Shown: one piece after another, positions 1 to 64,000 of the stretch
Numbering within the stretch: the stretch's first letter is position 1
How the letters are laid out: each line of letters starts with the position of its first letter
Assembly: GCA_943358395.1 (NCBI GenBank)
Contig: CALRGY010000001.1
Coordinates: 8,008-72,007 of the forward strand
Source of the DNA: Candidatus Uhrbacteria bacterium
GTDB taxonomy: Bacteria; Patescibacteriota; Patescibacteriia; UBA9934
Reading direction: 5' to 3'
Length of the DNA: 64,000 nt
Program-made: the position numbers and the translations under genes
Notes under the pieces: generated by a model
Database searches by the model: none
Told to the model about the DNA's origin: nothing
What the model saw: only the letters and a program-made list of their open reading frames with translations

Positions 1-113
1 TCGCATCCATCGAGGCGCAACGCACTCGCGTCATCGATCGCTGCAATTGCGGGAATCGATGCAGGAAACTCTTCGATCGCATCCGTGAGAAATTTCACCG
101 CTAATCGCTTTCT

Positions 114-926
114 ATGTTGAACGCTCTTCTTTCCATTATTCACGTCGATCTCTTACTCTGGTGTGAAGCCGCACTCATCGGCATTCTCCTCATCGGTGCA
201 TTCCTTACGAGTTTGGGCACATCGATGAAGAAGATGACGATCGCCTCAGGCGTTCTTCAGTCGGCGCTTCCCGTTATTCTCTTCATTGCTGCATTACGTG
301 TTCTTCGTTCTCTTGATGTCGATGCAGAACAATTTTTCCAGTATTTCGGCATCCTGCTTTTGCTTTCAGCCATTACGGGATTCATTTGGAAAACATCACG
401 AAAGAGTACGCTAGAACTTTCTCGCCTTCAGCACATCGGTCTCGTCGCATTCATGATCGGTGCTGGCCCTGCTGGGGCGATTCCTGCAATGATTCATCTC
501 TTCGGGCAAGCGATTGGTCACTCGGCGTTGTGGTACGCCATGCAGCGCAAGGAATCGATCGCGGCACATCGGGGAATTCGATTCTCTGTCATTGCGCTCA
601 TCGCAGCAATGTTCGGCGCACCGTTTTCAATGCTGTTTGTGAGCGAGCTTGTCGGAATCGGCTATGCATTGCAAGCGCATACCGCTCTTGCACTTGGCGT
701 GTTTGCAGCAGTCGTCGTTATGAATATTCTTGTGATGCGAAGGGTGTTGAATTTCTTCGCCGAGCCACGGTCGGAATCTGTATTACCGATGACAAAAAAT
801 GAAAAGGTCTTTACCGGTGTACTTGCTGCTCATGCGGTAATCCTCTTTGGCGCTGGAACATATCTCCTTACACAGCCCGGTATTCAATTCGCTGTTACCG
901 TTGCACAGAATATTGCAGCGCTCTAG
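114..926 (+). CDS. hypothetical polytopic membrane protein
   Basis: 270-aa ORF with several hydrophobic segments and no recognisable catalytic motif. Confidence 0.4.
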   Translation: MLNALLSIIHVDLLLWCEAALIGILLIGAFLTSLGTSMKKMTIASGVLQSALPVILFIAALRVLRSLDVDAEQFFQYFGILLLLSAITGFIWKTSRKSTLELSRLQHIGLVAFMIGAGPAGAIPAMIHLFGQAIGHSALWYAMQRKESIAAHRGIRFSVIALIAAMFGAPFSMLFVSELVGIGYALQAHTALALGVFAAVVVMNILVMRRVLNFFAEPRSESVLPMTKNEKVFTGVLAAHAVILFGAGTYLLTQPGIQFAVTVAQNIAAL

Positions 927-930
927 CCCC

Positions 931-3867
931 ATGTCGTCCCTCCTCGATAATCTCAATGCCGAGCAGCAGGCGGCAGTCACGCATGGCGAAGGGCCACTCA
1001 TGATTATTGCTGGCGCAGGAACAGGGAAGACGACGGTGATTACCAAGCGCATCGCGTGGCTCGTCGAACAGGGGAAAGCAATGCCTGAGAATATTCTTGC
1101 CCTTACCTTCACCGATAAAGCAGCGAATGAAATGGAAGAGCGTGTTGATGTGTTGTTACCAATGGGATACGTCGACCTTTCTATTTCCACATTTCATGCG
1201 TTTTGTGAAAAGGTTTTGCGCGAACACGGCGTCGATATCGGCATTCCGCAAGATTTTACTGTGGCATCGGAAGTGGACGGTTGGCTGTTCATGCGTCGTC
1301 ATCTTGCCGATTTCGCCCTCGATTACTATAAACCACGAGGAACACCAACGAAGTTTTTTAAGGTGTTATTGTCACATTTTTCACGAGCAAAAGATGAAGG
1401 CATTACGCCGGAGCACTACATTGACCACGTTGAAGCTCAGATTTCGGCGATCACTTCCGGATCGGAAGAAGCGTTCGATGCATTGCCAGAGGAAGAGCGA
1501 CTAGAGTGGATGAAACACAGGGAGGTCGGGCGTGCCTACAAAACGTATCAAGACATTCTCATTGCCGAAGACGCGCTCGATTTCGGTGATCTTCTCGCGT
1601 ACACCGTTGAACTTTTCAAAACACGCCCCAACATTCTTGCAGAATATCGCAAACGTTTTACCTATATCGTCGTTGACGAGTTTCAAGACACGAATAGCGT
1701 GCAGTACGAGCTCGTAAAGCTTCTTGCATCGCCAAGAAATAATCTGACGATCGTGGGTGACGATGATCAGGCGATTTACAAGTTCCGCGGAGCAGCACTC
1801 GCAAACATTCTTACGTTCCGATCAGATTTCCCAGATACAACAAAGATCGTGCTCGTTCATAATTATCGGAGCGGTCGAAGTATTCTTGATGCTGCATATG
1901 CATCGATTACCAAGAATAATCCGCATCGGCTTGAAGTGTCGGAAGGATTATCGAAACAATTGATTTCGAATATCGAACACGCTGGAAACGTGCATCACAT
2001 TCATGCGGCGACATTGGAAGATGAGGTTGCTACTGTCGTCGAAACGATCACGAAGCTTCACGATGAGTCTGGAGCGAACTGGAAAGACTTCGCGATCCTT
2101 GCGCGTGGCAATGATCACGTCGATCCGTTTCTTGAAGCATTGGAACGTGCTGGCATTCCGTACCGTTTCATGGCGCTTTCCGGCTTGTACACCATGCCGA
2201 TTATTCTGGATGCCATCAGCTATCTTCGTGTCATCGCTGCACCGCACGACTCACCATCGTTGTACCGCATTCTCTCTCATCCCCGATTGGGATTATCGCA
2301 AGAAGATCTCACGGCGCTCATGTTCTATGCTCGTCGGAAGGGAATGAGTCTCTTCGATTTGCTGACGTATGCCGACGCTGCACGCATTTCGATGACCGGT
2401 CGAAACACCATCATCGATCTCCAACAGAAACTTGCCGAGCTCCGAAACAAAGCAAAGCGATTACCGATCACTGAATTATTCGTGGTGATGATGAAAGAGA
2501 CGGGATTGCTTGGCGATTGCCAGCACGCTTCGGAAATGGAGCAGCAAGAATTGTATCGATTCCTTGAACGTTTCTTTAATCGCCTGAAGCGATTCGTTGC
2601 GATGAATGATGACGCAACGTTGCCGCGATTCATCGAGGAGTTTGATGCAGAGCGCGCGGCAGGGGAAAGTGGCGCCGTGGCGCAAGATCCAGAAGAAGGA
2701 CCTGACGTTGTATCGGTCATGACCGTTCATGGATCGAAAGGCTTAGAGTTCCGATACGTTTTTGTGATCAATCTCGTCGAACAACGTTTTCCATCGGTAT
2801 CACGATCACAAGCGATTGATTTTCCTCCGGGATTAATGGGTGAGGAAATCGAAGGGAATGATCATGTCGCCGAAGAGCGTCGGTTGCTGTATGTAGCGAT
2901 GACGCGGGCAAAAGAGGGGTTGTACCTGATGAGCGCTGAAGATTACGGCGGTTCACGAAAGCGAAAAGTTTCGCGATTCCTCGACGAGCTTGGATACACG
3001 AATACGGTGACGATGACGCGACCGAGCAGTATCGCCGATGCACTCGCTTTGGAAATCGGGAAAAAGAAAACCGGTGATGCGAATATTCATATTCCTGACA
3101 AAATCAGTTTTTCGCAGATTGCGGCATTCAGTACATGTCCGTTGCAATACAAGTATGCACATATCATTGGTGTGCCGTCGTACGGCAAGCATCAGATGAG
3201 CTTTGGAAAGTCGATGCACAACGCGTTGCAAGCCTTCATGGAGCGCATTGTTGCCTCGAGTGCAGCGCATCAGGTGACATTGTTTAACGCATCAAGTGAT
3301 ACCGTGGCTCTTCCGACTCTGCACGATCTTCTGGAGATGTATGCTCGATCGTGGATCGATGAATGGTACCCGGACGATGCTACGCGGGATGAATATCGGA
3401 ATCGTGGTACAGAGATCATGAAAGAATATTATCGCGTTGTTACTGAAAATCCTCCTTCACCGAAATTTATCGAGAAAGGATTCACGCTGAAGATCGATGG
3501 TATCTTGGTGAAGGGGAGAATCGATCGCATCGACGACGTGGAGGGTGGTATCGAAATCATCGATTACAAAACTGGTCAACCAAAAGAAAAACTCGATTGG
3601 GACGACAGGCGGCAGTTAATTCTCTACGCGATTGCTGCAGAAGAAAGCTTCGTTCCACCCCTCGTCGTCAAAAAGCTTACGTACTATTATCTCGAATCGA
3701 ATACTGCGGTGAGTTTTGAGCCGAAAGACGCGGAAAAGGAAAAGCTGAAGCTCCAGATTCGGGAAAGTATGGCAAAGATTCGTGAATCAACATTTTCTGC
3801 CACGCCGGGGCCACACTGCCAATATTGTGATTTTAAAGACATTTGCCCGTATGCAAGAGCCGGTTAA
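931..3867 (+). CDS. UvrD/PcrA-family helicase fused to a C-terminal Cas4/AddB-type PD-(D/E)xK Fe-S nuclease domain
   Basis: Walker A GAGTGKTT, motif II VDEFQDTN, TVHGSKGLEF, LLYVAMTRAKE; C-terminus carries GRIDRIDD, IIDYKTG and a Cys cluster C(x)n...CQYCDFKDIC. Start taken at ATG 931 (MSSLLDNLNAEQQ) inside the longer ORF 847..3867. Confidence 0.8.
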   Translation: MSSLLDNLNAEQQAAVTHGEGPLMIIAGAGTGKTTVITKRIAWLVEQGKAMPENILALTFTDKAANEMEERVDVLLPMGYVDLSISTFHAFCEKVLREHGVDIGIPQDFTVASEVDGWLFMRRHLADFALDYYKPRGTPTKFFKVLLSHFSRAKDEGITPEHYIDHVEAQISAITSGSEEAFDALPEEERLEWMKHREVGRAYKTYQDILIAEDALDFGDLLAYTVELFKTRPNILAEYRKRFTYIVVDEFQDTNSVQYELVKLLASPRNNLTIVGDDDQAIYKFRGAALANILTFRSDFPDTTKIVLVHNYRSGRSILDAAYASITKNNPHRLEVSEGLSKQLISNIEHAGNVHHIHAATLEDEVATVVETITKLHDESGANWKDFAILARGNDHVDPFLEALERAGIPYRFMALSGLYTMPIILDAISYLRVIAAPHDSPSLYRILSHPRLGLSQEDLTALMFYARRKGMSLFDLLTYADAARISMTGRNTIIDLQQKLAELRNKAKRLPITELFVVMMKETGLLGDCQHASEMEQQELYRFLERFFNRLKRFVAMNDDATLPRFIEEFDAERAAGESGAVAQDPEEGPDVVSVMTVHGSKGLEFRYVFVINLVEQRFPSVSRSQAIDFPPGLMGEEIEGNDHVAEERRLLYVAMTRAKEGLYLMSAEDYGGSRKRKVSRFLDELGYTNTVTMTRPSSIADALALEIGKKKTGDANIHIPDKISFSQIAAFSTCPLQYKYAHIIGVPSYGKHQMSFGKSMHNALQAFMERIVASSAAHQVTLFNASSDTVALPTLHDLLEMYARSWIDEWYPDDATRDEYRNRGTEIMKEYYRVVTENPPSPKFIEKGFTLKIDGILVKGRIDRIDDVEGGIEIIDYKTGQPKEKLDWDDRRQLILYAIAAEESFVPPLVVKKLTYYYLESNTAVSFEPKDAEKEKLKLQIRESMAKIRESTFSATPGPHCQYCDFKDICPYARAG

Positions 3868-4198
3868 ACGTCGCAGAAGTTCACTCACGCAAATAAGCAA
3901 AATGCTGGAAGGCACGCTAAAACGCCACGGCATTACGAAGCAAGTCACCGCGGCGATCATTGTAGACCGGGCAAAAGAAATTCTTGCGGAAATGGTTGCC
4001 GGCTCACCGCTCGCGCAAGATGTCCGCGTTTCCAGCTACGCCTCTGGCATTCTTATTCTTGGCTGTGACAACGCTGCCGCAACCTTCGACATCGACGGCA
4101 TGATCCCAACGTTGCTCTCCCGCATCCAATCAGAAATCCCCGAAGCCGATATCACAAAAATCATCGCACGGGTACAAAAGGAGAAGGGGAATTTTTGA
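3851..4198 (+). CDS. DUF721/DciA-like protein (putative replicative-helicase loader)
   Basis: About 115 aa matching the DUF721 pattern (RAKEILAEMVAGSPLAQDVRVSSYASGILILGCDNAAATFDI...); lies directly downstream of the helicase-nuclease gene; the start could instead be ATG 3902. Confidence 0.45.
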   Translation: MQEPVKRRRSSLTQISKMLEGTLKRHGITKQVTAAIIVDRAKEILAEMVAGSPLAQDVRVSSYASGILILGCDNAAATFDIDGMIPTLLSRIQSEIPEADITKIIARVQKEKGNF

Positions 4199-4596
4199 TG
4201 CTATACTTTCCCTGTATGTCTCTTCGTCAATATGTGGTGATGCTTGCGCTGGGAACGGCGATTAGTATTTCGGCGTGGTGTATTGTGATGATTTCTATTG
4301 ATCCAAGCACGGCAGGCGTGTTTGCGTTCTTTGTGTTCTACCTTACGCTTGGGGCAGGTATTGCGGGGCTTTTCACCATTGGTGGCACAATGATTCGGGC
4401 AAGAAAGTATGCGGAAGAGGAGGTTCATGCTGCCGTGGCACGTTCTTTTCGCCAAGGGGTGATGTTGTCTCTGCTGTTTCTCACATGCCTGTTTTTGCTG
4501 TCCCGTAATCTGTTTTCCCTCGGTACCATGGTGCTGCTTATCGTATTAGTAGGACTGATTGAGTTTTTGATGATGAGTGTGAGGAGGGAAACGTGA
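4198..4596 (+). CDS. small hydrophobic membrane protein (hypothetical)
   Basis: 133 aa with 3-4 predicted TM segments; its ATG overlaps the upstream stop (TGATG). Confidence 0.4.
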   Translation: MLYFPCMSLRQYVVMLALGTAISISAWCIVMISIDPSTAGVFAFFVFYLTLGAGIAGLFTIGGTMIRARKYAEEEVHAAVARSFRQGVMLSLLFLTCLFLLSRNLFSLGTMVLLIVLVGLIEFLMMSVRRET

Positions 4597-4597
4597 G

Positions 4598-4672
4598 GGG
4601 AATCTTTGGAGGGTGTTGGGAATGGGATGTGAAGGTGAAGTGATTTTTGAGGGTCGATGAGGGTGTTCATTA
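4598..4672. repeat. solo fragment of the G-rich arm motif of the 0.9-kb composite element
   Basis: The 21-mer ctttggagggtgttgggaatg is exactly shared with the reverse complement of 48519-48539; the sequence is G-tract rich. Confidence 0.6.
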
Positions 4673-4685
4673 TGCAATATCTGAG

Positions 4686-4761
4686 ATGTTAGATCGACCT
4701 AACATTTTGTATGCAAAAAATCCAATGATTTGATGAGTTTAATGTTAGATGGACGTAACAT
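4686..4761. promoter_or_regulatory. two near-identical 20-bp palindromic sites upstream of mreB (candidate operator pair)
   Basis: atgttagATCGACctaacat at 4686-4705 and atgttagATGGACgtaacat at 4742-4761, 36 nt apart, about 180 nt upstream of the mreB start. Confidence 0.4.
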
Positions 4762-4935
4762 CTTCAGAATCGCACATTGAAGTATCGGATCGGTACATAA
4801 AGATCGCCGACAACCCACATCCCGTCATTTCCCTCATTCACAACCTCTCCAAGACTCCCTCCCCATCATTTCTCATCTCACGTCAGTTGTGGATAGATCC
4901 ATTTCGAATATTCCCAATCCCTGGCAACATCATGG

Positions 4936-5997
4936 TTGCCTATGTTGAATCGCTTCTTTGGTCGATTTTCGGAAGATATCGGCATCGACCTTGGTACATC
5001 ACATACTCGTGTATTCGTGAAGGACAAGGGCATCGTCATGAACGAGCCTTCTATTGTTGCGATTAACACGCGCACAAACCATATCCTTGCCGTGGGAAAA
5101 ACGGCAAAAGACATGGTGGGAAAGACTCCCCCTCATATTCAAATTACTCGCCCCTTAACCAAGGGGGTTATTTCCGACTTTGAAGTAACGGAAAAAATGC
5201 TCAAGTACTTCATCGACAAAATCCATGACGATGCCTTTACGCTCGTCCCACGCCCCCGCATCGTGATGTCCGTTCCCATGGAAATTACGGAAGTTGAGCG
5301 CAAGGCAGTTGAAGATGCCGCGCTTGCGGCAGGGGCACGGCAAGCACTGTTGGTGGAAGCACCGCTTGCTGCGGCACTGGGCGCAGGTTTACCCATTGAA
5401 GAATCCTTGGGCAGCATGATTGTGGATATTGGCGGAGGAACGACCGAAATTGCAGTGATTGCGCTTTCTGGCATTGTGACATGGAAGTCGCTTACCGTGG
5501 CAGGCGACGAAATGACGAAACATATTCTGCAGTACACGCGCGACGTGTTTAACCTTCTTCTTGGTGAACGGGTCGCCGAAGAAGTGAAGTGCCACATTGG
5601 GAGCAGCTTGGATACGGGAGAAGGGTTGCGTATGACCATGCGGGGAAGGGATTTAATCACAGGCCTTCCAAAAGAAGTCACGGTAAACGACGGGCAAATT
5701 CGTGAAGCATTACACAAATCAGTTCGTGCAATTATTGAAAGCATTAAAGCGACGATTGAAATAACGCCACCGGAATTGGTGGCAGACATTTACGAACGAG
5801 GAATTGTTCTTGTTGGTGGAGGCAGCCTGTTGCGCGGCTTAGAACGCTCAATTTCCAAAGAAACCGATATTCCTGTGCGTTGTGCAGAAGATCCTCATAC
5901 CGCCGTGGTACGGGGCTGTGGGTTGCTGCTTAGTGATCAGAATCTGCTGAATACCATCGTGTTACCAGCAACAGGAGGAAACGATAATCATCGCTAA
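4936..5997 (+). CDS. mreB: rod-shape determining protein MreB
   Basis: Actin-fold motifs DLGTSHTRV, VDIGGGTTE and GIVLVGGGSLLRGL. Confidence 0.93.
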   Translation: MPMLNRFFGRFSEDIGIDLGTSHTRVFVKDKGIVMNEPSIVAINTRTNHILAVGKTAKDMVGKTPPHIQITRPLTKGVISDFEVTEKMLKYFIDKIHDDAFTLVPRPRIVMSVPMEITEVERKAVEDAALAAGARQALLVEAPLAAALGAGLPIEESLGSMIVDIGGGTTEIAVIALSGIVTWKSLTVAGDEMTKHILQYTRDVFNLLLGERVAEEVKCHIGSSLDTGEGLRMTMRGRDLITGLPKEVTVNDGQIREALHKSVRAIIESIKATIEITPPELVADIYERGIVLVGGGSLLRGLERSISKETDIPVRCAEDPHTAVVRGCGLLLSDQNLLNTIVLPATGGNDNHR

Positions 5998-6000
5998 TGT

Positions 6001-6819
6001 ATGCCAAGAGCGTGGTACACCGCTGATCGTATCCGTGTACGCACCAAGCGTATTGGTATCTTTTTCGGTGTGCTGGTTTTGGTATGGCTCCTGTCACACA
6101 CCACGGCGGGAGCAAACGTATTCCACGGAATTCAAGAGCGTCTGTATCGCGCGGGTGCTGCAATTGGCCGCGTAACGTCACGCATGTTCACCTCGGAAGA
6201 CTCACTCTCTGCCCAGCTGAACATCTGCACGAACAGGCTTGGCGCAGCCGTCGCCCAGTCTGCAGATGCATTTGCATATCAGCGGGAAACAACGGAATGG
6301 AGAGCGCTTGTGCACTATAAAGAGCGAACCGCACAGCAAGGCGTGGCAGCGCATATTATTGCCAGAGATACCCCAGAAGAAGCCATCGTTACTATTAACC
6401 GCGGTTCCCAAGATGGTATTGGGGAAGGTGCTGCGGTGGTGGTGGGGGACGGCATGTTATTTGGCGTGATTGATACCGTTACAGAAACATCGTCTACTGT
6501 ACGGCTTACCGCACACGCCGCGAGCGCAATTCCAGGAGCTATTTTGGGCACAGAAACCACAATCGGTTTAGTGATTGGTAAAGAAGGTGTATTGCTTTCC
6601 ATGGAATACATCCCACAAAGCACTGTTCTTGCTACACATGACATTGTGGTCACTAGCGGACTTGGCGGAAAGATTCAAAGCGGAATTGTGATTGGCACCG
6701 TTGACGACGTCATTGCTGCCCCAAGCGCTCCATTTCTTCGCGCCGCAATTCGTCCGGTACACGACTCTCGTGTATGGACAACGGTGCTTGTGATGCCGTA
6801 CCCAGAACAAGGACTATGA
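6001..6819 (+). CDS. mreC: rod-shape determining protein MreC
   Basis: N-terminal TM helix followed by a beta-rich periplasmic domain; sits between mreB and mreD. Confidence 0.75.
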   Translation: MPRAWYTADRIRVRTKRIGIFFGVLVLVWLLSHTTAGANVFHGIQERLYRAGAAIGRVTSRMFTSEDSLSAQLNICTNRLGAAVAQSADAFAYQRETTEWRALVHYKERTAQQGVAAHIIARDTPEEAIVTINRGSQDGIGEGAAVVVGDGMLFGVIDTVTETSSTVRLTAHAASAIPGAILGTETTIGLVIGKEGVLLSMEYIPQSTVLATHDIVVTSGLGGKIQSGIVIGTVDDVIAAPSAPFLRAAIRPVHDSRVWTTVLVMPYPEQGL

Positions 6820-7271
6820 AAACCGGGAGCATTCTTGCATGCCTGTTTCTTCTCTTTCTTCTTGGAGAAGCATCTTTTATTCACGCATTTCCAGGCATTC
6901 TTTCCCATATCCCTCTCATGACGATTGCAGGTATGATTGTGATGCAGCGTGTTGGTATGGAAGAGGGGGCAGCATGGTTTCTGGCGCTTGCACTCTTTCA
7001 TAGCGATATTTCTGCCTTGTGTATTGCAATCATTGGGCCGATACTGATCACTCGCTTATTCACCACACGTTCTGTGTATGCACTGATAGGGTTCGGTATC
7101 AGCGCATACAGTGCTGTGCTCCTTATTGCTCTGATATTCCCACCCCATTCCGTTACGGCAGCACTTCAGTCTGAACTGTTACTTCTTCCAGGATTGTTGA
7201 TTGGTATCAGTATGGTGCGCTTTTGTGAACGTTCTCTTTTTACTCGAATTGCCTTACGTCCCTCGTCATGA
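6816..7271 (+). CDS. mreD: rod-shape determining protein MreD
   Basis: Small polytopic membrane protein; its ATG overlaps the mreC stop (ATGA); operon position supports the call. Confidence 0.6.
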   Translation: MKTGSILACLFLLFLLGEASFIHAFPGILSHIPLMTIAGMIVMQRVGMEEGAAWFLALALFHSDISALCIAIIGPILITRLFTTRSVYALIGFGISAYSAVLLIALIFPPHSVTAALQSELLLLPGLLIGISMVRFCERSLFTRIALRPSS

Positions 7272-9184
7272 TGTTTCGCAAAAAACCACATGATCAGCGC
7301 GTATTCTTTCTCCACGATGACGGTACCATCGGGGATATTTCTCGTCATACCGATGACGCAACGTTCGACGATGCGTTGTCACAACGGTCATCGGATACGT
7401 TGTTTACTGGAACATTTGTGGGGAATTTTGCTGCACGGCGCATGCAATGGCTGGCGGGTGCGCTGGTACTTGTGCTGTTTGGAGGAGCGTTGTTTCGCAT
7501 TGGATATTGGCAGGTGATACACGGAGATACGTATCGCGCTATTGCAGACAATAACCGCACTCGCACAAAAACAATTATCCCGGATCGTGGCATTATTGCA
7601 GACAGAAACGGAGTAACACTTGCGTGGAATACTCCCGTCTTTCATGTGCTTGCGCATCGTGCTGACCTTCCAGAAGCAGGAGAAGATCGAAGAAGCTTGT
7701 TTCAAGCCATCGGTGAATCGCTCGGCATTGCATTCGAGGATTTTGAAACACGATACCAAAATTCTGGAACAGATCAAACAATCTTACTCGCTGAAACCGT
7801 TCCGTATGCTGCCGCACTTGCATTCGAGGCAGGTCATCAACCGTTTCCCGGAATCACCATGGAGCTTGCCTCAGCACGAACATACGCCACGAATGCAATG
7901 CCAACGCTTTCGCATGTATTGGGCTTTACGGGATCAATTCCAGAAACATCGTATGACGAGCTGAAATCATTAGGGTACCGCCGTTTTGACAGCATTGGTA
8001 AGCAGGGAACGGAGCAGCAATATGAATCATTGTTGCGGGGAACGCCTGGTGTGGAAATTACGGAGGTTGATTCGGAAGGAAGAGCATTGCGTACCCTGGA
8101 GAAAACAGACGTGATTCATGGCGAGAACCTTACGCTCACCATCGATGCAGGGCTCACGGCGGCTATTGAGGGCATCGTGGAACGTAAGCTCGCCAACGCA
8201 AAAGTAAAGAAGGCGGCCGTTGTGGTAAGTAATCCAAAAAATGGGGAAGTGCTCGCGGTGGTATCGTACCCAGCATACGACGTGAATCTCTTTGCTCGTG
8301 GCATTACGCAGGCAGAATATTCGGCGCTGCTTGCAGACCCGAATGCCCCACTTTTTCCACGAGCGACTCAAGGAGAATATCCATGCGGCTCCACCATGAA
8401 ACCAATCTACGCTGCTGCTGCACTCATCGAGCACATCATTACGCCGTCAACCAGCGTTCTTTCTACTGGTGGCATCTGGCTTGGGAATCGTCTTTTTCCG
8501 GATTGGCGCAGAAATGGCCATGGCTATACCAACGTGTATCACGCCATTGCGGATTCTGTGAACACGTTTTTTTACACCATCGGCGGGGGAACAGAGGCAT
8601 TTGAGGGGCTGGGGGTCGATCGTTTAATGCGTTATGCAAGTATGTTCGGCTTTGGGGCAACCAGCGGGCTTGGGTTCCCGAATGAAGCCGATGGCTTTCT
8701 TCCGTCGAAGGCATGGAAAGAGGCAACCAAAGGCGAGCCATGGTACGTCGGCGACACGTACAACGTTTCTATCGGCCAAGGCGACGTTCTCGTCACACCG
8801 CTCCAAATGAATCGTGCCACGGCAGTATTTGCAAACGGGGGAATGTTGATAACGCCGCATCTGCTGAAAGATACCCCTCAAGACGCAAAAAAGATTATTC
8901 CCGACGATGTCGCAGCAGTCATAAAAGATGCCATGCGCGAAACCGTCACAAACGGAAGCTCTGTTGCACTGAATACACTTTCGCAGCCGGTAGCAGGTAA
9001 AACAGGAACAGCGCAATGGGCAACAGGCAGAGATGAACACACTTGGTTCACCGGATTCGGTCCGTTCGATGACCCAACGCTCACCATTACCGTTGTGGTT
9101 GAAGAAGGCGGAGCAAATTATTATGCAACTCCGATAGCGGGAGAGATCTTTGAATGGTATTTCCAAAACCGTGACGTGAAATAA
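7268..9184 (+). CDS. mrdA: penicillin-binding protein 2 (elongasome transpeptidase)
   Basis: PBP dimerisation domain plus transpeptidase motifs STMKP, SVN and KTGTA; overlaps the mreD stop. Confidence 0.88.
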   Translation: MMFRKKPHDQRVFFLHDDGTIGDISRHTDDATFDDALSQRSSDTLFTGTFVGNFAARRMQWLAGALVLVLFGGALFRIGYWQVIHGDTYRAIADNNRTRTKTIIPDRGIIADRNGVTLAWNTPVFHVLAHRADLPEAGEDRRSLFQAIGESLGIAFEDFETRYQNSGTDQTILLAETVPYAAALAFEAGHQPFPGITMELASARTYATNAMPTLSHVLGFTGSIPETSYDELKSLGYRRFDSIGKQGTEQQYESLLRGTPGVEITEVDSEGRALRTLEKTDVIHGENLTLTIDAGLTAAIEGIVERKLANAKVKKAAVVVSNPKNGEVLAVVSYPAYDVNLFARGITQAEYSALLADPNAPLFPRATQGEYPCGSTMKPIYAAAALIEHIITPSTSVLSTGGIWLGNRLFPDWRRNGHGYTNVYHAIADSVNTFFYTIGGGTEAFEGLGVDRLMRYASMFGFGATSGLGFPNEADGFLPSKAWKEATKGEPWYVGDTYNVSIGQGDVLVTPLQMNRATAVFANGGMLITPHLLKDTPQDAKKIIPDDVAAVIKDAMRETVTNGSSVALNTLSQPVAGKTGTAQWATGRDEHTWFTGFGPFDDPTLTITVVVEEGGANYYATPIAGEIFEWYFQNRDVK

Positions 9185-9309
9185 TAGGACTGCAACATTT
9201 TCGACCAGTTTCGGTGCGCATCGAGCAAATTTCGTGAGACGTACTTCACGGTACGTTGAACGAATTTGCGATGATGCAAGCCGAAAATGGGCAAAATGCT
9301 GCAGTCCTA
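9185..9309. repeat. 125-bp palindromic dispersed element, copy 1
   Basis: Ends taggactgcaacatttt and aaaatgctgcagtccta; central cgtgagacgtacttcacggtacgttgaacg; starts immediately after the PBP2 stop codon. Confidence 0.85.
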
Positions 9310-9361
9310 CACGGTTGACCCTCATTGGTCGTCATGGGATACTGTTCGATGAACCCGCCGG

Positions 9362-9883
9362 ATGCATTCGGCGGAATTGTTTTTAGAGAATGCTGACATT
9401 CTCAACGTATTACGATTTCTTATGGACAATACACAAACATACATTTCTGCACTCGGATTACAAAAGATCAAAGACGAGCTTGTACACCGCATCAAAGTGT
9501 TGCGCCCAGAAATTGCTCAAAAGATTAGTGATGCAAAGGAAATGGGGGACTTGAGCGAAAACTTTGCATACCACGAGGCAAAGGAACAACAAGCACAAAA
9601 TGAAATGCGCATTGTTGATATTCAAGACATGGTTGTGAGTGCGGTGGTGGTAGAGGAAAAAATAGGCGGCGCCATTGGGCTTGGCTCTACATTCGTTGTG
9701 CGAGTGAACAATGCAGAAAAAACATACGAAATTGTGGGAGAGAACGAGGCAGACCCTATGGCAGGGAAAATTAGCAACATGTCGCCGCTCGGCAGTGCTT
9801 TCATGGGAAAGAAGATCGGTGACGCAGTGCATGCCGAAGTACCATCGGGAACTATCGAGTATAGTATTGTTGACGTGAAATAA
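9362..9883 (+). CDS. greA: transcription elongation factor GreA
   Basis: Coiled-coil N-terminal domain and FKBP-like C-terminal domain; the true start may be ATG 9422. Confidence 0.8.
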   Translation: MHSAELFLENADILNVLRFLMDNTQTYISALGLQKIKDELVHRIKVLRPEIAQKISDAKEMGDLSENFAYHEAKEQQAQNEMRIVDIQDMVVSAVVVEEKIGGAIGLGSTFVVRVNNAEKTYEIVGENEADPMAGKISNMSPLGSAFMGKKIGDAVHAEVPSGTIEYSIVDVK

Positions 9884-9893
9884 TGACTCACAT

Positions 9894-11387
9894 ATGACCA
9901 ATGAAGAAGTGGTACGGCGAGAACGATTAACGGCGATCGAGGCACGCGGCATTGATGCGTACCCTGCGGGAAGCACACGCACCGCAATGATCGCTGAAGT
10001 GCTTACAGCGTTCGATCAGCATCTTTCCGCAAGCGACACATGCACGATTGCCGGAAGAATTACGGCGATGCGCCATATTGGTGCCCTTTCTTTTGTGCGT
10101 ATTTTGGACGGCTCTGCACATATGCAGGCCGTTTTGCGTAAAGAAGACCTTGGTGAACAATATACATTTTGCGTGGATCATCTCGACGTCGGTGATATTG
10201 TTGAAGTGACAGGAATTGCGTACCTCACAAAAACTCAAGAGAAGTCGATTCTTGCTCAATCGGTTATTGTCGCCGCAAAAGCACTACAGCCGTTGCCGGA
10301 AAAGTGGCACGGACTTCAGGACGTAGAGATTCGCTATCGTCATCGAGAGCTTGACCTTATTACCAATCCAGAAGTGCGTGATCGTTTCGTGATGCGTTCA
10401 AAGTTCATTGCCGCAATGCGCCGGTTCCTTGACGATTCTGGCTACTTAGAAGTGGAAACGCCTATCCTTCAAGCTATTCCTGGCGGAGCAAGTGCGCGAC
10501 CGTTCATTACCCACCACAATGCACTCGATGCACAATTTTATTTACGGATTGCTACAGAACTCTATTTGAAACGTTTAGTCGTTGGTGGCATGGAAAAGGT
10601 GTACGAAATCGGGCGATGCTTCCGCAATGAAGGCATCGATTACTCCCACAATCCTGAATTCACGATGCTGGAGCTTTATTGCGCATACGCTAAAAAAGAA
10701 GAATTTATTACATTCAACGAAGAGATTCTCCGCAAGTCACTGCATGGAGCAACGGGATCGATGATTGTAACGATCGATGGAGTTGCTGTGGATTTTGCAC
10801 AGGCCTTTCCACGAATGACGTTCCGTGAATCTATTCTTCGTGCGTGCGACATCGACATCGACACATTGCACACCGAAGATGATGTGATGCGTGCTGCAAA
10901 AGATCGTGGGCTTTCCGTCGATTGTACTGGATGTCTTGGGTTCGGCGAATTCCTCGACGCGCTCTATAAAAAAACCGGTCGTGCTGCCATTACTACGCCA
11001 ACATGGATTTTCGACTATCCCGTTGAACTCAAGCCCCTTGCACGCCAGAATCCAGAAGATGCGTCAAAGAGCGCATGCGCACAGCTTGTTATTCTTGGTG
11101 CAGAAATCGTGAATCTCTATTATCACGAGCTGAATAATCCTATTGATCAGCGTGCGCGATTCGAGGTACAGGAATCGCTCCGTGAACAGGGAAGTGAAGA
11201 GGCGCAATTCATGGATGAAGACTTTTTGGCTGCGCTCGAGCACGGCATGCCACCAACCAGCGGAGTAGGGATCGGCATTGATCGCCTCATTGCGATTCTC
11301 ACTGGTGCGCCGAATTTGAAAGAGGTGATTGCGTTCCCTACGCTCAAGCCAAAAAACGAGCATGGCGGCGCTACCGATCAATCGTGA
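9894..11387 (+). CDS. lysS: lysyl-tRNA synthetase (class II)
   Basis: OB anticodon-binding domain, class II motifs FRNEGID and GIGIDRL. Confidence 0.92.
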   Translation: MTNEEVVRRERLTAIEARGIDAYPAGSTRTAMIAEVLTAFDQHLSASDTCTIAGRITAMRHIGALSFVRILDGSAHMQAVLRKEDLGEQYTFCVDHLDVGDIVEVTGIAYLTKTQEKSILAQSVIVAAKALQPLPEKWHGLQDVEIRYRHRELDLITNPEVRDRFVMRSKFIAAMRRFLDDSGYLEVETPILQAIPGGASARPFITHHNALDAQFYLRIATELYLKRLVVGGMEKVYEIGRCFRNEGIDYSHNPEFTMLELYCAYAKKEEFITFNEEILRKSLHGATGSMIVTIDGVAVDFAQAFPRMTFRESILRACDIDIDTLHTEDDVMRAAKDRGLSVDCTGCLGFGEFLDALYKKTGRAAITTPTWIFDYPVELKPLARQNPEDASKSACAQLVILGAEIVNLYYHELNNPIDQRARFEVQESLREQGSEEAQFMDEDFLAALEHGMPPTSGVGIGIDRLIAILTGAPNLKEVIAFPTLKPKNEHGGATDQS

Positions 11388-11806
11388 ATATAAATATGAC
11401 CACCGGTTTACTTTTTGGCACATTTGATGGTCTTCACGAAGGGCATATCGCTATGCTTACCGAGGCTCGAACACATGCACCGCGAATCATCATCGCCTTA
11501 CCAAAAGACACAAACGTTCTTGCCGCAAAAGGCCACCTTCCAATGTTTTCATGGAACGAACGTGCATCGGGATTACAGGAATCGGGACTCGTGCACGATA
11601 TTTACGCCGGCGATGACGTGCTCGGCGAGTATCATATCCTCGACCAGGTGAAGCCTGATGTCATCCTGCTCGGATACGATCAAACCGAGCTTTCTCTCAG
11701 CCTAAAGCAATACTTCGTTCTGCATCCAGAATCCACACTTCCGATGATTACTCTCGCCCCCCATCAGCCCGATCGCTATAAATCATCACTTTTAAACCCC
11801 GTATGA
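11384..11806 (+). CDS. HxGH cytidylyltransferase-like nucleotidyltransferase
   Basis: GTFDGLHEGH motif; 140 aa; overlaps both the lysS end and the serS start. Confidence 0.55.
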   Translation: MNINMTTGLLFGTFDGLHEGHIAMLTEARTHAPRIIIALPKDTNVLAAKGHLPMFSWNERASGLQESGLVHDIYAGDDVLGEYHILDQVKPDVILLGYDQTELSLSLKQYFVLHPESTLPMITLAPHQPDRYKSSLLNPV

Positions 11807-13065
11807 TCGACATCAAACTCCTCCGCGAACACCCTGAAGTCATCCGCAATGCCGCAAAGGCAAAAGGCGTCACCATCGACACCGATCGCATTCTCGAATT
11901 AGATCGCGGTGCGCGATTACTTCTTAGAGAAATCGAATCAACAAAGGCAAAGAAGAATGCGGCATCGGATGCTATCGCGAAGGCGAATCCAGAGGAACGA
12001 AAGGCGCTCATCGAGGCAATGCGTGCCGTGGACCAAGAATCTCAAGGGAAAGATGCGGAATACGCCGTAATTGATTCTGAGCTGCAAAGCCTGCTGCTTC
12101 GTATCCCTAATCCAGCACTTGCCGATGTCATCATCGGCGCATCGGATGAAGAAAACACTGTTCTTCGTACGGTTGGCGAGCCACCAAAGTTTGATTTCGA
12201 GCCTAAAGATCATCAAACACTCGGCGAGAACCTCGGTATTATCGACATGAAGCGTGCCGCAAAAGTGAGTGGCGCGCGGTTTGTCTATTACGTTGGCGAC
12301 GGGGCATTGCTTGAGCTGGCATTAGTCGATTTTGGCCTTCGCTTAGCCATGAAGCACGGTTTTATTCCCGTCACCGTTCCGCACCTCATTAACTCACGAT
12401 CGATGGCTGCCATGGGCTACCTTGAACATGGTGGACAGGATGAAATTTATTATCTTCAAAAAGACGATCTTTATCTCATCGGCACGTCAGAACAAGCTAT
12501 CGGTCCCATGCACATGGACGAAATTCTCGACGTTGCGAAGCTTCCACTTCGATATGTCGGTGTATCACCATGCTACCGCCGGGAATCGGGGAGCGCAGGA
12601 AAAGATACGAAGGGTGTGATTCGCGTTCACCAATTTACCAAGGTGGAAATGTTCGGCTTCTGTAAGGCGGAAGATTCTGTTGCAGAGCACGAAGCAATTC
12701 TGGCTATCGAAGAAGAGCTCCTCAAAGCCCTGGGTTTGCCCTATCACGTTCTCAATATTTGTACCGGTGACCTTGGTCTTCCTGCGGCAAAAAAGTGGGA
12801 CACCGAAGTATGGTTCCCGGCGCAGAATCGTTATCGAGAAGTCACGTCGACAAGCAACTGTACTGACTTCCAGGGTCGTCGCCTGAATACCCGATACCGA
12901 ACAGGGGAGGGAACTGAGGTGATTCACACCGTGAATGGCACCGCATTCTCTGGAAGACCAATCGCGGCGATTCTTGAAAACTTCCAAAATGCCGACGGCA
13001 GCGTAACCATTCCCGAAGTTCTTCGGCCATTCATGGGCGGAAAGGAACGCATTATTGCTGCGTAA
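11803..13065 (+). CDS. serS: seryl-tRNA synthetase
   Basis: N-terminal coiled-coil arm and class II core (RRESGSAGKDTKG, GTAFSGRPIAA). Confidence 0.92.
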   Translation: MIDIKLLREHPEVIRNAAKAKGVTIDTDRILELDRGARLLLREIESTKAKKNAASDAIAKANPEERKALIEAMRAVDQESQGKDAEYAVIDSELQSLLLRIPNPALADVIIGASDEENTVLRTVGEPPKFDFEPKDHQTLGENLGIIDMKRAAKVSGARFVYYVGDGALLELALVDFGLRLAMKHGFIPVTVPHLINSRSMAAMGYLEHGGQDEIYYLQKDDLYLIGTSEQAIGPMHMDEILDVAKLPLRYVGVSPCYRRESGSAGKDTKGVIRVHQFTKVEMFGFCKAEDSVAEHEAILAIEEELLKALGLPYHVLNICTGDLGLPAAKKWDTEVWFPAQNRYREVTSTSNCTDFQGRRLNTRYRTGEGTEVIHTVNGTAFSGRPIAAILENFQNADGSVTIPEVLRPFMGGKERIIAA

Positions 13066-13067
13066 AT

Positions 13068-14213
13068 ATGGCAGTACATGGGGCAAAAACATGGGTAGAA
13101 GTTTCGCGAAGCGCCATGGCGCAGAATATCGCGGCATTGCGAACATTCTTAAAACCGGAATCCGTGTTTTGCGCCGTTGTGAAGGCGAATGCCTATGGAT
13201 GCGGTGTACGCGAGGCATCAGGTATCGCCTCAGATTGCACCGTCGACACGTTTGCCGTTGATAGCATCGACGAGGCAGTCGTCCTTCGCGAAATATTGCC
13301 ACATGCAACGATCTTTATTTTGGGATATACCGTTCCCGAGAGACTATGCGATGTTGTGAGTATCGATGCCATTCAAACCGTATACGACACAGAAACCATT
13401 CTTGAAATCACGAAACACGCGCATCGGTTCAATAGGCCGGCGCGTGTTTCGTTGAAAGTTGAAACCGGTTTGCATCGGCAAGGCGCAACAGCGCGAGGGC
13501 TCACCGCAATGCTTGATGCGATTCGCGCCGCAGGGCAATCGGTTGTTGTTGAAGGAGTTGGCTCTCATTTTGCAAGTGCAGAGGAACCAACTGATCCTAT
13601 GAATACGTTTCAATTGGAGCATTTCGCTCACGCCATACACACGGTTCGCGCCGCAGGGCATACACCACGCTATGAACACATTGCCTGCTCTGCTGCAGGA
13701 ATTGCACACAGTGCCGCACAAGGAACGATGACCAGGTTTGGCATTGCGCTTTATGGGTTATGGTCGAGCAAGAATTTGAAACGTCATGTGATGCTTGGTC
13801 GTCAAAACATTGAATTGCATCCAGTGCTCAGCTGGAAAACACGTATCGCGCAAATCAAAGACATTCCAGCCGGTGCTGCAATTGGATACGGGGGAACGCA
13901 TGTAACCAATCGACCGATCCGCATCGCGGTGCTTCCGGTAGGGTATTATGATGGATACGATCGTGGGCTTTCAGGAAAAGGTGAAGTGCTCATTCGTGGG
14001 AAAAAGTGCGCAGTGCTTGGAAGGGTGTGTATGAATATGATTATGGTAGACGTTTCTGGAGTGCCTGCGCTTTCAGTGAATGACTGCGCAACACTCATCG
14101 GAAAAGACGGCATGCACACCGTTACGGCAGACGACATCGCCACCATACTCGGCACCATCAATTACGAGGTTGTTTCCCGCATCAATCCATTGTTGCCACG
14201 AGTGATATGCTAA
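13068..14213 (+). CDS. alr: alanine racemase
   Basis: PLP-site VVKANAYGCG and an alanine-racemase-type C-terminal domain. Confidence 0.85.
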   Translation: MAVHGAKTWVEVSRSAMAQNIAALRTFLKPESVFCAVVKANAYGCGVREASGIASDCTVDTFAVDSIDEAVVLREILPHATIFILGYTVPERLCDVVSIDAIQTVYDTETILEITKHAHRFNRPARVSLKVETGLHRQGATARGLTAMLDAIRAAGQSVVVEGVGSHFASAEEPTDPMNTFQLEHFAHAIHTVRAAGHTPRYEHIACSAAGIAHSAAQGTMTRFGIALYGLWSSKNLKRHVMLGRQNIELHPVLSWKTRIAQIKDIPAGAAIGYGGTHVTNRPIRIAVLPVGYYDGYDRGLSGKGEVLIRGKKCAVLGRVCMNMIMVDVSGVPALSVNDCATLIGKDGMHTVTADDIATILGTINYEVVSRINPLLPRVIC

Positions 14214-15088
14214 AAAAACAACGTGATTTTCTTCGGCTATGGCATGCGAAAGAGCACGGAAACGGCATTCGAAAAAACCCCTTCTTTTTTAGAGCACCTC
14301 CTAAAAAGTGGCTTATCATCACCGGTATCGTTCTTGGTATAGTAGGGATCATCGGCGGCTGTATTGGCACAACCTATCTTTCATATTTTCGCATAACAGG
14401 AATAACCGTACAGGGCGCAACCATCACCCGCGCTGAAGATATTCAACAGAACGCATGGGAAACGATCACCACTCACTCGTACCCCTTTATTGCAAAAGAA
14501 AACGTCTTTCTCATCCGTGTCCAACGTATCGAACAGGAGCTCATGAAACGTTTTGCTCTTGAATCAGCGGTAGTGAGCCGTTCCGGGCGCACGTTGAATA
14601 TTGCTCTGGTTGAAAAAGTAACCACTCTTGCTCTTCGCACACAAGAAAAAACCGTGTTCCTTGATCTCTCCGGAACATATATTCGAGATGCTACTGCAGA
14701 AGAATCCCGAGCAATTGATGTTCGCATCGGCACAGCCGTTCCCACAGAAGGGGAAGTGATCGCACCATTACATGCCGAAATGCCAATCATTCTTGATACG
14801 CAAACAGATCCAGCCACATCGCTCCCCATACAAAGCGTCGAACACATTCTTGCGCTCACATCATCACTGCATAATCAGGGAATAACCGTAAAGACATATA
14901 CGCTAAACGGAGTGCATGCTCCTTTTGTTCGCCTTGATACCAATCAGCCGTACAGTCTCTTCTTTGACCTCAACCGCCCCGTCAATGAACAGATCAGCGC
15001 ACTGACCACCATCACTTCCTCACCATCCTTCATTCCTCCCGCAGAATACATCGATCTCCGCTTTGGAGCGTATGTGTATATGAAATAG
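14207..15088 (+). CDS. FtsQ/DivIB-like cell-division protein (POTRA domain)
   Basis: Short cytoplasmic N-terminus, single TM helix and a POTRA-like segment ITGITVQG...; follows alr. Confidence 0.45.
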   Translation: MLKKQRDFLRLWHAKEHGNGIRKNPFFFRAPPKKWLIITGIVLGIVGIIGGCIGTTYLSYFRITGITVQGATITRAEDIQQNAWETITTHSYPFIAKENVFLIRVQRIEQELMKRFALESAVVSRSGRTLNIALVEKVTTLALRTQEKTVFLDLSGTYIRDATAEESRAIDVRIGTAVPTEGEVIAPLHAEMPIILDTQTDPATSLPIQSVEHILALTSSLHNQGITVKTYTLNGVHAPFVRLDTNQPYSLFFDLNRPVNEQISALTTITSSPSFIPPAEYIDLRFGAYVYMK

Positions 15089-15210
15089 GACTTCCTCATT
15101 TTGTCTATTTTCGACTCAGATCATCGGAAAATCGTTCAACGTACCATAAAGTACGTCTCACGAATTTTCCTCGATCTTCATCGAAACTAGCCTAAAATGA
15201 GAAAGTCCTA
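15086..15210. repeat. 125-bp palindromic dispersed element, copy 2
   Basis: Its first three bases TAG are the stop codon of the FtsQ-like gene; its right end aaaatgagaaagtccta creates the apparent MRKSY start of the next ORF. Confidence 0.85.
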
Positions 15211-16150
15211 CAAAATAAGTATGATCATCCTCTCCGCAGGAAAAGCGTTTAATGACATCGATGCGTTTGCATGCGCCCTGGCGTATCGCGAACTTCTCAT
15301 CAAAGAAGGGAAGGAATGCTGCGTTGTTTTTCCTGGTCCACTCAACCATTCTGTTACACCTCTCGCAAAACAACAGGATACGGATTTCATCATTGATTAT
15401 GAACTGAAAACCGATGATCGTATCGTATACGTCGATCTTTCTGATCCAGAACACTTTGCGTTCGGGAAAGAAAATGAATCACGGATCGATGAGCTCTACG
15501 ATCATCACTACGGATTCGAGGAATACTGGCGCGATCGACTTGGCGACCGATCACATATTGAACGGCTTGGTGCAGCGGCAACATTAATTTGGGAAGAATA
15601 TATAAAACGGGGTTTCGCTGATTCGATTTCAGCAGAATCCGCAAATCTTCTTTCAATCGCGATTCTTCAGAACACCCTCAACTTTACCTCAACCGAAACG
15701 CACAATCGCGATCGAACCGCGTACTCCGAGCTCGCAAACCATCGATCGATGGCTGATGGATGGGAGACGCAGTATTTCCGAGAATGTGCGGAGGGGATGG
15801 AAGAAAGCTTCGATGACGCACTCCGAAACGATACAAAAAAGATCGAACATCTCTTTGATGGCGCACTTCTCGTCTTTTCGCAGCTCGAGATCACCGAAGA
15901 TCCAAAGGATTTTCTTGAGAAATACTCGAAAAATATCCTTGCGTATTGGTCCGAATTCCCGCGGGAACACTGTATACTTAATATCGCCGATATATCATCA
16001 AAGACATCGCTGATATTCTCCAATGATGATCAATGGCTTACAGAAACCATTATTCCGCTTTTCTCGTCGATGATTGAAAAAGGCGCGGGATGGATCAGGA
16101 TACCAATTCACCAAAGAAAGCAGATTCTCAAACTCATTCAACAACGATAA
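15197..16150 (+). CDS. DHH-family phosphoesterase (NrnA-like)
   Basis: DHH motif YDHHYG and a DHHA1-like C-terminus; the real start is probably the internal ATG near 15224, because the first codons come from the repeat. Confidence 0.65.
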   Translation: MRKSYKISMIILSAGKAFNDIDAFACALAYRELLIKEGKECCVVFPGPLNHSVTPLAKQQDTDFIIDYELKTDDRIVYVDLSDPEHFAFGKENESRIDELYDHHYGFEEYWRDRLGDRSHIERLGAAATLIWEEYIKRGFADSISAESANLLSIAILQNTLNFTSTETHNRDRTAYSELANHRSMADGWETQYFRECAEGMEESFDDALRNDTKKIEHLFDGALLVFSQLEITEDPKDFLEKYSKNILAYWSEFPREHCILNIADISSKTSLIFSNDDQWLTETIIPLFSSMIEKGAGWIRIPIHQRKQILKLIQQR

Positions 16151-16160
16151 TCATCTATAT

Positions 16161-16628
16161 ATGAAAGCAGCTCATTTCACATTGAACGATCAGGTGGGGA
16201 AGGTGCATGAACTGAAGAGTTATGAGGGGAAGTGGGTGATTCTGTACTTTTATCCGAAGGACATGACCCCGGGGTGTACGCAGGAGGCGTGTGATTTTCG
16301 GGATAATATCAATCGTTTAGCATCTGCGAACGTTGTAGTGTTTGGCATTTCGGCAGATGATGAGAAGCGACATGCGAAATTTGCACAAAAAGAATCGTTA
16401 ACGTTTCCATTGCTTGCTGATACCGATCATGCGGTATGTACAGCGTATGGCGTGTGGCAGAAAAAGAAATTCATGGGGCGTGAATACGACGGCATTGTTC
16501 GCACGACGCTCATCATCGATCCAGAAGGGAACATAGCGAAGCGATATGACGAAGTGAAGGTCGGCGGGCACGTCGAAGAGGTACTGAAGGATCTTACAGA
16601 GCTTCAGAAAGGCATTCACCAATCATAA
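16161..16628 (+). CDS. bcp: thiol peroxidase Bcp/PrxQ (peroxiredoxin)
   Basis: PKDMTPGCTQEAC active-site motif. Confidence 0.85.
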   Translation: MKAAHFTLNDQVGKVHELKSYEGKWVILYFYPKDMTPGCTQEACDFRDNINRLASANVVVFGISADDEKRHAKFAQKESLTFPLLADTDHAVCTAYGVWQKKKFMGREYDGIVRTTLIIDPEGNIAKRYDEVKVGGHVEEVLKDLTELQKGIHQS

Positions 16629-16708
16629 AACTGGTCACAAACGAGAAACGTTCTAATAACAAATCCAATAACGCATCCTCGAGCAGAATCGATTGTGAGC
16701 GGAGAAGG

Positions 16709-16737
16709 GCACAGAGCTTTCGCACTCTGTGCTTTTT
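16709..16737 (+). terminator. rho-independent terminator after bcp
   Basis: Perfect 8-bp stem gcacagag/ctctgtgc followed by TTTTT. Confidence 0.7.
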
Positions 16738-17069
16738 GCTTTGCAGTCATCAATGATGAGTGTATTCTGGGGTGTCGTACAATATATCATTTACGAACCT
16801 TAACTACTTTTTCCTACAATACCTCATCACTATCACAATCAAATACCTCATCATAAACCCCCATACAAGTGAATCTTTGCACTTTAATGAGTGCACTCAT
16901 CATCGGAACCTCCTCAGCGATCTTCGGCTATCCTCGATAATCTTCAACTGAACGATATGCAATGCGCCGAATGAACTGCTAAAGCCCTTTATTCTCCGAG
17001 CCATTTAAACGCCCCAGGTTAAAATAGACCTAGTCTAGTGGCTCTAAAACTCAACAGAATGAAGAGAAG

Positions 17070-18281
17070 TTATTCCGTGGGCAAATACGGTAGCGGATTT
17101 ACTGGTATACCATTCAGGCGTACTTCAAAGTGGGTATGCGGCCCTGTTGAAAAACCAGCTCCCACGGTACCTGGCCTTCCGCCTGAGAGCCCTATAACTT
17201 GGCCACGGGAAACGTATTGGTCTTGTTCGACGTCAATGCGAGACATGTGAGCATACAATGTTGCAAAACCATTCGCATGAATCAGTAAAACATAATAGCC
17301 ATACTGTTGACCCTTGTAGACTCGTCCAACATATCCAGGAGCCGCTGCTTCAATTGCAGTACCTTGAGGAACGGCGATATCTAAACCGGGATGTTCAAAG
17401 AGATTACGGAAAGGATACGAAGGGTCGTGAAATAATGCGGTGATAACCCCGTGTACTGGCCAAGAAATAACCGTGTCGCCAACTTGGTCGCCATCTCGGG
17501 CCCTTAGCTTATCTTGCAGTGTGTCCTGCAGCCCGGAAACCTCGCTCGTAATTGATTGCTGCTCCGTACGAAGCTCACTCATGAGCGTTCGATATTGATT
17601 CTCCGACTCTTCCGTGGCGTTCACAAGTACGAGCTTTGCATTCTTCCGCATGTCCAAATCATTTGCCTTCTTTTGGAGAATCTTCGCTGTATCCCCCAAA
17701 TCTACCACCTTTTCTTCATGAAGTGCTTTATGCGCATACAAGGTATCTTTCGTCATTTTTGTCGCTTCCAGAGCAGATTTCATGTCGTCATTCACCCGTG
17801 TTAATTGTGCTGTGGCATCAAAAACATCGAACATGTTTTCCGCGTTAGCAACAAAGCTCAACACCCCCTGATTATCGTTCCGCTGTAACGCAACAAGAAG
17901 ATCGGCAAGCATGGCACGACGACGAGCAAGTTCATCTTCCGTTGTTTGAATACGGCTATCAAGAATACGGAGCTCTAGCGTTTCTTCATCCATGGCATTC
18001 TGTGTTGCAGCAAGGTCTAAAGTGGCAAGCGCAGTTTCGTTCTCTAAAAGAGCAACGTCGTTCTGCAAGGAAGCCCCCTTCCCTGCCAAGGCACGAATCT
18101 TTTCACGATACGCATCAAGTTGCGCATTCAACGTTGCGATCGATGCTTTTTTCTCTGCAATAGATTGCTGCAGCTGTGCAACATCAGTATTCGCCGCGAA
18201 GACAGATGCAGGAACGCAAAACGCAAAGAAAGTGAAGATAAAAACTCCAGTAACGATGATGCGCACCCCCCTTCTCTCCAT
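17070..18281 (-). CDS. secreted M23 (LytM) peptidase with N-terminal coiled-coil (EnvC-like)
   Basis: Signal peptide, a long coiled-coil region and a C-terminal HxxxD...HxH M23 domain (HPGLDIAV...HTHFEV). Confidence 0.8.
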   Translation of the reverse strand: MERRGVRIIVTGVFIFTFFAFCVPASVFAANTDVAQLQQSIAEKKASIATLNAQLDAYREKIRALAGKGASLQNDVALLENETALATLDLAATQNAMDEETLELRILDSRIQTTEDELARRRAMLADLLVALQRNDNQGVLSFVANAENMFDVFDATAQLTRVNDDMKSALEATKMTKDTLYAHKALHEEKVVDLGDTAKILQKKANDLDMRKNAKLVLVNATEESENQYRTLMSELRTEQQSITSEVSGLQDTLQDKLRARDGDQVGDTVISWPVHGVITALFHDPSYPFRNLFEHPGLDIAVPQGTAIEAAAPGYVGRVYKGQQYGYYVLLIHANGFATLYAHMSRIDVEQDQYVSRGQVIGLSGGRPGTVGAGFSTGPHTHFEVRLNGIPVNPLPYLPTE

Positions 18282-18293
18282 ATAACAGACGCG

Positions 18294-19751
18294 TTACTGC
18301 AACACCGCGATAGCATGCTCTATGCGACGAAGCGATTCTTCTTTTCCTAATACCCACAACACTTCAAACGGAGTTGCCGACTTTTCTTGCCCAGAAAGTG
18401 CAACGCGCAGCGGCCACAACGTGTTCCCATTCTGCATGCCTTCACGAGTAATATACTCCTTTATTGCCGCTTCGAGGAGATCAACTGTGCCAAAAATATT
18501 CTCATCGATGTCCGTAAGCAACGTCAGTATTCGCTGAAGATGCGCCGAAGCATCTGCGGCATCCGCCTTTTTCCACACCAAAATCGACGCATCGTACGGC
18601 AACAATGCCAAATATGGCGCAATCGCGACATCAAAGTCCGTTAATCGCGATACTCTTGAGCGCTCCACAAACAACGCCCGTTGCACAAGGATATTAGTAA
18701 GATCCGCCGATACGAATCCTTGTGCTCGTTCTGCCAGCTGCTCAATCGAGAGCGCCATCAAATAATGACGATTCATCCAATCTAACTTTTCCATGTTCAG
18801 AATTGCTCCCGCACTATTCACCTTCGACAAATCAAACTTCTCAATCAACTCTTCGATGGTAAAAATTTCTTGGTCAGCCGATGGGTTGAAGCCAAGAGTT
18901 CCCACAAAGTTTATGAGCGCTTCCTTCAAATACCCATGATTAAAATACTCTTCAACAGCAGTATCACCCGTTCGTTTCGAGAGTTTTTTCTTATCCGATC
19001 CAAGAAGAAGTGGAACGTGCGCAAAGATTGGCGCCTTCCAACCAAACATCTTGCACAACAGTAAAGATTTTGGAGTAGAAGAAATCCATTCCTCGCCACG
19101 CAAAACGTGAGAAATGCTCATGAGCTGATCGTCAACTGTCGCGGCAAGATAGTACGTTGGGAACCCGTCCGATTTCAAAATAATACAGTCATCAACTTCC
19201 GAATTATCAAACGTAATATCGCCGCGAATCGCATCACAAAACGTCGTCGATCCTTCTGGAACCTTGATGCGAATAACGCACCCCTCTCCACCCATCATGC
19301 GTTCCTCGGCTTCGGTCTTCGTGAGACTCAAACATTTACGATCATACTTCGTCGTCTGCTTCAACGCCGTTTGCGCTTTACGCATCTCATCCAATCGCTC
19401 AACCGTACAAAAACACGGATACGCCAAGCCTTTTTCTACCAGTTCCTTGGCATGTTGCTTATAAATATCCAGGCGAGCGGACTGATAGTACGGCCCACAA
19501 GAGCCAACTTCAGTAATTGTGCCGTCCTCTTGAAGAACCGGTCCCTCGTCCGGTGTGATACCGAGAGCCTTAAACATGCGCAGAAGATACTCAATGGCTC
19601 CTGGGACTAAGCGTTCTTGATCTGTATCTTCAATGCGCAACAAAAACTGACCACCACTTTGACGGGCGAGAAAGTAATCAAAAAGTGCCGTTCGGAAATT
19701 CCCAATGTGCACTTTTCCGGTCGGTGACGGTGCTAAACGAGTACGAACCAT
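18294..19751 (-). CDS. gltX: glutamyl-tRNA synthetase
   Basis: HIGH-type motif PSPTGKVHIGN and KLSKR (KMSKS). Confidence 0.9.
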   Translation of the reverse strand: MVRTRLAPSPTGKVHIGNFRTALFDYFLARQSGGQFLLRIEDTDQERLVPGAIEYLLRMFKALGITPDEGPVLQEDGTITEVGSCGPYYQSARLDIYKQHAKELVEKGLAYPCFCTVERLDEMRKAQTALKQTTKYDRKCLSLTKTEAEERMMGGEGCVIRIKVPEGSTTFCDAIRGDITFDNSEVDDCIILKSDGFPTYYLAATVDDQLMSISHVLRGEEWISSTPKSLLLCKMFGWKAPIFAHVPLLLGSDKKKLSKRTGDTAVEEYFNHGYLKEALINFVGTLGFNPSADQEIFTIEELIEKFDLSKVNSAGAILNMEKLDWMNRHYLMALSIEQLAERAQGFVSADLTNILVQRALFVERSRVSRLTDFDVAIAPYLALLPYDASILVWKKADAADASAHLQRILTLLTDIDENIFGTVDLLEAAIKEYITREGMQNGNTLWPLRVALSGQEKSATPFEVLWVLGKEESLRRIEHAIAVLQ

Positions 19752-19760
19752 AGAGAAAGA

Positions 19761-20621
19761 TTAGGATCGAGAAAGGAAATGAGAGCGTAATTCTTGAAAC
19801 ACACTCACAAGAGCTCGAAGAAAGCGTTGCTTCGCCATTGTATCGCGCGCGACAACGATTGGAAAGATGAACGCCGCGGAAAAAATACGCCGAAAACGCC
19901 ATGGCTCCATGCACAATCGCCATGCCCATTCAAATCCAAAACGTCGGAATATCATCGGGGCACGGCGAATACGCCCAGAAAGCACGTTAAATGCCCCACC
20001 AACACCGATGACGATTCGAGCATTTGGTACAGAGGATGCGATCTGCGATGCAACGAATTCTTGTTTTCCTTGCGATGCCCCACTTCCCTGCCCGAGCGCA
20101 ACGGCAATCACGCAAGGGCCAAACCCGCGCATTCGTTCAATGATTCCCTCTTCAATACAAGGATTCTGGTGAGAAATACTTCCAGGATTGATGGCGATGA
20201 TTTTTATCCCTTGGAATAGTGTCGTAAAATACAGTTGAATTTGCACCAAAATATCATCGGTGCCGCCGAGCAACACCAGTGGCACTTCTCGATCACGGCA
20301 GATTTCTGCCAACATCGGTAATACATCAATTCCCGGATATCGATGAAGATCATGGAGATCGTGCAGAGCTGCCGCGGCAAAACGCAGCGCTACCCCATCT
20401 GGCAGCGAAAGCGCACTCGAATTCAACACCGTTCGAAACTCCGGGCTCGATCGTGCTGCCAGAAGAAATTCCGGATTCGGCGTTACCACTAAGCTTGGCT
20501 CTGATCGATGAAACAAATCCAAAAAACGAGCAGAAAGCTCGTTTGGTGATAGATCGTCAATTCGTACCCCGAGCAGAGAAATCGAGCGCATACTTACGCA
20601 ATCTTCCTCCACGACAACCAC
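19761..20621 (-). CDS. WecB/TagA/CpsF-family glycosyltransferase
   Basis: ILGVRIDDL, VVTPNPEF and LPDGVALRFAA conserved blocks. Confidence 0.7.
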   Translation of the reverse strand: MVVVEEDCVSMRSISLLGVRIDDLSPNELSARFLDLFHRSEPSLVVTPNPEFLLAARSSPEFRTVLNSSALSLPDGVALRFAAAALHDLHDLHRYPGIDVLPMLAEICRDREVPLVLLGGTDDILVQIQLYFTTLFQGIKIIAINPGSISHQNPCIEEGIIERMRGFGPCVIAVALGQGSGASQGKQEFVASQIASSVPNARIVIGVGGAFNVLSGRIRRAPMIFRRFGFEWAWRLCMEPWRFRRIFSAAFIFPIVVARDTMAKQRFLRALVSVFQELRSHFLSRS

Positions 20622-21025
20622 GCAACCAAAGCCCCAAGTGAATCATTCAACAAATCATCCATCGTATCAGGCAAGCCCATTTGCGCCTGACCAAATTCAG
20701 CAACAATTCTCATGGCGAATTGATCAAAAAGAAACTCATACCACTCCCACGCCACGCCAACAGCAAGCACAACACCAAGAACGAAGACGCCTTCAAGAAG
20801 CACAAGGGCTCGTCCAGCTCCATCAACACGCTTACCTTGAATACTCACCCGTTCGCTCACCCAGCCGTACAACGCCATGCCCAGCAACGCAATCACATAC
20901 CCACCCAAAAAGTGCATCATCACGTCAAACCATGAAATTTGATAATAGAGCCCATGAAACACTGCAACTGCGTGCACCAAAAGCACAATACCAATTCCCA
21001 GAAATCCGTAGCGAAATTTCATCAT
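20594..21025 (-). CDS. VanZ-like small membrane protein
   Basis: FDVMMHFLGGY and DTMDDLLNDSLGALVAW resemble the VanZ motifs. Confidence 0.45.
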   Translation of the reverse strand: MMKFRYGFLGIGIVLLVHAVAVFHGLYYQISWFDVMMHFLGGYVIALLGMALYGWVSERVSIQGKRVDGAGRALVLLEGVFVLGVVLAVGVAWEWYEFLFDQFAMRIVAEFGQAQMGLPDTMDDLLNDSLGALVAWLSWRKIA

Positions 21026-21116
21026 ACTGTGCCAATCTTAGCACAATTTTATACACAAGGAAACCACATTTTCTTTTGACAGTGCAAAATTAGCACTCTA
21101 TAATAGAGACTGCTAA

Positions 21117-21243
21117 TGTCGGACTTCCCCATTTTGCCCATTTTCGGCTTGCATCATCGGAAACTTCTTCAACGTACCAAGAAGTACGTCTCAGAAGATT
21201 TCCTCGACGCGCACCGAAACTGGTCGAAAATGAGAAAGTCCTA
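21117..21243. repeat. 125-bp palindromic dispersed element, copy 3 (inverted orientation)
   Basis: Ends gtcggacttccccatttt and aaaatgagaaagtccta; internal gtacgtctca; produces the artefactual N-terminal extension of the clpB ORF. Confidence 0.85.
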
Positions 21244-21262
21244 CCGTCCCCTTTCTTCTCCT

Positions 21263-23893
21263 ATGATCCCCAATAATTTCACCAGCAAATCTCAAGAAGC
21301 CATTCAAAATGCCCAAGCCTTCTCCGAGGAACACGGTCAGCACGGTATTGAACCCATTCATCTTTTAGCGGCGCTTACCCGTCAGGAAGGCGGGTTTGTG
21401 GTAACAATCTTTCAAAAAATGGCAACAAGTTTGCCGGCATTGCTGGGCGACGTTGACCGTATGTGTGATGCACTCCCCAAGCATGGCAACCCCGAACGTG
21501 GCGGCATTGGCCAGATTATCCTTACCCCTGCTCTTGCCGCCGTGCTCCAGGCCTCTGCAAAAGTCTCCAAACACTTCGGTGACGAATACATTTCAACAGA
21601 ACATCTTTTACTCGGACTTCTCGTCGACCGCCCCATTGCTGCCATGCTTGCAGAACACGCAGTAACAGAGGCTGCCATTCTTGCCGCACTCAAAGATCTT
21701 CGGGGCAGCCAACGCGTTGACTCTCAAGACCCAGAAACCAAATATCAAGCCATCGAAAAATACAGCATGAACCTTACGGAACGTGCTCGCCACGGCAAGC
21801 TCGACCCGGTGATCGGTCGCGATGAAGAAATTCGGCGCGTCATGCAAGTACTTTCCCGTCGTACGAAAAATAATCCAGTGCTTATTGGCGAAGCGGGCGT
21901 TGGAAAAACAGCGATTGTTGAAGGCTTGGCTATTCGCATTGTTGCCGGCGATGTACCGGAAACGCTCAAGAACAAAGAAGTTGTTTCGCTCGACTTAGGA
22001 TCGCTTATTGCGGGAACCAAATTCCGTGGCGAATTTGAAGAGCGACTCAAGGCGGTAATGCGTGAAGTTTCTCAGTCCGATGGCAAGTACATTCTTTTCA
22101 TCGACGAGCTTCATATGCTGGTTGGTGCCGGGAAAGGCGATGAATCGCCCATGGATGCAAGCAATTTGCTCAAACCCGCCCTTGCCCGGGGCGAGCTTCG
22201 GGTGATTGGCGCCACCACCACAAAGGAATATCAACGACATATTGAAAAAGACCAAGCGCTCGAACGTCGCTTTCAGCCCATTATGGTTGAAGAGCCTTCG
22301 GTTGACGACGCAATCGCCATCCTTCGCGGCATTAAAGAACGCTACGAAATTCATCACGGCGTACGCATTTCAGACAACGCTATTGTTGCCGCCGTTACCC
22401 TTTCTGCACGGTATATTCCCGACCGCCAGCTCCCCGATAAAGCTATTGATCTCATCGATGAAGCCGCCGCCGGACTTCGATTACAGATCGATTCCATGCC
22501 TGAAGAGCTCGATCGCATGAATCGCGAAGAAATGCGCCTACAGATTGAACGCCAAGCCCTACTCAAAGAAGATGATCGTGCATCGAAAGAACGCCTGAAA
22601 GAAATCGAGAAGCTCATTGCAGACAGCAAGGAGCAATCATCGGAATTGACATTGCGATGGACGAACGAAAAAAACCTTATTGCCGCAATTCGGGAAAGCA
22701 AAAGCGCCATCGATAAACTCATGAACGAAGCAGAATACGAAGAACGTCGTGGCAATCTGGAACGCGTTGCCGAAATTCGGTACAGCGAGCTTCCGCACCA
22801 ACGGGAAGCACTCCAAGCAAAAGAAGGCGAATTAAAGCAATTTCAAACAGAACGTGGCTTGCTCAAAGAAGTGATCGCCGAAGAAGATATTGCAAGCGTC
22901 GTGGGCAGATGGACGCATATTCCCGTCTCCAAAATGCTGGAAAGCGACATGGTAAAGCTCGCCCGTATGGAGGAAGAGTTGCAACAGCGTGTAGTGGGGC
23001 AACAAGAAGCCATCACCGCCGTCAGCAATGCGTTGCGCCGTTCACGAGCCGGATTGTCAGAGGAAAAACGTCCGATTGGTTCCTTCATGTTCCTAGGGCC
23101 AACGGGTGTGGGGAAAACCGAACTTGCCCGTGCGCTGGCAACGTTTATGTTTAACGACGAAAAGGCACTGATTCGCTTAGACATGAGCGAATACATGGAA
23201 AAGCACAGCGTAAGCAAAATGATCGGTTCCCCGCCGGGGTATGTGGGATACGAAGAAGGCGGGCAGCTCTCCGAAAAAATTCGAAAGCATCCGTACTCGG
23301 TCATACTCCTCGATGAGATCGAAAAGGCGCACCCAGACGTGTTTAACATGCTGCTGCAAATTTTAGACGACGGCAGGCTTACCGATTCCAAAGGTCGCAC
23401 CGTCAACTTCAAAAATACCATCGTTATCATGACGAGCAACATCGGTAGTGACATCATTCTGAACAGCGGGCGCCGTATTGGATTCATTGAAAGTGAAGGG
23501 GTCAAAACAGATGCCACCCGTGAAAAGGTGCTCGAAATGCTTCGCGATCACTTCCGCCCAGAATTCTTGAACCGCATCGATGAAACCATTGTGTTCCACG
23601 CACTCGATGCAGAGCATATTGCCGCAATCGTGCATCTTCAGCTTGCCCTTGTCACCAATCGTCTGAAAGAAGCGCGCAATATCGCTGTAACCTTTACGGC
23701 ACGGGCAAAGAAGTACATCGCCGAACATGGATACGACCCTCTGTACGGCGCTCGCCCGTTAAAGCGAATTATTCAATCAAAAGTCCTCGACCCCTTGGCA
23801 CTCGAAATCGTCAAAGGTACAATTGGCATAGATTCGGCTGTAACGGTTGATGTCAAAAAAGACGCCGTATTCTTCACCACCACAACCCCATGA
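21263..23893 (+). CDS. clpB: ATP-dependent chaperone ClpB
   Basis: N-domain, two AAA+ modules ([16 protein letters not shown]), a long middle coiled-coil and a C-terminal D2 small domain; start chosen at [14 protein letters not shown]. Confidence 0.92.
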
Positions 23894-24576
23894 CCACTTC
23901 GGCAAAACACATCTTCCTCCTTGATAGCATCGCGATCCTGATCTTTGGTGGGTATTTCGCTTTTCTCTCTGTGAGTCTTGCAACGATGCATCTTCATCCC
24001 GTCACCACGCTCATCGCTGCCCTTCTAGGCTACGTTCTCGCCGACCTTATCTCTGGACTTGTCCACTTTCTTGGCGACACCTTTGGCAGCAAGAATACCC
24101 CCATTGTTGGCGCAGCGTTTATTGAACCGTTTCGCTATCATCACATTGATCCCGAAGACATCACCAAACACGGATTCGTTGAAACCAATGGGCATAATTG
24201 TCTGGTCTCGATTCCGATCCTGATGATCATGACGCATATTCTTCTGAAATACGTTGCCACATCTGCACTTGCTGGGTTTGCCCTTGCCACATCATATTTC
24301 CTTGTGCTCGGCGTATTCCTCACCAACCAATTCCACAAATGGGCACACACCCCAACGCCACCACGATTCATTCAGTTCCTTCAGCACCATCGCATTATTC
24401 TCTCCCCCAACCATCACCGCATCCACCACACCTCCCCCTTCACCCGCTATTTCTGCATCACCACCGGCTGGCTGAACAGCCTCCTCGACTCCCTCAACTT
24501 CTTCCCCCTCACCAAATCCCTCCTCCGCAAAATCCCCTTCATGTTGAAACCCGCGGAGGAGTACGAGGCACGGTAA
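23890..24576 (+). CDS. CarF/TMEM189/FAD4-like membrane lipid desaturase family protein
   Basis: Four TM segments and His-boxes [20 protein letters not shown] and HHRIHH; the start overlaps the clpB stop (ATGA). Confidence 0.45.
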
Positions 24577-24588
24577 CTTCAAAAATCT

Positions 24589-25296
24589 ATGTCTCTTGCA
24601 GAAGAAGCGATCCTCTTCGCAAAGCACAACAAAAAAGAAATCTCCCGCCGGCTGACGAGTCTGGAAGAATACCCACCCAGCGATTCACCCGTCACCATAT
24701 TCATGGCCGGTTCGCCAGGGGCAGGAAAAACAGAGTATTCAAAAAGTTTACTCGCCTACCTCATAAAAAACACAAGTGATCGACCTATTCGTATTGATAG
24801 CGACGAGCTTCGCGGGGAAATTCCCGGATACACAGGGGAAAATTCATCGGAAATGCAGGGGGCTGTCTCCATTCTCCTGAGCGAAATGTACGACCGTGCA
24901 TTAAAGAACCGACAAACCGCTATTATCGACGGGACGTTATCACATTACGGAAAGGCTAAAGAGAACATCGAACGGTCTCTCAAGCGCAATCGGCAAGTGC
25001 TTATTTTCTACATCTACCAGCATCCAGAAGTCGCATGGCAGTTTACCGTTGCACGAGAGCACATTGAGGGACGAAACATTCCAAAACGTGCGTTTATTGA
25101 AAAATTTCTCGGCTCAAAAGCAACCGTCAATCAGATTTATCGGGAATTCAGCGACCGCATAACGCTCTTCTTGGCAAGAAAAAACTTCCAAACGCACGCC
25201 ATTGAAACAGTAGAAATCGTGAGTCCTCAACATTCGGGATTGGACGCATATCTCCCGGAAACATATACTGAAGAGGAATTAGCAAAATTACTATGA
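24589..25296 (+). CDS. zeta-toxin-like P-loop kinase (Zeta_toxin/AAA_33 family)
   Basis: Walker A GSPGAGKTE with following DxD-type motifs; length and architecture resemble zeta/PezT UNAG-kinase toxins. Confidence 0.4.
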   Translation: MSLAEEAILFAKHNKKEISRRLTSLEEYPPSDSPVTIFMAGSPGAGKTEYSKSLLAYLIKNTSDRPIRIDSDELRGEIPGYTGENSSEMQGAVSILLSEMYDRALKNRQTAIIDGTLSHYGKAKENIERSLKRNRQVLIFYIYQHPEVAWQFTVAREHIEGRNIPKRAFIEKFLGSKATVNQIYREFSDRITLFLARKNFQTHAIETVEIVSPQHSGLDAYLPETYTEEELAKLL

Positions 25297-25466
25297 AAAT
25301 CCTATACTTTTTGAAAAAGTCTCTCAAAAAGAATCGTGGAGCTGCCGATTTCTTTCTTCACACTTCAAAGAAAAAGAAGATCAAAATTTTGAATGAAATC
25401 GGTCAAGAAGCAAACACAGCTCAATGGGAGTTGGTCAAACAAAGCGAAGCTCTCAAGTCAGCATAA
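25293..25466 (+). CDS. small basic ORF (57 aa) coupled to the zeta-like gene
   Basis: Its ATG overlaps the zeta-like stop (ATGA); protein MKILYFLKKSLKKNRGAADFFLH...; followed by a terminator; not in the ORF track because it is under 60 aa. Confidence 0.25.
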   Translation: MKILYFLKKSLKKNRGAADFFLHTSKKKKIKILNEIGQEANTAQWELVKQSEALKSA

Positions 25467-25474
25467 TCTCAAAA

Positions 25475-25499
25475 ATCCCCAGGAAAACCTGGGGATTTT
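25475..25499 (+). terminator. rho-independent terminator
   Basis: atccccagg-aaaa-cctggggat hairpin followed by TTTT. Confidence 0.7.
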
Positions 25500-25557
25500 G
25501 TTATAGTCCAGAATTTTCTCTCAAAACCCATTTCTCCCACTTTTCCCCATACCCCAA

Positions 25558-25623
25558 TCGACAAAACCCCATTTTTATGCTAATATTAGCGGTTCCTCTA
25601 CCTGTACGGACACATTGTCCGTA
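25558..25623 (+). promoter_or_regulatory. sigma70-like promoter (TCGACA-N17-TGcTAATAT) plus downstream 8-bp-stem palindrome, copy A
   Basis: TCGACA 25558-63, extended -10 TGcTAATAT 25578-86, hairpin tacggaca-cat-tgtccgta 25605-23; duplicated at 27226-27287. Confidence 0.6.
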
Positions 25624-25657
25624 GGCAAGAACATCACAAAAAACACTGGAGGAGCGG

Positions 25658-27098
25658 ATGCCGCTCACCCTTTTCTGGCTCATTGCCAGTTTCTTCCTTG
25701 GGTGTTCGCAAGAACCCCAAACCATCGTGTACGTCATCGCGGGTGCCCCCCCCTTCTGCGGTTATTTCGCAGGAGGAAGGAGCATTTGCCGAGGACGCAC
25801 CGGTGGAAACTCTCACCGACGCCCCCGCTGCCTATGATGGCGGCAACGGAGACGCATGCGATCTCGACGGGATCGATCCCTATGATCCCGAAAAAGTCAT
25901 CGCTTACGAGATCGTGAATCTCACCGACGAGCAGATCGCAGAGCTCGAGAGCATTGGATACTCATGGTGGGATACCTATTCGCAAATCCCAGAAGCTACT
26001 GTCAATGTCGACATCAACATAACAGTGAGTGAATGCGAAACAGTTTCCTTCACCGATGTAAACCTCGAGATCGGGCGGGAAATGGGTTATGTCGCCCCCT
26101 CTGCCAGCGGAGAAACAAGCTGGCGAGTGGACTATAACGACAGTAATTCCGCTCAAAAAATCGGTGGGTACGACAACGCGAGATGGTGGGCAGAAATCTA
26201 CAGCGGTCCGGTAGCGGAACCGTTTCTGTACCAATACGCCATCAAGTACTTACCGGAAACGCGTGGTCGACGATCTGCGTGGATGACGCTCTCAACGAAT
26301 TATTGGCCTGCGAATTTCGCGGCTGCCTATAACGCGTTTGAACCGTACAGTGAAGACATGATGGATCGGGATTACGGGAAAAACGGGTGGATCTCCATGT
26401 ACGAAGGCGACCCCGCGTACATGACCTGCCAAGTCGGAACCTGCGACGACACGCGCCTCAATGCGTGTTTGACCAAAGTTTACGACATCGAAGCCCTGGA
26501 TGCATCCGATTCACTCGTCGCAGAAACCGGTGACTGCTTCGACTGGTCCAACATCGCAGCAACATACGCTTGGGAGGTCTACTTCAGCCACTGGGACGGA
26601 TTCATGAGTCCGCACAATGGCTACGTAGAAGAATTGGGAGATTCGGCTTCGCCGGACACATCTCGATTCAGCCTCCGAATCGCAGGCGTGGATCTGGTAA
26701 ACCCCAACTGGGTAAGTGTTGAGGAGGTCACGTTTTACTCGTGGTCGACTCTCTACCCACCCTGCTGGAAGGATCAGTCTGAAGGTGGTTGCAGAGCGAT
26801 GCTCGTCGCCGATCTGCAGATCCTAATCGAAGCAGGACGAAGCGGAAAGATGGCGAGTGACCTCGACAAGGTTGCTGCATCCCGCCAAGCCCTCGGGCTC
26901 TGGTGGGAAGGGGTCGACGAGGGCTGGTACAACGACGAACGGGACTGGCTCACCGCCAGACCCGATTACGTCGAAATGGCCCTCACCGATGCTCTCGACC
27001 CCTGCAACGACTGGACTGCCGCAGGGTACAACCCCTGGGACACCGGTCTTGCAGGAGAATGTGGGGACACCGGGTTCATCGATACCGGAAAACCGTAA
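25658..27098 (+). CDS. secreted, possibly lipid-anchored W/Y/D-rich protein, frameshifted at a C8 tract (phase-OFF or sequencing error)
   Basis: ATG 25658 encodes the signal peptide MPLTLFWLIASFFLGC in frame 2. The long ORF continues in frame 0 (25683..27098). Deleting one C from the C8 run at 25746-25753 joins them: ...AGAPPSAVISQEEGAFAED... Confidence 0.55.
25746..25753 (+). repeat. C8 homopolymer tract inside the coding region
   Basis: Eight consecutive C at the signal-peptide/mature-protein junction; the same C8 tract is found at 27329-27336 upstream of the paralogue. Confidence 0.9.
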
Positions 27099-27131
27099 AA
27101 GGCTCAAAAAAAGCGAGGTAGAACAACGAAG

Positions 27132-27170
27132 CCCCCGAGCTGCTATTACGCTGCAGCCCGGGGGTTTTCT
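27132..27170 (+). terminator. rho-independent terminator after lipoprotein gene 1
   Basis: cccccgagctgc...gcagcccggggg stem followed by TTTTCT. Confidence 0.65.
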
Positions 27171-27225
27171 ATTTCAACAACCCTTTCTCCAAACTCCCCC
27201 ATTTCTCTTTTCCACACCCCCCTCG

Positions 27226-27287
27226 TCGACAAAACCCCATTTTTATGCTAATATTAACGGTTCCTCTGCCTGTACGGATGTTCCGTA
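27226..27287 (+). promoter_or_regulatory. sigma70-like promoter plus hairpin, copy B
   Basis: TCGACA 27226-31, TGcTAATAT 27247-54, hairpin tacgga-tgt-tccgta 27273-87; near-identical to 25558-25623. Confidence 0.6.
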
Positions 27288-27328
27288 AACAGACATGAAG
27301 AACCCAACAATTCGTGTCCTCGCGTATG

Positions 27329-27336
27329 CCCCCCCC
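27329..27336 (+). repeat. C8 homopolymer tract in leader/uORF of lipoprotein gene 2
   Basis: Eight C inside a 19-codon uORF (MKNPTIRVLAYAPPFCISA, 27295-27354) that ends 33 nt before the main ATG. Confidence 0.85.
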
Positions 27337-27387
27337 TTCTGCATTTCAGCATGAGGACGGAGCATTTGCCGAGGACGTGGAGAAGTC

Positions 27388-28092
27388 ATGAAGATTTTGA
27401 TTTTTTTGTTTACGCTTCTGGTCGGTGCCTCCTGCACCAACAAGGGTGCCGTCGACCGCACCCCCGACACCGAAACCTTCGACACGGGGGTGGCAGCGTC
27501 TGCCACCCCCGACGACGATGGCGACGGCTACACCGACGACGAGGACTGTGACGACACCGACCCCGCCGTCAACCCGGGAGCCACCGAGATCTGCGACAAT
27601 GTCGACAACGATTGTAACAGCCTCATCGACGATGCCGATCCCGACCTCGATCTCAGTACCGGCACCACCTGGTACGCGGACACCGACCGTGATGGGTACG
27701 GCCAGGGCACCGACCGCCCCACAAGCACCACCACCGCCTGCGACCAACCCGGCGGCTATGTCGCCGACAACACCGACTGCTACGACAACGACCCAGGAAA
27801 TTTTCCCGGGGCTACGGAAGCTTGTGACGGCATCGACAATGACTGCGATGGGGTGGTGGACGAGGGTTTCACGTATTACTACGCCACCCTCGACGAGGAT
27901 GGCGATGGCTGGGGCGGCAACGCCGACGCCGCTTCCGGTTGCCCGGGAACAAAGCCCCCGGACTACTCGGAGAACGTCGGCGACTGCGACGACACCGACC
28001 CCACCGTCAACCCAGAGGCCACCGAGATCTGTAACAACATTGACGATGACTGCGACACCCTCATCGACGAGGAGGAGATCTGCGTGCCATAG
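27388..28092 (+). CDS. secreted, possibly lipid-anchored protein with three MopE-type putative metal-binding repeats
   Basis: Signal peptide MKILIFLFTLLVGASC; three repeats of DxDGDG(Y/W)...C(D/Y)D(T/N)DP.VNP.ATE(I/A)C(D/N).(V/I)D(N/D)DC(N/D).(L/V)(I/V)D(D/E), the Pfam Cu-binding_MopE-like motif. Confidence 0.7.
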   Translation: MKILIFLFTLLVGASCTNKGAVDRTPDTETFDTGVAASATPDDDGDGYTDDEDCDDTDPAVNPGATEICDNVDNDCNSLIDDADPDLDLSTGTTWYADTDRDGYGQGTDRPTSTTTACDQPGGYVADNTDCYDNDPGNFPGATEACDGIDNDCDGVVDEGFTYYYATLDEDGDGWGGNADAASGCPGTKPPDYSENVGDCDDTDPTVNPEATEICNNIDDDCDTLIDEEEICVP

Positions 28093-28117
28093 GAGGCGGT
28101 GCGCAGCAAAAACGAAA

Positions 28118-28160
28118 CCCCCGAGCTGCAATACGGCAAGCTCGGGGGTCTTCAGTTTTA
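28118..28160. terminator. hairpin terminator, possibly bidirectional (lipoprotein 2 / ppa)
   Basis: 9-bp stem cccccgagc...gctcggggg placed between convergent genes. Confidence 0.55.
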
Positions 28161-28166
28161 CGGACA

Positions 28167-28754
28167 TTAGTCTTTGATCTTGGGCAGAATCTCTTTTTGG
28201 TATCTCTCAATACACTCTTCGATCACATTCACTGCTTCGTCCGCGTCGTAGAAGCCGAGGACTTTGCAGGTGCCTGGCTTTTTCAGGTGTTTGTAGAATT
28301 CGAAGTAGTGTGCGGTTTCTTTTGCCCAGTGCTCGCCGAGGTCTGTATATGACGTGATGTGATCAGCGCGCTTGTCGTCGGAAAGCACGCAAATTACTTT
28401 GTCGTCGGTTTCTCCCCCGTCTTCAAATTTCATGATGCCGATGACGCGGACTTCCACGAGCGATCCTGGAATAAGTGGCTCGACAACATTCGCGACGAGA
28501 ATATCCAGCATGTCGTTATCCTGATCCCACGTTTGAGGGATTAAGCCGTACACCGTTGGATACGCTAACGAAGAATACCCCACGCGGTCGAGCTTCAAGT
28601 GACCCGTTTCCGTAATAAACTCGTATTTATTAATACTGCCAGCATTGATTTCCACCAATCCGTTCAACACACGCTTTTCCTTATCTGCCCATGGAGAGAG
28701 CAAGTGCAGCAAGTTCGGCATGAATTTGTGAATCGGCACATCAAGATTTGCCAT
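28167..28754 (-). CDS. ppa: inorganic pyrophosphatase (family I)
   Basis: YPTVYGLIPQTWDQDNDMLDILV and DDKVI blocks typical of soluble PPase. Confidence 0.85.
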   Translation of the reverse strand: MANLDVPIHKFMPNLLHLLSPWADKEKRVLNGLVEINAGSINKYEFITETGHLKLDRVGYSSLAYPTVYGLIPQTWDQDNDMLDILVANVVEPLIPGSLVEVRVIGIMKFEDGGETDDKVICVLSDDKRADHITSYTDLGEHWAKETAHYFEFYKHLKKPGTCKVLGFYDADEAVNVIEECIERYQKEILPKIKD

Positions 28755-28850
28755 AGTTTTCGAAAAAAGAATGAAGAATTCCTACCAGGAATGATGCGTC
28801 CCCAACTCTTTCGTGTCAACGAGGCAGTTTTTCGATATACTGGGAGGCAT

Positions 28851-30221
28851 ATGAAGCATCGCTATTCTTTGTTCATTCTTCCTGCTGTTCTTGCGGCATT
28901 CCTTCTTCCATCCTCATCCCTCGCCTTCGACCCCAACTACATCCTTTCCGACGAAGACCTGACCGATGCGCAATCGATGGATCTGAATCAGATCCAAGCT
29001 TTTCTGGAACGCGGAACATTGGCGACGTACCAAGCCCCAGACTGGGAAGGGAGAACACGCTATGCTGCAGAAATTATTTGGCGCACAGCGCAAGCACACA
29101 ACATCAATCCTCGATTCCTTTTAGTGCTCCTGCAAAAAGAACAAAGCCTTATTGAAGATGCAGACCCAACCCAGAAACAATATGACTGGGCGACGGGATA
29201 CGGTGTGTGTGACAGCTGCTCGATGAACGATGGAGCATTGGCGCGCTGGCAAGGATTTGGAAAACAAGTGAATTCTGCAGCGATGCAATTTACGGAAGGC
29301 TACATGGTGGACATCGAAAAAAACGGTGTGACCGCAGGGAAATACGGCCCAAACATTCCAGTGACCATCGACAAAACCACCGTTACTCCAGAAAACGCTG
29401 CCACTGCCGCAATGTACGCCTACACGCCGCACATTCACGGCAATAAAAACTTTGTCGCGATTTGGGACAAATGGTTTGGCAAAGAATATCCAAACGGAAC
29501 CCTTCTCCAAGCTGCGGGTGATGAAGGCGTTTGGCGCATTGAACAGGGGTATCGCCGCCCTATTACCAGCAAAGCTGCACTCACATCCCGCTATAACAGC
29601 GCATTCATCATTACCGTTTCAAAAACCACTCTTGAGCAATACCCCACCGGCACACCAATCTCGTTACCGAATTATTCCCTTGTGGAAGACGAAAACGGGA
29701 ATCGATATCTTTTAGTGGACGACGGCATGCGCCACATTGCAAGCCTGGAAGCATTTCGCAACATCGGCTTTTCTGAAGATGAACTCGTGGAAATTACCGC
29801 AGCCGAAGTTGCGGAATATGCCGTCGGAACCCCCATTACCATTGCAACACAAGACCCAACGGGAAAAGTCGTCAAACTCTCTACGAATGGCGCAATGTTT
29901 TACCTGAAAGACGGCATTCGCCAAGCTATTCTTGACGAAGCGGTGCTCACAGCGAACTTTCCAAATGCCACCGTGGAGAAAGCTCTGCCCGTGGAAATCG
30001 AACAATATCGCGAAGGTGCATTCCTCAAGCTTCCCGATGGAACCCTCGTTCGATCCATCGAAAACCCAACCGTGTACGTTGTTGCCGACGGGGAACGCCA
30101 CGCCATTCCCAGCGAATCGATATTTCTTGATTACGGCTACGAATGGCCAAACATCATCTTCGTTCAAGACGACGTGCTGAACCTCCATAAAGTCGGCACC
30201 GACCTTGGAACATCGGCATAG
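28851..30221 (+). CDS. secreted hypothetical protein
   Basis: Signal peptide MKHRYSLFILPAVLAAFLLPSSSLA; no recognisable domain; start taken at ATG 28851 with GGGAGG upstream, inside ORF 28599..30221. Confidence 0.5.
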   Translation: MKHRYSLFILPAVLAAFLLPSSSLAFDPNYILSDEDLTDAQSMDLNQIQAFLERGTLATYQAPDWEGRTRYAAEIIWRTAQAHNINPRFLLVLLQKEQSLIEDADPTQKQYDWATGYGVCDSCSMNDGALARWQGFGKQVNSAAMQFTEGYMVDIEKNGVTAGKYGPNIPVTIDKTTVTPENAATAAMYAYTPHIHGNKNFVAIWDKWFGKEYPNGTLLQAAGDEGVWRIEQGYRRPITSKAALTSRYNSAFIITVSKTTLEQYPTGTPISLPNYSLVEDENGNRYLLVDDGMRHIASLEAFRNIGFSEDELVEITAAEVAEYAVGTPITIATQDPTGKVVKLSTNGAMFYLKDGIRQAILDEAVLTANFPNATVEKALPVEIEQYREGAFLKLPDGTLVRSIENPTVYVVADGERHAIPSESIFLDYGYEWPNIIFVQDDVLNLHKVGTDLGTSA

Positions 30222-30240
30222 TATATAACCTATCTTATCG

Positions 30241-30364
30241 AGGACTTTCTCATTTTAGGCTAGTTTCGATGAAGATCGAGGAAAATTCGTGAGACGTACT
30301 TCATGGTACGTTGAACGATTTTCCGATGATCTGAGTCGAAAATAGACAAAATGAGGAAGGACTA
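30241..30364. repeat. 125-bp palindromic dispersed element, copy 4
   Basis: aggactttctcatttt...cgtgagacgtacttcatggtacgttgaacg...aaaatgaggaaggacta. Confidence 0.85.
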
Positions 30365-31163
30365 CATTTCTATGATCGTTTTTGCTGGAATTGTGCCATG
30401 CTCACCGCTACTTCTTCCATCGGTAAACCCCGAACGAGTTGGGCTACTTGAAAAAACGCGCAACGCCATGCGTGAACTGTCTGAAGAGCTTTTCGCTGCG
30501 CATCCCGACACCATCGTGCTCTTTTGTGAACACACGCAATCCCCTGCAGACGCATTCGCCATGAATGTTGCAGACCCATATACCGCAAGCCTCGCAGCGT
30601 TTGGAGACTTAGGCTACACGCAAACATATCACCCGGATTTCATGCTTGCAGACAAAGCTCAACGCGATCTGCGTGGCGGCGGCGTTCCTATCACAATGAT
30701 CACAGAAGACGCACTTCCCTTTGGGGCAACCGTTCCCCTGGAATTCCTTCGCGAGCATCTTCCTTCGGCTCGCATTGTACCGATCGCGCCATGTGGATTA
30801 TCCGCGAAAGAACATTTCGACTTTGGCGCAGCGTTGAACAACACGTTAGTAGAAAGCCCGAAACGCATCGCCATTATTGCAGCAGGAGATTGCTCTCACA
30901 CCCGCTCAACCGAGGCTCCCGACGGGCTCCATGCAGAAGGAAAACAATCGGACGATCTGCTCGAAACACTCATTGCCCAAAAAAATACCGCAGGGCTTTT
31001 GCAGTTCGACGCCACACTTTTGCATGAAGGAAAAGACGGAGCATACCGTCAAATCGTTATGCTCTTCGGCGCATTGGATGGATCACCCGTCGAAGCACGC
31101 ATCCTTTCTCACGAAGCGCCACTCGGAATCGGTCAGATCGTTGCCGAGCTCATTCTCCGATAA
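30351..31163 (+). CDS. MEMO1 / AmmeMemoRadiSam-B-like (class III extradiol dioxygenase fold) protein
   Basis: About 265 aa with conserved His, Asp and Cys positions (…CEHTQSP…, …AAGDCSHTRS…); the true start is probably ATG 30372 (MIVFAGIV) because the first codons lie in the repeat. Confidence 0.4.
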   Translation: MRKDYISMIVFAGIVPCSPLLLPSVNPERVGLLEKTRNAMRELSEELFAAHPDTIVLFCEHTQSPADAFAMNVADPYTASLAAFGDLGYTQTYHPDFMLADKAQRDLRGGGVPITMITEDALPFGATVPLEFLREHLPSARIVPIAPCGLSAKEHFDFGAALNNTLVESPKRIAIIAAGDCSHTRSTEAPDGLHAEGKQSDDLLETLIAQKNTAGLLQFDATLLHEGKDGAYRQIVMLFGALDGSPVEARILSHEAPLGIGQIVAELILR

Positions 31164-31169
31164 TCCACT

Positions 31170-32918
31170 GTGTTCGCTCACGTCTATCCCCTCATAAAGC
31201 TCCCCCGCCGTTTTGGGGTATTCGATTATCGCATCCCAGAACATCTTGTCGTGCAGGTTGGCGACGTCATTCAGATTCCTTTTCGCCATCGGACGATTCT
31301 GGGCGTTGTGAAATCGATCACTGCATCATCGAACGAGCCACGAATTCTCGAGATCGCATCAGGTTCGATCGGCTTCAGCATGCCAGACATCGATCTCAAG
31401 CGCATAGAGTCCATCGCATCAGGGCTCGGGCAATCCGTCTCATCGATTCTTGCCGTTGCCTACGAAGGCCTCAGCCCCTTCCCCGCATCGGCAGAATCTT
31501 TGCATCGGCAGACCAATACCGCAACGTCATCACCAAGGATCGATAAAGAAACAATCACCACAGTGCACCATCTCCTCGAACGGCTCAAAATCGATCGCAT
31601 GATGAATGTGATGTGTGACGACGAGACATTCTGCGTGCTTGCACATGCACTGTGTAAAACAATCACCGATCAGATCCTCATTATTGTTCCCAGGGAACGT
31701 GATGCGCGAATCATTGCAAACATCCTCACCTCATTCTCCCCAATGATTCTGACGGGGAAAGTACCCCCCCGCGATCGAAATCGCATCATCCGATCCTGGA
31801 GCAAAGGCTCAATTCGATTCCTCATCAGCACACGGCAAGGAGCATTGATCACGCCCCAATCCCTGGGCGCCGTTCTCGTCTACCAATCCGGGTGCAGCGA
31901 TCATCACAGCCCTCTTCGCAACCCTCACATTCATGCCGTACGCGCCGCAGAAGCATTAGCAACATCAGCAGAATCAATCTGTATTCTTGCGGATGCTCTT
32001 CCGCCACCACACGCATCACTGCCACTGTGCGCTCATCACGATGGGGCAAACGTGCAGATCATCGACGTCATGCACAAAGGCGAACGCTCGCCATATCCCC
32101 TCATCAGTACTACGCTCCTTACCGCAATCGAAACCGCCCTCTCCGATCATCGGAAAGTGCTTCTCTCGTTTAATCGTAAGGGCGTGGCAAAGCGCATAGA
32201 ATGCAAAGCGTGTGGCCACGTTCCCTTTTGCGGAACGTGTGGCAGCTTACCAGTGGTACGCATCGATGATTTGCTCTGTGCAGCATGCGGAACGGAAATG
32301 TGGAAGCCAACAACGTGCCCAGCATGTGGCTCTCCAAAAATCGGATTAAAGTCCATTGGCGGCGCCAAAATCGCTGATGATCTCAAGAAAGCATTTCCTT
32401 ATGCAATCATCGGACATATTGAAAAAGGACGTATCGACCGCACTGCCGACATTCTCCTAGCAACAGAATATTTCTTTTCCAGCGTCATCGAACCTTTTGC
32501 TCCATGGGGGTTTGGCGTGGTAGCAGAAATTCTTGGCGACCTTGCATTTACCCCGGGCGACTATCGCGGCGCCGAAAACGCCGCCCGCCAGATTGCCCGC
32601 CTGCGCAACTATGCCAAACACGAAGGCGCGGAATGCATTATTCAAACGCTCACTCGTGACCGCATGCAATCACTCCTTGGCGCCGAATACGTCAACGCCA
32701 CAGAGCTCAACACACGAAAAACGTATTCCCTCCCACCATTTGGCGTCATCATCGAATTTGAAGGGGGCACAAAAGCGGATTTCCCCCAAGAAATCGCATC
32801 ACAAATCATAGAAAAGGACGGTCTTTTCATCGCAAAAATTGATCATCTTCTCTTTACGCATTGGCAAACCCTCTTCCCGATCATCCCGGATTCGATTAAA
32901 ATACGGATATACGAATAA
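31170..32918 (+). CDS. priA: PriA-like primosomal protein lacking recognisable helicase motifs
   Basis: PriA N-terminal 3'-DNA-binding domain (FDYRIP...VGDVIQIPFRHRTILGVV) and the Zn-ribbon CxxC...CxxC...CxxC...CxxC; no Walker A (GxGKT) or DExH motif; 582 aa. Confidence 0.55.
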   Translation: MFAHVYPLIKLPRRFGVFDYRIPEHLVVQVGDVIQIPFRHRTILGVVKSITASSNEPRILEIASGSIGFSMPDIDLKRIESIASGLGQSVSSILAVAYEGLSPFPASAESLHRQTNTATSSPRIDKETITTVHHLLERLKIDRMMNVMCDDETFCVLAHALCKTITDQILIIVPRERDARIIANILTSFSPMILTGKVPPRDRNRIIRSWSKGSIRFLISTRQGALITPQSLGAVLVYQSGCSDHHSPLRNPHIHAVRAAEALATSAESICILADALPPPHASLPLCAHHDGANVQIIDVMHKGERSPYPLISTTLLTAIETALSDHRKVLLSFNRKGVAKRIECKACGHVPFCGTCGSLPVVRIDDLLCAACGTEMWKPTTCPACGSPKIGLKSIGGAKIADDLKKAFPYAIIGHIEKGRIDRTADILLATEYFFSSVIEPFAPWGFGVVAEILGDLAFTPGDYRGAENAARQIARLRNYAKHEGAECIIQTLTRDRMQSLLGAEYVNATELNTRKTYSLPPFGVIIEFEGGTKADFPQEIASQIIEKDGLFIAKIDHLLFTHWQTLFPIIPDSIKIRIYE

Positions 32919-33085
32919 ATCGAGTTCATAAAGCATTGTTGGACTTGGCGACTCGGGTGCATGTTTTTCCGCTGTGCTCAAGGACGCCACGCTGCGACGT
33001 CTCGCTATCGCTCGACTGCAGCTGGGCATCCGGTGAGCTCGCTGCAAAACATGCACCCTCGTCCCCTAACGTCCAACACAGATAT

Positions 33086-33556
33086 ATGCCAAGACCCGTT
33101 CTCCATAACCCAGATCCAAAGCTTCGTATCAAAAGCGAACCGGTTTCGGCTGAACGCATCAATACGCCGGAAATGACGTTGCTCATTCAAGAGCTCAAAG
33201 AAACGATGGTAAAAGAAAACGGGGTAGGAATTGCTGCGCCGCAAATTGGAGTACACGATCGAGTCATCATCGCCGAAATCGATGACGTTGCTACGGCATT
33301 CATCAATCCCGTTATTACGGAGCGATCGTTCCGAAAGATTGATAGTGAGGAGGGTTGCTTATCTGTGCCAGGAACCTGGGGCGTCGTAGAACGCTGCCGT
33401 TCGGTTACCGTAACGGCACTCAATGAATCTGGCGAGCCGGTGACAATTAAAGCTCAAGGATTTGATGCGACGATTTTTCAGCATGAAATTGATCACTTGG
33501 ACGGTATTCTTTTCATCGACCGTGCAGAAGATATTCAAAAAGCATCGCGCCTCTAA
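33086..33556 (+). CDS. def: peptide deformylase
   Basis: GIAAPQIG, EGCLSVPG and HEIDHLDG motifs; start at MPRPVLHNPDPKLR. Confidence 0.9.
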   Translation: MPRPVLHNPDPKLRIKSEPVSAERINTPEMTLLIQELKETMVKENGVGIAAPQIGVHDRVIIAEIDDVATAFINPVITERSFRKIDSEEGCLSVPGTWGVVERCRSVTVTALNESGEPVTIKAQGFDATIFQHEIDHLDGILFIDRAEDIQKASRL

Positions 33557-33559
33557 ACT

Positions 33560-34483
33560 ATGCGCGTTCTTTTTTTTGGTACTCCAACCCTTGCCTGCGC
33601 CATTCTTGAAGCCCTCATCGCCGATCATGACATCGACGTCGTTGGCGTGGTGTGCCAGCCCGATGAGCCCGTTGGACGAAAAGCGATTCTTACCGCTCCA
33701 CCCACAAAGCACGTTGCGATGACTCATGGAATTCCCGTGTTCCAACCAATAAAACTGAAAGACGAATCTTTTCTTGCCGCCATCGACTCCCTTCACGCTG
33801 ATGTCGCTGTCGTACTGGCATACGGCAGAATTCTGCCGTCGGCACTCCTTAATCGTATCCCTCACGGCTTCGTGAATGTTCACCCATCATTACTACCCAA
33901 ATATCGTGGTCCCTCTCCAATTCAATCGGCGATTCTTGCTGGGGATTCCGTCACTGGAGTTTCGATTATGGTACTCGACACCGGAATGGACACCGGCGCA
34001 CTCCTTACACAATCAGTGATCGACATCGCTTCAGACGAGACATCAGAAACACTCACAGAAAAAGTGATCGATGTAAGCGCTCCCCTCCTGATCACAACGC
34101 TCAAAGGATTCTTCGCAGGATCGATCACGCCGATTCCCCAAAGCACCGAAGGCGTTTCGGTCTGCAACATGCTTTCTCGCGAGGATGGGAAAATATCGTG
34201 GAATGAATCTGTGCACGTCATTGATCGAAAGATTCGTGCATTGAATCCTTGGCCGGGTACGTCAACAACGTGGATTATCGGAGAGAAAGAAATCGGAGTG
34301 AAGATTCTGAAGGTGGCATTGATGGAGGGATCGAGGGGGGCTCACATCGGAATCCCTCGATTCGAATCTGGGGTACTACTCATCGACGCTGCCGATGGGA
34401 CACTGGAGATTCTGGAGCTTCAACCCGCTGGAGGAAACCGAATGAACGGAAGCAGTTTTGCGCGCGGGTATTTGAAATCGTAA
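33560..34483 (+). CDS. fmt: methionyl-tRNA formyltransferase
   Basis: Formyltransferase N-terminal domain (HPSLLPKYRGPSPIQ) and the C-terminal tRNA-binding domain. Confidence 0.88.
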   Translation: MRVLFFGTPTLACAILEALIADHDIDVVGVVCQPDEPVGRKAILTAPPTKHVAMTHGIPVFQPIKLKDESFLAAIDSLHADVAVVLAYGRILPSALLNRIPHGFVNVHPSLLPKYRGPSPIQSAILAGDSVTGVSIMVLDTGMDTGALLTQSVIDIASDETSETLTEKVIDVSAPLLITTLKGFFAGSITPIPQSTEGVSVCNMLSREDGKISWNESVHVIDRKIRALNPWPGTSTTWIIGEKEIGVKILKVALMEGSRGAHIGIPRFESGVLLIDAADGTLEILELQPAGGNRMNGSSFARGYLKS

Positions 34484-36013
34484 AATATTCTCCGATGCCA
34501 CTGCAGTCAACGGTTCCTGCTTCCATGGGAAAAACGGAAGCACAAACACCATGAACCCTAATCCGATCGGGTGATTCAAATACGGGGAAAACACGTGCGC
34601 CACAAAAAGCGCAAGAACACCACAGGCTAAACCAATCGAAAGCCAGCGCGTTTCTTCTTGTGCAATAATAGATCGGCGCCCAGCACGGAAGATGGTGAAG
34701 AAATAAAAGCCAAAGGCAAGAAGACCGGGAATCCCCATCTTGAGCCAAATGTCTTGATAGCCCCATTCAAATCGATACGTGGTGTATTCGCCGGTGCCAT
34801 TCATTGCCCGAATACGAGGGTCGTCCGAAATATACGTCACCGGTGTGCCAAACCCGCTTCCCCATAACGGATTTTCGCCAATCTTTTCCATCATTGGTGG
34901 AAGCAAATTCCATCGGCTCGATACCGCAAGCTCCCGCGTATCGTCATTCTTTCCTTTATAATATTGGCTACCCGTGAGATCTGGTCGTGAAGGAATTGGA
35001 AAAACAACGAGCGCCCATACTCCAAGAAGGGCAATGCCCAATGCAACAATTCCTGTTACCTTTAAACGAATAATTTCTTTCACCGATGTTCTTTGCCAAA
35101 GCGTTACTATCGCCATCACTCCTCCTGCCGCAATCAATCCCAACCAAAAGCTTCTTGACTGCCCAGACACATCAACCGCAAGCATCAACGCCAAGGGCAA
35201 GAGCAACGACGCACGCTCTTTCCACGTCTTTGCAACAAAAATCATGGCAGCCATTATCACCAGCGTAAAAATCATCACCGTAAACTGCCCCTGTTCAAAC
35301 ACACGGAAATACCATGGACCATTCGGGAAAAGATTCATCAGCCATTCCGGATTCGAAAGAATAGTCACCTCCGCTAATCGGGCATCGCGCACAAAGCCAT
35401 ACAATGCCCAAATGCCTTCCACGGGAAGATGCGTAAAAAGAAATACAAGGAAAAGAGAGGAACCAGCAACCCACGTTGCCCCAAGAGCAAGCGTCCAGAT
35501 CAGGACACGTTTCGCTTCTTGCGTCCATACAATCATGGCAACAGGAAGAAGATACGCCAACGTTGCATACCCGTTCATGTCGTCAAACGCCGCACTCATG
35601 CTGTTTCGCGCAAAGCCAGTAATTGTTCCTAATGCAATCGCGATCAAAAGCACAACAAACGGAAGATCACGTTCCTGAAGAAACCGGGGGCGCACATGGT
35701 GAACAACGATGTGATACACCGTGCCCAGCATCACTGCTACAAAAATTCCCTGCCGAATACCTAAAGCAAACCCACCAAGCGATACATCAATACAATGACC
35801 ATGGCCGCCAATGAATATCTCAAGCATCGCAAATGCCAATCCCCACACCAACGATCGCCGTGTCACGATGAATGCAGCAAGAACGATCGCGAAAAATGGA
35901 ATTGCGCTCCAGACGGTATGTTGCGTAAGCCATGCAACAATGTGAAGGGAAAGAATCCCCCCAAGACCATACAGCGTATTGCGATCAAAGAATTGTTTGA
36001 GGACTGGAATCAT
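34376..36013 (-). CDS. large polytopic membrane protein (O-antigen ligase/polymerase-like?)
   Basis: 545 aa with at least 10 TM helices and one large extracytoplasmic loop; adjacent to glycosyltransferases; the stop overlaps the fmt 3' end by 107 bp. Confidence 0.3.
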   Translation of the reverse strand: MIPVLKQFFDRNTLYGLGGILSLHIVAWLTQHTVWSAIPFFAIVLAAFIVTRRSLVWGLAFAMLEIFIGGHGHCIDVSLGGFALGIRQGIFVAVMLGTVYHIVVHHVRPRFLQERDLPFVVLLIAIALGTITGFARNSMSAAFDDMNGYATLAYLLPVAMIVWTQEAKRVLIWTLALGATWVAGSSLFLVFLFTHLPVEGIWALYGFVRDARLAEVTILSNPEWLMNLFPNGPWYFRVFEQGQFTVMIFTLVIMAAMIFVAKTWKERASLLLPLALMLAVDVSGQSRSFWLGLIAAGGVMAIVTLWQRTSVKEIIRLKVTGIVALGIALLGVWALVVFPIPSRPDLTGSQYYKGKNDDTRELAVSSRWNLLPPMMEKIGENPLWGSGFGTPVTYISDDPRIRAMNGTGEYTTYRFEWGYQDIWLKMGIPGLLAFGFYFFTIFRAGRRSIIAQEETRWLSIGLACGVLALFVAHVFSPYLNHPIGLGFMVFVLPFFPWKQEPLTAVASENILRFQIPARKTASVHSVSSSGLKLQNLQCPIGSVDE

Positions 36014-36016
36014 ATT

Positions 36017-37735
36017 TTATAATCGATGTTTCTTCATAATCACTTCCCGTGCCGCTTCATATTTTGCTACACGCTTGGGCTTCCATCCCACATATTTCCA
36101 GGGCAAGCGATACACGAACGACGGCAGCCACGATGACCCAATTCGTGATTCCCCATCGATCAGCACACGGCACCACACGCCGGGAACCAATACACCGATG
36201 TGCTGCTGCTCAAGCATAGTGAGCCACACATCCCAATCTTGAAAACGTTTCATGTGAGGGTCGAAACCAGGGAAATCCTTTCGACGAACCAGAGATGTGG
36301 TGTGCACAAAATTCATCTGTCGTAATCGGTCAGCATGAAATGCAACACCACGAAATACTTTCCACCCAAATCGGAATCCTCCATAGGCATAGCTTGCCCG
36401 TGAATTACTGTTCAATTGCTGAACGAATCGTTCAATCATGCTTGGCTTCATCACCACATCTGCATCGCAAAACATCACAAACTCCCCTGTTGCCTCGGCA
36501 AGCCCTCGATTCCGTGCCGCATTCGCTCCAGCATTTTCTTGATGAATGGCTCGAATCTTCCCCGCAAATTCCTTCAACACTATCGCAGTATCATCAGTCG
36601 ACCCATCATCAACCACAATGATTTCGATTGGTGCGTATGTTTGATGCAGAATCGATGTGATGCATCGTCGAATCGTTTTCGCGTGCTGATACGTTGGGAT
36701 CACAATGGAAACACGTGATGATCCACGGAAAGCGCGCTCAGTGAATCCGGTCATTGTTTTCTCCCTCGTGAATTCCCTCATTACTCGTTCACGACCGTTT
36801 TTTCCCAATCGGTTGCGCAATGATGCATCGGTAGCGAGTGCAGTGATCGCATGCACAAGATCATGAAGCGTATCCTCGATAAGCAATCCTGTTTCTTCAT
36901 GAATCACCGCCTCATCAACTCCCGGTTGATTCGTTGCAATCACCGGAAGTCCAAACAACGCAGCCTCAATGGCAACAATCCCGAAACCCTCACGATCGGT
37001 ATCCAGTTTTGTTGACGGCATTAAAAAGATATCGTGTGTTGTATACATTTCTGGAAGCTTTCCATCAGAAACATGTTGAAGAACGGTAACCCGAGATTCG
37101 AGATCGAGCGCCGTGATCGCATCGAGAATCTCCTTCTTCATCGGTCCATCACCCACAATCGTGTACGTAGAATTCGGAATCTGCTTCATCGCCTCTACAA
37201 CTTTCATGTGCCCCTTCCGAGGAACAAGCCTGCCAACCGTCAACAATCGAATCACGTCCGGATTCGGAGCACGAACAAGAACATCAGCAGCCTCCACAAA
37301 CTCATCGGTCACACACGGGTACATGACGTTGCACGATCGATGAGAAAAAGTAGACACTTCATTAGCTAATGATCGTGAATTTGCAAAAACACGCCGCGCA
37401 AAGAAAAGAACGATTCTCATCGCGAAGCGTTTACGAGGCACCGATCGTGCTGCATCAAAATCTAATCCATGCAGGATCACATCGTACGGCTTCCCTGTCA
37501 TGCATCGAAACATACATGCCGCGGTACCAACCGGAAGCACATGGCTCGTCAACACCACATCATACTCTTTTCGACGAGACCAAAACTCTCTCATCATCTC
37601 CCGATATGACGGAAACGATTTCCAAAGCAACGGCTGAATCGATTCCGGGAATGTGGAAACAAGCGCAGAAAGATACCGCGCAACCCCTCCTCGCTTTGGC
37701 GGATAATCAGGTGTTGGAAGAAGGAATCGCTCCAT
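36017..37735 (-). CDS. bifunctional glycosyltransferase (N-terminal GT4/group-1 + C-terminal GT2)
   Basis: GT4 block TVGRLVPRKGH...EGFGIVAIEA and GT2 block SIVIPTYQHAKTI...VVDDGSTDDT...DADV. Confidence 0.75.
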   Translation of the reverse strand: MERFLLPTPDYPPKRGGVARYLSALVSTFPESIQPLLWKSFPSYREMMREFWSRRKEYDVVLTSHVLPVGTAACMFRCMTGKPYDVILHGLDFDAARSVPRKRFAMRIVLFFARRVFANSRSLANEVSTFSHRSCNVMYPCVTDEFVEAADVLVRAPNPDVIRLLTVGRLVPRKGHMKVVEAMKQIPNSTYTIVGDGPMKKEILDAITALDLESRVTVLQHVSDGKLPEMYTTHDIFLMPSTKLDTDREGFGIVAIEAALFGLPVIATNQPGVDEAVIHEETGLLIEDTLHDLVHAITALATDASLRNRLGKNGRERVMREFTREKTMTGFTERAFRGSSRVSIVIPTYQHAKTIRRCITSILHQTYAPIEIIVVDDGSTDDTAIVLKEFAGKIRAIHQENAGANAARNRGLAEATGEFVMFCDADVVMKPSMIERFVQQLNSNSRASYAYGGFRFGWKVFRGVAFHADRLRQMNFVHTTSLVRRKDFPGFDPHMKRFQDWDVWLTMLEQQHIGVLVPGVWCRVLIDGESRIGSSWLPSFVYRLPWKYVGWKPKRVAKYEAAREVIMKKHRL

Positions 37736-39164
37736 ACGTTTTTCGTTGCATCAATGCTTTTGCCTGAACCCAGTGGCTTTTTGTAAGCGATCGCGTCCCA
37801 ATCGACGTTCCAATAAAGATCATCGCCCCAATGGGAATCGTTATCATCCACGGCATCATCTGCTTCAACACAAGAACCACAATCATCATAGTAAAACCAG
37901 CACAAATAAATCCGCCAACTGCTCGCATCCACTCGTTCACCGTCACGTGGATGGTAGAACGCAATGCCCATACGCCCATACCGAACATCGCCACAAAACT
38001 TATTATCGCCGAAACACTTGCTCCAGGAATGCTCATCCACGGAATAAGCACCATATTTGCAGCAACATTGATGATCATCGTCATGCCCATGATTTTTGTT
38101 TTCGTCATTTGACGACCTGTTGCATTGAGCAATGCACCGATCGGGAAATCACAAAAAATTGGGAGCAATACAAAAATGAGAAGCATTAAGGAAAGAATCG
38201 AAGCGCCATAGTCGTTTCCATACACCGTCTGCACAATTTCTGGCGCAAGGGCAGCAATACCGAACACGATGGGCGAAGCTAAGAGTGCAAGATACCATTG
38301 TGCATGAAGGAAAACGCTCTTGAGCTCATCGGGATTTTTCGCAAGAAGAGACATCCGCGGATACAGCGCACCAATAAAGGCGAGTGGCAAGAATTGAAAC
38401 GCGTATGTCAGCTTATACGCAACGCTATACAAGCCAACCGCAGCATCACCGATTACTGTCTTCAATGTAAACGAATCAACGTACGAGTAAATCTTCACAA
38501 AGACCGCAGCAAGGAAAAACGGGAATGCTGCAGCGAGCACTGGTCGAGCATTTTGCATGCTCGGAACCAACGATCGTACGCCAAGGCGACGAACAACCTG
38601 CACGCCCGAGAAAATCGCGTTCCAAATACTTCCAGTCACAAGTGCGAGAATCAGAAGCGCGATCGATTTCATCGGCGAGAAGATGACGATGATCCCGACA
38701 ATGCTCGAGAGCGATTGACCGACAAAGATACCGAACGATTCATATCGCAATTCCTCCATCCCACGCAGCACACCATAGAATGTTAACGACAACGAATCCG
38801 CAATCATGATGGGAATCGCGAGCCAGATAAGAACGATATTCGATGAATCGAATCCGAGCACCGCTGGAAACGCCGCAGCAATGCCGATTGCGAGCAGGAT
38901 CGCGATCCACTTCACACCAAGGGTTTTCTGCAAAATCGATCGTGCTTCAGATCGATTCGCGGCCACGTCACGAATAAGCACCGATGTCACGCCAAGATCA
39001 GCGAACACCGCAACAGATGTAATGACAGCAAGGGTAAGAAAGTACACACCCGTATCTTCCACACCAAGAAATCGCGCCAAAATGGCAAAATATACAAACG
39101 CCACCACCTTCTGGAGAATGCTCGCGCCCGTCAAAAAAACAGTATTTTTCACAAGTGTCGACAT
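37707..39164 (-). CDS. Wzx-like polysaccharide/oligosaccharide flippase (MOP superfamily)
   Basis: 485 aa, about 14 TM helices, with the typical N-terminal LQKVVAFVYFAILARFLG signature. Confidence 0.6.
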   Translation of the reverse strand: MSTLVKNTVFLTGASILQKVVAFVYFAILARFLGVEDTGVYFLTLAVITSVAVFADLGVTSVLIRDVAANRSEARSILQKTLGVKWIAILLAIGIAAAFPAVLGFDSSNIVLIWLAIPIMIADSLSLTFYGVLRGMEELRYESFGIFVGQSLSSIVGIIVIFSPMKSIALLILALVTGSIWNAIFSGVQVVRRLGVRSLVPSMQNARPVLAAAFPFFLAAVFVKIYSYVDSFTLKTVIGDAAVGLYSVAYKLTYAFQFLPLAFIGALYPRMSLLAKNPDELKSVFLHAQWYLALLASPIVFGIAALAPEIVQTVYGNDYGASILSLMLLIFVLLPIFCDFPIGALLNATGRQMTKTKIMGMTMIINVAANMVLIPWMSIPGASVSAIISFVAMFGMGVWALRSTIHVTVNEWMRAVGGFICAGFTMMIVVLVLKQMMPWMITIPIGAMIFIGTSIGTRSLTKSHWVQAKALMQRKTYGAIPSSNT

Positions 39165-39449
39165 GGCACTATATTACGCTCTTTTTTCTACAGATACAAC
39201 GTCTTTCCAACCCAAAAGTATTGATTTCTTGGCTAATATATGCTATTATTTCCGGTTCACTTTCTTCACCGTCGTATGACCAATCTCCAACCAAGCCTCG
39301 ATTATCGTATTGCCGCCGGTATAACCAAAATCCTCGTCGCACTGCTTTTAGCATTGAACATTGCCTCAGTAATCCCTGCCCGATAAGTGCCTGCCTGAAT
39401 CTGCCCTCATCGAATCACGATCCCGAATAAAGGATCGTGATTTTTTATG

Positions 39450-39574
39450 TAGGACTTTCTCATTTTAGGCTAGTTTCGATGAAGATCGAGGAAAATTCGT
39501 GAGACGTACTTCATGGTACGTTGAACGATTTTCTGATGATCTGAGTCGAAAATAGACAAAATGAGAACGTCCTA
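39450..39574. repeat. 125-bp palindromic dispersed element, copy 5
   Basis: Near-identical to copy 4; ends exactly at the stop codon of the DUF218 gene. Confidence 0.85.
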
Positions 39575-40279
39575 TTATTGACGAATCAACCCCGGATGAT
39601 CCGGCATCAATTCAGCGATCATGCCTGACGCTTGGCGATACCATTCAGCAACGGCATCGACGTGGGACATGCCAGAAGATTCAAGCGACCGAAGAAGGGC
39701 AAATTTTCTCTCGAAAAGCTCGTGATGTTTTGCGAGGCGATCGGGGGATTCAAGAGCCCAAAGTGATCCTTGAATCTCAACCTGCTCTTTGCGATCGATA
39801 ATCGCTTCATCCAGATAGCGATTCACTGAAACATCAAAATCAATCGGCTCAACAGTAATTGAACCCGAACCATCAAAAACAGCGGCAGAAACACGTTGAA
39901 TCCGTTGATCCCGCGTTGCTTCACAAAAGATTGTAACCGATTCTCCGTCGTCTTCTCTATCGATGATCTCCTTAGCGAACATAAGATTCTCTAGCGTTGA
40001 AAGCGATCGATCTTCAAGCGTAATCAACCAATCCTTACATCGATTCCCCATCACGGAGCGATCGACGAGCTTCTGCATATACTCACCGATGACTGCTGCC
40101 TCGGTTCCCTCATACGGCGGTGCGCAATTCGTTGGGCCGCCACAAGGGATGATCAACGCCTTTTCACCTTTAGCAGAGGCATAGATGCGATTAAACGCGA
40201 CGTGAAGGTACGTAAGATAGTTCTGATCCCGCTCAATGAATTCTGGAATGCCGTAGCCGGGAATGATGAAAACCTTCAT
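39575..40279 (-). CDS. DUF218 (YdcF/ElyC/SanA-like) protein
   Basis: VFIIPGYG, CGG and TLENL blocks; start at MKVFIIPG, overlapping the upstream stop as ATGA. Confidence 0.6.
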   Translation of the reverse strand: MKVFIIPGYGIPEFIERDQNYLTYLHVAFNRIYASAKGEKALIIPCGGPTNCAPPYEGTEAAVIGEYMQKLVDRSVMGNRCKDWLITLEDRSLSTLENLMFAKEIIDREDDGESVTIFCEATRDQRIQRVSAAVFDGSGSITVEPIDFDVSVNRYLDEAIIDRKEQVEIQGSLWALESPDRLAKHHELFERKFALLRSLESSGMSHVDAVAEWYRQASGMIAELMPDHPGLIRQ

Positions 40280-40761
40280 ACTTTTTTGATTTCGATCGCA
40301 CGCTGACGAATATGTTTTCCAATTATTCCCCAATGAATATACTCATCCCACTCTTCGAGATCGATCAGTGTAATCTTCGTAATAGAGCCAGCGGGATCGC
40401 TTACAAAATCACCTAAAGGCTCAACGATGCAACACGAACGCAATTGGATTATCGATGAACCATCTTCGGAAAAGATTTCTTGATAACCGATTGGAACGCG
40501 CATAACGATCGTCATATTCGATTCCTCTCGAACTTCACGAACCAATGCATCATTTATCAATTCCCCAGACTCTACGGTTCCGCCAGGAAGGCTCCACGCC
40601 TTTCTTCGTTCATCCCAACATATCACGATTTTTTCTCCTACAAAACAAACGCCATAATGCTGACGGATCTTTTCGTACGGCAATCCATCGAATGTATCGC
40701 AGTCGTGATACACGACGTGATATGGGACGTCACTCCACACGACATCTTCCTCCATCTTCAT
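40276..40761 (-). CDS. NUDIX hydrolase
   Basis: Nudix box GGTVESGELINDALVREVREESNM. Confidence 0.8.
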   Translation of the reverse strand: MKMEEDVVWSDVPYHVVYHDCDTFDGLPYEKIRQHYGVCFVGEKIVICWDERRKAWSLPGGTVESGELINDALVREVREESNMTIVMRVPIGYQEIFSEDGSSIIQLRSCCIVEPLGDFVSDPAGSITKITLIDLEEWDEYIHWGIIGKHIRQRAIEIKKV

Positions 40762-41258
40762 AGTCTTTTTGATTTACAGAACACTACAATCGCCCAAACG
40801 ATGATCGCGAGCTCAGCAAGAAACGACCAATGTGTGATGAAGCTGAACACCCAAAAGGCGTGAGTCGCGGGAACGGTTACCAAAGAAATACTCTGCGAGC
40901 TCCAAGGATACAACCAGGAGATTCCTCCAGCGAATGTATCGAGAATGAGGTGAAGAAAAATGTTCGAGAAGAAGATGAGAGCGATCGTAGAAACGATGCG
41001 GCTTTTGTAATACAGATTTCCGATCGTGACCGTCACCCATAGCGTGATCCAAAAAATTGGAAGGTGCGTCCAATATTCGTGATGGGGCGTCTGGCGGTGA
41101 TCAATAAAATAAAAATAGAACAAATCAATGTCCGGCAACACACTCGCCACCAAACCAATCCAAAAATACTTCGTTTGGCGGATTCGATCTTGAATTCCCT
41201 TCGTCAAAAGATATCCGGCGGGCAAGTGCGCAAGAAACATACTCAGAAGAGTGTACAC
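40758..41258 (-). CDS. DUF457/YdjM-like membrane-bound metal-dependent hydrolase
   Basis: HLPAGYLL, PDIDLFY and HHEYWTH motifs. Confidence 0.55.
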   Translation of the reverse strand: MYTLLSMFLAHLPAGYLLTKGIQDRIRQTKYFWIGLVASVLPDIDLFYFYFIDHRQTPHHEYWTHLPIFWITLWVTVTIGNLYYKSRIVSTIALIFFSNIFLHLILDTFAGGISWLYPWSSQSISLVTVPATHAFWVFSFITHWSFLAELAIIVWAIVVFCKSKRL

Positions 41259-41360
41259 GAAATCTGAAGAAACCGACCATCCGATCCACCCCTACTGTAA
41301 GTGTCGTAAAACTTATACAGTATGCCATCATCCCCTCACGATCATGTATACTTTTCCTAT

Positions 41361-41630
41361 ATGAAGAGAAGAACACTTGGAATACTGTGTTTGGTAGTTC
41401 CTATTTCACTTATTGTTTGCACACTCTCACTATACGCAATCCTCAGCTTCATTCTTGCAAGCGTCATGGGTTCATCGGGTGAGGCTTCTTCCGCCACAGT
41501 TCTTTTTGGAGGAATTGTGAAAGCTATTCTTAGCGCACTCGGATTGATAGCAGTTTTCGGTATTCCGCTCGGCATTCCTATAGGAATATATCTTCTGTGC
41601 ACACCAGAAAAATTAAAGGGAACTAAATAG
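41361..41630 (+). CDS. small membrane protein (hypothetical)
   Basis: About 90 aa with two TM segments. Confidence 0.35.
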   Translation: MKRRTLGILCLVVPISLIVCTLSLYAILSFILASVMGSSGEASSATVLFGGIVKAILSALGLIAVFGIPLGIPIGIYLLCTPEKLKGTK

Positions 41631-41633
41631 AAT

Positions 41634-41758
41634 TAGGACTTTCTCATTTTAGACCAGTTTCGATGAAGATCGAGGAAATCGTCTGAGACGTACTTCATGG
41701 TACGTTGAAGACGTTTCCGATGATCTGAGTCGAAAATGGGCAAAATGAGGAAGTCCTA
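41634..41758. repeat. 125-bp palindromic dispersed element, copy 6
   Basis: taggactttctcattttagaccag...gagacgtacttcatggtacgttgaag...gaggaagtccta. Confidence 0.85.
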
Positions 41759-41804
41759 AAGTACAAAAAATACCTCACCAATATGATGAGGTATTTTCTT
41801 CTGC

Positions 41805-42203
41805 TTAACGCTTGCGCCACTGTGGTGAACGGCGGGCACCGCGCTTTCCGAACTTCTTACGTTCCTTTTTGCGAGGATCGCGGGTCATGAGACCAGCTGC
41901 TTTGAGCGCTGTTTTCAATTCCACTTCGGAAAGAACGAGCGCACGAGCAATACCGAGACGGGCGGCATCGGCCTGACCGATCGATCCCCCGCCGCTTGTT
42001 TTGATTGTAACGTCGAATTTTTCAGTTGCACCAACTTCTTTCAATGGGCGCATGACCATCCGTTGCAATTCTGCCGTTGGGAAGAAAACCTCAAATGGCT
42101 TTTCGTTCACCGTCATTTTTCCAGAACCCGATGGGTAGAGGCGTACCTGAGCGGTTGCCGTCTTTCTGCGACCGAGAGCCTGAATATATTTCGTGGTTGC
42201 CAT
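41805..42203 (-). CDS. rpsI: 30S ribosomal protein S9
   Basis: C-terminal PQWRKR and a conserved core. Confidence 0.93.
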   Translation of the reverse strand: MATTKYIQALGRRKTATAQVRLYPSGSGKMTVNEKPFEVFFPTAELQRMVMRPLKEVGATEKFDVTIKTSGGGSIGQADAARLGIARALVLSEVELKTALKAAGLMTRDPRKKERKKFGKRGARRSPQWRKR

Positions 42204-42205
42204 AA

Positions 42206-42565
42206 TTACTTGGAAATGGTGAGGCGGAGCATGCGTGCCGTGCGATGCTTATTCTTTGGAAGCATGCGACTTACTGCAGCTTTGAGAACTTCGCGAGGGT
42301 CTTTCTCCCACATTTGGCGCATGGTCTTCGTCTTCAATCCACCTGGGTATCCAGAGTGATGATGATATTCCTTCTCCTCGTACTTCTTTCCTGTGACGAG
42401 AATCTTTTCACAGTTCGTCACAATCACGTCGTCTCCAGCATCGATGTTCGATTGGAAATTTGCATTCGTCTTGCCCATGAGGTGCATGGCAATATCGGTT
42501 GCAAGACGCCCAAGAATTTTTCCGGAAGCATCGACCGAGTAGGTTTTTCGAGTAATGATTGCCAT
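42206..42565 (-). CDS. rplM: 50S ribosomal protein L13
   Basis: GKILGRLATDIA and HHHSGYPGG blocks; start at MAIITRK. Confidence 0.9.
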   Translation of the reverse strand: MAIITRKTYSVDASGKILGRLATDIAMHLMGKTNANFQSNIDAGDDVIVTNCEKILVTGKKYEEKEYHHHSGYPGGLKTKTMRQMWEKDPREVLKAAVSRMLPKNKHRTARMLRLTISK

Positions 42566-42566
42566 A

Positions 42567-42950
42567 TTAGACGAATTCAATAACAGCGACTTCTGCGGCA
42601 TCACCCTGACGAATACCCATCTTTGTCAGACGAGTGTATCCACCATTGCGATCCTTAAACCGTGGCGCAAGAACTTCGATAAGCTTTTTCACCGGCTGCT
42701 CTGTTGAGAAGTAGGCTAAAAGCTGACGACGAGATGCAAGAGTATTGGTTTTTGCTACCGTAATCATCTTTTCGACGACTGGACGAAAAACCTTTGCCTT
42801 GCCAGCGGTGACTTCAATACGCTCATATGTAACCATCGCCGTAACGAGGTCACGAATGAGAGCTTTGCGAGCCGAGGACTTTCGCCCTAATGTTTTTGTA
42901 GTATTTCTGTGGCGCATACAATTATTCTTGTGGTGCGTCTTCCGCAGCAC
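42567..42950 (-). CDS. rplQ: 50S ribosomal protein L17
   Basis: [19 protein letters not shown] and FEVTAGKA blocks. Confidence 0.9.
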
Positions 42951-43668
42951 GAGTAATTTGTTCCGTAAGACTTGCGTGGCTCAACTGACCTTGAATCCAC
43001 GTAAAATGGTTCAATAAAATTTTCGTTGTCTGTTCAACCGCTTCCTGAGGAGTAACGGTTCCGTCGGTGGTGATATTCATGATGAGCTTATCGTAGTTGG
43101 TGATTTCTCCAACGCGAGTATTCTCCACACGGAATCCTACGTTCCGCACTGGGCTAAACATTGCATCAACAGCGATGACGCCAATTTCCGTTGGCGCGCT
43201 GTCACGTTCTTCCGTGGGAACGTACCCACGACCACGAGAAACAGTGATTTCCATATCGAACGGTGTCTTTGCATCTGTAATGGTTGCAATTTCAAGTTCT
43301 GGATTTGCGATATCGACATCGGCATTCTTTTCAATTGCCGCAGCAGTCACAACACCAACTTTATTTGTTACAAGTTTGAGAACAACTGGTTCTTCGCTGT
43401 GCACACGCATGCGAAGCTTCTTGATATTGAGCATGATGTCGAGCACATCTTCTTTCACCCCAGGAACCGTAGAAAACTCGTGTTGAACGCCTTTGATTTT
43501 CATTGCCGTAACAGCCGCACCAGGAAGTGATGACAAAAGAACACGACGGAGCGAATTCCCAACCGTTGTTCCGTATCCGTGATGGAGCGGTTCAATGGTT
43601 AAAATTGATTCGTTTGCAACAACGCCGGGGGCGAAGTGCATCTTTGACGGAAGAAAAATGGTCTCCAT
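42922..43668 (-). CDS. rpoA: DNA-directed RNA polymerase alpha subunit, N-terminal domain only (no alpha-CTD apparent)
   Basis: Alpha N-terminal domain ([17 protein letters not shown]); 248 aa ending shortly after the N-terminal domain; overlaps rplQ by 29 nt. Confidence 0.85.
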
Positions 43669-43693
43669 AGGGAAGGTTATGAGACGAATGCGA

Positions 43694-44314
43694 TTACCGC
43701 ATTGAGTAAAACTCGATAATGAGCTTTGGATCGTATGCTTCCTTCAAATCATCCCCCATTGGAAGACTCACCACTTTACCAACCAAATCGTCACGATGTA
43801 ACCAACCAGCAACACGATGCGTCTTCAAACGCTCTTCAAGATCTGTAAACACTTTCTTCTCTTTCTTGCTTGCCTTAATTTCAATCACGTCATTCACCTG
43901 CACAGTATACGATGGAATGTTTAATTTCTTTCCATTCACAAAGAACATGCAGTGGCTTACCATTTGACGCGCCTGAGGACGAGTCTTTGCAAAGCCAAGG
44001 CGATATACCGTGTTATCCAATCGCTGCTCAAGCAAACGACCAAGATTTTCCCCGGTGTTCCCTTCCATGCGTGTTGCCTTGACGAAATAATTACGGAACT
44101 GTCGCTCCATAATACCGTACAATCGCTTTGCCTTCTGCTTTTCGCGCAATTGAGTGCCGAAAACAGAAACTTTCGCTGGACGACCGCCCGCTTTTCCGTG
44201 AACGCCAGGAGCGTACGGACGCTTTTGCATGACCTTAAGCACGCTCGTAGATGCCGACAATGCGACACCCTCACGACGGCTCATCTTTCCCATTGGAATA
44301 AGAGTCTTTCCCAT
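43694..44314 (-). CDS. rpsD: 30S ribosomal protein S4
   Basis: S4 N-terminal region and the S4 RNA-binding domain. Confidence 0.92.
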   Translation of the reverse strand: MGKTLIPMGKMSRREGVALSASTSVLKVMQKRPYAPGVHGKAGGRPAKVSVFGTQLREKQKAKRLYGIMERQFRNYFVKATRMEGNTGENLGRLLEQRLDNTVYRLGFAKTRPQARQMVSHCMFFVNGKKLNIPSYTVQVNDVIEIKASKKEKKVFTDLEERLKTHRVAGWLHRDDLVGKVVSLPMGDDLKEAYDPKLIIEFYSMR

Positions 44315-44317
44315 AGA

Positions 44318-44776
44318 TTACATGCGACGAGCACGACGTGGACGGCAGCCATTGTGTGGCACCGGTGTCGTGTCTTTAATGGAGAGAACGTTGAATCCCA
44401 CTGTGTTGAGTGCGCGTACTGCAGCATCTCGGCCGTTACCGATACCCGTCACAAATACATGCACATCCTTCAAGCCAAACTGTTCCACTTTCTCAAACAC
44501 CTTCTTCACAATAACGCTTGCTGCGAAAGGCGTTGCCTTCTTTGGACCTTTAAAGCCACAATTTCCAGCACTGGACCACGCAACAATGTTTCCGTTCGGA
44601 TCAGTCAACGATACAATGGTGTTGTTGAAACTTGCATGAACGTACGCGCGGCCTTGAGGAATCTGACGCACCGCCTTTTTCTTCCCTTTTACCGCTCCAC
44701 GTGCCGGCTTTCCAGCTACCGTCTTTGCGTCGCCGTCAGTTACAGCAGCAGGAGTAATGATTTCTTCTTCAGTCAT
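44318..44776 (-). CDS. rpsK: 30S ribosomal protein S11
   Basis: Conserved S11 core (GRAYVHASFNNTIV, TGIGNGRDAA). Confidence 0.93.
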   Translation of the reverse strand: MTEEEIITPAAVTDGDAKTVAGKPARGAVKGKKKAVRQIPQGRAYVHASFNNTIVSLTDPNGNIVAWSSAGNCGFKGPKKATPFAASVIVKKVFEKVEQFGLKDVHVFVTGIGNGRDAAVRALNTVGFNVLSIKDTTPVPHNGCRPRRARRM

Positions 44777-44779
44777 AGC

Positions 44780-45166
44780 TTAGGTCTTAGCAAGAGTACG
44801 ACGACCACTTCCAGCAGTCTTACGAACATTCCCACGAACAGTACGGGAATTAGACTTTGTTCGCTGACCACGAACCGGCAAGCCACGCGTGTGACGGGTT
44901 CCGCGGTATGACGCGATGTCTTTTAATCGCTTAATGTTCGAAAGAACATCTCGACGAAGCTCGCCTTCAACGCGATATTCCTTTTCCACAATCACACGAA
45001 CTGCATTTTCTTGATCCAATGTGAGGTCCTTCACTCGAAGGTTACCATCAACACCGGAGCGAGTGAGAACATCTGCGGATCGCTTTTCGCCGATACCGTA
45101 AATATACTGCAATGCAACGTATAATTTCTTCTGCGTTGGTAATGTAACACCAGCAATACGTGCCAT
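44780..45166 (-). CDS. rpsM: 30S ribosomal protein S13
   Basis: MARIAGV... and ...RGLPVRGQRTK. Confidence 0.93.
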   Translation of the reverse strand: MARIAGVTLPTQKKLYVALQYIYGIGEKRSADVLTRSGVDGNLRVKDLTLDQENAVRVIVEKEYRVEGELRRDVLSNIKRLKDIASYRGTRHTRGLPVRGQRTKSNSRTVRGNVRKTAGSGRRTLAKT

Positions 45167-45170
45167 AGAT

Positions 45171-45284
45171 TTAGCCTTGACGTTGCTTATGCTTAGGAGT
45201 CTTACAAATCACCCGTACCCGACCCTCACGACGGATCGTCTGGCAATCACGACACATTTTCTTCACGGAAGCGCGAACCTTCAT
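45171..45284 (-). CDS. rpmJ: 50S ribosomal protein L36
   Basis: Reverse-complement translation [37 protein letters not shown] (37 aa, C-x2-C...C zinc ribbon); missing from the ORF track because it is under 60 aa. Confidence 0.9.
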
Positions 45285-45384
45285 AAGGAGGTACTAATTA
45301 CGTTACGCAGTGATAAAAGACAAAATCATCTGAAACAACTTCAAGATGATTGTGAATGAGGCTCGAGATTCCGTCTCAGATGAG

Positions 45385-45509
45385 TTAAACGGTTCCAGTT
45401 TAGGCGAGTTTCGATGCGCATCGAGCAAAGCTTCCGAGACGTACTTCACGGTACGTTGAGGAAGTTTGCGATGATGCAAGTCGAAAATCAACAAACTGGG
45501 GCCGTTTAA
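45385..45509. repeat. 125-bp palindromic dispersed element, copy 7 (divergent termini)
   Basis: Termini ttaaacggttccagttt and aaactggggccgtttaa around the conserved centre cgagacgtacttcacggtacgttgagg. Confidence 0.8.
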
Positions 45510-45721
45510 AATCTGAACGTGATTCGTGCTTTCGTGAGATCATACGGACTGATCTCAACTTTGACGTCGTCACCAGGAAGGACTCGAATGCGATTTTTTC
45601 GCAACTTCCCTGCCAAGTGACCAACAACTTCGCGGTCATTTTCGAGCTTTACCCGGAAGCTTCCACCAGGAAGGCTTTCCAGAATCTCACCGCGCATTTC
45701 AATAAAATCTTTTTCTGCCAT
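45506..45721 (-). CDS. infA: translation initiation factor IF-1
   Basis: 71 aa S1-like fold ([18 protein letters not shown]). Confidence 0.92.
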
Positions 45722-45818
45722 AACTAGCGAGAGTATACCACATTCGCTTTGCAGCGAGCGCGGTACTACCGCGAAAGTAAAGCACGAAAAGTATAAGATA
45801 CCCCCACCGAAGTGTCAA

Positions 45819-47744
45819 TCATTTACCCCCATATTCACTCTTTCTTCCCAAAATTGCCTTTATTCTACGTACTCCCGCAGAAACTGCCTCTTCCTTCACA
45901 AGAGTAATTCCACCAAGTTCTCCCGTGTGCTCTACATGAGGTCCCCCGCAAATTTCTTTACTAAAATCCCCAACAGAATACACCTTAATCTTGTCACCGA
46001 TCGTCGCGTACTTGTCGCCGAAGAGCCCAATAGCGCCACGATCCTTCGCCTCATCCACCGTGAGCATCTCAAATTTCACCGGAAGATCCTTCGTGATCTG
46101 TTCATTGATGATCTTTTCAACCTCAGTAACCTGTTCAGGAGTCATCTTTTCACCGTGGCTAAAGTCAAACCGCAGTCGTTCCGCCGTGATATTACTGCCT
46201 TTTTGGGCGACATGATTACCGAGCACCGTCCGCAACGCCTGATGCAAAAGATGCGTCGCTGTATGCAATTTCGTGGTTTCCACGGAATGATCGGCTAATC
46301 CCCCGGCGAACTTCTGCTCCGATCCGGCACGAGACAAATCTTGGTGTTTCTTAAAATCAACCGCGAATTGATCGGCGTCGACGTTGAGACTATACGATCG
46401 CTGCAACTCTTCCGTTGTCAGTTCCAACGGAAAACCAAAGCTTTGATACAGGTTAAACGCATCCGTCCCCGTCACCCCGTTCCCGCGATCCACAATCTTC
46501 TTCAGCTCACGAAGCCCCTGCTCAATAGTCTTCGCAAACTTTGTTTCCTCGGTTTCGATGGCACCCAGGATCGCTTCTCGCTTTTCATCGAGATTCGGAT
46601 ACGCCTCCTTATACATCTCGATGTAGGCCTCAGAAACCGATCGCACGATGGCATTCGCGACTCCGAGCTTCCGGGCAAAACGCACAGCTCTTCGAAGCAA
46701 ACGGCGAACGAAATACCCCTGATCCTTATTCCCCGGCAACACCCCGTCACCAATAAGGAATGTTGCAGCACGAATATGATCAAGAATCACCCGGAATGCG
46801 TAGGTATCCTCGTCATTCGACCCATAAGTCTTATTTGTCGAATGTTCGAGTGCTGCTCGTGCTGATGAAAACGCATCAATCAAAAACACATCCGGATTCC
46901 CATTCACCGCAGCCGCAATACGCTCTAATCCCCCACCGAAATCAACATTTCTCTGTGGCAATGCCTTAAATCCTTCTGCCGTTTTCACGTACTGCATGAA
47001 CACGTTGTTGCCGATCTCCATGAATCGGCCGCAATCACAGTTCACATGACACACAGGATCGGCGAGTGGAGACTGTTCATGAAGACCAAGTTCTACGCCA
47101 AAATCCCAAAACATTTCTGTATCTGGACCACCGGGTTCACCAATTGGCATGTTCGCTGGAACTCCAGCACGGCTCCACCAGTTTTTCTTTTCAGGGTACG
47201 TAAAAATACGACCACCCTGTAATCCGTTCGTATCCGCATCTTCGATAACAGACGTATCGATTCCAGAATCCGCGAAACATTTCGTCCAAAGCGCAATCGC
47301 CTCGTCATCACGACCCACTCCGATGTCGGAGTTTCCGCGAAACACCGTCACGTACAAATTCTTCGGCTCGAGTTTCAATTCGCCGATCAAAAACTCATAC
47401 ATCCACGGAATCTGTTCGTTCTTGAAGTAGTCGCCCAGACTCCAGTTGCCGAGCATTTCAAAGAATGTGGTGTGGCGGTTGTCGCCGACTTCTTCGATGT
47501 CTCCAGAACGGAAGCACTTCTGACTATCGGCAATACGGGTTCCCGCGGCGTGTTTCTCGCCAAGAAGATACTGAATCATCGGCTGCATCCCCGATCCCGT
47601 AAAAAGGGTTGTTGGATCATTTTCCGGCAATAATGACGACGACGGGATAACGGCATGCCCGTGTTTTTTAAAGAAATCAAGGTATTTTTGACGAATGTCG
47701 TTGGTGGTAAGCATAGAAAGATGAAGGAATTGTAGCCGAAGCAT
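45819..47744 (-). CDS. alaS: alanyl-tRNA synthetase (short form: catalytic, tRNA-recognition and editing domains, no C-Ala domain)
   Basis: FFKKHGH, SLLP.NDPTTLFT, the editing HxxxH motif (HTATHLLH) and the GGPHV region; only 641 aa. Confidence 0.88.
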   Translation of the reverse strand: MLRLQFLHLSMLTTNDIRQKYLDFFKKHGHAVIPSSSLLPENDPTTLFTGSGMQPMIQYLLGEKHAAGTRIADSQKCFRSGDIEEVGDNRHTTFFEMLGNWSLGDYFKNEQIPWMYEFLIGELKLEPKNLYVTVFRGNSDIGVGRDDEAIALWTKCFADSGIDTSVIEDADTNGLQGGRIFTYPEKKNWWSRAGVPANMPIGEPGGPDTEMFWDFGVELGLHEQSPLADPVCHVNCDCGRFMEIGNNVFMQYVKTAEGFKALPQRNVDFGGGLERIAAAVNGNPDVFLIDAFSSARAALEHSTNKTYGSNDEDTYAFRVILDHIRAATFLIGDGVLPGNKDQGYFVRRLLRRAVRFARKLGVANAIVRSVSEAYIEMYKEAYPNLDEKREAILGAIETEETKFAKTIEQGLRELKKIVDRGNGVTGTDAFNLYQSFGFPLELTTEELQRSYSLNVDADQFAVDFKKHQDLSRAGSEQKFAGGLADHSVETTKLHTATHLLHQALRTVLGNHVAQKGSNITAERLRFDFSHGEKMTPEQVTEVEKIINEQITKDLPVKFEMLTVDEAKDRGAIGLFGDKYATIGDKIKVYSVGDFSKEICGGPHVEHTGELGGITLVKEEAVSAGVRRIKAILGRKSEYGGK

Positions 47745-48600
47745 TGATGGGATGGAAGGGAATCGGAGGAAAAGTGTGTGAAAGTGAAGGGAGTCTTTGG
47801 AGGGGGTTGGGAAGAAGTGAGTCTTGGAATGGGCTGTGAACGGGGAGTCGGAGGGGGTGGGGCTTGCGTTTTCAAAAGGGGCATCCTACTAATGCAACTG
47901 AGTTGCATGTAGGGGATGGGATAGCGATTGGGATTCGATGAGGATCGATTGTGTTTATCGAGAATGATCGAGATTCTGATGGAGACGGTCGATGTGATGT
48001 TTCATAGGTTTTTTTGCGTACCATCGATCGTGTTGATCGATTTTCACCATCGGAATCTGACCATATGCTTTGAAAAAAGAGTGCTCTCGCTAACGCGAAT
48101 GATTCGCGATAAGGAAACGGTCATCGATATTCGGTGCCCCGATGAGGTACGGCGACAAGGCGTAGAATCGACGATTCATGATCGTGAGCATTACAGTCGT
48201 CTTTCGCTGATTTCACTGTTACGCCGTGTTCAGATGGAAAGTTTTTCAACCCTCAAAAGCGAGGGCGCCTTCACAAAACGCGATACCCAAGCTGCCGAAT
48301 ATACCCGTCGATAGCACCTATCGCATCACGTTCGCTTCCTAATCTCAAACCCATTCCAAAGATTCCCATCACTTCACGATCCCTCACCCTCTCCAACTCC
48401 CCCTTCCCACTTCGCTCTTCGAGCTTCGAGGGACAAGTGGCAGGAGGAGGGTTCTCATCCAACTCTCACAACCCACCCCAAAGACTCACATCACTTCCCA
48501 TTTCACGTTCCCGTCACCACATTCCCAACACCCTCCAAAGACTCACCTCACTTCCCATTCCCAACCCCTTCAAAAGATCACTCTCACGTCCCCTCATCCC
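47745..48600. repeat. 0.9-kb composite element A: G-rich tandem-repeat arm / ~400-bp non-coding core / C-rich arm
   Basis: G-arm 47750-47930 carries repeated gtgagtctttggaggggttggg units; the core begins ctaatgcaactgagttgcat and contains gcgaatgattcgc; the C-arm 48330-48600 is the inverted complement of the G-arm motifs; homologous but inverted relative to 56022-56950. Confidence 0.75.
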
Positions 48601-49246
48601 ACGTCACCCTCCCATCCCCAGCACTATCAATATCCTCCCCCAATACTCGTGGCGACGCATGCGTTATCACATCAATCATCGCTTTTACATTCGCGAATAT
48701 TTCGCGTGCGGTATACCGAACAATGCCCCGATATGTTCGACGATCTGCCGCAACACCTTGCGCCTCAATCCCGAATGCATTCGCAAGATACAGTGCTCTG
48801 GGAAGATGGTACGCCTGCGTGACAATAATCGCCTTCGTCACACCAAAGACGTTCTTTGCCCGAATCATCGAATCGTACGTATCAAACCCAGCGTGGTCGA
48901 GAAAAATGTCGTCAGGGTCAACATTCGCTCCAAGCAAATACAGACGCATCGCATTCACTTCATCGTATTCGATTTGCCCATCATCGCCACTCACCAAAAT
49001 CTTCTCAATGAATCCTGCACGATACAAATCAACTGCCGTCACCAAACGATCCCGTAAAATGTCCGACGGCTCACCATTCGCTCTCACACTTGCCCCAAGC
49101 ACAATAGCAATTGGCGCATAGCTCACCTGATCTATTGGTACAATCGCCGATCGGAACTGAAAAATAATCACATTCATTCCCAACGCCACACACGCCCAAA
49201 AGGCTACAATACACCCCAAAAAGACCAATACTCGTCTTTTCCTCAT
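48584..49246 (-). CDS. DUF218 (SanA/YdcF-like) protein, second paralogue
   Basis: N-terminal TM anchor, then IVLGASV...DGQIEYDE... blocks; start at MRKRRVLVFLG; the C-terminal 19 aa are encoded by the end of the C-rich repeat arm. Confidence 0.55.
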   Translation of the reverse strand: MRKRRVLVFLGCIVAFWACVALGMNVIIFQFRSAIVPIDQVSYAPIAIVLGASVRANGEPSDILRDRLVTAVDLYRAGFIEKILVSGDDGQIEYDEVNAMRLYLLGANVDPDDIFLDHAGFDTYDSMIRAKNVFGVTKAIIVTQAYHLPRALYLANAFGIEAQGVAADRRTYRGIVRYTAREIFANVKAMIDVITHASPRVLGEDIDSAGDGRVTWDEGT

Positions 49247-50850
49247 ACCACCGTACTTACTACCTCTACCGGCGCTGAACGCCGAAACATCTTTCGATGA
49301 ATGCTGCGAGTAAACGCTGTCATATCTTCGTTGCGTAGCACGAGACCGCACGCAATGTATGCCGCAAAACCTAAGCCCCCAGCGAATGCCGTCTGCACAA
49401 ACACGCTTATCCATGAATTTAACGGAATCAACCCCACCACCGCATATTTCACACCTTGAGTAACGACGCCGCCGATCACTGCGGCAATTGAAATGATGAA
49501 TGTTGTTCGGAGAATACGTTTTTCATCCAACGCCCCCACTTTGTGCCGCAAACACACCCACAACAGCGCGATCTGAACAATCGCTGAAATACTGAATGCT
49601 GCACTCAACCCAATAACACCAAAATGCGGAGCCAACACCGAGCCAAGCCCGATGTTCACCACTGTCGAAATTATCGCCACGACAAACGGCGTTTTTGCAT
49701 CTTCAAGGGCAAAGAATGCACGCACCAAAATAGTCACCAATGCCTGTGCTGCAAAGCTCATGGTAAATAATGCCAAGGTATCCGCGGTGGTCACCGTGGC
49801 AGCCCAATCAAAGTTCTTTCCCCCAAACGCCAAACGTACCAGCTGTGCACGCAGAAGCAAAAACATCACCGTTGCCGGCACAATCCAGAGCAAAACATTT
49901 CGAACAGCACTGGAAAACGTCTGCACAAACCCAAGCATATCTTTTGCAGCGACTCGCTCACAAAGCATAGGAAACGATGCCACGGCATACGCCATTGCAA
50001 TCACGCCAATCGGAAACGAATTGAGGTTATACGCCAGCTTAAACACTGTTGTTGACCCAGCAAGAAGCACGCTTGCCATTGCCGTCATCACCACAAAATT
50101 CCCCTGGCTCACCGCAAGCCCCAGTACCCGAGGAATCATTTGAATCGCGGTGGTGCGGAGGTCAGGATCTCGCAGATTAAACACAGGGCGATAGGTATAC
50201 CCCAAGGCATACACGCCAATCCCCTGAAGAAGCGCGTGCATCATCGCGCCAAGAACACTCCCCCACGCCAAACCAATCGGACCAAGTACTGGAACAAAAA
50301 TGATGACACCGACGATGATGCCGATATTGTTGACGATGGGGGCAAGAGCATACAAGAAGAACCGACGGGTTCCCTGCAGCACCGAACCAAACACCATCGA
50401 TGCCGCAAAGAATAGCTCCGCGATATACATCACACGGCTCATCGAAACCGTCATTGCCATCTTCTCTACACCGTATCCTGGCGCAATAATCGGCACCGTC
50501 CATGGAGCAGTCAGTATTGCAAGCCCTGCTGCCACCGCAAACACCACACCAAACACATTGAAAATAGTATTCGTAAACCGCCACGCTTTCTCAGCATCAT
50601 GATGATAATGCTTGGCAAAAATGGGAATAAAGCTTGCAGAAAGGGCGCCAAGAATGAGCAACTGCAGGAGCAAATCGGGAATAAGGAACGCGCTGGTATA
50701 CGCATCAAGTGTATCCCCTGCTCCAAACGTTCCTGCCAAAATATAATCCCGCAATGCGCCAAAGAGTCGCGACACCATCGATAGCCCACCGATGATGAAG
50801 GCAGCACTCGTAATGCTTCCAGCTTTACTCGTGAAAAGCTTCTTGATCAT
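49243..50850 (-). CDS. murJ: lipid II flippase MurJ (MviN)
   Basis: 535 aa, 14 TM segments, N-terminal SRLFGALRDYILAGTFGAG...DAY..AF.IP signature. Confidence 0.8.
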   Translation of the reverse strand: MIKKLFTSKAGSITSAAFIIGGLSMVSRLFGALRDYILAGTFGAGDTLDAYTSAFLIPDLLLQLLILGALSASFIPIFAKHYHHDAEKAWRFTNTIFNVFGVVFAVAAGLAILTAPWTVPIIAPGYGVEKMAMTVSMSRVMYIAELFFAASMVFGSVLQGTRRFFLYALAPIVNNIGIIVGVIIFVPVLGPIGLAWGSVLGAMMHALLQGIGVYALGYTYRPVFNLRDPDLRTTAIQMIPRVLGLAVSQGNFVVMTAMASVLLAGSTTVFKLAYNLNSFPIGVIAMAYAVASFPMLCERVAAKDMLGFVQTFSSAVRNVLLWIVPATVMFLLLRAQLVRLAFGGKNFDWAATVTTADTLALFTMSFAAQALVTILVRAFFALEDAKTPFVVAIISTVVNIGLGSVLAPHFGVIGLSAAFSISAIVQIALLWVCLRHKVGALDEKRILRTTFIISIAAVIGGVVTQGVKYAVVGLIPLNSWISVFVQTAFAGGLGFAAYIACGLVLRNEDMTAFTRSIHRKMFRRSAPVEVVSTVV

Positions 50851-51976
50851 ACCGTCGGCGAAGAGCGAAATATGCCCAAACGCAACCGCACACTACCGCA
50901 AGCAGTAGCCCGATCACGCATAAAACCAACGGATTCTCTAAGTGAAAAAATGAAACGTCAATCACCTGCGCATCGGAAAGCACACTGCCATCTGCGTTCA
51001 CAATAGCGAGTGTGACGGTATACGTTCCTGGCCCGGAAAAGGCGTGGGTAATATGCGGCTGCACGCTGGTGGCGCCATCACCAAAATCCCAGCTCAACTG
51101 CACACCACTTTTCGGCTGCTCCACTACCGTAAATTCATACGTCCGCCAATCAGTCTGCCACGTGGTAAACCGGGCAAACGGTGATACAACAAGCTTCGAA
51201 ATCGATGCAAAAGGATTAAACTTTGATGCCTCGACAGCAGCCGATGACGGAGCGGTGGTTTGCGAAGTCACCGTAGCCGGATTCGATGATGCAGAGGCGG
51301 TGCTCGGAGTTTGCGATGAAACGGTTGGTGCTGATGACGCTGGTATCGGCGTTGCCGGCGTTGGGGAAACAGCAGGCGTTGGCACAACAATCCCAGTCAC
51401 CGTTGCATCTTCCGGCGCAGGGTCGTCGCCATCTATTACGCCATCATTGTCGTCATCCACATCGCACACGTCACCCTTCCCATCACCGTCTGCATCACGC
51501 TGATCTGCATTCGCGTCATTCACACACGTATCTTGTTCATCGATGATGCCGTCCCGATCTGCATCAGAAATTGCGGTGTACAAGGGCGTAATCGCCGAAT
51601 CATTCTCCGCATTCACATCCTGGGGCGTAGAGCCCTGCAGCACCGCGCGAATGTTAAATGTGCCAGTAGGCACTGTAAAATCAACAAAAACATCGTCTGG
51701 GTTCCCATTCGCACGCAAGGAAACCGCCTGCGATTGCCCAATAACCATTCCCCCCTGGTAAAACAGCACCGATGCCGTGGTATCAACATCCCCCACATTC
51801 CGTATCCTGGCATAAATCCGAATCGTATCGCCGGCATAAAGCGTCGGCACCGAAAAGGAAATATGATTCGCATCGAGCGCAAGATCGGGGGACGAAGCCC
51901 GTGCACCAAGCGGAATCGTAAGAACGATCATGGAAACGCCGATGATCCAAGAACGAAATCGATGAGATTGAAGCAT
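50825..51976 (-). CDS. membrane-anchored surface protein (CARDB-like domain, TSP3 Ca-binding repeats, T/P/S linker, PKD domain, C-terminal TM)
   Basis: Signal peptide MLQSHRFRSWIIGVSMIVLTIPLGARA; D.D.DGI.D.QD repeats; PKD motif WDFGDG; C-terminal hydrophobic anchor followed by RRR. Confidence 0.6.
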   Translation of the reverse strand: MLQSHRFRSWIIGVSMIVLTIPLGARASSPDLALDANHISFSVPTLYAGDTIRIYARIRNVGDVDTTASVLFYQGGMVIGQSQAVSLRANGNPDDVFVDFTVPTGTFNIRAVLQGSTPQDVNAENDSAITPLYTAISDADRDGIIDEQDTCVNDANADQRDADGDGKGDVCDVDDDNDGVIDGDDPAPEDATVTGIVVPTPAVSPTPATPIPASSAPTVSSQTPSTASASSNPATVTSQTTAPSSAAVEASKFNPFASISKLVVSPFARFTTWQTDWRTYEFTVVEQPKSGVQLSWDFGDGATSVQPHITHAFSGPGTYTVTLAIVNADGSVLSDAQVIDVSFFHLENPLVLCVIGLLLAVVCGCVWAYFALRRRYDQEAFHE

Positions 51977-51997
51977 AGTAAAGAAATGAAAATCGTC

Positions 51998-52122
51998 TAG
52001 AAACAGATTATTTTCGACCAGTTTCGGTGCGCATCGAGGAAATGTCGTGAGACGTACTTCATGGTACGTTGAACGACTTTCCGATGATGCAAGCCGAAAA
52101 TGGGCAAAATAATCCGTTTCTA
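51998..52122. repeat. 125-bp palindromic dispersed element, copy 8
   Basis: Termini tagaaacagattatttt and aaaataatccgtttcta; the terminal cta (52120-52122) is the stop codon of pduL on the minus strand. Confidence 0.85.
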
Positions 52123-52719
52123 GTGTTGAATATCCCTGATTCGAACATGCGCACCGGAATGCAGCCACATCTCACGAGCAAGATCCTGATGAATATGCAA
52201 ACGAGCACGATACGTTGGATGCACCCGAACAATCACCCCCTCGATGACGCACGTGGCATCCCCAACCACGTCCACCCGCACCACCGCACCATGTGCAAGC
52301 CGCAACGCCGTTGCTTCACTATCGGAAAGATGCAAATGCGGTTTTGGAACAATCACCGATGCCTGAGCATCAACAGTGCCATGCGCAGTACGCAAACGGC
52401 AGGGCTTCGCTGCAGCCAAGTCGCCAGACTTTGCCAGCGGCGCATCAATCCCCAGGAGTCGCGCTTCCGTAGGCGTAAGCTCTACCTGCGTTGCTTTCCG
52501 GTGCGGCCCCAGCACCCGCAACGTCACACACTCTCCATTCGCCCCAATCACATCCACCATTTCCGCATACGCAAACTGCCCAGCCTGCGAAAGCTCGTAC
52601 CGCACCGTCCCCGCATTCCCCTCACCAAAAAGCACCTCATGATGCGCCGCCGAAACATGCACATGCGACGGAATAACTTCTACAGGAATAGGACGAGACA
52701 TACCGGAAAAGTATATCAC
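52120..52719 (-). CDS. pduL: PduL-type phosphate acyltransferase (phosphotransacetylase/propanoyltransferase)
   Basis: Two PduL half-domains: PIPVEVIPSHVHVS, VLGPHRKATQVELTPTEARLLGIDAPLAKSGDL and SVIVPKPHLHLS, RLHIHQD; aligns closely with Salmonella PduL from memory. Confidence 0.75.
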   Translation of the reverse strand: MIYFSGMSRPIPVEVIPSHVHVSAAHHEVLFGEGNAGTVRYELSQAGQFAYAEMVDVIGANGECVTLRVLGPHRKATQVELTPTEARLLGIDAPLAKSGDLAAAKPCRLRTAHGTVDAQASVIVPKPHLHLSDSEATALRLAHGAVVRVDVVGDATCVIEGVIVRVHPTYRARLHIHQDLAREMWLHSGAHVRIRDIQH

Positions 52720-52727
52720 GGCATGGA

Positions 52728-53441
52728 CTACTTCTTCTCCTCATACCCAAACCCATATTTAAACTTGTCTCCACGGATAGGGCCGAGGAAGATGAGATGA
52801 AGTTCGGCGAGAATGTATTTGATGCCCATGGAAAAGCGGCCGTCGCGCTCTTGACGACGAGTGGTGACGAAAATTTTCACCGAATCAAGGAATCCAAAGG
52901 TGCTGATCTTTGCCGCTCTGCCGGCATATTCATGGTCTTCACAAAACATAATGGATTCATCGAAACCGCCAATCTTCTCATGCACCGATCGCTGAACAAA
53001 AATGCAAAAGCCCGGGGCATGGGGGTGAAACGCGCCAAGCAGCCGGGCATACCTATTATAAAATTTGTGCACAAACACATCGTACGTATTGCCATCAATC
53101 ACCCCCAAATTACAGGAAGCAATGCCAAATCCTCGTTTATGAAACTCTGCCAACGCCTTCTCCAAAAATTGATCGTCTTGAATAACCACGTCAGCGTCGA
53201 AGAAAAAAATCACCTCCCCCGTCGCAACCTTCGCCCCTCTGTTCCGTCCGGTACTCGGTAAACCCCCATCGACCACTCGAGCACCGTGCTGTTCTGCGAT
53301 CACCCGTGTGTCATCCGTCGAATGCGCATCTGCCACAATAATCTCTTGTGGCTGAAGCGTTTGACGACGTATTGCCTCAAGCACGCCAGGCAAATAGCGC
53401 TGTTCGTTTTTGGTGGGGATGACAATGGAAAGTGTAGGCAT
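52728..53441 (-). CDS. family 2 glycosyltransferase
   Basis: LSIVIPTKNE and DAD motifs; start at MPTLSIV, so the upstream extension that would overlap the tRNA is rejected. Confidence 0.75.
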   Translation of the reverse strand: MPTLSIVIPTKNEQRYLPGVLEAIRRQTLQPQEIIVADAHSTDDTRVIAEQHGARVVDGGLPSTGRNRGAKVATGEVIFFFDADVVIQDDQFLEKALAEFHKRGFGIASCNLGVIDGNTYDVFVHKFYNRYARLLGAFHPHAPGFCIFVQRSVHEKIGGFDESIMFCEDHEYAGRAAKISTFGFLDSVKIFVTTRRQERDGRFSMGIKYILAELHLIFLGPIRGDKFKYGFGYEEKK

Positions 53442-53460
53442 AGCAACGTTGTGCATACTG

Positions 53461-53534
53461 TGCGTCTGGCGTGATTCGAACACACGACCTCTTCCTTCGG
53501 AGGGAAGCGCTCTATCCAGCTGAGCTACAAACGC
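53461..53534 (-). tRNA. tRNA-Arg (anticodon CCG)
   Basis: Reverse complement GCGTTTGTAGCTCAGCTGGATAGAGCGCTTCCCTCCGAAGGAAGAGGTCGTGTGTTCGAATCACGCCAGACGCA folds with a 7-bp acceptor stem, D-arm GCTC/GAGC, anticodon stem CTTCC/GGAAG with loop CTCCGAA, and a GTTCGAATC T-loop; CCA is not encoded. Confidence 0.85.
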
Positions 53535-53556
53535 ACGGTCGGCACAACGTCACAGG

Positions 53557-53681
53557 TAGGACTTCCTCATTTTGTCTATTTTCGACTCAGATCATCGGAA
53601 AATTGTTCAACGTACCAGGTAGTACGTCTCACGAATTTTCCTCGATCTTCATCGAAACTAGCCTAAAATGAGAAAGTCCTA
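53557..53681. repeat. 125-bp palindromic dispersed element, copy 9
   Basis: Near-identical to copy 2; its terminal cta (53679-53681) is the stop codon of the TrmH-like gene. Confidence 0.85.
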
Positions 53682-54116
53682 TTCTTTTCTACTACAGAGA
53701 TACATCGCCACACCGCTTGCGACGGAAACATTCAACGACCGCTTCTTATCCATCGGAATCTCCACAATCCCATCAAGCATAGCACGGGTTGCTGCATCGA
53801 TTCCCTCAACTTCGCTCCCCAGAACCAATGCAAGCTTTTTCACCCCACATTCTGTAATTGGCACTGCGCCCTCTCCGGTTTCCAAGCCCCACACAGCATA
53901 CCCCTCTGCCCGCACCTCGTCGATCACCTCCCGAATCTCCTCCGCCTCCCACGGCACCAAATCCTCTGCTCCTAAAGAAACCTTCGCAATCTCCTTTCGT
54001 GGCGGCACCCCCGTAATTCCCGTCAAATACACCTTTTCCACCCCAAACGCCGCCGCATTCCGCAAAATAGACCCCACATTGTGCAAACTTCGAATATTGT
54101 GCGCGATGATGATCAT
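53679..54116 (-). CDS. SpoU/TrmH-family RNA 2'-O-methyltransferase (TrmL-like)
   Basis: SPOUT blocks IIIAHNIRSLHNVGSILRNAAAFG, LVLGSEVEGI and EIPM...SLNVSVA. Confidence 0.75.
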   Translation of the reverse strand: MIIIAHNIRSLHNVGSILRNAAAFGVEKVYLTGITGVPPRKEIAKVSLGAEDLVPWEAEEIREVIDEVRAEGYAVWGLETGEGAVPITECGVKKLALVLGSEVEGIDAATRAMLDGIVEIPMDKKRSLNVSVASGVAMYLCSRKE

Positions 54117-54119
54117 AAT

Positions 54120-54368
54120 CTACGTAATATGCTCATCAAATTCCTCCTGCGTGCATACACCCCCCTTCACCAACCAATCGCGAAATCCCTTCACGATATA
54201 TTTATTCACCTCTCGGTGACTCAAAGGCAATGGAAACGCCGATCCGGTCGATGCTTGTACTTTGATGTTATGCCGACCTCCCGGGTCAAGAGTGATTCCA
54301 GGCTTCCTCGAAAGCCACTGAAGAAACTGGGAAAGCTTTTTCGATGAAATATTTGCGTATTCCCCCAT
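54120..54368 (-). CDS. HicA-like (YcfA family) toxin candidate
   Basis: 82 aa; L..WLSRKPGITLDPGGRHNIKV resembles the HicA dsRBD-like fold with a conserved His. Confidence 0.35.
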   Translation of the reverse strand: MGEYANISSKKLSQFLQWLSRKPGITLDPGGRHNIKVQASTGSAFPLPLSHREVNKYIVKGFRDWLVKGGVCTQEEFDEHIT

Positions 54369-54370
54369 AT

Positions 54371-54784
54371 TTACGCTGCCGTCACCATTTCAGACGGGAA
54401 TGACAATAATCCAAAATTCGACTGCAATACGTCGGAATTCTCCAATTTTTCTCGTTCGATTCGGGAGGGAGCGAAAAGCCCATTCGCAAGAATCACCGTG
54501 GAATATTCTATTGGAACGTTCAGGACAACCAACAATCCTTCGTTGATCATCCGAATAAAATCCTCTGCATTTTTGCCTTGAGTCGGAAATGTTAACGCAC
54601 CAGCCTCGACGTTTCCAACAATATATCCGTCATCTCGCCACCAAGAAACCTGAATATTCGAAGGAAGCTTTTGATAATACGCCACCAAAACCTCTGGAAT
54701 AATTTCCGGAGGCACTACCTTCGATCGAACATGTTTGAACCACGTTTGTATGCGTAAAACGGTTAAAAACATAAAATTCAGCAA
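54371..54784 (-). CDS. HicB-like (UPF0150) antitoxin candidate
   Basis: WWRDDGYIVGNVEAGALTFPTQGKNAEDFIRMINEGL matches the HicB N-terminal RNase-H-like fold; sits 2 nt upstream of the HicA-like ORF. Confidence 0.35.
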   Translation of the reverse strand: MLNFMFLTVLRIQTWFKHVRSKVVPPEIIPEVLVAYYQKLPSNIQVSWWRDDGYIVGNVEAGALTFPTQGKNAEDFIRMINEGLLVVLNVPIEYSTVILANGLFAPSRIEREKLENSDVLQSNFGLLSFPSEMVTAA

Positions 54785-54842
54785 TATATCTTATGTGAAC
54801 CATATCAAAAAAACCGCTTTTCGGCTATCCTCACTGCCATCT

Positions 54843-56021
54843 ATGAACACCCTTTGCCCAAAGCCTGATGTGTGCGGTTCGTGTGGTTGGAGCCATATTC
54901 CGTACGAAAAGCAGTTGCAGCAAAAGCTTTCAGACATTAATGGTTCATTTGCCATCAAAAAGCTTAAGCTCCACGTTGACGACATCTTCGCTTCCCCAAA
55001 AACGTCGCATTATCGCAATCGAATGGACTTTGTTATTAACTTCAAGGGCGAAATGGGGCTACGAGAAAAGGGAAAGTGGTGGAAGGTCATCGACGATCAT
55101 ACGTGCTTTTTGGGCGACGAAAAGATCGAAGCATTGTTCCCCATTGTTCGCGAATGGGTGCAGTCGTCTGGACTTTCATTCTTCGATCGGAAGTCCAACA
55201 TCGGTACCCTTCGCTACGCAGTGATTCGTTCAACAAGCATTGGCGAAACCATGATTATCATCGTCACCAGCGCGCCAAATGGTGAATCGCAAACTGGCGA
55301 GGGGAATGTTTCAATGATCGTAGAAACAAATGATGATACGGTGAAAATCGAGGCTGCACTCGCCGATCTTGCATCCAAGGCCAATACAACAACCCTTGTT
55401 TGGTCGATTAATCACACCATTTCCGACGTCTCCTTTGGTGATGATCTTCGCGTGATCAGTGGCGCAGGCGCGATCAACGAAATCATCGACGGAAAGAAAT
55501 TCCGTATTTCGCCCAACGCGTTCTTCCAAACAAATTCGTACGCTGCGCCGATGCTCCTCTCAACGGTACGCGAATTTGCTGGCGATCTTACGGGAAAAAC
55601 GCTTCTCGATTTGTACTGCGGCACCGGATTCTTTGCCGTGGCTCTTGCCGATGATGCCGCAAAAACCATCGGTGTCGAGCTCGTTCCTGATGCGATTCGC
55701 GACGCACGAGTCAATGCGGAGCTGAATGGAGGAGAGGTCACGTTCCATGACGCAAAGACGGAAAACTTCGACTGGATGGCGCTTGGTGCCGATGTCGTCA
55801 TTCTCGATCCCCCACGTTCCGGCATGCACGATAAAGCCCTTGCCGACGTCATTGCCGCAAAGCCCGCCCGTATTGTCTACATCTCCTGCAACTACAAAAA
55901 CTTCGCCCGCGAAATGGTAGAGCTTTCAAAATACTACACCGTCGAAGCCATCCGCGCCGTCGACATGTTCCCCCACACGCCACACGTGGAATTAGTAACG
56001 GCGTTGGTGTTGAAAAAGTGA
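54843..56021 (+). CDS. RlmD/TrmA-family (uracil-5)-RNA methyltransferase with N-terminal Fe-S Cys cluster
   Basis: CPKPDVCGSCGW...C cluster, FFQTN, SAM motif LDLYCGTGFFA and DPPRSG. Confidence 0.75.
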   Translation: MNTLCPKPDVCGSCGWSHIPYEKQLQQKLSDINGSFAIKKLKLHVDDIFASPKTSHYRNRMDFVINFKGEMGLREKGKWWKVIDDHTCFLGDEKIEALFPIVREWVQSSGLSFFDRKSNIGTLRYAVIRSTSIGETMIIIVTSAPNGESQTGEGNVSMIVETNDDTVKIEAALADLASKANTTTLVWSINHTISDVSFGDDLRVISGAGAINEIIDGKKFRISPNAFFQTNSYAAPMLLSTVREFAGDLTGKTLLDLYCGTGFFAVALADDAAKTIGVELVPDAIRDARVNAELNGGEVTFHDAKTENFDWMALGADVVILDPPRSGMHDKALADVIAAKPARIVYISCNYKNFAREMVELSKYYTVEAIRAVDMFPHTPHVELVTALVLKK

Positions 56022-56950
56022 CCTCTCCCCCATTTATGGGGGAGTCGGAGGGGGAGAGGGAAAGTGAAGTGAGTCTTTGGAGGGGTTAAGTGGTGACAGG
56101 AATCGGAGCAGCCAGATCCTGAGGCTCCGCCGAAGGACCCCGAACGAACCTACTCGTAAACAATTCGGGGCGTGAGGGATGGGAGTCTTGGAAGGGGTTG
56201 TGAGTCCGGACGTGAACCTGGACGTGAACTCTCCTCCATTTATGGGGGAGTTAGGAGGGGGCTGAATCGGAGGGGGTCTCATTTTGAAATGACACCCCCC
56301 CATTTTCGACCTTTTTCAACAGGACACTCTGCCGCGACGTGATCGTGAAATCGGCGAAAAGTGTCTTAAATGGGGACGCACGGAAATCATCAACGGCATA
56401 CGTCATCACTTACCCTGGATCGTTATCATCGGTATCGACCAACGGTTTCTTCTTGCGAATGATTCGCATTAGCAAGAAGCCTCTTTGGAAAACCACATAG
56501 TCAAATTCCGACCTCAAAAACTGATCACCTCAATCGGCTATACACAAAAGAATCAATAAAACATCACGTCGACTGTCTTCATCGGAATCCTCCTCACATA
56601 CGATGATAATAGTCCCTTCTCATCGAATCCCGATCATCATCCCGTCCTCTACATGCAACTCAGTTGCATTAGCAGGACCCCCCTTTTTAAATCGCAACCC
56701 CCTCTGGTTCAGATCCCTCCGATTCACAACCCTTTCAAAGACTCACCTCCCGAATCGTTTACCCGTCAGCTCATTTGAGGTCCTTCCCACTGCGCTAAAG
56801 CTTCGTGGGGACAGGTCGGCGTAGCCTCAGGATCTGGGACGCTCCGATTCCTGTTCTCCCTCCAACCCCATTCAAAGATCACCCTCCTCTCACCGCCTAC
56901 CCCCAACCCCTTCAAAGACTCCCCTCACTTTCGATTCTTCCGAGCCAGCG
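56022..56950. repeat. 0.9-kb composite element B (inverted copy of element A)
   Basis: G-arm 56022-56290; C-arm 56690-56950; the two arms are inverted repeats of each other (for example caggaatcggagcagccagatcctgaggctccgcc versus the reverse complement of ggcgtagcctcaggatctgggacgctccgattcctg); the core ends atgcaactcagttgcattag, the reverse complement of the start of core A; cores are roughly 70-80% identical in opposite orientation. Confidence 0.75.
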
Positions 56951-57260
56951 TCACGTGAAGCGTTGCGGCATTAAGCATGGTATTGAAACGTTCGTAATAA
57001 GGGGCATGATCTTTAGGATCAATGCCTTCTATTGTTTTCTGAAACGCTGCCCGCATAAAGTCATTTGCTCGACGAAAATCATGACCAGTGCGCTGGGCAC
57101 TGGAAACAACCTGCTCAAATCGACGAAAAAATATTTCCTCCACAAGAAAATCCTCCGCAGCCTGCATCATCGTCGGCGACTCTTTTGGAGTCAAAGCCTC
57201 AGAAAAAAATTCCTGCGAAGACGGAACACGCGAATCCTCCAATCGCCAAGGCTTTCCCAT
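56925..57260 (-). CDS. hypothetical protein (111 aa)
   Basis: ORF 3 nt downstream of the J-domain gene; no recognisable motif; its last codons run into the C-rich repeat arm. Confidence 0.35.
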   Translation of the reverse strand: MGKPWRLEDSRVPSSQEFFSEALTPKESPTMMQAAEDFLVEEIFFRRFEQVVSSAQRTGHDFRRANDFMRAAFQKTIEGIDPKDHAPYYERFNTMLNAATLHVTLARKNRK

Positions 57261-57262
57261 AT

Positions 57263-58060
57263 TTAATCGTCTTCACCAAACTCCCTCACAATCGCCCGCG
57301 CCAACATTGCTTTAAATTGCTCACGCAATGGTTCTCGAGATTTCACACTCATACCTTGAATGACCTGTTCAAACTTCCTCTGCACCTCAACGACTACTCC
57401 TATTCTGGCACCATAATTATTGCCCATGGCACGCATAAATATCTGAGCAAAAGCCTCTGGCTCAAGAAACGCTTCGACGTATTCCCGACAACACGTTTGC
57501 GCCAAATCTTCAAAACGGATCGAAAATGCTACCCGATCCCGGTACGGCACCCCCTCCAAATACGTCTCAAATTCGCCCCGTAACTTGTTCCTGGCATCAA
57601 GAGTGATGCCCTTACAGTCTTTCATCGCATCAGCAAACCGGGCAGAAAAGAAGGTGACATTCAAAAAGTTGCGCATTTGCTGTTCTTTTGGCGAAAGCGC
57701 ATCGATCCCCATCCGCTCGCGGGGTGGCGGAGGTTTCACCGCTTTCCTTGTACGAGAAACCGCCGGAGTCGTATTCTGAAGAGCATCATAAACACGTCGT
57801 TTCTTTTCATCACCGAGAACCTCATAAGCATCGGCAAACGCTCGAAATCGAGCCTCCGCCTCAGGATCATTCGGATGTCGATCGGGATGCGTTTCCATGA
57901 CCGCCTTTCTCCATGCACTTTTGATCGCTCGATCATCTGCGTCTTTTAATACGCCAAGCACAGCATAGTGATCAATCGGTGTATGCAATTCTACCGATGG
58001 CGCATTTCTTCCTCCTTCAAAACCTCTTCCCGATCGAGTCATATATTGCGACGTATTCAT
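57263..58060 (-). CDS. J-domain (DnaJ-like) protein
   Basis: J-domain with HPD motif (HYAVLGV...AWRKAVMETHPDRH...AYEVLGD...RRVYD); the C-terminal region is unrelated to DnaJ. Confidence 0.7.
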   Translation of the reverse strand: MNTSQYMTRSGRGFEGGRNAPSVELHTPIDHYAVLGVLKDADDRAIKSAWRKAVMETHPDRHPNDPEAEARFRAFADAYEVLGDEKKRRVYDALQNTTPAVSRTRKAVKPPPPRERMGIDALSPKEQQMRNFLNVTFFSARFADAMKDCKGITLDARNKLRGEFETYLEGVPYRDRVAFSIRFEDLAQTCCREYVEAFLEPEAFAQIFMRAMGNNYGARIGVVVEVQRKFEQVIQGMSVKSREPLREQFKAMLARAIVREFGEDD

Positions 58061-58135
58061 TGACCAAAACGCACTTTTCCGCTAACATAAGCCCATTATC
58101 TTTTGTTTCATCGTTCATTGCGATGAAGATCACCT

Positions 58136-58990
58136 ATGCTCAAGTCTGGAATGGTTGCGATTGTGGGACGTTCCAATGTGGGAAAATCCACGTTAATCAA
58201 TACGCTCGTTGGTACAAAGGTTGCGATTACCACACCAAAGCCACAAACAACTCGTAGACCTATACAGGGTATCATTACGCGCCAAGAGGGGCAGGTGGTG
58301 TTTGTGGATACTCCTGGCATCATGCAAAAGGCGCGCGACACATTGACGAATAAGCTCAATGCGTACGCCAAGGATTCGCTTCGTGACGTGAATGCTGTCA
58401 TGTACGTCGTCGATCCTACACGTCCCATCGGCGATGAAGAAAAGCAAGCGTTCCGACTCGTCGAAAAAATCACTACCCCAAAATTGCTCGTCATCAACAA
58501 AATCGACGACAAGGCGTCAAAAAACTTCATCGACTACTACCGCGATCTCGCAACGAAATTCGATGCATATGTGGAGGTATCGGCAATGACATCGAAAAAT
58601 ACCGATCTCATCGAGAAGTGGATTTGGGAACAGATGCCAGAAGGCGAATTTTTGTACCCTGAATTCCAACTGACCAGTATGGGCAACGAGGAATGGCTTG
58701 CGGAATTGATCCGTGAAAAACTCTTTCTCCGATTACGAGAAGAGGTTCCCTACTCAACCCACGTTGAAGTGAATAGCATCGATATTCAAGACAACGGCAC
58801 CGTGTTCGTGGACGCAACCATTTATACGCATTCCGAACGGTACAAGCCGATGATCATCGGTGCGGGCGGGCGGGGCATTAAAGAGATTGGTCAGTCGACG
58901 CGTCGGGAGCTGGAGACGGTGACGGGGAAGAAGTACTTTCTTCAGTTGCAGGTTGCGGTTGACTCTCGGTGGGTGGAGCGGATGGAGTAG
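58136..58990 (+). CDS. era: GTPase Era
   Basis: G1 GRSNVGKST, G3 DTPG, G4 NKID and a C-terminal KH domain. Confidence 0.88.
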   Translation: MLKSGMVAIVGRSNVGKSTLINTLVGTKVAITTPKPQTTRRPIQGIITRQEGQVVFVDTPGIMQKARDTLTNKLNAYAKDSLRDVNAVMYVVDPTRPIGDEEKQAFRLVEKITTPKLLVINKIDDKASKNFIDYYRDLATKFDAYVEVSAMTSKNTDLIEKWIWEQMPEGEFLYPEFQLTSMGNEEWLAELIREKLFLRLREEVPYSTHVEVNSIDIQDNGTVFVDATIYTHSERYKPMIIGAGGRGIKEIGQSTRRELETVTGKKYFLQLQVAVDSRWVERME

Positions 58991-59189
58991 GTTCAGCAGA
59001 ATCCGACTGAATAATATCGTAAATCGCCTGAACCTTTTCCATAGTCTTCTGGGCGCTTTCAATGGCTGCGGATATTTCCGCAGCTTTTGTTTTTACCGAA
59101 TCCGTCACCGCATGAATCGAAGCAACAGCATCATCCGTGCAGCCAGCACCGAGGAGAGTGAATAGAGTAATGATGAAAATGTATTTCAT
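58878..59189 (-). CDS. small lipoprotein candidate
   Basis: MKYIFIITLFTLLGAGC lipobox followed by a low-complexity P/S/T tail; overlaps the era 3' end by 112 bp convergently, so it is uncertain. Confidence 0.3.
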   Translation of the reverse strand: MKYIFIITLFTLLGAGCTDDAVASIHAVTDSVKTKAAEISAAIESAQKTMEKVQAIYDIIQSDSAEPTPSAPPTESQPQPATEESTSSPSPSPAPDASTDQSL

Positions 59190-59283
59190 AGTATTGCATC
59201 CCAGACCCTGAGCGCAGCGAAGGGTCTCGCATGGGACTACGGTATGCTCATTTGGGATCCTTCCTATCGTCAGGATCTGGGCT

Positions 59284-59574
59284 TCATGTTCTCGATTCTC
59301 CAATCCCCGCCACTTTCTCCCCCTTTGCCCAGGCCGTCACCGTTACCTCATCGCTGGAGCCACAGATAAAAGCTTTTGTTTCCGTGTTATAAAAAAATGG
59401 CACACCACCGCACAAACCATCATCAATAGCTTCAAGACGCTTGGCATTCTCCGCATTATTCCAAACCTCCAGCTTTTCAATGGTGATTCCGAGGTCGGAT
59501 TCGATCTTCTCGATCATCGGCTTCATTTCAACGCAGTGCGGACACGTGTCACCGTAGAATTCAAGGAGAGACAT
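59284..59574 (-). CDS. thioredoxin/glutaredoxin-like small redox protein
   Basis: CPHC active site in MSLLEFYGDTCPHCVEMKP; start taken at the internal ATG 59574 because the upstream codons lie in repeat copy 10. Confidence 0.65.
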   Translation of the reverse strand: MSLLEFYGDTCPHCVEMKPMIEKIESDLGITIEKLEVWNNAENAKRLEAIDDGLCGGVPFFYNTETKAFICGSSDEVTVTAWAKGEKVAGIGESRT

Positions 59575-59585
59575 AATAATTACAT

Positions 59586-59711
59586 TAAAGGTTTTTTCAT
59601 TTTGTCTCTTTTCGGCTTGCTGCGTCGCAAATTCGTTCAACGTACCGTTAAGTACGTCTCACGAACTTTGCTCCTTGCGCACCGAAAATAGCCTAAAATG
59701 AGAAAACCTCA
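59586..59711. repeat. 125-bp palindromic dispersed element, copy 10
   Basis: aggttttttcattttgtctcttttcggcttgc...cgttcaacgtaccgttaagtacgtctcacg...aaaatgagaaaacctca. Confidence 0.8.
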
Positions 59712-59715
59712 CTTC

Positions 59716-60657
59716 TCATGTCACATCACCGAATAAGAATACCTCATTTCGTCGCCGTTCCACGATCCCTTCGTCCACAAGCTTCGCAATCAGTGTTGTA
59801 AAACGCTGTTCATCGATGTCGTTCATCGGCGATCGTGCGCGTAATGCCTTCAGTGTCATCGATCCTTCACGTAATGCGTCAACGATGCGTCCGCGGAAGT
59901 AGCGATCGGTGCGTTCAAAGGGAATCGGAACCCCCTCCTTACTCCCCCTTTGCAGGGGGAGGGTACGCAACTGTTTCGGTTCCCTTCCTCCATGAAGTGG
60001 GGCTAATGGGCATAGTCCCCAGATATGACCTCGCGCCGAGCAATGCAGTGCGCCGATATCCATGAGCGCATGGTTCCATGTCCATACATCGCTGGGTCGA
60101 ATCAATTGCGCCAATTGCTGCATCGATTTCGGGTCGGATTTGTGCCGAGGAAATACTCGGCGGAAGATTCTCAGAATATTCGTATCCACCGGTGCGGCAT
60201 TGGGATTATGAAACGCAAACGCCGCAATGGCATTCGCGGTGTAGTCACCGATTCCTGGGAGCTGCTTCATCGCATGAATATCATTAGGAAGTTCTCCTCC
60301 AAGCTCGATCACCGCCTTCGCAAGCCGATGCAGCATAACGGCACGACGGTTGTACCCCAGCCCTTGCCATAATCGGAGCACATCGGCAGTGGATGCTGCG
60401 GCGAGGTCTGCCCACGTTGGAAATGCAAGTAAAAACGCTCGCCACTTTGGAATAACGCGATCGACTTGCGTTTGCTGCAGCATCATTTCTGAAAGCGCAA
60501 TAGCATACGGATCCGTGGTTCTTCGCCACGGCAAATCTCGCTTGTGTGCCGCAAACCATTCAAAGACGATGACGTAAAACCGTTCAACGCGCCCATTTGT
60601 AGAACGCTTTGACGCTTTCACTTTCCGTGTTGAATTCGATGGGTTTCGGGTTTTCAT
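59716..60657 (-). CDS. MutY/Nth-family HhH-GPD DNA glycosylase with Fe-S loop
   Basis: HhH motif LPGIGDYTANAIAAFAF, the Fe-S ligand region HCSARGHIWGLCP and a C-terminal extension. Confidence 0.7.
   Translation of the reverse strand: MKTRNPSNSTRKVKASKRSTNGRVERFYVIVFEWFAAHKRDLPWRRTTDPYAIALSEMMLQQTQVDRVIPKWRAFLLAFPTWADLAAASTADVLRLWQGLGYNRRAVMLHRLAKAVIELGGELPNDIHAMKQLPGIGDYTANAIAAFAFHNPNAAPVDTNILRIFRRVFPRHKSDPKSMQQLAQLIRPSDVWTWNHALMDIGALHCSARGHIWGLCPLAPLHGGREPKQLRTLPLQRGSKEGVPIPFERTDRYFRGRIVDALREGSMTLKALRARSPMNDIDEQRFTTLIAKLVDEGIVERRRNEVFLFGDVT
59931..59968. repeat. 36-bp G/C palindromic motif, in-frame inside the MutY-like CDS
   Basis: ccccctccttactccccctttgcagggggagggtacgc; encodes LPLQRGSKEGVP on the minus strand. 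Confidence 0.7.
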
Positions 60658-61195
60658 ACGGCGGCAGTGTGTTAAAGCTCATCGAGGAACCCGCTTCGCA
60701 CTCCTCGACCCCCTCCGACTCCCCCTTGGCAGGGGGAGGGTTCACGACGGATACGGTCGATTCCATCGCAAGGACATCAACCCGGTACAACCATCCATAA
60801 TTCACTAAGGTCATAGTTCCTGCTGTGGTGAAGTGAAGATCGCGTACGTCGATGATGACGGAACCCTTTACAACGATTCGCCCGCCATACAACGCCAGCT
60901 CCTCCTTCCCCTCACGATCATTAATCACCACCAGGCTCGTGCCGTCGTCCATCCAAATCGTTGATGAACCAAACGCCACTTTCATCATCGATGAACACGA
61001 CAAAACATTCTGCCGCGAAACATCAACGCTTTCACATCCAAGATCGGTGGATGGTGCCGTCTGACTCACAATCGTAATCACAGATCGTGGACGATACCCA
61101 TCTCCCCCGGCAAAGCGCGCATCAAAATGCCTGCCAATCAACAGTGCCATCGAAAGCACAACAATCACACCGATGATCCATCGATTAGAGTTCAT
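60584..61195 (-). CDS. membrane-anchored hypothetical protein
   Basis: N-terminal TM anchor; 203 aa; its 3' region overlaps the MutY-like start by 74 bp. Confidence 0.35.
   Translation of the reverse strand: MNSNRWIIGVIVVLSMALLIGRHFDARFAGGDGYRPRSVITIVSQTAPSTDLGCESVDVSRQNVLSCSSMMKVAFGSSTIWMDDGTSLVVINDREGKEELALYGGRIVVKGSVIIDVRDLHFTTAGTMTLVNYGWLYRVDVLAMESTVSVVNPPPAKGESEGVEECEAGSSMSFNTLPPYENPKPIEFNTESESVKAFYKWAR
60709..60746. repeat. 36-bp G/C palindromic motif, second copy, in-frame inside the hypothetical CDS
   Basis: ccccctccgactcccccttggcagggggagggttcacg; encodes NPPPAKGESEGV on the minus strand, in the same phase as copy 1. Confidence 0.7.
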
Positions 61196-62564
61196 ACGTT
61201 TGCGTCACCCGAGGAATCTCCGCTGCGATTCCGAGCTCGGTACGAAGATGCTCCGCAAACGCTTCTTTGATGCCTCCCTCACCATGCACCAGAAAAACAC
61301 GCTTCGGCAACACTCCACTCCCCCGCACAAACGTCGTTAATTTCTTTTGGTCGCCGTGGGCAGAAAACGCATCGATCGTCAGTACCTCGGCGCGTACCGT
61401 ATGTTTTTCCCCGTAAATATTCACCTCCGTTACGCCGTTCTGAATCTTTCGCCCCAACGTATGATCTGCCTGGTACCCAATAATCAGCACGCCCGATTTC
61501 TCATCGCTGATGTACCGCGCAAGATGATGCAGCACGCGCCCGCCCGTCATCATGCCGTTGCCCGCAATAATCACCTTTGGGCGAACATCGTCGTTAATCA
61601 CCTTCGATGCATCCGTGGAAAGCGTCTCAGTGAGCGATGGAAAGCGGAACCAATCATCATCCTTCCCCGGTGCAGCGGGATGGGTAAATGAAAGATAGTC
61701 ATGAAAAAATCGATACAACTCCGTGGCACGAATAGCAAGCGGGCTATCGAGGTAAATTGGTACCACTGTAATTTCGCCACGTTGGAACAGTTGATCCAGC
61801 GCAAAAAGCACTTCCTGTGTGCGCTCTACGGAAAACGCCGGAATAATCACCGTACCGTTTCTCCCAATCACCTTTTTGACGAAATCGGCAAGCATCGGCT
61901 CACGCACCGCAACCGGGTCATGATCCTTGGCACCATACGTCGATTCACAAATCAGCACATCTGCATCTGGCCGCGCCTCAGTATCTGGAAGAATCGGCAC
62001 GTCGTCGTTTCCAATGTCGCCGCTAAAAATGAACGTCTTTTGTTCCCCAGCATCTTTTACGCTTACGCGAATAAACGATGATCCCAAAATATGGCCCGCA
62101 TTGAAAAATTCAACCGTCACCCCCGGTAATACCACGGTAGGATGGTGATACGGCACCGCCACCACGCGTTCGAGCATGGCAGGAACATCTTCCTTTTCAT
62201 ACACCACAGGATCGCCGCATTTTCTTGCATTCTCTGCCATGACTCGCACCGAATCCTCAAGAACAAGTTGGGTCAGCGCCTTCGTGGGCGGTGTCATAAA
62301 AATCTTCCCCGCAAAGCCCTGCTTCACCACATCCGGCAAACGCCCCGTATGATCAAAATGTGCATGCGTCACCACCACGGCATCAACGGCATTCGGCGTA
62401 AACCCAAATGCTTCTAAATTTTTTGTGGAGCACATACGTTCCCCCTGATGCATTCCGCAGTCAATCAACAGCTTTCCCTGGGCTGTTTCGAGCAAAAAGC
62501 ACGAACCAGTCACGCTTTCTACCGCACCGTAGAATGTCAGCCTCATATACAGTGATGGTACCAT
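61185..62564 (-). CDS. beta-CASP / metallo-beta-lactamase-fold ribonuclease (RNase J / CPSF-like)
   Basis: HxHxDH motif (THAHFDHTG), then beta-CASP blocks and a C-terminal His. Confidence 0.7.
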   Translation of the reverse strand: MVPSLYMRLTFYGAVESVTGSCFLLETAQGKLLIDCGMHQGERMCSTKNLEAFGFTPNAVDAVVVTHAHFDHTGRLPDVVKQGFAGKIFMTPPTKALTQLVLEDSVRVMAENARKCGDPVVYEKEDVPAMLERVVAVPYHHPTVVLPGVTVEFFNAGHILGSSFIRVSVKDAGEQKTFIFSGDIGNDDVPILPDTEARPDADVLICESTYGAKDHDPVAVREPMLADFVKKVIGRNGTVIIPAFSVERTQEVLFALDQLFQRGEITVVPIYLDSPLAIRATELYRFFHDYLSFTHPAAPGKDDDWFRFPSLTETLSTDASKVINDDVRPKVIIAGNGMMTGGRVLHHLARYISDEKSGVLIIGYQADHTLGRKIQNGVTEVNIYGEKHTVRAEVLTIDAFSAHGDQKKLTTFVRGSGVLPKRVFLVHGEGGIKEAFAEHLRTELGIAAEIPRVTQTYEL

Positions 62565-62617
62565 GGCAGCTTTTTCCTTGCCTTCTTCTCTCCCGTCGAC
62601 TTACACTAGGCACTTCT

Positions 62618-63589
62618 ATGAGTGCTATTGATTGGAAAAGCCTTGAACGCCCCATTATCGCATTGTCGCCCATGGCAGACATGACGGATAGTGCTTTTTG
62701 CCGAACAGTACGAAAGGTTACCGGTACCCACGCGCTCATCATGTTCCGCGAAATGGTGTCTTCAGAGGCCGTGGTGCGCAAAAACGACAAAACTCTTGGC
62801 ATGACTGCCATTCACCCAGATGAACGCCCACTGGTGCAGCAAATCTTTGGCAGCGATCCGGCAACCATGGCAGAAGCAGTACGCATCATCGAAGCCGAGC
62901 ACGCACCCGAAGGCTTTGACGTGAACATGGGCTGCCCGGTGTATAAAATCGTGCATAATTTTAACGGTGCTGCACTGATGAAGGAGCCGGAACGTGCGGC
63001 TGCCATCGTGAAAGCGATGAAAAGTGCAACGCAGCTCCCGGTATCAATCAAGATCAGATTAGGATGGAGCGATCCTACGGAAGCGATCACCTTCGCAAAA
63101 GTTCTCGAAGATGCTGGCGCAGATCTCATTACCGTCCATGGAAGAACCCGCATGCAAGGATATTCCGGCGTTGCAGATTGGGATATGATTCGCAAGGTGA
63201 AACACGCCGTGTCCATTCCGGTATTATGTAATGGTGACGTCCACAAAGCAGAACTGATTCCCCAAGCCCTCGCAACATCGGAATGCGACGGCGTGCTCAT
63301 TGCCCGAGGCGCACTGGGAAACCCGTGGATCTTTAAAGACTTCCAAAGTATCGCCAAAGGAAATACACCAGATCCGATCACCATCAAAGAACGGGTTCGC
63401 GTCGTCAAACAACACCTCGCGCTTCACATCGAGCAGTACGGCGCAGAATCAGTGACCACATTTCGTAAACATCTCTCGTGGTATTTCAAAGGCATTCCCC
63501 ATGTGAAGCCACATCGTGAGAAGATGATGACGGTAAAAACGCAGGAGGAACTCGATGTCATTCTCGATGGGATCGGTATAAACATTTAA
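62618..63589 (+). CDS. tRNA-dihydrouridine synthase
   Basis: Dus blocks LSPMADMTD, FDVNMGCP and HGRTR. Confidence 0.8.
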   Translation: MSAIDWKSLERPIIALSPMADMTDSAFCRTVRKVTGTHALIMFREMVSSEAVVRKNDKTLGMTAIHPDERPLVQQIFGSDPATMAEAVRIIEAEHAPEGFDVNMGCPVYKIVHNFNGAALMKEPERAAAIVKAMKSATQLPVSIKIRLGWSDPTEAITFAKVLEDAGADLITVHGRTRMQGYSGVADWDMIRKVKHAVSIPVLCNGDVHKAELIPQALATSECDGVLIARGALGNPWIFKDFQSIAKGNTPDPITIKERVRVVKQHLALHIEQYGAESVTTFRKHLSWYFKGIPHVKPHREKMMTVKTQEELDVILDGIGINI

Positions 63590-63600
63590 CGGGCACCGTA

Positions 63601-64000
63601 TGCGAATTGGAATCTTGAGCTTCGTCACCAAAAAAGAATTTATCGCCGTAGGAACGGCAAGCATCATCGCGGAAGCAAAGCAACGGGGGCACAGTGTGAA
63701 AATGCTGTATGCGCAGAACGTTGGACTTATCTTCGGCAACGGAAAAACACTCACATACAAAGGCGACGTGCTGAACGCAGAAGATCTGGATGTGATTCTC
63801 GTTCGCCCAGGATTCACTGCCGATCCTAGCGTGAACGCCTCCATCATTAAACAATTCCAGCTTGCCGGCTTTTACGTCATCAATACATACATCGGCGTGT
63901 TCCGTGCAAAGAACAAAATTCGTACGCTCCAGATGTTGAATCATTTTGGCCTTCCGGTTCCCCGCACGCACGTGGTGGGCGACGCATCACTTTTAAAAAT
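63601..64000 (+). CDS. RimK-like ATP-grasp ligase (5' part; continues beyond the window)
   Basis: MRIGILS...; pre-ATP-grasp N-terminal domain; no stop codon before the window ends. Confidence 0.5.

What the first reader, a model, noticed from the sequence alone, without database searches (positions are those of the whole stretch)
27215..28092. Paralogous gene with a duplicated promoter, hairpin and C8 leader; here the C8 tract sits in a 19-codon uORF ahead of a MopE-motif metal-binding protein
27226-27287 repeats the promoter and hairpin of the upstream gene almost base for base, and 27322-27378 repeats the segment around the C8 tract (…ccccccccttctgc…ggagcatttgccgaggacg). In this copy the tract lies inside a short uORF (MKNPTIRVLAYAPPFCISA, 27295-27354) ending 33 nt before the main ATG (27388). 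The -1 frame of the leader still reads APPSAF.HEDGAFAED, homologous to the N-terminus of the mature upstream protein, so the two genes descend from a common 5' module that has been repurposed from coding to leader. The product has three tandem Cu-binding_MopE-like repeats (DxDGDG…CDDTDP.VNP.ATEICDN.DNDCD.LID). A shared cis module on two adjacent surface-protein genes suggests co-regulation or coupled switching.
Basis: partly seen in the sequence, partly recalled or inferred. Interest (0 to 1): 0.6.

Follow-up and report, generated by a model that had tools for sequence, protein, structure and literature searches.

The report
Duplicated promoter-leader on two lipoprotein genes
Two neighbouring surface-lipoprotein genes of an uncultivated bacterium carry copies of one promoter and one folded leader containing a run of eight C's; the repeat is real and the leader is conserved in a sister species, but nothing shows that the C-run switches the metal-motif gene, although it does leave the upstream gene out of frame.

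Summary
The promoter and 5' stem-loop (25558-25610 vs 27226-27278, 96%) and the C8 block (25733-25797 vs 27316-27377) are duplicated, and an independent assembly reproduces both base for base. The interpretation needs correcting. (1) The gene bodies are not paralogous: upstream is a divergent CotH-like lipoprotein, downstream a three-repeat PF11617 (MopE-motif) lipoprotein. (3) The tract sits in the 5' arm of a ~25-bp hairpin that all three known copies form. (4) A syntenic sister species has no MopE gene, yet has the same leader (93% identical, against 47-77% at four-fold sites of flanking genes) ahead of its CotH-like gene, so the leader predates the duplication and is constrained or recently exchanged. 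(5) All copies read C8 and no length variant was found. (6) At C8 the upstream gene's signal peptide is out of frame with its body; C7 or C10 would join them. Best reading: a duplicated expression front-end in a hypervariable surface-lipoprotein slot, co-regulated through identical promoters. Switching is plausible only for the upstream gene. Moderate interest.

The parts
25558..25586 (+). Promoter copy 1: -35 TCGACA (25558-63), 17-nt spacer, TG-extended -10 TAATAT (25581-86)
25601..25625 (+). 5'-proximal stem-loop of the upstream mRNA (TACGGAC-acatt-GTCCGTA plus outer pairs)
   Evidence: -10.8 kcal/mol, z -2.6; stem-loops at the same position but of other sequence in relatives
25648..25837 (+). 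SD GGAGGAG (25648-54) and ORF 25658-25837. It encodes the lipoprotein signal peptide MPLTLFWLIASFFLGC plus linker, and at C8 it runs out of frame and stops after 59 codons
25732..25797 (+). Upstream copy of the C8 module: imperfect ~25-bp hairpin with C8 (25746-25753) in the 5' arm, here inside coding sequence
   Evidence: (-37.5 kcal/mol, z -4.8)
25743..27098 (+). Body of the divergent CotH-like lipoprotein (called as P0001 from GTG 25743). It joins the signal peptide only at C7 or C10
27128..27168 (+). Terminator hairpin plus U-run after the upstream gene; its 5' side is 88% identical to the terminator after the MopE-motif gene
27178..27225 (+). Diverged copy (~65%) of the C/T-rich stretch that precedes promoter copy 1 (25510-25557)
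27226..27254 (+). Promoter copy 2: -35 TCGACA (27226-31), -10 TAATAT (27249-54)
27268..27294 (+). 5'-proximal stem-loop of the downstream mRNA (TACGGA-tgt-TCCGTA 27273-27287 plus outer pairs)
Its start lies in the unpaired A-rich spacer and its peptide is not conserved in the relative
27315..27377 (+). Leader hairpin (~25 bp) with C8 (27329-27336) in the 5' arm, opposite GAGGACGGAG in the 3' arm
   Evidence: (-29.8 kcal/mol, z -5.1)
27326..27391 (+). uORF2: ATG-CCC-CCC-CCT..., MPPPSAFQHEDGAFAEDVEKS, with stop TGA 27389-91 overlapping the main ATG (ATGA). It is conserved in the sister species
   Evidence: L004 sequence
27379..27382 (+). SD GGAG, 5 nt before the main ATG and just 3' of the hairpin. 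SDs are rare in this genome
27388..28092 (+). MopE-motif lipoprotein gene: signal peptide and lipobox MKILIFLFTLLVGASC, then three PF11617 repeats (27544-27633, 27775-27864, 27982-28071), each preceded by a DxD(G/R)DG(Y/W) motif
28113..28149 (.). Terminator hairpin between the convergent MopE-motif and pyrophosphatase genes

Best explanation
The locus lies between the lipid-desaturase/zeta-toxin genes and the pyrophosphatase gene. In this lineage that position is a hypervariable slot for a surface lipoprotein. The window's genome holds two monocistronic cassettes there in tandem. Each has the slot's promoter, a 5' stem-loop and a similar terminator. The first cassette has the ancestral layout: SD, signal peptide, linker, CotH-like body. 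The second drives a lineage-specific MopE-motif lipoprotein from a derived front-end. That front-end is a stub of a CotH-like gene's 5' end (linker codons including the C-run) that lost its SD and signal-peptide segment, probably by deletion between GCAAGAAC direct repeats, and now serves as a 126-nt leader. The stub leader is older than the duplication, because the sister species uses it for its CotH-like gene. It is under constraint. It folds into a long hairpin ending 2 nt before the main SD. It carries two overlapping uORFs. At C8 the second uORF (MPPP...) stops on the main start codon (ATGA).

How it most likely works (inferred): both genes are transcribed together from identical promoters, and the 5' stem-loop stabilises the mRNAs. 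The MopE-motif ORF is translated from its own strong SD. Ribosomes entering at the accessible uORF1 start melt the hairpin, so uORF translation modulates access rather than switching it on or off. In the leaders C8 is held fixed, as stem nucleotides and Pro codons.

The tract decides a reading frame only in the upstream gene. There C8 separates the signal peptide from the body. In the sequenced population that gene is therefore OFF, or expressed only through slippage to C7/C10 or rare +1 shifting on CCC-C.

Shown: the anatomy, the synteny, the conservation and the frames. Inferred: transcription start, uORF use, the hairpin's role and any switching.
For: - Duplication and promoter.
- Tandem layout reproduced by an independent unitig that spans gene 1 into promoter 2.
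- Three separate terminators.
- Slot variability among relatives with 85-91% identical pyrophosphatase: CotH (L027, L029-31); CotH-like with a C-terminal MopE repeat (L028, which has the same pyrophosphatase protein as L027); cobW (L033, L036, L037); a 484-aa lipoprotein plus a 122-aa gene (L038-43)..
- The upstream protein is homologous to these slot proteins: BLASTP E=2e-16 to L028; hhalign 97% probability, E=2.8e-11, to the CotH pair; Pfam CotH hits in L027 and L029.
- Sister species L004-7: same synteny, no MopE gene, and the down-type leader ahead of its CotH-like gene.
- Leader plus promoter are 93% identical (151 of 162). Four-fold sites are 47-77% identical in flanking genes and 25% in the CotH-like body.
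- Differences between the two leaders fall in the spacer, the apical loop and near the SD, not in the lower and middle stems.
- All three copies fold alike: -30, -37 and -37.5 kcal/mol, z -4.8 to -6.3.
- uORF2 with the ATGA overlap is present in both leaders.
- All outgroups have promoter, 5' stem-loop and signal peptide with no module.
- The repaired C7 product aligns its signal peptide and lipobox Cys with the homologues.
- C8 is seen in every copy and sample. The GTG-start 451-aa product (P0001), which exists only when the body is out of frame with the signal peptide (C8 or C11), was read on 4 contigs, and its cluster holds no in-frame variant.
Against: - Only three module variants exist in everything searchable, so covariation is minimal: 1 compensatory pair. 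The stem-avoidance of substitutions rests on about 8 events (my rough estimate is P~0.02).
- High leader identity could partly reflect recent recombination between the two species at this recombination-prone slot rather than purifying selection.
- The hairpin does not sequester the main SD, and no terminator follows it, so no regulatory logic is demonstrated.
- uORF2's ATG is buried in the stem.
- Most genes here lack an SD (34 of 38), so start-site use cannot be predicted.
- A fixed C8 in the leaders sits awkwardly beside an intact 451-codon body that is out of frame at the same C8. This needs recent or reversible slippage, or recoding.
- No expression data exist.
Confidence: 0.55

Rival explanations
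1. Contingency-locus reading. Both C8 tracts are hypermutable by slipped-strand mispairing. In the upstream gene the tract gives ON (C7/C10) or OFF (C8). In the MopE-motif leader the tract decides which upstream ORF is stop-start coupled to the main ORF: C7/C10 couples uORF1, C8/C11 couples uORF2, C6/C9 couples neither. Expression of both surface proteins would then vary stochastically.
For: A C8 run at the 5' end of surface-lipoprotein genes is the classic setting. These are the only C8 runs in 64 kb, while shorter G/C runs are scarce. The upstream gene is intact over 451 codons yet out of frame, as expected for a reversible OFF state. The frame table shows tract length would change uORF coupling. 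Reviews and surveys of homopolymer phase variation: PMC11868660, PMC1891110, PMC5084427.
Against: No length variation was seen. Three copies that differ by 7-22% in the aligned module and leader sequence around the tract, in two species, all read C8. Four samples of the sister species are identical. No in-frame 479/480-aa product exists in a 15-billion-protein collection. The MopE-motif ORF has its own strong SD, so uORF coupling may not matter. Assemblies report only the majority state, so this test is weak.
Confidence: 0.2
2. Neutral relic. The leader is a dead 5' stub left when a new lipoprotein cassette recombined into the slot. Only the promoter matters. The hairpin, the uORFs and C8 have no function. 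The 93% identity to the sister species reflects recent lateral exchange of the front-end.
For: The leader is clearly derived from coding sequence. The slot exchanges genes between very close strains: L027 and L028 share an identical pyrophosphatase but have different slot genes. The main SD is not occluded. The uORF1 peptide is not conserved.
Against: Substitutions and the indel avoid the stems. The upstream coding copy keeps the same fold, with UA->GG giving G-U pairs and a GC<->CG swap in the apical stem. The ATGA junction and uORF2 are retained ahead of two different genes. The other regulatory intergenic region between these genomes is similarly conserved (96%), which shows that functional non-coding DNA behaves this way here.
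Confidence: 0.15
3. Recoding or arrest-peptide device. The CCC-CCC-CC run is a programmed +1 frameshift or transcriptional-slippage site that joins signal peptide and body in the upstream gene. Alternatively, the MPPP...acidic uORF2 is a stalling or ribosome-destabilising leader peptide (EF-P- or Pro-tRNA-sensitive, like mgtP, mgtL or mgtQ) that gates translation of the coupled lipoprotein ORF.
For: The frame change needed is +1 on CCC-C, a known slippery context for tRNA-Pro (PMC7577736, PMC8324841). C8 conserved in all copies fits a decoded signal better than a mutable tract. uORF2 starts M-P-P-P, is rich in D/E and overlaps a stem-loop, as do the Salmonella mgt leader ORFs (PMC8092293).
Against: There is no hungry or stop codon at the A site, no upstream SD-like stimulator and no downstream structure once the 5' arm is inside the ribosome (sequence). 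There is no terminator or SD-sequestering alternative fold for an attenuator. G/C runs of 8 are not established transcriptional-slippage sites (my recollection). The uORF2 start is buried in the stem.
Confidence: 0.07
4. Artefact. The C8 count or the tandem layout is a sequencing or assembly error, for example a homopolymer miscall or a chimera of two strain alleles joined through the repeated promoter.
For: Metagenome-assembled genome; repeats of 31 nt or more break de Bruijn graphs exactly at the promoter; the slot differs between strains.
Against: Two assemblies agree base for base. One unitig runs from the upstream gene's 3' end through a unique spacer into the second promoter copy, so at least one genome carries two promoter copies in tandem. 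The sister species independently shows C8 in four samples.
Confidence: 0.03

Closest known systems
Simple-sequence (homopolymer) contingency loci in surface-protein genes of Neisseria, Haemophilus, Campylobacter, Bordetella and Mycoplasma (PMC11868660, PMC1891110, PMC5084427)
   Same: A G/C homopolymer of 8 lies just after the signal-peptide region of a surface lipoprotein gene. One length (C8) breaks the frame and C7/C10 restores it. The body ORF is intact despite the break.
   Different: No length polymorphism was observed in any copy or sample. The second tract lies in a 5' leader, not in a promoter spacer or the main CDS. The tract is part of a conserved hairpin stem and is identical across species.
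Variable-lipoprotein gene families with conserved 5' expression regions: Mycoplasma hyorhinis vlp, and the Borrelia hermsii vmp expression site with upstream and downstream homology sequences (recalled from memory, not checked here)
   Same: Different surface-lipoprotein bodies sit behind a near-identical promoter, leader and signal-peptide front-end, and a similar 3' flank (terminator). The locus content differs between close strains.
   Different: Only two cassettes are seen, in tandem and both with promoters. No silent archive, no recombinase and no evidence of ongoing switching were found. The conserved front-end includes a stub of former coding sequence.
uORF-containing leaders that tune translation of a downstream gene through stem-loops and Pro/acidic codons (Salmonella mgtL, mgtP, mgtQ; PMC8092293), and ATGA stop-start translational coupling
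   Same: Short ORFs overlap a stable stem-loop. One begins MPPP, is acidic, and ends in ATGA on the main start.
   Different: No alternative SD-sequestering fold or terminator is present. The main ORF has an exposed strong SD. Translation of the uORFs is untested.
5'-terminal stem-loops that stabilise bacterial mRNAs (E. coli ompA, B. subtilis aprE and ermC leaders; recalled from memory)
   Same: A stem-loop lies a few nucleotides from the predicted transcript start. It is kept at that position in every related slot gene while its sequence changes.
   Different: The transcript start is only predicted from the -10 box. No decay data exist.
PF11617 'Cu-binding_MopE' putative metal-binding motif proteins (MopE-related proteins of Myxococcota and others)
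   Same: Three motif copies at E=1.6e-28, Cys- and Asp-rich, secreted or lipid-anchored. The closest database relatives carry the same motif.
   Different: The closest homologue is only 47% identical. The match to solved MopE* covers residues 4-43 only. From memory, that is not the His/kynurenine copper site, so copper binding is not implied.

Membership tests
Homopolymer-tract phase-variable (contingency) gene | Mutable simple-sequence tract within the CDS or promoter of the gene | tested here: met
   C8 at 25746-25753 lies between signal peptide and body of the upstream gene. C8 at 27329-27336 is in the leader of the MopE-motif gene, not in its CDS or promoter spacer.
Homopolymer-tract phase-variable (contingency) gene | Alternative tract lengths give in-frame (ON) and out-of-frame (OFF) products | tested here: met
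   Upstream gene: C7 gives a 479-aa and C10 a 480-aa prolipoprotein; C8 gives a 59-aa stub. The repaired N-terminus aligns with homologues. The MopE-motif ORF's own frame is unaffected.
Homopolymer-tract phase-variable (contingency) gene | Tract length varies within or between populations | tested here: inconclusive
   All copies are C8: the window's two copies in two assemblies, and L004-L007 from four samples. No in-frame variant protein is on record. Only consensus assemblies could be examined, not reads.
Stop-start (ATGA) translationally coupled uORF | uORF stop codon overlaps the main start codon | tested here: met
   uORF2 27326-27391 has TGA 27389-91 overlapping ATG 27388-90. The same holds in L004.
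Stop-start (ATGA) translationally coupled uORF | The uORF is translated and main-ORF translation depends on it | not testable with these tools
   No expression data. The uORF2 ATG is paired in the hairpin, and the main ORF has its own SD.
Pro-codon / arrest-peptide leader (mgtP, mgtL, mgtQ-like) | Consecutive Pro (or destabilising acidic) codons in a short leader ORF | tested here: met
   MPPPSAFQHEDGAFAEDVEKS in the window and MPPPSAVIGQEDGAFAEDVEQS in L004.
Pro-codon / arrest-peptide leader (mgtP, mgtL, mgtQ-like) | Alternative RNA folds that link uORF translation to a terminator or to SD exposure | tested here: not met
   A single dominant hairpin, no U-run after it, and the SD lies outside it.
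Known structured RNA family (Rfam) | Match to a curated covariance model | tested here: not met
   Nothing at gathering score across the window, and only sub-threshold chance hits in 25000-28500, none on the leader.
PF11617 Cu-binding_MopE motif protein | Pfam model above its gathering score | tested here: met
   99 bits against a cutoff of 27, three stretches.
PF11617 Cu-binding_MopE motif protein | Metal (copper) binding | not testable with these tools
   There is only a sequence match to residues 4-43 of MopE* 2VOV.
CotH-domain protein (PF08757), for the upstream gene | Pfam model above its gathering score | tested here: not met
   No Pfam or NCBIfam hit for P0001, P0002 or P0003. Homology is only indirect: hhalign 97%, E=2.8e-11, to slot proteins that do hit CotH. 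It is therefore called 'CotH-like', not a member.
Bacterial lipoprotein | Short hydrophobic signal peptide ending in a lipobox Cys | tested here: met
   By inspection: MKILIFLFTLLVGAS-C and MPLTLFWLIASFFLG-C. Both align with the signal peptides of homologues. No dedicated predictor was available.

The most novel reading that the evidence does not exclude
The C8 hairpin leader may be a portable translational control module for surface lipoproteins in this uncultivated lineage. One mutable or slippery Pro-codon run, embedded in a conserved hairpin, would set which of two overlapping upstream ORFs is stop-start coupled to the lipoprotein ORF, giving graded control. In the paralogous coding copy the same run would join or separate signal peptide and body, giving on/off control. 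A variant of this reading is that the MPPP-acidic uORF acts as an EF-P- or Pro-tRNA-sensitive arrest peptide.
Probability: 0.12. Interest if true: 0.7.

Novelty: new member of a known kind. Interest (0 to 1): 0.4.

Why it matters
If the upstream tract does slip, this would be a candidate contingency locus in a small-genome uncultivated lineage. A search of the held paper library for Candidate Phyla Radiation together with phase variation and homopolymeric tracts found nothing. It would tie surface-protein variation to a recombination-prone slot whose content differs even between near-identical strains. The conserved leader, built from a former coding stub, shows how a new surface gene can be plugged into an existing expression front-end. 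Practically, gene callers mis-annotate this locus. The upstream gene is called without its signal peptide, and the MopE-motif ORF's product is on record only from the Logan unitig, not from the NCBI/ENA records that carry the upstream gene's product.

Tried and rejected
- Operator idea for TACGGA..TCCGTA: rejected. Related slot genes keep a stem-loop there with unrelated sequences and loop sizes.
- More copies of the module or promoter, none found. The 19-mer GGAGCATTTGCCGAGGACG in GTDB species genomes gave 8 hits and in JGI metagenomes 11 hits, all chance hits without the C-tract context. The 26-mer promoter in JGI gave 0 hits. Mismatch scans of all fetched loci found none. A covariance model of the hairpin run over the window and 13 loci found only the three known copies.
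- Known RNA family: none.
- Orthologues of the MopE-motif gene carrying the same leader: none. The best homologue is 47% identical.
- Seven look-ups of pyrophosphatase relatives showed slot variability but no further module.
- True paralogy of the two gene bodies: rejected. Only a short CDDT-type motif is shared (family D10).
- Intrinsic terminator or attenuator after the leader hairpin: none.
- SD-based prediction of uORF use: abandoned, because only 4 of 38 long ORFs have an SD.
- Organism identity: not settled. The only named relative of the pyrophosphatase is 'Candidatus Nomurabacteria' at 74%, so a Patescibacteria/CPR origin is a guess.
Full report
**Observation.** The repeat is real and at the stated coordinates.
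- 25558-25610 and 27226-27278 are 96% identical. A 27-mer from this block occurs exactly twice in the 64 kb, against none in 100 shuffles.
- The block contains a sigma70-type promoter: TCGACA, 17 nt, TG-extended TAATAT. It is followed by a short stem-loop whose stem TACGGA/TCCGTA is shared while the loop differs.
- A second block, 25733-25797 vs 27316-27377, shares TGCCCCCCCCTTCTGC and GGAGCATTTGCCGAGGACG exactly. These are the only two C8 runs in the window.
- Homology also extends about 50 nt upstream of the -35 and to the terminators (27122-46 vs 28108-32, 88%).
- Two Logan unitigs from run ERR3719152 are exact substrings of the window (25559-27255 and 27227-28524). The first links the upstream gene, its terminator and a unique spacer to the second promoter copy. 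Neither the tandem layout nor the C8 counts are therefore assembler artefacts.

**The two genes.** The downstream ORF (27388-28092) has a lipoprotein signal peptide (MKILIFLFTLLVGAS-C) and three PF11617 repeats (E=1.6e-28).
- Its only solved relative is MopE* (2VOV), matched over residues 4-43 only. From memory, the MopE* copper site lies elsewhere, so 'Cu-binding' is a label, not a finding.
- Its closest database homologue is only 47% identical.
- The upstream gene has no Pfam or NCBIfam hit. It is nevertheless homologous to the lipoproteins that occupy the same chromosomal slot in relatives: BLASTP E=2e-16 to L028, and hhalign 97% probability, E=2.8e-11, to the L027/L029 pair, which do hit CotH.
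- The two gene bodies are unrelated. Only the cis module is duplicated. Each gene has its own terminator.

**Frames around the tract.**
- In the upstream gene an SD-led ORF (25658) encodes MPLTLFWLIASFFLG-C plus linker. At C8 it leaves the frame of the body and stops after 59 codons.
- The body was called from GTG 25743 (MPPPSAVISQEEGAFAED..., P0001).
- C7 or C10 would give a 479/480-aa prolipoprotein. Its signal peptide, lipobox Cys and linker align with those of the homologues.
It encodes MPPPSAFQHEDGAFAEDVEKS, and its TGA overlaps the main ATG (ATGA).
- Simulation shows that C7/C10 would instead couple uORF1 to the ATGA, and C6/C9 would couple neither.

**Hairpin.** All three known copies of the module fold into the same imperfect ~25-bp hairpin, with the C-run in the 5' arm opposite a GGAGGA.GGAG-type 3' arm.
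- Energies are -29.8, -37.3 and -37.5 kcal/mol, with z-scores of -4.8 to -6.3.
- With three sequences there is only one double-sided compensatory pair, plus UA->GG changes that keep G-U pairs.
- The hairpin ends 2 nt before the main SD (GGAG 27379-82) and does not sequester it. No U-run follows it.
- No Rfam family matches.

**Comparative evidence.** The upstream protein has only two homologue clusters among 5.8 billion protein clusters.
- One of them (P0003, 53% aa identity) lies in a syntenic sister species (L004-L007): ClpB, lipid desaturase, zeta toxin, small ORF, [gene], pyrophosphatase, p456, LigB, PriA. Flanks are 83-91% identical at nucleotide level.
- That species has no MopE-motif gene. 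Yet its CotH-like gene is preceded by the down-type leader: the same promoter, 5' stem-loop, signal-peptide-less stub, ATG-C8, hairpin, ATGA junction and SD.
- Promoter plus leader are 93% identical (151 of 162) to the window's downstream copy. Four-fold degenerate sites are 47-77% identical in flanking genes and 25% in the CotH-like body. Another regulatory intergenic region is 96% identical.
- The differences between the two leaders lie in the single-stranded spacer, the apical loop and one base near the SD, plus one base in the outer stem of the 5' stem-loop. None lies in the lower or middle stems of the C8 hairpin. By my rough estimate P~0.02 for about 8 events.
- In the sister species uORF1 has no stop and runs in frame into the main ORF. 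Its three codon differences are all non-synonymous. uORF2 and its ATGA overlap are retained.

**The slot.** Relatives with 85-91% identical pyrophosphatase carry different content at this position:
- CotH lipoproteins (L027, L029-31);
- a CotH-like protein with a C-terminal MopE repeat (L028, which shares an identical pyrophosphatase protein with L027);
- cobW (L033, L036, L037);
- a 484-aa lipoprotein plus a 122-aa gene (L038-43).

None has the C8 module. All lipoprotein versions keep a related promoter, T(T/C)GAC(A/T)...TTTTT...TAnATT, followed by a 5' stem-loop of unrelated sequence. The stem-loop therefore looks like an RNA feature, most likely a 5' stabiliser (inference), rather than an operator. 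The simple layout of promoter, stem-loop, signal peptide and linker is ancestral.

**Origin.** The upstream gene has the ancestral layout, with the module lying in its linker-coding region. The leader form equals that 5' region minus about 80 nt holding the SD and signal peptide. GCAAGAAC direct repeats flank that segment in the upstream copy. The stub is joined at ...GTGGAG(A/C)AGTCATGAA to a complete lipoprotein ORF. It is therefore a stub of former coding sequence that now serves as a leader. It formed before the two species separated, or was exchanged between them. The window's genome then came to hold both front-end types in tandem, the second one driving a lineage-specific MopE-motif gene.

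**Is the tract a switch?** Every copy reads C8:
- the window's two copies, in two assemblies;
- four samples of the sister species;
- the GTG-start 451-aa product, which exists only when the body is out of frame with the signal peptide (C8 or C11), was read on 4 contigs, and its cluster has no in-frame variant.

This argues against free length drift, but assemblies show only the majority state. Against a fixed tract, the upstream body is intact over 451 codons while out of frame. That calls for a recent or reversible slip, or for +1 decoding on CCC-C, a known slippery context (PMC7577736, PMC8324841). I weigh these two considerations as roughly balanced for the upstream gene. For the leader tract the evidence favours a fixed element.

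**Mechanism I commit to (confidence 0.55; the steps after the anatomy are inferred).**
- Both cassettes are transcribed from identical promoters and so are co-regulated, as separate mRNAs protected by a 5' stem-loop.
- The MopE-motif ORF is translated from its own SD. That is one of only 4 SDs among 38 long ORFs in the window, and three of the four belong to exported proteins.
- The stub leader is a constrained structured element. Its uORFs, entered at the accessible uORF1 start, melt the hairpin and end on or near the main start. They modulate main-ORF translation rather than switching it.
- The upstream CotH-like gene is OFF in the sequenced population, unless it is corrected by slippage or frameshifting.
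- Rivals: a true contingency switch of both genes (0.20), a neutral relic (0.15), a recoding or arrest-peptide device (0.07), and an artefact (0.03).

**Comparison and novelty.** The nearest known kinds are homopolymer contingency loci in surface-protein genes (PMC11868660, PMC1891110, PMC5084427), variable-lipoprotein families with a conserved 5' expression region (recalled from memory), uORF/stem-loop leaders such as the Salmonella mgt leaders (PMC8092293), and 5' stabilising stem-loops.
- Membership in the contingency class is met for tract presence and for ON/OFF frames in the upstream gene. It is unproven for length variation.
- Membership in the attenuator-type leader-peptide class fails for lack of an alternative fold or terminator.
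- I file the finding as a new member of known kinds in a poorly studied lineage, with an unusual detail: a conserved coding-stub leader in which the tract is both stem and Pro codons.
- Limits: there are only three module variants, no reads, no expression data, and the organism is not identified. The only named pyrophosphatase relative is 'Candidatus Nomurabacteria' at 74%.

Noticed in passing
window 9180-9309, 15086-15210, 21119-21243, 30235-30364, 39445-39574, 41629-41758, 45380-45509, 51993-52122, 53557-53681, 59587-59711: A dispersed ~125-135-nt repeat occurs in at least 10 copies, in both orientations, at 68-98% identity. The copy at 30235-30364 fills the p456/LigB gap, which is only 9 nt in the sister species L004. 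It looks like a MITE-like insertion element.
   Followed up: partly
window, 38 long ORFs; notably 25648-25654, 27379-27382 and ~28835-28840: Only 4 of 38 long ORFs have a GGAG/GAGG Shine-Dalgarno within 20 nt of the start. Three of the four belong to exported proteins: both lipoprotein genes and the signal-peptide-bearing p456.
   Followed up: no
L027 vs L028 (and L029-L031, L033, L036-L043): The position between lipid desaturase and pyrophosphatase is a hypervariable slot. Two contigs with identical pyrophosphatase proteins carry different surface-protein genes there. In L028 a CotH-like domain and a MopE repeat are fused in one protein, whereas the window encodes them as two genes.
   Followed up: partly
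window 24589-25296 and 25293-25466: A zeta-toxin-family gene (Pfam E=1.7e-36) overlaps by ATGA a small 57-aa ORF. That ORF is poorly conserved in the sister species (42% aa, against 71% for the toxin). It could be a toxin-antitoxin-like pair in an unusual order.
   Followed up: no
window 31764-31770 and 56295-56301: These are the only other long C runs (C7). One lies inside the PriA-like ORF and one appears to be intergenic. They are useful as homopolymer error controls for read-level tract counting.
   Followed up: no
window 21116-21243: The listed ClpB ORF start (21116) lies inside a copy of the dispersed repeat, so the true ClpB start is probably further downstream.
   Followed up: no
window 47859-48071 and 56490-56702: A 213-nt inverted repeat, 74% complementary, with arms 8.4 kb apart. 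Not examined.
   Followed up: no

What the first reader, a model, noticed from the sequence alone, without database searches (positions are those of the whole stretch)
31170..32918. PriA-like protein retaining the 3'-DNA-binding and zinc-ribbon domains but lacking Walker A and DExH helicase motifs
The N-terminus (FDYRIP…VGDVIQIPFRHRTILGVV) and the four-CxxC zinc-binding region are clearly PriA-like, but I cannot find GxGKT or a DExH box; the corresponding segments read …LILTGKVPPRD… and …VLVYQSG…. A DciA-like DUF721 protein is encoded at 3851-4198. This would be either a degenerate, non-motor PriA acting as a fork-recognition scaffold or a highly divergent helicase.
Basis: partly seen in the sequence, partly recalled or inferred. 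Interest (0 to 1): 0.5.

Follow-up and report, generated by a model that had tools for sequence, protein, structure and literature searches.

The report
ATPase-dead PriA in a Patescibacterium
This gene is the organism's copy of the replication-restart protein PriA, which keeps the parts that recognise a broken replication fork but has lost every residue needed to burn ATP, and the same loss is shared by hundreds of related ultra-small bacteria.

Summary
ORF 31170-32918 (+), 582 aa, is a real PriA homologue. The family profile matches PriA structures at E=2e-54. The AlphaFold model (pLDDT 91) superposes on E. coli and Klebsiella PriA with TM 0.72-0.75. The gene sits in the classic priA-def-fmt position.

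It keeps the 3'-end-binding domain with its FDY motif, both RecA-like lobes as folds, the four CxxC pairs of the zinc region and a shortened C-terminal domain. No P-loop or DExH occurs anywhere.

By alignment:
- Walker A GSGKT is replaced by CDDET.
- Motif Ia PEIxLTPQ is replaced by PRERDARI.
- DEEH is replaced by QSGC.
- SAT is replaced by DAL.
- The arginine fingers GRAGR are replaced by YAKHE.

The gene is under purifying selection (dN/dS 0.14; 0.02 in the zinc region). About 200 representative clusters from Uhrbacteria/Patescibacteria share this state. Other Patescibacteria carry intact or partly eroded PriAs.

Best reading: a PriA pseudohelicase that senses forks without ATP and nucleates DnaB reloading, probably with the DciA encoded at 3851-4198.

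The kind is known from Deinococcus radiodurans PriA (2015). This is a far more eroded variant in a lineage where I found no published description. Interest is moderate.

The parts
31170..32918 (+). priA* gene: the PriA pseudohelicase, 582 aa, GTG start, stop included
   Evidence: ORF. PriA homology. Purifying selection, dN/dS 0.136 against the 92%-identical orthologue L061.
31170..31469 (+). 3'-DNA-binding domain (aa 1-100) with LPRRFxxFDY
   Evidence: PF17764 hit at aa 15-62, found in 60 of 60 family members. F18, D19 and Y20 are 89-96% conserved in 202 proteins. pLDDT is above 90.
31470..31544 (+). Short disordered linker (aa 101-125) where canonical PriA has the winged-helix domain
   Evidence: pLDDT 48-77. 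dN/dS is about 1. The spacer from 3'BD to motif I is about 35-48 aa here against 114-127 aa in non-Patescibacteria PriAs.
31545..32039 (+). Pseudo-RecA lobe 1 (aa 126-290): the fold is kept and the catalytic motifs I, Ia, II and III are replaced
   Evidence: Alignments. AF2 beta-alpha-beta pattern. dN/dS 0.107.
31605..31637 (+). Motif I (Walker A) equivalent: NVMCDDETFCV in place of GVTGSGKTEVY. The lysine becomes glutamate and no glycines remain.
31872..31904 (+). Motif II (Walker B/DEEH) equivalent: VLVYQSGCSDH in place of IIIDEEHETSY
32040..32744 (+). RecA-like lobe 2 (aa 291-525), interrupted by the zinc region. Motif V GTQMIAKG becomes ATEYFFSS.
   Evidence: dN/dS 0.05-0.13.
32202..32333 (+). 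Cysteine-rich region: four CxxC pairs, predicted to bind two zinc ions
   Evidence: The eight Cys columns are 88-92% conserved in the family. Lowest dN/dS of the protein, 0.022.
32598..32648 (+). Motif VI equivalent: RLRNYAKHEGAECIIQT in place of QVSGRAGRHELTGEVIVQT. Both arginine fingers are lost and the QT is kept.
32745..32915 (+). Shortened C-terminal domain: 57 aa after the LPP motif, against 87-100 aa in canonical PriA
   Evidence: No member hits Pfam PriA_C. dN/dS 0.22.
30351..31163 (+). LigB/Memo-like gene directly upstream, with 6 nt between its stop and the priA* start. Conserved neighbour.
   Evidence: PF02900. Present next to priA* in 60 of 61 loci.
33086..33556 (+). def (peptide deformylase), first gene downstream
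   Evidence: PF01327. Found in 50 of 61 loci, the rest being cut by contig ends. Same order as beside the canonical Bacillus priA.
33560..34483 (+). fmt (methionyl-tRNA formyltransferase), second gene downstream
   Evidence: PF00551 and PF02911. Synteny.
3851..4198 (+). DciA-type helicase operator (DUF721), the presumed partner for DnaB loading. It is 27 kb from priA*.
   Evidence: PF05258, 28.7 bits against cut-off 24. ORF.

Best explanation
The gene is the positional orthologue of priA in a Uhrbacteria-type Patescibacterium (candidate phyla radiation), and it has become a pseudohelicase.

What is shown:
- The protein keeps the PriA architecture: 3'BD, two RecA-like lobes, a two-zinc cysteine-rich insertion and a shortened CTD.
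- The nucleotide-binding and hydrolysis residues of motifs I, II, III and VI, and the conserved residues of motifs Ia and V, are all replaced.
- The gene is under purifying selection.
- Its genomic position is conserved.
- The state is shared by a large clade.

What is inferred:
- The protein cannot bind or hydrolyse ATP, so it cannot translocate or unwind.
- It still recognises abandoned forks and D-loops. The FDY pocket of the 3'BD would bind the 3' end of the nascent leading strand. The lobe 2, zinc-region and CTD shell would hold lagging-strand template ssDNA, as in E. coli PriA.
- It serves as an ATP-independent landing pad that brings DnaB to the fork, most likely together with the DciA operator encoded in the same window.
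- Where the lagging arm is duplex, other helicases with intact motifs would do the unwinding. The UvrD/AddA-like enzyme at 847-3867 is one candidate.
For: Homology and fold:
- The family profile matches PriA structures (4nl4/6dgd E=2.4e-54, 6dcr and 8fak about 1e-52).
- The AF2 model has pLDDT 91.1 and pTM 0.91.
- Foldseek's best hits are all PriA: 8fak_H E=7.9e-33 with TMq 0.72, 4nl4 with TMq 0.75, and the E. coli winged-helix-deletion PriA 6dcr with TMt 0.68-0.70. The next family, Mfd, is at 1e-9.

Loss of catalytic residues:
-. No P-loop or DExH occurs anywhere in the protein.
- Catalytic columns are unconserved across 202 family members, while FDY, NRKG, QT, PP and the eight Cys are 89-99% conserved.
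- No member hits Pfam DEAD, ResIII, Zn_ribbon_PriA or PriA_C. All 60 hit PriA_3primeBD.
- The score is below every NCBIfam PriA cut-off: TIGR00595 93.8 against 230.

Not a pseudogene:
- dN/dS is 0.136 at dS 0.34. Lobe 1 is 0.107, the zinc region 0.022 and the linker about 1.
- There are more than 200 representative clusters, with identity down to 25%.

Orthology:
- The order LigB-like, priA*, def, fmt is conserved in nearly all 61 loci.
- Canonical Bacillus priA and a less-eroded Patescibacteria priA sit in the same priA-def-fmt position.

Functional precedent:
- E. coli priA300 (K230R) abolishes ATPase and helicase activity yet behaves nearly like wild type, and supports PriA-PriB restart (PMC5778457).
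- K230A PriA loads DnaB in vitro, and the CRR, HD2 and CTD form the ssDNA pore (PMC10175261).
- D. radiodurans PriA lacks ATPase and helicase activity but binds forks and DnaB (PMC4504706).
- DciA is present in the window.
Against: - No biochemistry exists for any member. Absence of ATPase activity is inferred from sequence only.
- I could not scan a complete genome of this lineage, so a second, canonical PriA elsewhere in the genome is not excluded.
- DciA lies 27 kb away, and no DnaB, SSB or other primosome gene is linked to priA* in the window. The partner assignment is therefore inference.
- The CTD is shortened, and 16 related representatives lack the zinc region altogether. The E. coli pore model may not transfer unchanged.
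- priA* diverges faster than its neighbours: in L042, 28% identity against 41-50% for the neighbours. This shows relaxed constraint relative to housekeeping genes.
Confidence: 0.75

Rival explanations
1. It is still an active motor that binds and hydrolyses NTP through a non-canonical site, that is, a highly divergent helicase.
For: Both RecA-like lobes are retained with high model confidence. Lobe 1 is under purifying selection, dN/dS 0.107. Some lobe 1 residues specific to this family are nearly invariant: P174, R177, D178, G196, R203, W210.
Against: - No P-loop, Walker B acid pair, SAT or arginine finger is present.
- The Walker A lysine position is a glutamate flanked by two aspartates (CDDET), which would repel phosphate.
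- The catalytic columns vary freely among 202 relatives, so no replacement site is fixed.
- The single substitution K230R already kills E. coli PriA ATPase (PMC5778457).
Confidence: 0.04
2. It is a decaying gene remnant with no function.
For: It diverges faster than its neighbours. The linker evolves neutrally. Domains are progressively lost along the family: winged helix, CTD length, and in some members the zinc region.
Against: - The 582-codon ORF is intact, and its orthologues are intact in 60 genomes at the same position.
- dN/dS is 0.136 overall and 0.022 in the zinc region.
- Nineteen residues are invariant and about 80 more are at least 90% conserved across 60 sequences down to 26% identity.
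- Small genomes of about 1 Mb (for example L042 on a 1.0-Mb chromosome) would not be expected to keep 1.7 kb of dead sequence.
Confidence: 0.02
3. It has taken on a new role. It would be a PriA-derived DNA- or protein-binding factor that no longer works in replication restart, for example a fork-protection, recombination or regulatory factor, or one tied to the co-transcribed def-fmt or LigB-like genes.
For: - The catalytic core and CTD are heavily remodelled.
- Conserved residues specific to this family appear, such as LPRRF, VPRERDA and TEYFFSS.
- Linkage to a LigB/Memo-like gene and an unknown secreted-looking protein is tight in all loci.
Against: - The 3'-end-recognition motif and the zinc region, the elements used for fork recognition, are the best conserved parts.
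- priA-def-fmt linkage is ancestral, not new.
- No other PriA candidate appears among the 46 window ORFs I scanned with Pfam, mostly those of at least 150 aa.
Confidence: 0.12
4. It is an extra paralogue that coexists with a canonical PriA encoded elsewhere in the genome. It would then be an accessory factor or a dominant regulator.
For: Motif-intact PriAs do exist in other Patescibacteria: 55 of 128. I could not search whole genomes of this lineage.
Against: - It occupies the ancestral priA-def-fmt slot.
- Each of the 60 genomes gave one locus.
- On the NJ tree the Walker-A-less proteins form one clade nested among the intact Patescibacteria PriAs, as expected for orthologues that diverged with their hosts.
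Confidence: 0.07

Closest known systems
Deinococcus radiodurans PriA, the characterised PriA pseudohelicase (Lopper, Boone and Morrow 2015, PMC4504706)
   Same: A PriA orthologue with non-consensus Walker A and B motifs. It was shown to lack ATPase and helicase activity while still binding ssDNA, fork DNA and DnaB. The proposed role is the same: restart initiation without unwinding.
   Different: - In Deinococcus-Thermus the change is subtle: GKT becomes GRT, with poor matches in motifs I and II. Here motifs I, Ia, II, III, V and VI are all unrecognisable.
- The winged-helix domain is absent here and the CTD is shortened.
- The lineage is different (Patescibacteria).
- Descent from a common pseudohelicase ancestor was not tested, and nothing here points to it.
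- No biochemistry exists for this family.
Canonical PriA replication-restart helicase (E. coli and K. pneumoniae; PDB 4nl4, 6dgd, 8fak; TIGR00595)
   Same: - Overall fold (TM 0.72-0.75).
- 3'BD with the FDY motif.
- A two-zinc CRR inserted in lobe 2.
- The NR[KR]G, QT and PP signatures.
- priA-def-fmt synteny, as in Bacillus.
   Different: - No ATP site.
- No winged-helix domain.
- CTD shorter by about 30-40 aa.
- The aromatic-rich loop next to motif II, which the alignment places at GWRYHARD (PMC5175346), reads RNPHIHAVR here.
- The score is below every PriA equivalog cut-off.
E. coli priA300 (K230R) and K230A/D engineered ATPase-dead PriA
   Same: These are the laboratory equivalent of the natural state proposed here. 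They are ATPase- and helicase-dead, yet competent for PriA-PriB restart in vivo and for DnaB loading in vitro.
   Different: They carry a single engineered substitution in an otherwise intact enzyme, and they depend on PriB, DnaT and DnaC. No PriB-, DnaT- or DnaC-like domain turned up among the window ORFs I scanned. The window encodes a DciA-type operator instead.
Motif-intact and partly eroded PriAs of other Patescibacteria (for example P0255 from the Parcubacteria group; P0308 and P0220)
   Same: Same short architecture without a winged-helix domain (3'BD-to-motif-I spacer about 44 aa), and the same synteny.
   Different: P0255-type proteins keep GSGKT, DEEH and GRxGR. P0308-type proteins have lost motifs I and VI but keep PE (motif Ia), DDEH and PriA_C. 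The window protein is at the most eroded end of this series.

Membership tests
PriA (replication restart protein / primosomal protein N') | N-terminal 3'-DNA-binding domain with the FDY 3'-end pocket motif | tested here: met
   PF17764 at aa 15-62, 32.3 bits against cut-off 22.7. Found in 60 of 60 family members. FDY is 89-96% conserved.
PriA (replication restart protein / primosomal protein N') | Two RecA-like lobes of an SF2 helicase core (the fold) | tested here: met
   AF2 pLDDT 91. Foldseek TM 0.72-0.75 to PriA structures over about 650 columns. Profile E=2.4e-54.
PriA (replication restart protein / primosomal protein N') | Catalytic helicase motifs I (GxGKT), II (DExH), III (SAT) and VI (GRxGR) | tested here: not met
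   These read CDDET, QSGC, DAL and YAKHE at the aligned positions. No such pattern occurs anywhere in the protein. The columns are unconserved family-wide. There are no PF00270 or PF04851 hits.
PriA (replication restart protein / primosomal protein N') | Cysteine-rich region (CxxC four times, two zinc ions) inserted in lobe 2 | tested here: met
   C345/348, C354/357, C370/373 and C383/386. They are aligned with the canonical ligands and 88-92% conserved. The Pfam Zn_ribbon_PriA model itself does not fire.
PriA (replication restart protein / primosomal protein N') | Winged-helix domain between the 3'BD and lobe 1 | tested here: not met
   A linker of about 25 residues with low pLDDT stands in its place. 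The domain is also absent from motif-intact Patescibacteria PriAs, so it is not universal to the family.
PriA (replication restart protein / primosomal protein N') | C-terminal domain (PF18074 PriA_C) | tested here: inconclusive
   A confidently folded 57-aa C-terminal module is present. It is 30-40 aa shorter than the canonical domain, and no member hits PF18074.
PriA (replication restart protein / primosomal protein N') | Score above the curated equivalog cut-off (TIGR00595 and the NF0040xx/NF0114xx models) | tested here: not met
   The best score is 93.8 bits against a cut-off of 230.35. All 14 PriA models score far below their cut-offs.
PriA (replication restart protein / primosomal protein N') | Orthologous genomic position (priA-def-fmt) | tested here: met
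   for this lineage. for Bacillus. for another Patescibacterium.
PriA pseudohelicase (D. radiodurans type) | PriA orthologue whose Walker A and B residues are incompatible with ATP hydrolysis | tested here: met
   The definition is taken from PMC4504706.
PriA pseudohelicase (D. radiodurans type) | Measured absence of ATPase and helicase activity, with fork-DNA binding retained | not testable with these tools
   This needs purified protein. Only sequence and model evidence is available here.
PriA pseudohelicase (D. radiodurans type) | Physical interaction with the cognate replicative helicase DnaB | not testable with these tools
   No DnaB gene is in the window, and no complex prediction tool is available.
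PriA pseudohelicase (D. radiodurans type) | Common descent with the Deinococcus-Thermus pseudohelicases | not tested
   No Deinococcus sequence was among the retrieved proteins. All Walker-A-less proteins found here cluster within Patescibacteria-type PriAs, which suggests an independent loss.

The most novel reading that the evidence does not exclude
A large block of Patescibacteria fixed an ATPase-dead PriA once and then eroded it stepwise. Motifs I and VI went first, then Ia and II, then part of the CTD, and in some lineages the whole zinc region. In these ultra-small episymbionts, replication restart would then need only ATP-independent fork recognition by a minimal PriA. That minimal PriA would hand DnaB directly to a DciA-type operator, with no PriB, DnaT, DnaC or DnaD. 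This would be a natural minimal restart primosome.
Probability: 0.35. Interest if true: 0.65.

Novelty: new variant of a known kind. Interest (0 to 1): 0.5.

Why it matters
[quoted passage not shown] This locus suggests the exception is much larger.

About 200 representative clusters (50% identity) of short PriA-like proteins have no ATPase motifs at all. All the named ones come from Uhrbacteria or Patescibacteria. Roughly half of a sample of 128 Patescibacteria-type PriAs lack Walker A.

If confirmed, several things follow:
- It is natural, evolution-scale support for the idea that PriA's core job is ATP-independent fork recognition and primosome nucleation.
- It offers a compact 582-aa PriA without a winged-helix domain for structural and biochemical work on how restart operates with DciA-type helicase operators. 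That question is described as open (PMC9825169; PMC5778457).
- It shows that the names these proteins carry in the source databases can mislead. Sources call some of them 'primosomal protein N' (replication factor Y)', 'helicase-related protein' or 'hypothetical protein'. These names either imply a helicase activity the proteins probably lack or miss the PriA relationship.

Tried and rejected
- Hidden or shifted ATP site. A regex scan for P-loop and DExH/D patterns anywhere in the protein found none. A few relatives match a loose [AG]xxxxGK[ST] pattern, but away from the motif I columns.
- Frameshift or mis-called start hiding motif I. Rejected: the ORF is continuous, the N-terminus aligns residue for residue with canonical PriA, and the orthologues begin with the same residues.
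- Pseudogene. Rejected by dN/dS and conservation.
- Literature. Four full-text searches (PriA with Patescibacteria; with 'candidate phyla radiation'; with Parcubacteria/Saccharibacteria/Uhrbacteria; and a replication restart/DciA/Walker A search) found nothing on PriA in this radiation. One hit concerned the phylum UBP6 and was unrelated.
- Taxon names for distant representatives. Two cluster look-ups gave few names. Those named were Uhrbacteria or Patescibacteria.
- Independent losses. I expected several. An NJ tree with Fitch parsimony instead gave one change, with all 122 Walker-A-less tips in one clade. Long-branch attraction could produce this result and the ladder-like order, so I treat single loss as unproven.
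- A second canonical priA in the same genome.
- Other primosome genes in the window. Pfam scans of 46 window ORFs, mostly those of at least 150 aa, found DciA and a UvrD/AddA-like helicase-nuclease. They found no DnaB, SSB, PriB, DnaT or DnaD.
- My recollection that actinobacterial PriAs are flagged as lacking helicase domains could not be checked here, so I did not use it.
Full report
**The object**

The window has an uninterrupted ORF at 31170-32918 (+), 582 codons with a GTG start. It begins 6 nt after the stop of the upstream gene.
- Pfam recognises only the PriA 3'-DNA-binding domain (aa 15-62, 32.3 bits, cut-off 22.7) and a weak Helicase_C match at aa 158-224.
- All 14 NCBIfam PriA models match, but far below their curated cut-offs. 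The best is TIGR00595 at 93.8 bits against 230.
- The single sequence finds the PriA crystal and cryo-EM chains at about 1e-13.
- A profile of 60 family members finds them at 2.4e-54, aligned from the 3'BD to the start of the C-terminal domain.
- An AlphaFold2 model built on that alignment is confident: mean pLDDT 91.1 and pTM 0.91. The only disordered stretch is aa 112-116.
- Foldseek's nine best PDB hits are all PriA. These include 8fak_H at E=7.9e-33 with TMq 0.72, 4nl4 with TMq 0.75, and the E. coli winged-helix-deletion construct 6dcr with TMt 0.68-0.70. The next family, Mfd, is at about 1e-9.

Homology to PriA is therefore not in doubt.

**What is kept and what is lost**

I aligned the protein with canonical PriAs from Bacillus, Lachnospiraceae and a gammaproteobacterial symbiont (MAFFT). 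The independent HMMER alignment to Klebsiella PriA gives the same register.

| Motif | Canonical | Window protein |
|---|---|---|
| I | GVTGSGKTEVY | NVMCDDETFCV (aa 146-156) |
| Ia | VLVPEIALTPQ | IIVPRERDARI |
| II | IIIDEEHETSY | VLVYQSGCSDH (aa 235-245) |
| III | LGSATPA | LADALPP |
| V | LLGTQMIAKGLDFP | LLATEYFFSSVIEPF |
| VI | QVSGRAGRHELTGEVIVQT | RLRNYAKHEGAECIIQT (aa 477-493) |

- The Walker A lysine position is a glutamate preceded by two aspartates, and none of the P-loop glycines remains.
- No P-loop, GK[ST] or DExH/D pattern occurs anywhere in the protein.
- The FDY motif of the 3'BD (aa 18-20) is kept, as are the NR[KR]G, QT and LPP signatures. So are all eight zinc-ligand cysteines: C345/348, C354/357, C370/373 and C383/386.
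- The winged-helix domain that follows the 3'BD in E. coli is replaced by a low-confidence linker of about 25 residues.
- The C-terminal domain has 57 residues after the LPP motif, against 87-100 in canonical proteins.
- One detail of the finding needs correcting.

**Is the loss real biology?**

The closest relative is 92% identical (locus L061).
- It gives dN/dS 0.136 at an unsaturated dS of 0.34.
- By domain: pseudo-RecA lobe 1 0.107, the second half of lobe 2 0.052, the zinc region 0.022, the CTD 0.22, and the linker about 1.
- A word-indexed search found 73 short relatives of 434-609 aa, none with a DEAD-domain hit.
- An exhaustive HMMER scan of 1.84 billion representatives listed 150 best hits. 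Almost all full-length ones are 480-645 aa.
- I took 202 short members and compared them column by column with 20 canonical PriAs. The catalytic positions have no consensus above the family background of 0.44. The Walker A K column is T at 24%. DEEH reads L32/R25/S50/G49. The two arginine-finger columns are L 43% and R 42%.
- In the same set, FDY is 89-96% conserved, N-R-K-G 78-97%, QT 89-99%, PP 94-99%, and the eight cysteines 88-92%.

The ATP site has therefore not been rebuilt in another form. It has been released from selection, while the rest of the protein has not.

**Orthology and lineage**

A scan of one genome per species with family peptides returned 60 loci.
- All come from Candidatus Uhrbacteria or Patescibacteria MAGs. 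Several third-party MAGs are titled 'uncultured Gammaproteobacteria' but carry the same locus.
- In these and in L061 the order is: unknown 540-aa protein, LigB/Memo-like, priA*, def, fmt, then an O-antigen-ligase-like gene on the other strand. The order holds wherever the contig allows: LigB-like 60 of 61, def 50, fmt 46.
- Canonical Bacillus priA lies in the same priA-def-fmt arrangement. So does a less-eroded Patescibacteria priA.

The window gene is therefore the positional orthologue of priA, not an added paralogue. I could not scan a whole genome of this lineage for a second copy.

**Wider picture in the radiation**

I ran a second search with a profile of the most distant short members. 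I classified its 118 listed full-length hits together with 10 reference sequences (128 in all) by three motifs: GK[ST] for I, DExH for II and GRxGR for VI.
- 55 were fully canonical.
- 59 failed all three tests.
- The rest were mixed.
- Intermediate signatures are common. One example is 'NLQxERHxLY / PEYFDVYN / DDEH / LSSPAPS', from proteins that NCBI names primosomal protein N' of the Patescibacteria group or Candidatus Parcubacteria.
- On a neighbour-joining tree of 209 sequences, all 122 Walker-A-less proteins form one clade nested among motif-intact Patescibacteria PriAs. Fitch parsimony gives a minimum of one change.
- The path to the window's clade reads as a ladder. The winged-helix domain is already absent in intact Patescibacteria PriAs (spacer about 44 aa against 114-127). 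Motifs I and VI are lost first. The Ia 'PE' and the II 'D[DE]xH' go next. The CTD then shortens from 87 to 75 to 57 aa.
- Sixteen representatives have also lost the zinc region cleanly.
- Ladder-like NJ topologies are what rate heterogeneity produces. I therefore report the graded series as an observation and the single-loss history as unproven.

**Mechanism**

What is shown is listed above. The rest is inference from established PriA biology.
- In E. coli, K230R (priA300) abolishes ATPase, helicase and translocase activity. Cells nevertheless behave much like wild type, and the PriA-PriB pathway works (PMC5778457).
- K230A PriA supports DnaB loading in vitro. Fork binding makes the CRR, HD2 and CTD close a pore around lagging-strand ssDNA and exposes a partner-docking face on the CRR (PMC10175261).
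- D. radiodurans PriA has GRT in place of GKT and lacks ATPase and helicase activity. It still binds fork DNA and DnaB directly (PMC4504706).

I therefore propose that the window protein recognises abandoned forks or D-loops without ATP and nucleates DnaB reloading. Recognition would use its 3'BD and its lobe 2, zinc-region and CTD shell. The zinc region is the most constrained part, as would be expected of a DNA-clamping or partner-docking element.

The window encodes a DciA-type helicase operator at 3851-4198 (PF05258). No PriB, DnaT, DnaC or DnaD appears among the ORFs scanned. Hand-off to DnaB with DciA is thus the most economical guess.

Forks whose lagging arm is duplex would need another helicase. 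A UvrD-type helicase fused to a PD-(D/E)XK nuclease, with an intact GAGTGKT, lies immediately upstream of DciA.

**Rivals**
- A cryptic active helicase is very unlikely, for the reasons given above (about 0.04).
- A dead gene is excluded by selection and conservation (about 0.02).
- A new role away from restart (about 0.12) and coexistence with a canonical copy (about 0.07) remain possible. Both are testable as listed in the next steps.

**Comparison and novelty**

As a kind, this is a PriA pseudohelicase, a category established experimentally for D. radiodurans.
- As a member of PriA, it meets the tests for the 3'BD, the RecA-like fold, the zinc region and synteny.
- It fails the tests for the catalytic motifs, the winged helix and the curated score cut-offs.
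- It differs from the Deinococcus case in degree, in architecture and in lineage. All motifs are erased rather than a few substitutions made. There is no winged helix and the CTD is short.
- I found no paper describing PriA in Patescibacteria or the candidate phyla radiation in the searchable library.
- The 2017 review names Deinococcus as the only exception to conservation of PriA helicase activity.

I rate it a new variant of a known kind, of moderate interest.

Noticed in passing
window 847-3867 (+) and 3851-4198 (+): A 1006-aa UvrD/PcrA-type helicase is fused to a C-terminal PD-(D/E)XK nuclease (AddA-like) and has an intact GAGTGKT Walker A. Its end overlaps the DciA ORF by 17 nt, so the DciA operator is probably co-transcribed with a repair helicase-nuclease.
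   Followed up: partly
window 31641-31841 (aa 158-224 of the PriA-like protein): In this family the Pfam Helicase_C model matches RecA lobe 1 (58 of 60 members). In canonical PriAs it matches lobe 2 after the zinc region (for example Bacillus aa 559-657). DEAD-box C-terminal domains in the PDB also match this lobe 1 stretch weakly.
   Followed up: partly
window 28599-30221 (+) and 30351-31163 (+): A protein of about 450-540 aa has no Pfam match and a signal-peptide-like N-terminus (MKHRYSLFILPAVLAAFLL...). A LigB/Memo-like protein follows it. The pair lies directly upstream of priA* in nearly every Uhrbacteria locus (58 and 60 of 61). The reason for this fixed linkage is unknown.
   Followed up: partly
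related proteins P0073, P0137, P0168, P0170, P0173, P0176 and others: Of 206 non-canonical PriA-like sequences retrieved, 16 have no cysteines in the zinc-region columns. In P0073 the alignment shows a clean excision between NK[KR]G and the following helix. Six more keep only four Cys. Even the zinc domain is therefore dispensable in some lineages.
   Followed up: partly
related proteins P0255, P0289, P0332, P0357 and others: Motif-intact Patescibacteria PriAs already lack the winged-helix domain. Their spacer from the 3'BD to motif I is about 44 aa, against 114-127 aa in non-Patescibacteria PriAs. Winged-helix loss therefore came before ATPase loss.
   Followed up: partly
loci L001, L006, L008, L009, L013, L042 and others: Many third-party MAG records are titled 'uncultured Gammaproteobacteria bacterium'. 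They carry the Uhrbacteria-type locus with identical synteny, and one is a 1.0-Mb chromosome. Their taxon labels look wrong.
   Followed up: no
loci L001-L061 against the window: priA* diverges faster than its neighbours. In L042, for example, priA* is 28% identical, against def 48%, fmt 41% and the upstream unknown protein 50%.
   Followed up: no
window 25683-27098 (+): A 471-aa ORF has no Pfam match and is acidic and rich in Trp and Tyr. It lies in a local GC-rich patch: 0.57 over 26-28 kb, against about 0.49 for the window.
   Followed up: no
window 24589-25296 (+): A zeta-toxin-family kinase gene (PF06414). The same family appears at the edge of the closest relative's contig, L061.
   Followed up: no
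window 53461-53534 (-): This is the only Rfam hit in the window at gathering threshold: one tRNA. The 64 kb contain no rRNA or riboswitch.
   Followed up: no

What the first reader, a model, noticed from the sequence alone, without database searches (positions are those of the whole stretch)
47745..48600. About 0.9-kb composite repeat (copy A): G-rich tandem-repeat arm, conserved non-coding ~400-bp core, C-rich inverted arm
Upstream of alaS lies a ~850-bp region with no credible ORF; the frames listed over it are translations of G-rich or C-rich repeats. The left arm (47750-47930) is a tandem array of ~40-bp units built on gtgagtctttggaggggttgggaa, with GGG/GGGGG tracts spaced as in G-quadruplex-forming sequences. 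The right arm (48330-48600) is the inverted complement of the same units (ccctccaaagactcacctcacttcccattcccaac), so the arms form ~200-bp terminal inverted repeats. Between them is a ~400-bp core of normal composition that starts with the palindrome ctaatgcaactgagttgcat and contains gcgaatgattcgc. A second copy of the whole structure lies 8 kb away (see the next finding). Candidate explanations are a large structured ncRNA, a non-autonomous mobile element with unusually long repeat-rich terminal inverted repeats, or a chromosome-organisation element.
Basis: seen in the sequence. Interest (0 to 1): 0.8.

Follow-up and report, generated by a model that had tools for sequence, protein, structure and literature searches.

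The report
Foldback intergenic repeat carrying Zur-type operators
The 0.85-kb region upstream of alaS is a non-coding, hairpin-forming repeat found in a few Uhrbacteria genomes; its core carries palindromes that match binding sites of zinc/iron-sensing (Fur-family) repressors, so it resembles known bacterial intergenic repeats with an unusual cargo.

Summary
Window 47745-48583 is non-coding, with a G-rich left arm, a C-rich right arm made of inverted copies of one ~27-35-nt unit, and a ~430-nt core. A second copy lies at 56022-56925, inverted; the cores are 64% identical overall and 74% in the left half.

The arms are not continuous 200-bp inverted repeats, and no canonical G-quadruplex motif lies in them.

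New findings:
- A third, 336-bp copy with a different core lies at 4570-4905.
- Smaller relatives occur in two other Candidatus Uhrbacteria genomes. One is a 258-bp version at the same DUF218-alaS site.
- The best-conserved core feature, ATGCAACTGAGTTGCAT, equals the published Zur-box consensus. Elsewhere it sits in promoters of Fur-family, znuA and ZIP genes.
- The second palindrome, GCGAATNATTCGC, has the Fur-family 7-1-7 shape.

There is no Rfam hit, shared ORF, codon periodicity, convincing promoter, transposase or target duplication.

Best reading (confidence 0.5): a lineage-restricted, modular foldback repeat, like MITE, BIME or Correia elements, that carries metalloregulator operators. 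A Zur-controlled sRNA is not excluded. A large structured ncRNA has no support.

The parts
47745..47885 (.). Copy A, G-rich arm. Units at 47791-47809 and 47819-47837; sub-module CGGGGAGTCGGAGGGGG at 47841-47857.
   Evidence: GC skew +0.77; unit hits; 17-mer
47867..47881 (+). Copy A, conserved motif CGTTTTCAAAAGGGG at a fixed distance from the first palindrome. Family consensus: TGGGG-N4-CGATTTCAAAAGGGG-N2-TCYTRS-TAATGC.
   Evidence: Present in A, B and L060, and with a 2-nt insertion in L001
47890..47910 (.). Copy A, box 1: TAATGCAACTGAGTTGCATGT. The 17-mer ATGCAACTGAGTTGCAT (47892-47908) equals the Zur-box consensus ATGCAACNNNGTTGCAT.
   Evidence: 24 nt identical in A and B; 20 nt identical in L001; the same palindrome sits in promoters of Fur-family, ZnuA and ZIP genes; published consensus
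47886..48319 (.). Copy A, non-coding core
   Evidence: No shared ORF and no codon periodicity; no Rfam hit
48091..48111 (.). Copy A, box 2: TAACGCGAATGATTCGCGATA, a Fur-family 7-1-7-shaped palindrome (xGCGAATnATTCGCx)
   Evidence: Conserved in B at 56451-56471. L060 has TAACGCGAAACATTCGCATTA next to the conserved motif, in the place box 1 occupies in A and B. A similar ATGCGA-N5-TCGCAT lies 28 nt from box 1 in the zur promoter region of L006.
48250..48265 (-). Copy A, hairpin CCCTC-N6-GAGGG. It reads as a weak terminator on the minus strand, which is the direction of DUF218 and alaS.
   Evidence: Sequence. The terminator scan flagged a different, overlapping stem at 48281-48265. Copy B has an 11-bp GC hairpin at the equivalent place.
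48320..48583 (.). Copy A, C-rich arm. Inverted units at 48351-48365, 48469-48487, 48526-48544 and 48561-48579. It starts directly at the DUF218 stop codon (48584-48586).
56022..56925 (-). Copy B, inverted relative to A. On the plus strand: G-rich arm 56022-56300, core 56301-56699, C-rich arm 56700-56925. Box 2 is at 56451-56471, box 1 at 56651-56671, the conserved motif at 56680-56694. It lies between the stop codons of two convergent genes.
   Evidence: arm-arm pairing z=-8.2
4570..4905 (.). Copy C, a mini version. G-rich arm 4570-4665, different core of ~135 nt, C-rich arm 4800-4905. The core holds two copies of another palindrome, ATGTTAG-N6-CTAACAT (4686-4705 and 4742-4761). It lies between a 126-aa gene's stop codon (4594-4596) and mreB (start 4942).
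47729..47734 (-). Probable alaS -10 hexamer TACAAT, outside the element. It is conserved in L060. The element ends near the -35 position.

Best explanation
Copy A belongs to a small family of non-coding, modular, foldback-type intergenic repeats. So far the family is seen only in a sub-lineage of Candidatus Uhrbacteria (Patescibacteria/CPR).

Anatomy (shown):
- Each member has two arms built from 1-4 inverted copies of a G-rich unit, roughly GTGARG-GANTC-TTTGRAKGGGTTGGG.
- Because the arms are inverted, the top strand reads G-rich then C-rich whichever way the element is turned.
- The arms start at or within 14 nt of the neighbouring gene's stop codon.
- Between the arms is a variable core of about 130-430 nt.
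- Five of the six members (all but C) carry palindromes of the Fur-family operator type, which are the best-conserved part of the A, B and L001 cores; C carries a different palindrome.
- A and B carry ATGCAACTGAGTTGCAT, an exact match to the Zur-box consensus, plus a 7-1-7-shaped GCGAATNATTCGC.

Mechanism (inferred):
- The element is a DNA docking site for the cell's Fur-family repressor, probably Zur. The site is packaged in a cassette whose arms pair when read-through transcripts cross it.
- It would therefore end or insulate the upstream transcription unit, and could add a metal-dependent roadblock or local control next to the neighbouring gene. At copy A that gene is alaS, which encodes a zinc enzyme.
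- The family spread by duplication or transposition, as MITE, BIME and Correia elements do. Unit number and core content then changed locally.
For: Family and dispersal
- Three copies in 64 kb, in tandem and convergent intergenic contexts.
- A relative lies in a divergent context in another Uhrbacteria MAG (L001).
- A 258-bp version with 22-25-bp inverted ends lies at the DUF218-alaS site of a species whose alaS is 82% identical (L060 and L075).
- The 19-mer GATTCTTTGAATGGGTTGG is identical in L001 and L060.

Non-coding
-.

Operator identity
- The palindrome matches 46 metagenome loci.
- In at least 16 of them it sits directly upstream of a Fur-family gene, often between a TTGAC -35 and a TAGAAT -10. 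It also sits upstream of ZnuA and ZIP transporter genes.
- Rodionov et al. 2004 predicted ATGCAACnnnGTTGCAT as the Desulfovibrio Zur site.

Selection on the boxes
- 24 of 24 nt are identical between A and B in a core that is 64% identical overall.
- L001 has a perfect 21-bp palindrome in an otherwise unalignable core.
- In the window, the boxes occur only inside the elements: 4 sites, with 0.79 matches expected.

Hairpin potential
- Whole-element fold z=-9.3 for A and -10.3 for B.
- Arm pairing is equal on both strands with few G-U pairs, so it looks like a DNA-level inverted repeat.

Placement and precedent
- The arms abut stop codons.
- Bacterial MITEs are known to carry protein-binding sites and promoters.
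Against: - No target-site duplication at any copy.
- No transposase or larger parent element in the window, in related loci, or in phage and plasmid collections.
- Occupancy of the same site in a related species fits vertical inheritance as well as insertion.
- No sigma-70-like promoter overlaps either box, unlike real zur promoters.
- This organism's own Fur-family gene and its operator are unknown. None lies in the window.
- Arm complementarity beyond composition is weak in A, C and L001.
- A and B are larger than typical MITEs, and G/C-rich rather than AT-rich.
- Only six elements are known, from three species.
Confidence: 0.5

Rival explanations
1. The cores of A and B encode a Zur/Fur-repressed small RNA, by analogy with RyhB, PrrF or FsrA. 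The C-rich arm would supply CCUCC-type anti-Shine-Dalgarno seeds, and the arms would insulate the unit from neighbouring transcription.
For: - Copy B lies between two convergent gene ends, so any regulated unit must be internal.
- Two operators about 200 bp apart are conserved.
- The plus-strand consensus fold is better than the minus-strand one (-68 versus -37 kcal/mol), with 12 double-sided changes.
- Transcripts running outward from the core are C-rich in either direction.
Against: - No promoter hexamers flank either box.
- No clean intrinsic terminator in the plus direction.
- The covariation rests on two sequences only.
- Core z-scores are weak: B plus strand -0.4.
- The core sequence is not shared by C, L001 or L060.
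- No Rfam hit.
Confidence: 0.15
2. It is not mobile. It is an old, vertically inherited intergenic regulatory and terminator region of the DUF218-alaS junction. It expanded by local unit duplication and was copied elsewhere by rare segmental duplication.
For: - The same site is occupied, in the same orientation, in a related species (L060/L075).
- The alaS -10 hexamer TACAAT is conserved just outside the element.
- No target duplication or transposase was found.
Against: - The flanks of copies B, C and L001 share nothing with the alaS locus.
- Other relatives have macAB-type genes or different neighbours at this junction, and no element.
- Arm units are conserved across genomes while cores differ, which is the pattern of a repeat family rather than a single locus.
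Confidence: 0.15
3. It is a DNA-level chromosome or epigenetic element. The arm units would be recognition sites for a GANTC-specific protein (a CcrM-like methyltransferase or a reader of its mark), as in Caulobacter CIR repeats, or they would form G-quadruplexes or cruciforms.
For: - Every unit contains GANTC.
- The one freely varying unit position is the N: GAGTC, GATTC or GAATC.
- GANTC density is 15-17 per kb in A and B, against 5.3 per kb across the window.
- The window's top G4Hunter scores lie in the arms.
- CIR is a precedent.
Against: - The enrichment is only threefold and follows from the unit itself.
- No methyltransferase was identified.
- No canonical G4 motif lies in the arms.
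- The rest of the unit is conserved as well as the GANTC is.
Confidence: 0.1
4. It is a single large structured non-coding RNA of about 0.85 kb, whose arms form a long closing helix.
For: Whole-element fold z about -9 to -10.
Against: - Most of the arm pairing energy is compositional.
- Pairing is strand-symmetric with few G-U pairs.
- The core is not conserved across members.
- No Rfam family matches.
- Element size ranges from 258 to 904 nt.
Confidence: 0.05

Closest known systems
Correia repeat-enclosed elements (Neisseria MITEs)
   Same: - Non-coding and dispersed in intergenic DNA.
- Inverted ends that pair in transcripts.
- An internal binding site for a DNA-binding protein (IHF), with effects on neighbouring genes.
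   Different: - Correia elements are about 100-200 bp with simple inverted ends, a TA target duplication and hundreds of copies.
- Here the arms are arrays of G-rich units and the elements reach 0.9 kb.
- No duplication is seen, copies are few, and the cargo is a Fur-family operator rather than an IHF site.
BIME / RIP (RIB) elements of E. coli: inverted REP units flanking an IHF site (from my own knowledge, not tested here)
   Same: - Mosaic of short GC-rich palindromic units in opposite orientations around a central protein-binding motif.
- Located after gene ends.
- Variable unit number.
   Different: - REP units are themselves about 35-nt hairpins, mobilised by RAYT transposases.
- The units here are not self-complementary and are strongly G/C-skewed.
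- No RAYT-like gene was seen.
Pneumococcal BOX elements and the P. gingivalis BrickBuilt MITE
   Same: - Modular build, with end modules plus a variable number of internal or tandem sub-units.
- Variable total length, strictly intergenic, stable predicted folds.
   Different: - In BOX and BrickBuilt the tandem units sit in the middle, between the end modules.
- Here the repeated units form the ends and the unique sequence is in the middle.
Zur box of the ATGCAACnnnGTTGCAT type (Rodionov et al. 2004, PMC545781)
   Same: - Box 1 matches the 17-bp consensus exactly. It is the same sequence as the D. desulfuricans znuABC-zur site.
- It also matches sites upstream of Patescibacteria Fur-family genes.
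   Different: - Known and predicted Zur boxes overlap promoters of zinc-uptake genes.
- Here the box lies in a repeat with no recognisable promoter and, in copy B, with no downstream gene.
Caulobacter CIR (CcrM-associated intergenic repeat)
   Same: An intergenic inverted repeat whose conserved part contains GANTC.
   Different: CIR belongs to alpha-proteobacteria that have CcrM. Neither a methyltransferase nor methylation is known here. The resemblance is only a lead.

Membership tests
Prokaryotic MITE | Non-coding; no transposase inside | tested here: met
   No conserved ORF, no Pfam hit, no codon periodicity
Prokaryotic MITE | Terminal inverted repeats (~4-30 bp) | tested here: met
   L060 has 22-25-bp ends, CTGAACTGATTCTTT(A)GAATGGG. 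A has a 32-nt pair at 91% complementarity (I9). The ends are multi-unit arrays rather than a single repeat.
Prokaryotic MITE | Flanking direct repeats (target-site duplication) | tested here: not met
   No duplication is visible at the ends of A, B, C, L001 or L060. The review notes that such repeats decay with age.
Prokaryotic MITE | Multiple dispersed copies at unrelated sites | tested here: met
   Three copies in 64 kb, plus L001 and L060/L075. Whole genomes could not be scanned.
Prokaryotic MITE | Typical size under 500 bp and AT-rich | tested here: not met
   A is 839 bp and B is 904 bp, and the arms are G/C-rich. C (336 bp) and L060 (258 bp) do fit the size.
Prokaryotic MITE | A parent IS with the same ends, or demonstrated mobility (presence/absence at orthologous sites) | tested here: inconclusive
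   No parent was found in the window, related loci, viral contigs, plasmids or phages. Relatives without the element have other genes at the junction, so no clean empty site exists.
Fur-family (Zur-type) operator | Match to the 17-bp palindrome ATGCAACNNNGTTGCAT | tested here: met
   Exact match at 47892-47908 and in copy B
Fur-family (Zur-type) operator | The same sequence lies in promoters of zur or zinc-uptake genes | tested here: met
   In other genomes it lies upstream of at least 16 Fur-family genes, and of ZnuA and ZIP genes
Fur-family (Zur-type) operator | Overlaps a promoter it can repress at this locus | tested here: not met
   No -35/-10 pair flanks box 1 or box 2
Fur-family (Zur-type) operator | Bound by this organism's Zur or Fur protein | not testable with these tools
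Known structured ncRNA (any Rfam family, including large ones) | Covariance-model match | tested here: not met
   The only hit at gathering threshold is tRNA-Arg, outside the element. Across 47600-48750 only two non-significant matches at E=1.3 and 4.3. L001 shows only a tRNA.
G-quadruplex-forming sequence | Four runs of at least 3 G with loops of at most 7 nt | tested here: not met
   None inside the arms. The one C-strand motif, at 48590, lies in the DUF218 coding end. G4Hunter reaches 2.24 in the arm.
CIR-like, methylation-associated repeat | Conserved GANTC in the repeat, plus a cognate methyltransferase | tested here: inconclusive
   GANTC is present in every unit and enriched threefold. 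No methyltransferase was sought or found.

The most novel reading that the evidence does not exclude
The elements are functional, metal-responsive modules. The Uhrbacteria Zur/Fur protein would bind the boxes in vivo. Either it controls a core-encoded sRNA, or it gates read-through into neighbours such as the zinc enzyme AlaRS. A dispersing foldback repeat would then be spreading metalloregulator operators, and rewiring the zinc regulon, in a minimal CPR genome.
Probability: 0.2. Interest if true: 0.7.

Novelty: new variant of a known kind. Interest (0 to 1): 0.5.

Why it matters
CPR/Patescibacteria genomes are tiny, and almost nothing is known about their regulation.

- A repeat family that carries Fur-family operators would be a concrete, testable case of regulatory sites being spread by repeats in these organisms.
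- It would also give a handle on zinc or iron control near an essential zinc enzyme gene (alaS).
- Practically, these repeats break short-read assemblies: two Logan contigs end inside copy A. They also produce spurious ORF calls and N-terminal extensions of alaS.

If the boxes prove to be inert passengers, this is simply one more lineage-specific intergenic repeat.

Tried and rejected
- Coding core: rejected. No Pfam hit, no homologues beyond the sequence itself, stops in copy B, no codon periodicity.
- Small conserved ORFs through box 1: rejected. Starts and ends differ between A and B, and the frame is stopped in L001.
- Finding more copies through spurious 'MQLSCIS...' ORF calls in the protein database: no hits.
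- Element-specific metagenome pattern: 0 hits. The looser palindrome gave 46 loci, none with arms.
- Viral, plasmid and phage origin: only single chance matches, or nothing.
- Promoter search with relaxed criteria: nothing conserved between A and B.
- T-box or other leader for alaS: no Rfam hit.
- Strand assignment from G-U bias in arm pairing: no asymmetry.
- Concerted evolution of arms within a copy: clear only in B, where a 35-nt segment is shared by both arms (I14).
- Fur-family gene in the window or in related loci: none found.
- Orientation bias relative to neighbouring genes: trivial, because inverted arms read G-rich then C-rich in either orientation.

Full report
WHAT IS THERE

The window comes from contig CALRFH010000001.1 of MAG GCA_943356535.1. 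The closest named alaS homologues belong to Candidatus Uhrbacteria / Patescibacteria.

Region 47745-48583 lies between the stop codon of a DUF218 gene (48584-49414, minus strand) and the start of a short, CPR-type alaS (45819-47714, minus strand). GC skew is +0.77 over 47745-47885 and about -0.8 over 48320-48583.

Both arms contain a unit built on GAGTCTTTGRAGGGG. It matches 17 times in 64 kb, against 2.8 expected, and 10 of the matches lie in the two large copies. The right-arm units are inverted relative to the left-arm units; the best pair is 32 nt at 91% complementarity (I9).

A second copy occupies 56022-56925 in the opposite orientation, between the stop codons of a TrmA-like methyltransferase gene and a 111-aa ORF.

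- The left arm ends at about 47885. It has only two clear units, and Tandem Repeats Finder reports nothing there.
- The right arm ends at 48583. The next bases encode the conserved ...GDGRVTWDE tail of DUF218.
- The arms are not continuous 200-bp inverted repeats. When one arm is shuffled, most of the pairing energy remains because one arm is G-rich and the other C-rich. The z-score is -2.9 for A, -1.1 for C and -1.9 for L001, but -8.2 for B and -6.7 for L060.
- Core identity between A and B is 64% overall and 74% over 213 nt in the left half. Only two blocks reach 90% or more in 20-nt windows.
- G4Hunter peaks in the arms (2.24), but no canonical four-run G-quadruplex motif lies inside them.

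THE CORE IS NOT CODING, AND NOT A KNOWN RNA

- The 128-aa ORF in A has no Pfam match and no database relative other than the call made on this same sequence.
- Copy B is full of stops.
- Substitutions between A and B fall equally on the three codon phases (50/46/51, p=0.87).
- Rfam gives nothing at gathering threshold and only two non-significant matches (E=1.3 and 4.3) in the permissive search.
- Core folding z-scores are modest, from -0.4 to -3.3.
- A two-sequence consensus fold is better on the plus strand, with 12 double-sided changes. Two sequences cannot carry that argument.

THE PALINDROMES ARE FUR-FAMILY OPERATORS

- CTAATGCAACTGAGTTGCATGTAG is identical in A and B.
- A scan of species-representative genomes with 20 nt of it found a Uhrbacteria MAG with the whole G-arm, palindrome, C-arm layout (L001).
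- The same scan found three Patescibacteria/unclassified MAGs where the palindrome sits upstream of a Fur-family gene, in two of them between TTGAC and TAGAAT.
- A metagenome scan gave 46 loci. In at least 16 the palindrome is immediately upstream of a Fur-family gene, and in others it is upstream of ZnuA or a ZIP zinc transporter.
- Rodionov et al. 2004 predicted ATGCAACnnnGTTGCAT as the Zur site of Desulfovibrio. Their D. desulfuricans site is ATGCAACtgaGTTGCAT, the same 17-mer.
- The second palindrome, (T/C)GCGAAT(G/C)ATTCGC, has the xxxxAATnATTxxxx 7-1-7 shape of Fur, PerR and Zur boxes (shape from my own knowledge).
- In the relative L060 this second type replaces box 1 next to the same flanking motif.
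- A similar ATGCGA-N5-TCGCAT lies 28 nt from box 1 in the zur promoter region of L006.
- In the window, these boxes occur only inside copies A and B.

IT IS A FAMILY WITH CONSERVED ARMS AND VARIABLE CORES

- A third copy lies at 4570-4905, between a 126-aa gene and mreB. It has two G-rich units, a C-rich arm, and an unrelated core of about 135 nt with two copies of ATGTTAG-N6-CTAACAT.
- L001 has a core of about 240 nt that shares only box 1 and the adjacent motif (consensus CGATTTCAAAAGGGG; L001 has a 2-nt insertion) with A and B.
- L060 and L075, from a species whose alaS is 82% identical, carry a 258-bp version at the same DUF218-alaS junction. It has one unit per arm (22-25-bp inverted ends), one box and the same motif.
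- The 19-mer GATTCTTTGAATGGGTTGG is identical in L001 and L060.
- Other relatives have macAB-type genes or different neighbours at this junction, and no element.
- The arms begin at or within 14 nt of upstream stop codons. In four cases the TGA lies in the GTGA that opens the arm, three of them unit prefixes.
- The probable alaS -10 hexamer, TACAAT, is conserved just outside the element.

WHAT IT MOST LIKELY IS

The anatomy is that of a bacterial intergenic repeat. It resembles MITE, BIME/RIP, Correia and BOX elements in being non-coding, dispersed, inverted at the ends, modular, able to form hairpins, and loaded with a protein-binding site.

- Arm pairing is equally good on both strands with few G-U pairs, which points to a DNA-level inverted repeat rather than a strand-specific RNA.
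- It fails two MITE criteria, target duplication and typical size or AT-richness. Mobility is unproven.
- I therefore describe it as working like these elements, and as a new variant rather than a member of a named family.
- The conserved Fur-family operators are the unusual part. The palindromes are the best-conserved feature of the A, B and L001 cores, and a box is also present in L060, so they are probably used. The likeliest use is as docking sites for Zur/Fur.
- Which transcript they control cannot be decided here, because no promoter was found.
- A Zur-controlled sRNA remains possible for A and B, and fits the position of copy B between convergent genes.

A SIDE LEAD

Every unit contains GANTC, and the N is the one position that varies freely (GAGTC, GATTC, GAATC). 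GANTC is three times denser in A and B than in the window as a whole. This recalls the CcrM-associated CIR repeats of Caulobacter, but nothing else supports it yet.

LIMITS

- Only six elements from three species could be collected.
- The rest of this MAG could not be read.
- No expression data were available.

Noticed in passing
window 39450-39574, 41634-41758, 45385-45509, 51998-52122 (+); 53567-53675, 59597-59705 (-): A separate ~125-nt intergenic repeat family with six copies in 21 kb. Each copy is a long imperfect hairpin (TAGGACTTTCTCATTTT...AAAATGAGGAAGTCCTA) with an invariant centre, GAGACGTACT...GGTACGTTGA. The outer stem shows apparently compensatory changes between copies. There is no Rfam hit, and the family is absent from the related loci scanned.
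   Followed up: partly
window 60709-60725 (-), 59923-59960; also 56038-56054 and 47841-47857: The 17-mer GGGGGAGTCGGAGGGGG, part of a GC-rich hairpin module in the arms of A and B, recurs exactly inside ORF 60584-61195. A close variant lies inside ORF 59716-60657, which looks MutY/EndoIII-like to me (no domain search was run). Both are in frame. Chance expectation is 0.02.
   Followed up: partly
window 27161-27270: A solitary C-rich stretch resembling an arm unit (CAACCCTTTCTCCAAACTCCCCC) directly after a terminator-like hairpin. It has no G-rich partner and may be a half element.
   Followed up: no
L021 2741-2761 (and L052): A perfect Zur-type palindrome, TTAATGCAACTGAGTTGCATTAA, lies between two convergent genes (a 379-aa membrane protein and a 293-aa protein) in a groundwater metagenome contig. 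It has no arms and no adjacent Fur-family gene. So stand-alone copies of this box in non-promoter positions exist elsewhere.
   Followed up: partly
L006 1029-1075: Two different 17-bp palindromes, ATGCGATTAAGTCGCAT and ATGCAACTGAGTTGCAT, lie 28 nt apart in the divergent promoter region between a P-loop ATPase gene and a Fur-family gene. This mirrors the box 2 / box 1 pair of the element.
   Followed up: partly
window 47714-48420 versus L008/L009; alaS homologues P0002, P0014: Two Logan short-read contigs that carry this alaS end inside copy A. Gene callers also extend alaS N-terminally into the stop-poor C-rich arm (641 or 665 aa instead of about 630). The repeats therefore break assemblies and distort annotation.
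   Followed up: yes
window 47745-49414 versus L056, L058, L067, L076: Relatives carry three efflux genes (a membrane-fusion-type protein, an ABC ATPase and a MacB/FtsX permease) between DUF218 and alaS. This genome and L060/L075 lack them and have the repeat there instead.
   Followed up: partly
window 56925-58060 (-): A DnaJ-domain ORF (57263-58060) is followed 3 nt later by a 111-aa ORF with no Pfam match. That ORF's stop codon lies in the first unit of copy B. This may be a split gene or two coupled genes.
   Followed up: no
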